The position numbers were made by a program, and so were the translations under genes. Source: a virus (taxonomy: Duplodnaviria; Heunggongvirae; Uroviricota; Caudoviricetes). From it: 5,393 nucleotides of DNA. The stretch is taken from IMG/VR virus record IMGVR_UViG_2698536508_000029. One strand, written 5' to 3'. Positions 1 through 5,393 of the stretch are shown here, piece after piece; the stretch's first letter is position 1, and each line of letters begins with the position of its first letter. Below the pieces are notes generated by a model. It worked only from the letters and a program-made list of their open reading frames with translations, was not told where the DNA came from and made no database searches.

Positions 1-19
1 TTTTACTTCTTCATGCCAA

Positions 20-46
20 AAGGGAGCTATCTCCCTTGTTTGAATT
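20..46 (+). terminator. Candidate intrinsic terminator of the upstream plus-strand gene
   Basis: Perfect inverted repeat AGGGAG (21-26) / CTCCCT (31-36) with 4-nt loop CTAT, followed by T-rich TGTTTGAATT. The U-tract is interrupted, so strength is uncertain. In K-12 gene order (from memory) the upstream gene would be gyrA. Confidence 0.4.
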
Positions 47-148
47 GAAAAGTCCAGGCTGCAAAGTCTGGGCTTTTGTCGTATTAGGGCACGGTAAAGT
101 TTGGCTGTGCCCGTAAAAAATGGCTGGCTATACACAAGGAATGTGGCA

Positions 149-2453
<2,305 letters not shown>

Positions 2454-2457
<4 letters not shown>

Positions 2458-3524
2458 GATATTTCAATTTTGTCCCACTCCCGCCCGCGACTGTCCCTGT
2501 AACGCGCCGCCATTGAATCTGATTTATGCCCGAGAAGACGTTGAGCAAACTTATCGCCAATCTGATTCCGGTATAGCCTCGCCGACAGGCTGCGCAGTTC
2601 ATGGAATGTTGGCGGGTCTCCATCAAATGAGAGTCCAGATGCATTTCTCGCCTTTGTAAAATACTTAGATACTGTTTTCGGGGAAAGCGGTTCGTGATGC
2701 GTTGATGCAATTATTGTTTCACTGCCGCTGGCCTCCCTGCATTTCTGTAGTGTATCAGCCAATGAGATATTGAGCGCGTCAATCGTTAGCGTCAGCGGAA
2801 TGGCGAGCTTAGCCCCTGTTTTACCCTGCTCAATGTGAAGATGGTTGTCGTTTATGTCTGACCATTTCATTCTGCATAAATCGCCTACTCTCTGCCCTGT
2901 AACGACAGCCAAATCCATTGCCAGCCTCAGCCAGATTGGGAGCGGTTCGGCTGCATGGTAAATCGCGACATATTCATTAGCTGTCAGTCTTGAACGCCTT
3001 ACTTCTGATTTTGCTGTGCGGGTTGCTGTTACCGGATTCGTAGCCACATGCCCCTCGGCTATTGCCTCACGAAAAACGTCAACAAGGGTTGACCTGATTA
3101 ATTTTGCGGAAGCCGCTTTACCTTCTGCTACGTAGGTGTTTAGCATTGCTGCCACCTCTTTCGTTGATATGTCAGCGAGCGGTTTGTCCGGCAATTTTCT
3201 TCGGATTGCCCTGATTTTGCTGGCGTAGTCGAGTAGAGTTTTCGGCCTGATACCCCTCTCGCTGAGGATTGTTTCATATCGGTCAAGCCACGCATGAAGA
3301 GTGATTGCGTCAGCGCCTTTAATTCTGTCTATCAGTGACTCACGCCTGTTCCCGGATAGCAACTCAATATTGGCCTGTATTGCTTCAGTGATTGCTATCC
3401 TCCTGTCTCGGCCTAATCCGAACTCTTTACCCGTCCTTGGGTCCCTGTAGCAGTAATATCCATTGTTTCTTATATAAAGGTTAGGGGGTAAATCCCGGCG
3501 CTCATGACTTCGCCTTCTTCCCAT
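2454..3524 (-). CDS. int: Tyrosine site-specific integrase, lambda Int family, 356 aa
   Basis: Same length as lambda Int. N-terminal ~55 residues (MGRRRSHERRDLPPNLYIRNNGYYCYRDPRTGKEFGLGRDRRIAITEAIQANIEL) match lambda Int from memory. Catalytic signature present: R in GQRVGDLC, K in QGKTGAKLAIP, HELRSLSARL, LLGHKSD and the tyrosine in AARYRD. Confidence 0.95.
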
Positions 3525-3720
3525 TTCTGATCCTCTTCAAAAGGCTACTTGTTACTGGTCGATTTAAGTCAACCTTTACCGCTGATTCGTGGAACAGATA
3601 CTCTCTTCCATCCTTAACCGGAGGAGGGAATATCCTGCATTCGCGCACCCATCGACGAACTGTTTCAAGGCTTCTTGGGCGTCGCTGGCGTGCATTCCAC
3701 TCCTGAAGTGTCAAGTACAT
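3502..3720 (-). CDS. xis: Excisionase Xis, 72 aa
   Basis: MYLTLQEWNARQRRPRSLETVRRWVRECRIFPPPVKDGREYLFHESAVKVDLNRPVT..LLKRIRNGKKAKS is near-identical to lambda Xis from memory (differs at about 2 residues). The 3' end overlaps the int start by 23 bp, as in lambda. Confidence 0.95.
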   Translation of the reverse strand: MYLTLQEWNARQRRPRSLETVRRWVRECRIFPPPVKDGREYLFHESAVKVDLNRPVTSSLLKRIRNGKKAKS

Positions 3721-3746
3721 CGCAAAGTCTCCGCAATTACACGCAA
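3707..3746 (-). promoter_or_regulatory. cII-dependent pI-type promoter (TTGC-N6-TTGC at 3746..3733, weak -10 near the xis ATG)
   Basis: Minus strand reads TTGCGTGTAATTGC-GGAGACTTTGCGA-TGTACT. This is the tetrad repeat TTGC-N6-TTGC of cII-activated promoters, with a poor -10 13 nt downstream overlapping the xis start, so the transcript would begin inside xis and express int without xis. Confidence 0.55.
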
Positions 3747-3767
3747 GAAAAGCCGCATTGATGCGGC
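3744..3767 (-). terminator. Hairpin plus U-tract (candidate intrinsic terminator or attenuator) upstream of xis
   Basis: Minus strand GCCGCA-UCAA-UGCGGC (perfect 6-bp GC-rich stem, 4-nt loop) followed immediately by UUUUCUUG; the U-tract overlaps the first TTGC of the pI site. Confidence 0.45.
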
Positions 3768-3825
3768 AATGGTAGGTCTGGATATCTTGAGAAATGAACA
3801 GGCCTCATTGAGTGTGAGGCTGTGG

Positions 3826-4170
3826 TTAGTCCTTGCGTAGCTCGCTAATTCTTCTGTAAGTCTCTGGTGCTTTGTTTCCGTGTATCTTCATTTCAGACTT
3901 CAACAGAGCGACGAGGGAATCCCATTCGTTGAGGATGCCTTTGAATGCCGGAACGCGCTTTGCAACCTTGTCGAATGAATCTCTGATTTCTGGAATCTGC
4001 TCAACAAGTGCAACGCATCGCCGGAAGTCTGCTGCGTCATGTGGAGCGCCGAAGTGATGACCATAGATATTCTTTTTCAGTCCACATGCGATTGAGGCAA
4101 GAGTTGCGCTACTGATGCCAACATCGCCAGTCGATTGCCATTTCAAAACCTTCATAGCCAAATCTGACAT
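3826..4170 (-). CDS. Hypothetical phage accessory protein, 114 aa
   Basis: ORF with ATG at 4170 preceded by GGAGA 7 nt upstream; stop TAA at 3826-3828. No transmembrane segment evident; contains a His-rich segment GHHFGAPHDAADFRRC. I could not assign it to any family. Confidence 0.7.
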   Translation of the reverse strand: MSDLAMKVLKWQSTGDVGISSATLASIACGLKKNIYGHHFGAPHDAADFRRCVALVEQIPEIRDSFDKVAKRVPAFKGILNEWDSLVALLKSEMKIHGNKAPETYRRISELRKD

Positions 4171-4180
4171 TTCTTGTCTC

Positions 4181-4208
4181 CATAAAACAAAACCCGCCGT
4201 AGCGAGTT
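4181..4208 (-). terminator. Hairpin with UACG tetraloop plus U-tract, ending ~10 nt before the 114-aa gene's RBS
   Basis: Minus strand AACUCGC-UACG-GCGGGUU (7-bp stem including one G-U pair) followed by UUGUUUUAU, then GGAGA and the ATG at 4170. Confidence 0.4.
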
Positions 4209-4260
4209 CAGATAAAAGAAATCCCCGCGAGTGCGAGGATTGTTATTCATTGCCGATATT

Positions 4261-4286
4261 CACCTTTATCGCGAACACCTTTACCG
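4261..4286. repeat. Two direct repeats CACCTTTAYCG (4261-4271 and 4276-4286), 15-bp period
   Basis: 10 of 11 positions identical, separated by 4 bp, lying immediately 3' of the 80-aa ORF stop in the 118-bp non-coding spacer. Confidence 0.35.
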
Positions 4287-4288
4287 GT

Positions 4289-4531
4289 TTATCTCCTTTG
4301 CATGGCGCGTAATTTTTTCAGATGGTTCTCCTGCTCTGTTTCAGCCAGAATTTGTCGGTATTCCTGGTGATCGATCCGTTCAAACAGTTCATTAAAATCG
4401 TTTATTTTTACCGACTGTGTTCGCCCATCCATTCTTCTGTACAACACAGTGTTGTTTATGCAGCGAAGAATTTTTATCGGGTAGCCGGCGCTATCGGTGT
4501 ATATCTGACCACGTTGAATCAGAGCGAACAT
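4289..4531 (-). CDS. Hypothetical small phage protein, 80 aa (possibly DUF4222-like; unverified)
   Basis: ATG at 4531 with GGGGA 7 nt upstream; the tracked 98-aa form starts at a TTG with no RBS. Beta-rich-looking N-terminal part (IQRGQIYTDSAGYPIKILR...VLYRRMDGRTQSVKINDF) and a basic C-terminal tail HLKKLRAMQRR. Confidence 0.65.
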   Translation of the reverse strand: MFALIQRGQIYTDSAGYPIKILRCINNTVLYRRMDGRTQSVKINDFNELFERIDHQEYRQILAETEQENHLKKLRAMQRR

Positions 4532-4605
4532 TCCTTTATCCCCAGCGGAAAAGCGAATACAGAATAAATGCCACCGCGATTGCAACTCCTACAGCGGTGA
4601 ATGCT

Positions 4606-4956
4606 TCAGGCCAATTCATCATTCACTCCCTGCGGCGGTTCTGGTAGCAGCATCCAGTACAAGGCGTTCCCTAACCACGATAAAGTGCCGTCGCTCAACT
4701 CCACGTATTCCTCTTGTACCTGTCCTGCCATATACTCACCGTGCTTTGAATAAATTAAAATCCAATCATCTTGAGCGGGCATTCGCTCACTACAGCTTAT
4801 CCAACCACCCGGACTTACCGGAGAGTTGCCAGTCTTACGCATGGCAATCTCCACGATTTCAACCATATCTCCTGGCAGAATTTTACAAAGCTGGCCAAAG
4901 CGCCTCTGCTGCCTGGCATACTCGAGGATGTGCTCCAGTTTGGTTCGATTAATCAT
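4606..4956 (-). CDS. Phage protein with C-terminal DUF551-like domain, 116 aa
   Basis: ATG at 4956 preceded by AAGGGAG. The C-terminal half (GWISCSERMPAQDDWILIY...LSWLGNALYWMLLPEPP) fits the W-I...P...W...WMPLPEPP pattern I recall for DUF551 phage proteins. Start overlaps the stop of the upstream ORF (ATGA). Confidence 0.75.
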   Translation of the reverse strand: MINRTKLEHILEYARQQRRFGQLCKILPGDMVEIVEIAMRKTGNSPVSPGGWISCSERMPAQDDWILIYSKHGEYMAGQVQEEYVELSDGTLSWLGNALYWMLLPEPPQGVNDELA

Positions 4957-5393
4957 GATTTATCTCCCTTAAGCATGGCTGCACGGCAGGCGTTCCAGCC
5001 TCTCACCTCTGCAATAGCTGCAACAGCATCAACTGTGTACATGCTAAGAGGGTTAGGCATTGGTTTTTCTTCCGGTACTACTGGCGATGGCTGTTTGGCT
5101 TCTAAATCAGCAATTCTGTCAACTACGGCATCGACAGCATCTGAAAAACTGAAACAGTTACTCCACTCAGGCCTATCCCCGGTTGTTGCGAAGTACATAT
5201 CAGCTAAAGCAGACTCAGCATGGTCACGCTCGTTAATGAGTTGCTCTTCGCTTTTTGAGGTGTACTGGCAATAGCGGACTCTACCATTTGTTCTTTTTTC
5301 AAGCAGCCATCTGATGATATTTTTCCCTGAAGGCTGCTGGGGAGATATTCCCCAGACGATAGTGACGACGCTGACGATTGTAGAAAATCTCAT
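4953..5393 (-). CDS. Hypothetical phage protein, >=146 aa (possibly 5'-truncated by the window edge)
   Basis: Open minus-strand frame up to the window edge, where an ATG occupies 5391-5393. Pro/Glu-rich linker AKQPSPVVPEEKPMPNPLS precedes a C-terminal segment MYTVDAVAAIAEVRGWNACRAAMLKGDKS. The true start cannot be fixed because upstream sequence is missing. Confidence 0.6.
   Translation of the reverse strand: MRFSTIVSVVTIVWGISPQQPSGKNIIRWLLEKRTNGRVRYCQYTSKSEEQLINERDHAESALADMYFATTGDRPEWSNCFSFSDAVDAVVDRIADLEAKQPSPVVPEEKPMPNPLSMYTVDAVAAIAEVRGWNACRAAMLKGDKS

Follow-up and report, generated by a model that had tools for sequence, protein, structure and literature searches.

The closest described relatives of the integration module considered here are those of the phages lambda and HK022, which together form the classical case of a changed integration address in which it was the protein that changed. 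Dorgai et al. are said to have traced, in 1995, the difference in core specificity between the two integrases (Int) to residues 99, 282, 283, 287 and 319. A set of 'five key residues' behind the lambda/HK022 specificity difference is given in PMC6007267, and N99 is named as a specificity residue in PMC10863862. HK022 is targeted to the torS-torT intergenic region, with sites that read, from sequence, ATCCTTT-AGGTGAA-TAAGTTG for attP and GCACTTT-AGGTGAA-AAAGGTT for the K-12 attB, and prophages are found at torS-torT in about 5% of E. coli genomes (PMC6814406).

A further property of the HK022 system is its tolerance of different overlap sequences. According to passages of PMC7736782, the overlap of HK022 'can be arbitrary if identical between the recombining pair', and the requirements for B and B' shrink to 5 bp each; the HK022 pairs engineered by Kolot, Yagil and co-workers that are described there allow one Int to be given many addresses by means of a matched overlap and short half-sites. 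Those pairs were designed and were tested in human cells, whereas the pairs discussed below are natural to E. coli and are known from their sequence. The host gene yfaT has also been reported before, being listed among prophage-disrupted genes by Bobay et al. 2013 (PMC3603311) and by TIGER (PMC7192596); this is the same target as here, disrupted by insertion, although the passages on yfaT in these two papers give no HK022-type label for the integrase and no description of a core or overlap. Earlier work thus covers HK022 Int and the freedom of its overlap, the occupation of torS-torT by prophages and the use of yfaT as a target of prophages, but a limited literature collection contained neither a link between an HK022-type Int and yfaT nor a natural series of overlaps for HK022 Int.

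The stretch of DNA analysed here (the window, 5,393 nucleotides) is, judged from its sequence, the attL junction (B-O-P', followed by int and xis) of a lambdoid prophage of about 50 kb in an EHEC-type E. coli. BLAST finds no difference from E. coli O26:H11 strain 11368 in positions 1-5255 (100% identity), whilst the last 138 nt (5256-5393), which lie inside an ead/Ea22-like gene, diverge from it; the source of the window is therefore a related strain that has another Ea22 variant. The host gene upstream of the insertion is yfaA (149-1837, plus strand), which encodes a DUF2138 protein (Pfam E = 5e-289) and is annotated as such by RefSeq in the identical 11368 sequence. It is followed by yfaT (1834-2439, plus strand; Pfam DUF1175), which has been truncated and fused by the prophage and has a C-terminus that differs from that of K-12 YfaT. 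The yfaT open reading frame in the window is host sequence up to 2382, with its last 18 codons and stop supplied by the P' arm of the prophage; the last 19 codons of YfaT are replaced upon integration, and yfaA-yfaT is cut off from the downstream alpha-2-macroglobulin gene. A search of 5426 complete E. coli genomes found exactly this yfaT junction in 177 of them, and the site is used in several serogroup lineages.

Within strain 11368 the prophage is about 49.7 kb in length (NC_013361, about 3,089,154-3,138,905; loci L006 19160-49000 and L005 20100-40311) and has a complete lambdoid layout, its far end being marked by a 90-bp remnant of yfaT at attR. The effector genes that adjoin the attR end are nleA and a gene of the nleG family, a type of prophage that is seen in O26/O103/O111-type E. 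coli. The copy in 11368 is probably defective because it has an internal stop in the terminase large subunit gene and carries ISEc22 inside gene J.

The int gene occupies 2454-3524 on the minus strand and encodes a protein of 356 aa that is identical to WP_000533670.1, which RefSeq annotates only as 'tyrosine-type recombinase/integrase'. The open reading frame proposed from the sequence alone is a real and complete lambda-family integrase: Pfam places Arm-DNA-bind_1 at residues 1-68, Phage_int_SAM_1/Phage_int_M at 81-170 and Phage_integrase at 179-346, residues 1-355 are matched by the solved structures of lambda Int (5j0n and 1z1g), and all six catalytic residues (R212, K235, H308, R311, H333 and Y342) are present. 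The three domains, the catalytic residues and an attP layout with an adjacent xis are those of the lambda-family heterobivalent integrases. The adjacent gene, xis (3502-3720, minus strand; Pfam Exc, E = 3.6e-41), overlaps the start of int and encodes an excisionase of 72 aa that differs from HK022 Xis at one residue and from lambda Xis at 2 of 72.

Beyond xis is an open reading frame of 114 aa (3826-4170, minus strand) that has no Pfam match, the product of which (WP_001281192.1) also adjoins xis in an mdtA-type prophage of strain TB4019. In both HK022 and a Stx1a phage this region is conserved at 97-100% identity, and it thus travels with the int-xis block.

Compared with lambda, Int has the same three-domain architecture and catalytic residues, yet only 76% overall amino acid identity. 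Residues 1-55 are identical in both (55/55), in agreement with the lambda-like N-terminus described in the sequence-only reading of this DNA, and identity then falls to 6 of 20 over residues 56-75. That reading had divergence starting around residue 56 and running through the core-binding region, of which the onset and the core-binding region (69.5% over 65-169) hold, although the divergence also runs on through the catalytic domain (74.3% over 170-356). A sliding comparison of nucleotides puts the drop in identity to lambda, from about 97% down to about 65-70%, at int codon ~55 (window ~3360), with int codons 1-55 and xis (3361-3720, minus strand) forming the classical block shared by lambda and HK022, at about 97% to lambda. 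Both the identical residues 1-55 and the sharp drop at codon ~55 are what an independent new lambda Int mosaic, unrelated to HK022 and sharing only the lambda arm-binding domain, would look like, and a mosaic that merely parallels the lambda/HK022 case is what had been proposed. Alignment to HK022 Int refutes it, since the comparison of HK022 Int with lambda gives the identical result (55/55, and 6/20 over residues 56-75) and the Int of the window is identical to HK022 Int at 348 of 356 residues (97.8%) across all domains (64/64 for residues 1-64, 104/105 for 65-169 and 180/187 for 170-356), leaving the independent origin with hardly any probability at all. These alignments assign Int to the HK022 type, which is well studied, and not to a new mosaic of lambda, the domain-by-domain alignment having shown it to be essentially identical to a characterised integrase.

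The similarity to HK022 (X51962, NC_002166) extends to the whole module, with the same order of sib, P arm, core, P' arm, int and xis. int is 96.7% identical to that of HK022 in nucleotides (about 73% to lambda) with a dN/dS of 0.07, a value that indicates strong purifying selection relative to HK022 int. The 8 differences between the two proteins are S137A, S234G, Q261K, S267G, K275T, D278E, N303D and the C-terminus, which ends ...EIDK in HK022 and ...EIS here. At residues 99, 282, 283, 287 and 319 the protein has D, P, K, K and R, which is the HK022 state, where lambda has N, S, G, R and E. The lambda state of the specificity residues, the TTTATAC overlap and the lambda attB are all absent.

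The attachment site itself is where the locus departs from HK022. In the window the attL core is CAACTTA-TGACATG-GAAGTTG (2365-2385), which consists of the bacterial core-type half-site B (CAACTTA, 2365-2371, plus strand), positioned by alignment with the HK022 and lambda cores and identical to the empty yfaT site of K-12, the 7-bp overlap O (TGACATG, 2372-2378, plus strand) and the phage half-site C' (GAAGTTG, 2379-2385, plus strand), which aligns with the TAAGTTG of HK022 and lambda. The 11368 attR reads CTCCTTC-TGACATG-GAAGGAC and the attB of the empty K-12 site, inside the 3' end of yfaT, reads CAACTTA-TGACATG-GAAGGAC, so that the attP core is reconstructed as CTCCTTC-TGACATG-GAAGTTG and the attP junction of an excised yfaT-type phage as CTCCTTCTGACATGGAAGTTGTATATT. 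The window follows attB up to 2382 and attR follows attB from the overlap onward, with the crossover block TGACATGGAAG (2372-2382) common to attL, attR and attB when checked against attR and the empty K-12 site; within this block the 7-bp overlap is placed by analogy with the AGGTGAA of HK022. The hybrid junction of an excised window-type attP, CCTTCTGACATGGAAGTTGTATATTAAAA, had no exact match in the metagenome and viral contigs scanned.

The P' arm (2386-2457, plus strand) aligns with those of HK022 (59/71, 83% identical) and lambda (50/71). It contains an IHF-consensus site H' (TATCAATATGTTA, 2406-2418, plus strand) and three arm-type sites, also on the plus strand, P'1 (TGGTCATTAT, 2427-2436), P'2 (TAATCAAAAT, 2437-2446) and P'3 (AAACCATTAT, 2448-2457), which agree with their lambda counterparts in 8/10, 8/10 and 9/10 positions and so bear out the lambda-like arm sites reported from sequence alone; P'3 overlaps the int stop codon. 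The sib hairpin and the sites P1 and P2 are found on the P arm at attR, again in alignment with HK022 and lambda. The arm-type consensus and IHF H' are thus common to all three phages. In HK022 lysogens an outward promoter inside the prophage at attL drives torS (PMC6814406), and the homologous P' arm region here (2386-2460, 83% identical) faces the 3' end of yfaT (1834-2385) in antisense.

An overlap different from the lambda TTTATAC and a target other than that of lambda had both been put forward, and the comparison of attL, attR and the empty K-12 site establishes both, with TGACATG as overlap and attB in yfaT. The flanking half-sites had been described as fitting CAACTTNNT, which is correct for CAACTT but not for the ninth base, which is G in B (CAACTTATG) and A in C' (CAACTTCCA) instead of T. 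Only lambda-compatible CAACTT half-sites could be seen in that reading, because C and B' belong to attR, which is not part of the window. It is these two that are of the HK022 kind, with C being CTCCTTC and B' GAAGGAC, compared with ATCCTTT and AAAGGTT in HK022 and with CAGCTTT for the C of lambda. The B' of lambda is TAACTTG. All four yfaT half-sites run parallel to their HK022 counterparts (C TCCTT, C' AAGTTG, B ACTT and B' AAGG), although the base beside the overlap differs from HK022 in each of the four, and the overlap has only one position of seven in common with AGGTGAA.

The integrase is therefore a characterised one, whilst its attB, in yfaT with overlap TGACATG, is not the torS-torT site with overlap AGGTGAA that is known for HK022. 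We consider it likely, from these comparisons, that this HK022-type module lies in yfaT and not at torS-torT owing to the TGACATG overlap of its attP, the half-sites having stayed HK022-like. During strand exchange the overlaps of the two partners have to be identical, while the overlap itself is not read by Int, so that the overlap together with fitting half-sites in yfaT would constitute the address. An attP core cassette carrying a different overlap could in this way match a site in yfaT that happens to offer HK022-compatible half-sites. This would fit the tolerance of arbitrary overlaps described for HK022 in passages of PMC7736782.

Whether the enzyme itself could have been adapted can be judged from phages that carry the same protein at the other site. 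The Stx1a-converting phages LC744181-LC744184 adjoin torS, a location read directly from their sequence, and have an attL of GCACTTA-AGGTGAA-TAAGTTG, a canonical HK022-type core, yet their Int is identical to that of the window through residue 355. Substitutions in the core-binding or catalytic domain that adapt Int to the new core would be one explanation of the change of target, and several of the 8 differences from HK022 Int do lie in the catalytic domain, near K235 or in the 275-287 region. However, all of them except the C-terminus are also found in the Int of these torS-torT Stx1a phages, and among 20 HK022-type Ints representing four att types no position within residues 1-355 tracks att type or is diagnostic of the yfaT type. 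The differences between att types are confined to the C-terminal one or two residues (S versus DK or NK), which are encoded inside P'3. As the five specificity residues are also all in the HK022 state and the half-sites stay HK022-like, a switch encoded in the protein seems very improbable. The specificity switch suggested by the sequence-only reading thus stands at the level of the target, with the evidence placing it in att DNA and not in the protein. It is most likely that retargeting occurred in the attP DNA, because the same or near-identical Ints are found at torS-torT, yehP and ibs-mdtA (see below), and the differences between the proteins are probably irrelevant to targeting.

The Stx1a phages also give an indication of how the module is put together. 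LC744181 is 100% identical in nucleotides to the window over 2503-3548, but there are many mismatches over 2360-2502, a divergent att cassette that is made up of the core, P' arm and int's last ~16 codons (its last ~50 nt), and within the int part of which the mismatches have a third-codon spacing. With one segment diverged and the next identical, the att DNA and the body of int have separate histories. The duplication of 15 bp annotated in LC744181 is imperfect, reading CTTAAGGTGAATAAG in attL and CTTTAGGTGAAAAAG in attR (L003 231-245; L009 309-323), and the base immediately left of the overlap is A in its attL and T in the K-12 attB and in attR.

The completely identical tract over 2503-3548 shows recent recombination, and the body of int may consequently postdate the insertion; for the same reason, the occurrence of one int body with two att types is no proof that it acts on both. 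The present int body could then be a later replacement, with the insertion in yfaT made by another Int allele or as a one-off event at a secondary site that descent has since fixed, and with the int-xis tract overwritten afterwards from a co-resident HK022-type prophage, in such a way that Int and the yfaT sites may not be a working pair; we regard this as unlikely. The sharp breakpoint at 2503 next to full identity with a Stx1a phage is what such a replacement would leave behind, and the opportunity exists, as the chromosome of strain 2013C-4187 carries one torS-type and one yfaT-type prophage. The TGACATG core also occurs with another P' arm and a decayed int (82% aa identity) in relic junctions, and free attP was absent from the metagenome and viral contigs scanned. 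The direction of transfer, however, seems to be the opposite one: the Int allele is uniform (355-356/356) in all seven yfaT loci with a readable Int, whilst torS-type Ints are polymorphic, which suggests that the yfaT prophage was the donor and not the recipient. Moreover the decayed int of the relics is itself HK022-related (D99, P282, R319), the half-sites C and B' resemble those of HK022 and not those of lambda, and the use of the yfaT site in several serogroup lineages speaks against the replacement as well. Retargeting through the att DNA of a module that would work with its present Int remains the preferred reading. The intact open reading frame, the dN/dS of 0.07 and the precise attL and attR are indirect signs that Int may recombine its own sites, attP with attB and attL with attR, and we infer that the insertion in yfaT was catalysed by this Int, which may still be able to act and to excise the prophage.

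The relic junctions are found in E. coli 2013C-4465 (NZ_CP015241; locus L008, about 3115-4252) and at twelve further loci. In 2013C-4465 there is an intact attP-like junction, CTCCTTC-TGACATG-GAAGTTG, with the same P arm, followed by a different P' arm and then by a decayed HK022-related int with 82% aa identity and internal stops, the residues of which are D99/P282/A283/R287/R319. It is located inside a prophage, with tail-fibre genes on one side and the effectors nleH1-2 and nleF on the other, and has the appearance of a junction at which two tandem phages with a common TGACATG overlap became fused. The relic int was considered as a separate functional third lineage of Int, a candidate that was rejected as it is a decayed HK022-related pseudogene, broken by internal stops and scrambled at its N-terminus.

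The yfaT site is not the only further address. Among 5426 complete E. coli genomes, about 400 carry an HK022-type int gene (at least 90% nucleotide identity). When the conserved P' arm motif was used to scan IMG/VR, with follow-up in E. coli genomes, two further cores were found that lie beside HK022-type Ints with 96-99% identity to that of the window and the same five specificity residues. The first, GTACTTT-TGAAATC-AAAGTTT, belongs to an HK022-type prophage inside yehP (locus L015, 6666-6760; L062), a junction seen only in one IMG/VR contig and in none of the 5426 complete E. coli genomes. The second, GGCCTTA-AATAAGG-AAAGGGT, belongs to HK022-type prophages whose insertion point is immediately upstream of an ibs toxin gene and of mdtA (loci L044 and L045, about 1590-1700; L026, 6308-6420; L063 for K-12), and one Int associated with it is identical to that of the window at 352 of 356 residues. 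This core combines the left half-site of the lysogens' attL with the right one of the empty K-12 site; the left half-site of the empty K-12 site is GGCCATA and not GGCCTTA, thus it is either polymorphic or was changed at integration. A scan of genome contigs with the P' arm motif gave 15 matches, of which 14 were due to chance in AT-rich sequence from unrelated organisms and the only genuine one was a torS-type attL in Escherichia whittamii.

Taken with the yfaT site, these cores raise the idea that HK022-type integrases are a natural 'programmable' system, in which near-identical Ints would serve at least four addresses through swappable core cassettes and prophages would co-reside without competition; we put this forward tentatively, at a little under an even chance. 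Ints that are 95-99.7% identical would serve torS-torT, yfaT, yehP and the region upstream of ibs-mdtA, each address being set only by an attP core cassette of ~140 bp between a conserved sib-P1 and P'/int. Whilst such prophages would have Int and Xis in common and possibly act in trans on each other's sites, their differing overlaps would prevent both competition for one attB and recombination between co-resident prophages.

For the nleA/nleG-bearing prophage of O26/O103/O111 EHEC, the analysis identifies the integration module, and it shows an exchange of the int-xis tract of this module with co-resident Stx1a phages. If the inference of retargeting through att DNA holds, yfaT, yehP and ibs-mdtA would provide orthogonal att pairs, ready-made and validated by nature, for the widely used tools that are based on HK022 Int, such as CRIM plasmids and cassette exchange. 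For the phages themselves, it would mean that a temperate phage may change its address by its att DNA first, with the integrase unchanged, and would stand as the counterpart to what is classically described for lambda and HK022.

Follow-up and report, generated by a model that had tools for sequence, protein, structure and literature searches.

Here, we describe a gene of 114 codons, ORF114, together with the hairpins that flank it, in a 5,393-nucleotide stretch of DNA referred to below as the window (IMG/VR virus record IMGVR_UViG_2698536508_000029; Duplodnaviria, Heunggongvirae, Uroviricota, Caudoviricetes). The left 2.4 kb of the window are Escherichia coli chromosome. The match to an uninterrupted yfaT, as found in K-12 and about 5,200 other complete genomes, ends at about position 2382, and the DNA rightward of this point belongs to a lambdoid prophage, whose left arm reads on the minus strand. 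The features are as follows, in window coordinates:

101-1837, yfaA, a DUF2138 gene in the E. coli chromosomal part
Left of the prophage, yfaT, a DUF1175 gene in the chromosomal part
2454-3524, minus strand, int, encoding a lambda-type tyrosine integrase with an arm-binding domain (Pfam scan)
3502-3720, minus strand, xis, encoding a lambda-type excisionase (Pfam Exc, E = 3.6e-41), the next gene downstream of ORF114
3744-3767, minus strand, t'I, the hairpin GCCGCA-UCAA-UGCGGC (3752-3767) followed by the U-tract UUUUCUUG, immediately 5' of the pI/xis start region
3802-3820, minus strand, post-stop hairpin GCCUCA-N7-UGAGGC, starting 5 nt past the ORF114 stop codon and with a poor U-tract
3826-4170, minus strand, ORF114, a 114-aa coding sequence with an ATG start, homologue of phage 434 ORF114 and HK022p30 (phrog_1229), encoding a predicted seven-helix soluble protein
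4177-4181, minus strand, Shine-Dalgarno sequence GGAGA (GGAG at 4181-4178), 7 nt 5' of the ORF114 ATG
4182-4209, minus strand, UACG-loop hairpin (stem 4190-4209, U-tract 4182-4189), identical to lambda 't4'
4210-4241, minus strand, tL4, a hairpin with a 9-bp stem (4220-4241) and a U-tract, annotated in phages 434 and HK022 and equal to lambda 't3'
4289-4585, minus strand, DUF4222 gene, the upstream neighbour of ORF114, called by RefSeq in a shorter 80-aa form
4606-4956, minus strand, DUF551 gene
Running beyond the window edge, minus strand, 3' part of an Ea22-like gene

ORF114 is a real gene, as seen from its AlphaFold2 model, its thousands of homologues and a pN/pS of about 0.13 (54 alleles; 44 synonymous and 20 non-synonymous distinct changes), the mark of purifying selection. 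Its ribosome-binding site (RBS) is conserved in all 80 loci of a comparison set drawn from IMG/VR, each encoding a protein 98-100% identical to ORF114. Judged by sequence, it is also an already known gene, the same as ORF114 of phage 434 and HK022p30. Phage 434 (M60848) and HK022 (X51962) are the best annotated DNA matches of a 601-nt query around ORF114, with 96-97% nucleotide identity over the gene and protein identities (tblastn) of 97.4% to phage 434 and 98.2% to HK022; GenBank record M60848 names the gene 'ORF114' (protein AAA67902). In Salmonella phage c341, gp20 is labelled 'similar to HK022p30' and a rho-independent terminator is annotated just upstream. These homologues share with the window copy the length of 114 aa, 97-98% protein identity, the same RBS, the same post-stop hairpin and the position just 5' of t'I and xis, whereas 434 and HK022 differ from it in having, after the UACG hairpin and before ORF114, a 55-aa orf55 that brings a 3' hairpin of its own. 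The 1990-era GenBank sequences of phages 434 and HK022 already contain ORF114 and its terminators.

The gene is widespread. The same 601-nt query has matches in 356 phage records and is present in 2,795 of 5,426 complete E. coli genomes, about half, where ORF114 is carried by prophages that include the Stx-converting phages of EHEC. The protein matches phrog_1229 from end to end (E = 7.1e-52; residues 1-114 against profile positions 1-113 of 116). A first-pass annotation of this DNA had called ORF114 an orphan with no family match. The first term has to be dropped, given the 434 and HK022 homologues, phrog_1229, the presence in half of the complete E. coli genomes and a family of at least 2,814 clusters (below); the second stands for Pfam, NCBIfam, PADLOC and the PDB and fails for phrog_1229. 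Literature searches for ORF114, phrog_1229, WP_001281192, HK022p30 and tL4 found no relevant paper, and the ORF114 sequence is absent from the supplements of two phage accessory-gene screens.

An identical locus is present in E. coli O26:H11 11368 (RefSeq), where all genes lie on one strand downstream of cI/pL and ORF114 lies between exo and xis. The order there is an N-like gene, cIII, kil, gam, bet, exo, DUF1317 (orf60a), DUF1382 (orf63), a TraR-like gene (orf73), Ea22, DUF551, DUF4222, ORF114, xis and int. [quoted passage not shown] Genes of this region are transcribed early from pL in lambda and phi24B, and the region is dispensable and varies in gene set downstream of ea22, according to passages in PMC8614690 and PMC4195576. 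The lambda accessory genes ea8.5, orf55, ea22, orf61, orf63, orf60a and orf73 are likewise small, dispensable, transcribed from pL and early. The prophage shares the conserved block with lambda and then continues with DUF551, DUF4222 and ORF114, the last of which lambda itself lacks. Homology to a characterised lambda-family ea protein had been considered in the first-pass annotation, but ORF114 has no sequence or fold relation to the lambda exo-xis proteins, and its family reaches far beyond lambdoid phages.

A terminator scan of positions 3400-4700 returned four sites, all intergenic and all on the minus (coding) strand, against 1.2 ± 1.3 in shuffled sequences. GC-rich stem-loops followed by a U-tract are found at 4220-4241, 4190-4209 and 3752-3767, and in weak form at 3802-3820. 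The UACG hairpin reads GAACUCGC-UACG-GCGGGUUU and then UGUUUUAU. Against dinucleotide shuffles, fold z-scores are -4.1 for the upstream hairpin pair, -3.0 for the UACG hairpin alone and -3.7 for the post-stop hairpin; the t'I hairpin (3752-3767), at -0.8 in a 61-nt context, is no more stable than shuffled sequence. The first-pass description of a 114-aa ORF with an RBS flanked by terminator-like hairpins is confirmed. The UACG hairpin before the RBS, placed there at 4181-4208, and the second hairpin and U-tract at 3744-3767 were both found, and the post-stop hairpin at 3802-3820 is present but starts 5 nt, not 4 nt, after the stop codon. The tL4 hairpin lies just outside the region marked at that stage and had been missed.

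In lambda, the tL4 and UACG hairpins were predicted as terminators t3 and t4 by two programs, and the 3' hairpin of orf55 was predicted as t5 (PMC4195576, Table 4; Bloch et al. 2014). Positions 4220-4241 of the window match t3 (tL4) at 21 of 22 hairpin bases, with the sole difference in the U-tract, and positions 4190-4209 are identical to t4. Next to xis the arrangement differs: lambda has t5 there, whereas the window and 434 have another stem (GCCGCA/UGCGGC) that comes with the ORF114 module, and the hairpin at 3752-3767 occupies the t'I position of phage 434. The 434 records M60848 and OL657226 annotate t'I between ORF114 and xis, and tL4 is annotated upstream in the 434 record and also in the HK022 record. 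Rfam had no match (E <= 1) anywhere in the window. The hairpins are predicted to be ordinary in-line terminators of the leftward early operon, halting unmodified polymerase. The post-stop hairpin, 35 nt from the t'I hairpin, may be a weak terminator or a stabiliser of the mRNA 3' end.

A scan for sigma-70-like promoters between 3400 and 4700 on both strands yielded 0 sites, with 1.8 expected. The U-tract of the UACG terminator runs directly into the ORF114 RBS, and therefore any promoter would need to lie 5' of both tandem terminators. Inside the DUF4222 gene there may be a promoter of an unusual or activator-dependent kind; its transcripts would still meet both terminators.

These findings bear on the first-pass proposal of a moron-like insulated cassette, by which ORF114 would be transcribed alone in the lysogen and give the host a defence or exclusion function. 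The moron concept reportedly comes from HK97 and HK022 and from the work of Juhala and colleagues in 2000. Like ORF114, lambdoid morons are extra DNA in some genomes, absent between the same neighbours in relatives, and have a hairpin downstream. ORF114 is inserted between genes that are adjacent in relatives (lambda orf55 abuts xis, whereas in 434 and HK022 ORF114 sits between them), its presence or absence between otherwise near-identical phages is itself a moron property, a hairpin directly follows its stop codon, and its slot beside xis is described as variable in passages of PMC8614690. Lambdoid morons have, unlike ORF114, their own promoter and an atypical composition. Here, no promoter-like site was found in the interval scanned, and the upstream terminators leave no room for one before the gene. 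The GC content of ORF114 is 47.2% against 47.1% for the prophage part, and its GC3 is 0.487 against 0.475-0.538 in its neighbours. Moreover, ORF114 lies in series with the other genes of the pL operon and points the same way, PADLOC gave no hit, and the upstream hairpins are lambda sequence that in lambda precedes another gene. Homologues also occur in Nonanavirus, a genus of virulent phages, with no integrase in the locus shown; a host benefit expressed from a prophage makes no sense there. Terminators without a promoter argue against a prophage-expressed exclusion function in particular. We therefore regard a moron as a very improbable description of ORF114. The term 'insulated' does not fit either: the upstream hairpins precede orf55 in lambda, the distal one is t'I, and the hairpins are module junctions (below).

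During lambda induction, antiterminated pL transcripts pass terminators, and this serves as the basis for the read-through that we infer here. ORF114 would have no promoter of its own. RNA polymerase from pL, made termination-resistant by a phage antiterminator, would read through tL4 and the UACG hairpin, transcribe ORF114, cross the post-stop hairpin and t'I, and continue into xis and int. The N-like protein of the prophage matches Pfam N_peptide weakly, at 18.4 bits against a cut-off of 27.9. In the newer 434 record, OL657226, the CII-dependent promoter pI overlaps the xis start directly after t'I; an intact xis mRNA must therefore start further upstream and cross ORF114. By the pL route, ORF114 would appear alongside Xis, both early in infection and following induction. 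Taken together, the sequence, the GenBank annotation and the biology of lambda suggest that it should be made only from antiterminated pL transcripts and be silent in the repressed lysogen.

A three-way alignment with lambda shows how these elements are arranged. On the pL strand, 5' to 3', the lambda order is ea8.5, tL4 hairpin, UACG hairpin, orf55 with its 3' hairpin, and xis. In 434 and HK022 the order is tL4 hairpin, UACG hairpin, orf55, ORF114, post-stop hairpin, t'I and xis, and in the window it is the same except for orf55, with ORF114 directly after the UACG hairpin. The slot beside xis is thus found in nature with orf55 only (lambda), with orf55 and ORF114 (434, HK022) and with ORF114 only (window), and the first-pass view of it as a variable cargo position is upheld. 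Because the UACG hairpin precedes orf55 in lambda, it is lambda sequence and not specific to ORF114.

Among the 80 comparison loci, the block of homology around ORF114 ends on the upstream side between 4187 and 4249 in 62 (at 4187 or 4194 in 51, and within 4224-4249 in 11) and on the xis side between 3740 and 3797 in 47. Its upstream partner varies, being an intact orf55, a 3' remnant of orf55, the tL4/UACG pair or another GC-rich stem before the same U-tract; a 3' remnant of orf55 is noted for 933W in a passage of PMC8614690. The downstream gene is excisionase-like in every locus and is of six sequence types, three of them confirmed by Pfam (Exc, HTH_17 and DUF1233). The post-stop hairpin accompanies ORF114 in 78 of the 80 loci; its loop and its spacing from the stop codon vary. 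Its stem is near-invariant, with one wobble-preserving and one disruptive change. No compensatory double changes were seen in this stem across the 80 loci, and support for the hairpin therefore comes from conservation and not from covariation. Since the block ends at hairpins and the post-stop hairpin travels with the gene, ORF114 and this hairpin (about 3797-4187) form one mosaic module. The hairpin and U-tract segments are the module junctions at which lambdoid phages swap cassettes. The locus is classical lambdoid mosaicism with no new mechanism, and a clean example of cassette exchange at terminator hairpins.

It might be argued that the hairpins are not functional terminators and are conserved merely as linkers giving microhomology for cassette recombination. 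Homology breakpoints do cluster in the hairpins and their U-tracts, the orf55 indel is bordered by near-identical GCGG-UUUU...UAU(U)GGAGA stretches, and the post-stop hairpin has no good U-tract. Three of the four hairpins, however, have a canonical GC stem and U-tract, and the 434, HK022 and c341 records annotate hairpins as terminators. In loci with a replacement of tL4, the same U-tract is preceded by another GC-rich stem, and the terminator architecture has therefore been kept. Terminator and recombination roles are moreover compatible. A role as linkers only is unlikely on this evidence.

The explanation that we favour, and hold with good confidence, is that ORF114 is the last accessory gene of the pL operon, the gene known as 434 ORF114 or HK022p30, expressed by antitermination, with hairpins that serve as in-line terminators and mark cassette junctions. 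The arrangement would then be the normal end of a lambdoid pL operon, an observation that is real but ordinary in kind. What gives the locus its remaining value is the protein, which represents a large phage-specific family with no Pfam entry and no recognisably related solved structure.

Pfam and NCBIfam scans of ORF114 returned no family, and a Pfam scan of 65 family members returned noise only. PADLOC-DB, used as a check for defence systems, had no match at E <= 1 to ORF114 or to the three genes upstream of it. Sequence searches of the PDB, with the single protein and with a 65-sequence profile, found nothing below E = 0.5. AlphaFold2 predicts a seven-helix bundle (pLDDT 93.5, pTM 0.87), for which a fold search of the PDB found no structural neighbour; a search of BFVD returned uncharacterised phage proteins only. 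Assignment to HEPN or HTH proteins was rejected, with no motif and no significant fold match. ORF114 has no transmembrane segment or signal peptide, and net charge is not consistent across the family. The label 'lipoprotein' in AP012530 was likewise rejected, on the missing signal peptide, the low maximum of hydrophobicity and the lack of conservation at Cys29.

A word-indexed search retrieved close relatives from Enterobacteriaceae, among them several chimeras that include adjacent genes, and an exhaustive profile search retrieved at least 2,814 cluster representatives (50% identity) at E <= 1e-3, with 623 at E <= 1e-10. By tblastn, members occur in phages of Vibrio, Salmonella (P22-like), Yersinia, Cronobacter, Mannheimia, Aeromonas, Providencia and Arthrobacter, a host range of Proteobacteria and Actinobacteria. 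Besides temperate phages, the family includes the virulent Nonanavirus phages, in a locus shown without an integrase gene. Of 90 distant loci, 68 had a recognisable family ORF and were dereplicated to 42 groups by neighbourhood clustering, in which no conserved partner gene was found and no neighbour family was common to more than 4 of the 42. ORF114 would therefore act without an obligate partner. A toxin-antitoxin or multi-gene defence system was rejected for want of a partner gene and of a PADLOC hit. From its model and these searches, ORF114 is predicted to be a compact soluble seven-helix protein of a very large, phage-only family, with no catalytic signature.

Source names in the family are all 'hypothetical' with the exception of one 111-aa member (P0259), labelled by JGI as UTP:GlnB (PII) uridylyltransferase. 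Another member (P0168) carries the ORF114 domain at the C-terminus of a CCA-adding-enzyme/HD protein. These two, together with seven residues that are invariant in 65 diverse members (S20, P43, D45, D48, R51, C52 and W83), would suit an accessory domain that handles RNA or nucleotides, for example by targeting or regulating tRNA repair or nucleotidyltransferase activity, instead of one that only binds proteins. The CCA-type fusion is, however, the single one among the 150 matches listed, the invariant residues lie at helix N-termini or are core tryptophans and may be purely structural, and the other fusions are to unrelated small domains. Further multi-domain members have Zn-ribbon-like N-termini, a tandem duplication or one of several unannotated extensions; among ten other N-terminal extensions, Pfam gave no more than two weak matches, both below threshold (Zn_ribbon_8 and LIG3_BRCT), and in seven further multi-domain members it gave none. 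We consider RNA or nucleotide handling quite improbable.

The place of ORF114 beside xis could instead point to a developmental modulator tied to the integration module, tuning excision and integration or the lysis-lysogeny decision. In all 80 close loci the gene immediately precedes an excisionase-like gene, albeit one of six sequence types; it has the same position in P22-like phages, and a separate lineage has it upstream of a DUF4224 gene and a lambda-type integrase. Exo-xis genes influence the lysis-lysogeny decision according to passages in PMC8614690 and PMC7093339. Where an operon closes with xis-int, however, its final cargo gene will automatically adjoin xis, and lambda does without ORF114. 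The family is also found among early genes with no integrase nearby, in Nonanavirus, Vibrio phages and several metagenomic phage contigs, which argues against a function restricted to lysogeny or excision. A modulator of this kind thus seems unlikely, if somewhat less so than RNA or nucleotide handling.

The most likely role for ORF114, in which we have low confidence, would be that of an early accessory factor binding a host or defence component, like other small exo-xis and 'ea' proteins. More broadly, it is possible, though we put this forward only tentatively, that the ORF114 domain is an undescribed and very widespread fold of phage early proteins, used to neutralise a defence component or a conserved host factor, as a new counter-defence or host-takeover family. 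If so, the fusions to the CCA-adding/HD protein and to Zn-ribbon-like N-termini would be clues to its target.

In E. coli prophages, the gene for ORF114 (the 114-aa protein encoded at 3826-4170, minus strand) has an excisionase-like gene immediately downstream of it, and this neighbour comes in six distinct sequence types. P22-like Salmonella phages likewise carry the family gene in this pre-integrase position, and in a separate lineage it precedes a DUF4224 gene and an integrase of the lambda type (loci L010-L089, L154-L173, L090 and L180). Two features of the window lie on the opposite, 5' side of ORF114:

4953-5393, minus strand: C-terminal part of an Ea22-like gene, running off the right end
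4220-4241, minus strand: tL4 hairpin, equivalent to tL4 of phages 434 and HK022 and to lambda t3, lying 10 nt 5' of the UACG hairpin

In E. coli O26:H11 11368 the complete Ea22-like product has 185 aa. The stop codon of its gene and the start codon of the DUF551 gene (4606-4956) share an ATGA at 4953-4956. The tL4 hairpin is a fourth and stronger terminator hairpin, omitted from the list in the first-pass annotation; ORF114 therefore lies behind two tandem terminators. In the predicted fold of 4171-4192, weak A-U and G-U pairs join the U-tract of the UACG terminator to the GGAGACAA Shine-Dalgarno region, and this modeled pairing could dampen the translation of transcripts that read through the terminator.

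The window lacks orf55, a 55-aa gene present in lambda, 434 and HK022. The corresponding junction maps to 4182-4193 (versus 2053-2290 of comparison locus L001), between two nearly identical stretches, GCGG(G)TTTT...TAT(T)GGAGA, one being the 3' half of the UACG hairpin and the other that of the orf55 hairpin. In many related loci, all that remains of orf55 is its final ~60 nt. On the other side of ORF114, the post-stop hairpin has been removed from two loci (L082 and L086) by a short internal deletion (CCGCC|GGCCTG) directly after the stop codon, and is thus dispensable, at least occasionally.

ORF114-like domains are also found joined to a CCA-adding-enzyme/HD protein, joined to Zn-ribbon-like N-terminal modules, or tandemly duplicated (family members P0168, 558 aa; P0095/P0160/P0196; P0067), and these arrangements are possible clues to the target of the domain. 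Several database "homologues" are chimeric, combining part of ORF114 with dATP/dGTP pyrophosphohydrolase, ERF, Ea22 or Kil (P0015, P0017, P0028, P0036, P0049, P0051, P0052, P0063 and P0219), and probably reflect recombination joints, frameshifts or assembly errors at the ORF114 mosaic hotspot. The "lipoprotein" label carried by the homologue in one Stx2a phage record (GenBank AP012530, hit H55) looks wrong, because the protein has no signal peptide and C29, the cysteine behind the label, is not conserved.

The prophage interrupts yfaT (DUF1175; window 2370-2460). The match of the chromosomal side to intact yfaT stops at ~2382, and the ORF called at 1807-2439 ends in residues of phage origin. 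The same yfaT-int junction is shared by 177 of 5,426 complete E. coli genomes.

Follow-up and report, generated by a model that had tools for sequence, protein, structure and literature searches.

Between the stop codon of a DUF4222 gene and the ATG of a 114-aa ORF in a compact phage operon lies a spacer of 118 nucleotides (4171..4288) that carries both a short direct repeat and RNA hairpins, which raises the question of whether it is a regulatory element of its own or an ordinary piece of the operon. The window, i.e. the whole stretch of 5,393 nucleotides analyzed here, spans the junction between E. coli chromosome and the left end of a lambdoid prophage. On the chromosomal side, a DUF2138 yfaA-like gene (101..1837) is followed by a DUF1175 (yfaT-like) gene, whose 3' part contains the insertion site of the prophage (about 2390..2460). 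Just before the int stop at 2454, the host frame extends into A+T-rich sequence of the phage end. The prophage genes in the window all reside on the minus strand and comprise an ea22-like gene extending past the window end, a DUF551 gene (4956..4606), the DUF4222 gene (4289..4531, 80 aa, 243-nt CDS; Pfam DUF4222, E = 1.2e-15), the 114-aa ORF (3826..4170, start ATG 4170), xis (3720..3502) and int (3524..2454). The 114-aa protein is a homologue of 'ORF114' of phage 434 and is called ORF114 in the following; it is encoded upstream of xis and int, found no family in Pfam or NCBIfam, and as a query against genome contigs retrieved three loci only, which were too few for further use. For the DUF4222 gene two starts can be drawn, ATG 4531 (80 aa, the RefSeq choice) or TTG 4585 (98 aa), the longer form leaving 20 bp instead of 74 bp between it and the DUF551 gene.

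An identical copy of the region is present in E. coli O26:H11 11368, where it makes up the far end of one leftward row of genes in which, counted from the repressor side, cIII, kil, gam, bet, exo, DUF1317, DUF1382, a TraR/DksA gene and the ea22-like gene come before xis and int. This is the layout of the lambda pL operon. RefSeq marks no feature in the spacer of O26:H11 11368, and the absence of an annotated ORF from 4171..4288 holds in the window as well. A scan of both strands of 3400..5393 returned no sigma-70-like promoter, just as had been noted before. Not accurate was the earlier statement that neighboring genes are 0-75 bp apart, because the gap between ORF114 and xis (3721..3825) measures 105 bp, and its minus strand encodes two further terminator-like hairpins (3820..3802 and 3767..3752). 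The hairpin at 3767..3752 takes the position of terminator t'-I in phage 434 records, just upstream of the xis pI/CII region.

Taken by its sequence, the 118-nt spacer is a composite of a 46-nt scar and the usual intergenic cassette of 72 nt (4242..4171), and the 72-nt gap alone is inside the range that was originally thought normal. Lambdoid phages have this cassette within the exo-xis portion of their leftward (pL) operon. The spacer is thus an ordinary one and its element is already known. The original prediction made a real but incomplete observation on something that had been described before.

The cassette encodes two hairpins, H1 and H2, both recovered by a terminator scan on the minus strand. 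H1 folds as AATCCTCGC-ACTC-GCGGGGATT (4241..4220, -13.1 kcal/mol) with nine pairs, five of them G-C, and a 4-nt loop, and is followed by the tail TCTTTTATCT (4219..4210), such that the whole unit spans 4210..4241. H2 consists of the stem-loop GAACTCGC-TACG-GCGGGTTT (4209..4190, -10.6 kcal/mol; eight pairs, four G-C, again a 4-nt loop) and the tail TGTTTTATGG (4189..4180), the whole unit spanning 4180..4209. U-tracts are situated immediately 3' of the stems and read (AUU)UCUUUUAU for H1 and (UUU)UGUUUUAU for H2, so that both elements have the stem-loop and U-tract of an intrinsic (Rho-independent) terminator on the transcribed strand. H2 is the UACG-loop hairpin with adjoining Shine-Dalgarno sequence that had been recognized at first sight. 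The Shine-Dalgarno sequence of ORF114, GGAG (4181..4178, minus strand), has its first two G in the end of the H2 tail and is separated from the ATG by the seven nucleotides ACAAGAA. H1 had been missed; it is the more stable of the two, has a U-tract of its own and is located 32 nt upstream of H2.

In 3400..5393 the terminator scan found four sites where 1.7 were expected, all of them on the transcribed strand and in two intergenic gaps. Folding of the minus-strand RNA, proposed earlier as a check, bore out the presence of structure: 141 nt gave -41.3 kcal/mol compared with -30.0 +/- 3.2 kcal/mol for shuffled sequences (z = -3.56). The two units resemble each other in having the form (C/A)CTCGC-NNNN-GCGGG(G/T) and a T-rich tail ending in TTTTAT at a distance of about 30 nt, and our impression is that they may have arisen by an old tandem duplication. 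The U-rich tail of H1, AUUUCUUUUAUC, also matches the complement of GAGACAAGAAAU at 10 of 12 positions (4211..4222 with 4169..4180), a stretch spanning the Shine-Dalgarno sequence and start codon of ORF114. Such a pairing would enclose H2 and mask the ribosome-binding site. We rejected it as a functional interaction because the sequence between the Shine-Dalgarno motif and the start codon varies with the downstream gene, and it is probably a chance match of a U-tract with a purine-rich stretch.

BLAST searches against phage records led to annotated homologues. In the HK022 record (GenBank X51962), positions 2417..2445 are labeled 'tL4 terminator' and read aatcctcgcattcgcggggatttctttta; this feature covers H1, and H1 of the window is the same except for one loop base. 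That base (C to T) is also the only difference between the 66-nt cassettes of the window and HK022. In phage 434 (GenBank M60848), 2292..2322 carry the label 't-L4', the corresponding H1 (CCTCG-CACTGA-CGAGG) being distinguished by its 3' arm and by a loop of 6 nt. The cassette of lambda again differs from that of the window by one base (C to A in the H1 tail), the U-tract of H1 being ATTTATTTTAT in lambda and ATTTCTTTTAT in the window. For H2, the window, lambda, HK022 and 434 share one and the same sequence. In lambda, the two hairpins have been listed as t3 (H1) and t4 (H2) among terminators predicted with ARNold (Bloch et al., 2014; PMC4195576, Table 4); stems, loops and order are the same as in the window. 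They are situated between ea8.5 upstream and orf55 downstream, and the remnant bearing the direct repeat is missing there.

The likeness extends to genomic context. With exo, the ea22-like gene, the cassette, ORF114, xis and int following each other on one strand, position and orientation are those of the tL4 region. Like H1 of the window, tL4 of HK022 belongs to a leftward operon, precedes the genes ahead of xis and int, directly follows the stop of a 94-aa gene and directly precedes H2. The 94-aa gene upstream of the cassette is intact in HK022, whereas it is dead in the window. A further difference concerns orf55, which intervenes between the cassette and ORF114 in HK022 and 434 but is absent from the window, where ORF114 comes directly next. 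In HK022, 434 and lambda, orf55 is accompanied by its own hairpin (GCCGCCTGATGGCGG, then TTTTTTATTGGAGACAAGAA) between cassette and ORF114. The motif TTTTAT(T)GGAGA occurs at both orf55 boundaries and could have mediated loss or gain of this gene (loci L001 2208..2387 and L002 2081..2248 compared with 4171..4190 of the window). A literature search on termination at tL4 yielded predictions and annotations only, no paper on the phage terminator being reachable, and a literal search for the hairpin sequences returned one unrelated Yersinia paper only. The GenBank label 'tL4' may therefore itself be a sequence prediction only.

Intrinsic terminators inside antiterminated operons are familiar from lambda, with tL1, tL2, tL3 and t'I as examples. 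The elements of the window share with them a GC hairpin plus U-tract on the operon strand of a long transcription unit whose complete reading requires N or put, and a t'I-like hairpin is present in the window at 3767..3752. They differ in that they form a tandem pair, the second member of which abuts a ribosome-binding site. We consider it probable, at roughly 80%, that the spacer combines a dead gene tail with the lambdoid tL4 tandem intrinsic terminators of the leftward (pL) operon, and that these are read through by antitermination-modified RNA polymerase. Hairpin anatomy, orientation and homology to the tL4 region are seen directly, and from anatomy and homology we infer the following course of events. 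Unmodified RNA polymerase arriving from upstream would terminate at H1 or, failing that, at H2, and since the H2 stop point would lie right at the GGAG motif, terminated RNAs would be unable to serve for translation of ORF114. Polymerase modified by processive antitermination, which relies on N/nut in lambda and on put RNA in HK022, would read through into ORF114, xis and int; for this prophage, the system lies beyond the window. The hairpin pair would thereby make expression of the operon's distal part dependent on antitermination and shield xis and int (and ORF114) from stray upstream transcription. In the read-through mRNA, the hairpins would probably act as barriers to 3' exonucleases too.

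Conservation was analyzed on sites that were gathered from IMG/VR contigs by downstream-gene anchors only (the ORF114 start and orf55), so that their collection was not biased towards hairpins. H2 resides directly upstream in 211 of the 287 anchored sites, and in most of the remaining ones orf55 with a hairpin of its own precedes ORF114. The H1 slot is filled by at least six different stems, all of which fold (-6.8 to -14.8 kcal/mol) and all of which are placed before the same tail, ATTTCTTTTATCT. Besides the canonical and the 434 type, these are ACCCGC-CGAGT-GCGGGT, CCGC-TTAAT-GCGG, ATCCCCGC-CCTC-GCGGGGAT and ACCTCG-CACCGT-CGAGGT. Of the two common H2 alleles, which are distinguished by a single pair, 99 sites have U.G and 87 have U-A. 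Among 63 distinct cassettes, 90.2% of the pair cells are paired as opposed to at most 55.8% when partners are slid, the value for H2 being 98.2%, and the U-tract tails are invariant or nearly so.

The covariation test that had been suggested gave a divided answer. The score of 0.119 exceeds the 0.096 obtained for shuffles and was reached by none of 500 shuffles; changes on both sides, on the other hand, affect only three pairs, no more than in shuffles. This modest formal covariation is attributable to the close relationship of the sequences. Hairpin-forming ability has been kept despite sequence change in both the H1 stems and the H2 alleles, with few compensatory double changes. Neither hairpin is indispensable, as a good H1 is lacking in about 16 of the 211 sites and a few loci contain H2 without a U-tract. 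In some loci, H1 alone precedes the ribosome-binding site.

The cassette together with its Shine-Dalgarno sequence is found in 2233 of 5426 complete E. coli genomes (41%), at 3300 places and up to five times per genome. It is also present in Stx phages, HK022, lambda, 434 and P22-like Salmonella phages. The only K-12-type carriers recognized among the matches listed are EMG2 and one O16:H48 strain, both of which we take to carry lambda. The flanks of the cassette are highly variable: 247 IMG/VR sites fall into about 31 upstream and 11 downstream flank clusters in 56 combinations. Upstream, homology breaks within the last codon or two, many unrelated genes ending in ..AATAA-CAATCC, and downstream it breaks between different genes just after GGAG.

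This distribution bears on the question of whether the cassette is more than a terminator. It is conceivable, if unlikely, that it serves as a portable homologous crossover point by which the genes between exo and xis are shuffled, and/or as the source of an abundant Hfq-binding 3' fragment. In the stricter form of the first idea, which we hold to be rather improbable, the cassette would be kept mainly as a linker for homologous recombination in lambdoid gene swaps and termination would be incidental. The many flank combinations and the sharp breaks of homology at both borders are what such a linker would produce; the same pattern is, however, expected of any conserved functional intergenic element in mosaic phages. 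The phage-mosaicism literature, of which the work of Juhala et al. from 2000 is reportedly an example, deals with boundary or linker sequences at lambdoid module junctions. The cassette resembles them as a short conserved intergenic stretch with many alternative flanking genes but differs in its evident RNA-level function, provided by terminator hairpins and Shine-Dalgarno sequence, and a linker role is thus not needed to account for its conservation. Where H1 stems have been exchanged for other hairpins, it is likewise the ability to form a hairpin and not the sequence that has been preserved, which argues for selection on RNA structure and not on DNA identity. Moreover, the joint between DUF4222 and the remnant in the window itself was made outside the cassette and with almost no homology.

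The second idea, a small regulatory RNA in the form of a 3' UTR-derived fragment that ends at H1 or H2, with hairpin and U-tail acting as Hfq-binding module, strikes us as very improbable. A hairpin with U-tail is indeed the standard 3' module for Hfq, the cassette is very widespread, with several copies in some genomes, and prophages are rich in small RNAs. Yet the lack of a promoter in 3400..5393 makes a separate transcription unit unlikely, an Rfam scan of the whole window gave no match at E <= 1, including the families AgvB, AsxR and STnc100, and the described prophage small RNAs that were checked map to the late/lysis region and not to the exo-xis interval. In addition, a conserved single-stranded seed is missing, the conserved bases being those of stems and U-tracts only. 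The Pas small RNAs, which are located by lysis and structural genes, and AgvB and AsxR, located downstream of PR', were considered as counterparts and rejected. The small structured RNA that had been put forward as one possible nature of the spacer is therefore not supported.

We now turn from the terminators, our preferred reading of the cassette, to the remaining part of the spacer and to its direct repeat. Two 11-mers at a period of 15 bp are present as originally described: copy 1, CACCTTTATCG, at 4261-4271 and copy 2, CACCTTTACCG, at 4276-4286. The pattern is matched three times in the window when up to one mismatch is allowed, compared with 0.12 expected matches, and none of 200 shuffles reached three. 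The third match (AACCTTTACCG, one mismatch) is located at 3571..3581 within xis and is taken as chance. Read on the coding strand, copy 1 is CGATAAAGGTG and corresponds to the codons (A)IKV, and copy 2 is CGGTAAAGGTG and corresponds to (P)VKV. Both belong to a 46-nt remnant of the 3' end of the 94-aa gene (4243..4288, minus strand), which reads (K)PVKVFAIKVNIGNE-TAA and in which the frame and the stop codon TAA (4245..4243) are still intact. It matches the end of the HK022 ORF, ..GDKPVKVFAIKVNIDNE*, the translation of the old gene around the repeats being ..GDK PVKV F AIKV NIGNE*. The 94-aa gene is present in intact form in HK022, 933W, VT2-Sakai and many Stx phages. RefSeq names it 'ASCH domain-containing', a label resting on RefSeq naming since the Pfam ASCH match stays below threshold at E = 0.057 and no significant family was found in Pfam and NCBIfam. 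A 45-nt segment of the remnant is part of an intact ORF of about 94 aa (MANLQLAVKGEYFD...) in 57 of the 83 sites that carry it, and directly follows the DUF4222 stop in 22 of the 83, the window included. The 15-bp-period repeat is nothing but the leftover codons PVKV and AIKV of a dead gene tail, and the remnant presumably has no function of its own. The description of the spacer as non-coding holds for the window but fails for the 46 nt bearing the repeats in those 57 related sites. Conservation in homologous prophages, on which the original prediction was meant to stand or fall, is accordingly split: the hairpins are strongly conserved, while the repeats are kept only where they are coding.

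The origin of the scar can be read from the joint AAAGGA|GATAAACCGG, at which the end of the DUF4222 gene is fused to the remnant and which includes the last codon and the TAA stop of DUF4222 (4291..4289). In 63 of 80 DUF4222 relatives the gene ends in ..AAAAGGAAG-TAA (..ATGAAAAGGAAG-TAA-AGA-ATG), and a next gene (MNKAFERW...; MNKAFERWVHQRYGNRYDLTRDVDGFYCRE..) starts 3 nt past the stop in the arrangement AAGGAAG-TAA-AGA-ATG. The window-type copies (17 of 80) instead end in ..CAAAGGAGA-TAA-ACCGG, i.e. ..ATGCAAAGGAGA-TAA-ACCGGTAAAGG. The remnant follows this DUF4222 end in each of its 18 exact copies, found in 17 contigs and the window, so that it goes back to a single event. Illegitimate recombination or deletion fused the DUF4222 end, in a different frame, to the final 15 codons of the 94-aa 'ASCH' gene, whose GAT AAA now supplies the TAA stop of DUF4222, again out of frame. 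The gene MNKAFERWVHQRYGNRYDLTRDVDGFYCRE.. is missing from the lineage of the window and was presumably lost in the same deletion that made the spacer. A second, independent scar exists at the same cassette in related IMG/VR loci (..GTGGCTAACCTGCAACTTGCCGTTAAAGGTGAATAA-CAATCC; 29 or more sites), in which the 94-aa 'ASCH' gene has been cut to an 11-codon mini-ORF, MANLQLAVKGE*. This deletion apparently occurred between short repeats (..GGTGAATA..) near both gene ends.

Against this background, it is hardly credible that a phage or host protein, such as the 80-aa DUF4222 protein, recognizes the 11-mers as its operator or iteron. The repeat is statistically real in the window and the DNA bearing it is non-coding there. 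The same bases, however, form the in-frame 3' end of a neighboring gene in the sites in which the 94-aa ORF is intact and survive here as a deletion scar. The segment is missing from lambda, 434 and most other hairpin carriers, follows DUF4222 in one lineage only and from a single joint, and has no counterpart downstream of the 63 DUF4222 genes with the usual ending. A spacing of 15 bp would furthermore place the two copies on opposite faces of the helix, and neither strand of 3400..5393 offers a promoter-like site, so that the operator proposed originally is not supported. Equally poor are the prospects of a regulated attenuator or riboswitch, in which H1 or H2 would alternate between a terminator and an antiterminator fold under the control of an RNA element further upstream: the notion is apt in the loose sense that tandem terminator-like hairpins occur inside an operon whose relatives in lambda, HK022 and 434 rely on antitermination, and an extra weak hairpin is possible in the remnant part of the window RNA, but that hairpin falls in sequence that is coding in other phages, no leader ORF or peptide, alternative antiterminator fold or aptamer was found, the Rfam scan was empty, and the 5' flanks of H1 differ completely between carriers, with about 31 upstream clusters, which leaves no room for a conserved competing structure.

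In itself, the finding matters little, as the hairpins make up the long-annotated tL4 region of lambdoid phages and the 'repeat' is the tail of a dead gene. For annotation it is of relevance that both hairpins go unmarked in the lambda reference record and in RefSeq E. coli genomes, despite the presence of the cassette in 41% of complete E. coli genomes. For genome scans, the locus illustrates that an overlong spacer among otherwise tightly packed phage genes can consist of a normal intergenic cassette enlarged by a deletion scar, and that short repeats in such a spacer can be leftover codons.

Follow-up and report, generated by a model that had tools for sequence, protein, structure and literature searches.

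The window analysed here, a stretch of 5,393 nucleotides, ends in two minus-strand reading frames that share an ATGA stop/start overlap, and the question it raises is whether these frames form a dedicated phage gene pair or came together in some other way. A preliminary description had interpreted them as a translationally coupled pair, in which a gene of at least 146 codons with a Pro/Glu-rich linker, its 5' end running out of the window, precedes a 116-aa DUF551-like gene, and had likened them to two-component phage modules of fixed stoichiometry. Our analysis points instead, with good though not complete confidence, to an ea22-like gene broken by an IS600 element and followed by an intact DUF551 gene of a lambda-like prophage.

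Genomic context of the overlapping reading frames

The window starts with E. coli chromosomal genes and continues into the left arm of a lambda-like prophage. The plus strand carries yfaA (DUF2138; 101-1837) and yfaT/magC (DUF1175; 1807-2439), and the minus strand carries genes for an integrase (2454-3524), an excisionase (3502-3720), a phrog_1229 hypothetical protein (3826-4170), a DUF4222 protein (within 4289-4585) and the intact 116-aa DUF551 protein (4606-4956). The start of the DUF4222 gene is uncertain, as the program-made ORF (4289-4585) begins at a TTG and gives 98 aa, while RefSeq and the gene index have an 80-aa protein from an internal ATG. The prophage adjoins yfaT/magC in a chromosome of the E. 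coli type, meeting the 3' end of this gene (window 1807-2453), and because the integrase gene begins 15 nt past the yfaT/magC ORF the end of yfaT and the attachment site probably overlap. Related prophages sharing its early-left genes were also observed at two further chromosomal sites, one beside panC/panB and the other beside an RND efflux operon.

A megablast search of positions 4200-5393 against complete E. coli genomes recovered the segment 4200-5255 at 100% identity in many EHEC-type strains (O26, O103 and others), in which it is annotated as "DUF4222", "DUF551 domain-containing protein" and "ead/Ea22-like family protein". Intact relatives display the order cIII, kil, gam, bet, exo, DUF1317, DUF1382, a hypothetical gene, orf73 (TraR-like), ea22-like, DUF551, DUF4222, a hypothetical gene, xis and int, and the order around the DUF551 gene was borne out in 10 places. 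The ea22-like slot lies directly 3' of the orf73/TraR-like gene and reads towards xis-int (relatives L001, L002 and L086-L095), and both the ea22-like and the DUF551 genes belong to the leftward early (pL) operon in intact copies. Within the window itself the xis-int side alone is visible, and the stretch probably corresponds to that portion of a lambda-like exo-xis (ea) accessory region which lies farthest from the promoter. At 4190-4241 (minus strand), between the DUF4222 and phrog_1229 genes, are two hairpins that resemble terminators and carry T-runs, and two further ones lie at 3752-3820, upstream of xis; terminator-like sites in the region number 4, against 1.3 expected from shuffled sequences. 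No promoter-like site was found within 3700-5393.

The upstream reading frame and the IS600 element

Homology to phage sequences ends abruptly between positions 5255 and 5256. On the phage side (4953-5255, minus strand) lie 100 codons plus a stop, encoding a segment 100% identical to the C-terminus of the ead/Ea22-like protein WP_012817803.1. On the other side, 5256-5393 is the right end of an IS600 element of the IS3 family, placed on the minus strand in the same orientation as the phage operon. Its terminal inverted repeat TGAGGTGTACTGGCAATAGCGGAC begins at 5256 (TGAGGTG..., starting with TG as in the IS3 family), 133 of its 138 bases match an annotated IS600 copy, and a separate minus-strand frame encodes the C-terminus of the DDE transposase, EIFYNRQRRHYRLGNISPAAFREKYHQMAA, closed by a stop codon. 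This 3' end of orfB runs from 5391 to 5299, its last residues, ...FYNRQRRHYRLGNISPAAFREKYHQMAA and stop, reading towards the end of the terminal repeat. In the reference copy (L002) the element spans 1264 bp and is flanked by a 3-bp target duplication. We regard it as nearly certain that the gene upstream of DUF551 is Ea22-like and that IS600 disrupted it.

The supposed gene of at least 146 codons is accordingly a chimera (4953-5393, minus strand) of 46 IS-derived and 100 phage-derived codons, its residues 1-46 being out-of-frame IS600 and residues 47-146 the last 100 aa of WP_012817803.1. Its first start codon, an ATG at 5393-5391, occupies the final three bases of the window, and extension with the reference IS600 brings the frame to a stop 12 nt past the window; if the element follows the reference, the ORF is therefore exactly 146 codons long and has no lower bound to be extended. 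Likewise, the 5' end of the ea22-like gene does not simply leave the window, as had been supposed, since the insertion sequence parts the remnant from it. The 146-codon chimera is probably not a real gene. A sub-threshold similarity of the chimera to DUF4838 (14.1 bits, under the Pfam cut-off) was rejected as noise. The exact IS600/ea22 junction sequence was unmatched in complete E. coli genomes, GTDB genomes, IMG/VR and JGI metagenomes, and the 146-aa product is absent from the gene index; since neither was recovered from any of the collections searched, the insertion is private or rare, and the 5' half of the gene is described here from intact relatives.

Independent insertions in the exo-xis region were also observed in other strains (L002, 5625-6888; L088, 6789-8017 and 9483-11284; L092, 3796-4952; L093, 3983-5170), the elements concerned being IS600, another IS3-family element, IS21 and an IS91-type element. 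This region of EHEC-type prophages looks like a frequent and tolerated target of insertion sequences in lysogens, and such frequent landing fits its dispensability in that state. In addition, the ea22 slot is without a called gene in L089 and L090 (5402-6001), both of which have an identical DUF551 gene, and these may be further inactivated ea22 alleles.

The intact Ea22-like protein has 185 aa as annotated and 201 aa if translated from a GTG overlapping the orf73 stop. It matches the Pfam family Ead_Ea22 (PF13935) over residues 2-101 with 102.5 bits, and its first 88 aa (185-aa numbering) are 93% identical to lambda Ea22. IS600 entered directly after residue 101, at the end of the Pfam region. 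Ead_Ea22 is matched neither by the 100-aa remnant nor by the 146-aa chimera, and the remnant alone falls in no Pfam family, because IS600 removed the whole Pfam-defined part, which is also why it looked anonymous when first described. An AlphaFold2 model of the intact protein, computed as a monomer, places a long helix (pLDDT >90) at residues 34-126 and a short one at 138-155, followed by a disordered linker (157-175) and, at 170-196, the terminal helix; no PDB chain was matched by its sequence. What remains in the window comprises the last stretch of the coiled coil, the short helix, the Pro/Glu-rich linker and the terminal helix ending in ...GWNACRAAMLKGDKS. The linker, correctly noted in the preliminary description, has the sequence AKQPSPVVPEEKPMPNP (5049-5099, minus strand); it is nearly invariant among homologues and is predicted to be disordered (pLDDT <50 for residues 157-175 of the 201-aa protein).

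[quoted passage not shown] The frame preceding DUF551 is the 3' end of this known regulatory gene, a finding that the preliminary description had itself named as contrary to its proposal. None of Ea22, EaA and Ead appears in a paper that deals with anti-restriction accessory genes (PMC12373910).

The DUF551 protein

The identification of the downstream ORF as DUF551-like was sound, as it matches PF04448 with 38.4 bits against a gathering cut-off of 22, residues 51-109 covering the full profile (1-68). The 116-aa protein is 100% identical to RefSeq WP_001345188.1 and to the copy in L001, and within the assembly collection 8855 indexed blocks contain exactly this sequence. The domain proper (4630-4806, minus strand) is delimited by two motifs, W-I-S-x-S-E-R-M-P at its start and W-M-x-L-P-E-P-P at its end, which appear in the window protein as GWISCSERMP and YWMLLPEPP and whose columns are invariant or almost so across alignments. 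It is modelled as a small five-stranded beta-barrel with a pLDDT of about 90. Foldseek searches of the PDB with this model returned Tudor/Sm/Hfq-like small barrels alone, at non-significant values (E at least 0.06), so that these matches describe the fold class of DUF551 and not homology. The BFVD matches of the model were other DUF551 proteins, and the sequence matched no PDB chain.

Ahead of the domain lies an N-terminal module of residues 1-42, MINRTKLEHILEYARQQ... (4831-4956, minus strand; phrog_24004, residues 1-56), with helices predicted at 4-19 and 28-40 at low pLDDT, and after it comes the linker GNSPVSPGGW. A search of 1.84 billion representative proteins always aligned this module from residue 1 of the proteins containing it. 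Both halves of the protein are portable: the MINR module also occurs at the start of proteins that end in different C-terminal domains, and the DUF551 domain is attached, at 84-93% identity, to a wide range of other N-terminal modules, among them the dATP/dGTP pyrophosphohydrolase domain PF04447, from which it follows that DUF551 is not specific to Ea22. NCBIfam gave nothing useful, and the PADLOC defence models did not match the DUF551, intact Ead, DUF4222 or phrog_1229 proteins.

Conservation of the junction and the mosaic structure of its surroundings

The overlap at 4953-4956 (minus strand) joins the ea22-like remnant to the DUF551 gene, the ATG of the latter (4956-4954) overlapping the upstream TGA (4955-4953). 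A Shine-Dalgarno sequence GGGAGA (4963-4968, minus strand) lies 6 nt ahead of this ATG, with its GGAG core 7 nt ahead, so placed that in the junction AAGGGAGATAAATCATGATT the last upstream codons, K-G-D-K-S-stop, contain the Shine-Dalgarno of the DUF551 gene. This junction is kept in all 77 IMG/VR loci having the N-terminal module MINRxKL..., the upstream ORF ending in ...CRxAML(K/Q)GDK(S) and a stop; the overlap is of 4 nt (ATGA) in 54 of them and of 1 nt (TAATG) in 23. With a conserved overlap, and with the Shine-Dalgarno contained in the final codons of the upstream frame, it is plausible on sequence grounds that intact prophages express the two genes in a coupled manner. The coupled pair of the preliminary description stands as regards its overlap, which is conserved and accompanied by an internal Shine-Dalgarno, but not as an intact pair in this window, where the ea22-like gene is broken. 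The operon has 18 same-strand junctions, of which 7 overlap; in 3 the overlap measures 4 nt, bet/exo and orf73/ea22 being among these, and given this frequency a 4-nt overlap is not distinctive there.

At the 77 loci at least five different, unrelated types of ORF body precede the junction, and the junction DNA is identical between loci that differ in both flanks. Alignments of near-identical modules joined to different partners revealed sharp mosaic break-points at CRAAML, at GNSPVTPDGW and at the ...LPEPPQEV tail. Recombination, and not any requirement for coupling, could hence be what maintains the cassette. The strongest of the alternative explanations takes this further, and holds that the junction, the GNSPVTPDGW linkers and the ...LPEPPQEV tails are mainly boundary sequence for recombination, the overlap reflecting compact packing only. 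It draws on these same break-points and on the identical junction DNA, and agrees with the established model of lambdoid mosaicism (Susskind and Botstein 1978; Clark et al. 2001, as cited in PMC3233612), but leaves unexplained why stop, Shine-Dalgarno and start keep their exact register in all 77 loci. We consider it a credible possibility, albeit one somewhat on the lesser side of even, and it is compatible with an IS600-broken ea22-like gene beside an intact DUF551 gene rather than opposed to it. The strict conservation of this split-junction cassette is the sole point of the present analysis that we did not find stated in the literature, and it is a detail of phage mosaicism and not a new system.

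Two side observations concern the same boundaries. The tail, as ...LPEPPQEVNRG or ...AAPQQEVK, is kept even in proteins whose last domain is not DUF551 (P0137, P0153, P0307, P0334 and P0372), and the linker GNSPVTPDGW recurs between unrelated modules. Tail and linker look like module boundaries conserved at the DNA level.

Genomic association of Ea22-like and DUF551 modules

The co-occurrence of the two families, which the preliminary description had named as a test, was confirmed. An Ead_Ea22 locus lies directly upstream in all 10 of the places listed for the exact DUF551 protein, with a gene called there in 8. Among 80 IMG/VR loci with the closest DUF551 domain, 69 have an Ead segment, either no more than 2.6 kb upstream or as part of one and the same ORF, these being divided into 33 fused forms, 17 with the split junction and 19 with Ead in a separate upstream ORF; in the other 11 no Ead segment was present within 2.6 kb. 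Furthermore, PF13935 and PF04448 occur in one protein in 35 of the 120 best Ea22-like homologues, and many proteins about 90% identical to the window-type Ea22 body carry a fused DUF551. Examples of in-frame fusions include P0133, P0142, P0149, P0151, P0174 and WCJ00126.1 of phage phiSTEC1575-Stx2k, the last with 90% identity over Ead residues 12-181, and in P0174 the Ea22 body is fused to the same DUF551 subtype as that of the window. A functional link between Ea22 and DUF551 is likely.

A second alternative detaches DUF551 from Ea22 altogether, such that it would target host replication or nucleotide metabolism and its adjacency to ea22 would be a matter of mosaic neighbourhood. This has some appeal in view of the fusions to dATP/dGTP pyrophosphohydrolase domains and of YfdS, a DUF551 protein of the cryptic prophage CPS-53, which together with YfdQ and YfdR contributes to inhibiting DnaA-dependent initiation and whose loss leads to H2O2 sensitivity (PMC4776307). 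However, in that system DnaA is bound by YfdR alone and YfdT could replace YfdS (PMC4776307), and an Ead segment lies upstream of, or fused to, the closest DUF551 domain in the 69 of 80 loci given above. On balance we judge an Ea22-independent role to be unlikely.

Less probable still is the proposal originally made for this locus, namely a dedicated and previously unrecognised two-component phage module whose overlap fixes the stoichiometry of its products. It can claim the overlap with its internal Shine-Dalgarno in 77 of 77 loci, the adjacency of the two loci in all 10 of the listed places with this DUF551 protein, and the fused forms, which constitute Rosetta-stone evidence of a functional link. 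Against it, the upstream gene belongs to the known ea22 family and is in the window broken by IS600; the combination of Ea22 and DUF551 has been published as Ea22_V2 (PMC10834534); several unrelated ORF types precede the junction and DUF551 itself is a promiscuous domain; overlapping genes are the rule in this operon; and neither protein matches a PADLOC defence model. Finally, that the insertion created a new functional gene, with an IS-derived leader preceding the Ea22 C-terminal helices and still driving DUF551 translation, appears very improbable despite the start codon at 5393-5391, the 146 open codons (if the IS follows the reference) and the shared orientation of IS600 and operon, as the 46 IS-derived residues are the out-of-frame 3' end of the transposase gene plus the inverted repeat, none of the collections searched contains the product or the junction, positions 3700-5393 revealed no promoter-like site, and the entire Pfam-defined Ea22 region is missing from the remnant.

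A model for expression and function

According to the reading that we favour, of an IS600-broken ea22-like gene and an intact DUF551 gene, IS600 has inserted into the former just past its Pfam-defined region, leaving the last 100 codons in the window. In intact prophages orf73, ea22 and the DUF551 gene would be carried on one pL message, and ribosomes terminating at the ea22 UGA may re-initiate at the overlapping DUF551 AUG, which would couple the expression of the two proteins. We tentatively propose, with slightly less than even confidence, that DUF551 is a detached head of Ea22, that is, a small SH3/Tudor/Sm-like binding domain acting as partner or exchangeable C-terminal domain of an oligomeric coiled-coil Ea22 scaffold, to which it would be joined covalently in the fused forms or as a separate chain in the split ones. 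Through a putative host partner Ea22 would then tilt the lysis-lysogeny decision towards lysogeny. In the window the scaffold is inactivated, so that at most the DUF551 protein and an accidental chimeric peptide could be made, and residual expression of DUF551 would need read-through from the IS or its own ribosome-binding site. Counting against this explanation are the non-significant fold matches of DUF551 (E at least 0.06), the occurrence of the domain on unrelated N-terminal modules, the varied bodies upstream of the junction and the commonness of overlaps.

The invariance of the cassette while both its flanks vary invites a more speculative extension, to which we assign a low probability. 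The cassette, consisting of a helix ...GWNxCRxAML-KGDKS with its stop and the overlapping two-helix module MINRxKLEHILEYA..., might be a putative plug-and-socket adaptor, in which the downstream N-terminal module docks non-covalently on the terminal helix of the preceding scaffold. If this were true, lambdoid phages could mix oligomeric stalks (Ea22-type and others) with heads (DUF551 and others), in split or in fused form. In studies of Ea22, which affects the induction of Stx prophages, the DUF551 gene downstream of it is worth treating as a possible detached Ea22 domain, and the natural split and fused Ea22-DUF551 forms offer a ready-made experiment.

Comparison with known systems

The arrangement described here is already known: both proteins are annotated in RefSeq, E. 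coli assemblies with this arrangement number in the thousands, and a connection of Ea22 with DUF551 has been published (PMC10834534). The insertion element is a slightly diverged copy, about 95-97% identical to IS600 copies of E. coli, of which the window includes 138 bp as against the 1264 bp of the complete reference element. Lambda Ea22 and the Ea22 variants of Stx phages resemble the intact allele in their Ead_Ea22 domain, in their slot between orf73/TraR-like and xis-int and in their build, a flexible linker coming after a long coiled coil; the allele differs in that its C-terminus is instead the ...GWNACRAAMLKGDKS helix, and the gene in the window differs further in being truncated by IS600, with a remnant devoid of the Pfam-defined part. 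YfdS of CPS-53, EaA of P22 and other PF04448 proteins have the DUF551 domain in common with the window protein, whereas their N-terminal parts and genomic neighbours are different. Both families are also united in Ea22_V2 of the Stx phages 933W and Phi24B, which was already described as an Ea22 with DUF551 as its C-terminal domain (PMC10834534). Its representative in 933W, NP_049538.1, aligns with 52% identity over residues 3-85 of the Ead part and with 40% over residues 42-112 of the DUF551 part. Ea22_V2 is, however, a single polypeptide, whereas the intact relatives of the window possess two ORFs joined by the stop/start cassette, and in these the DUF551 protein has a two-helix N-terminal module of its own.
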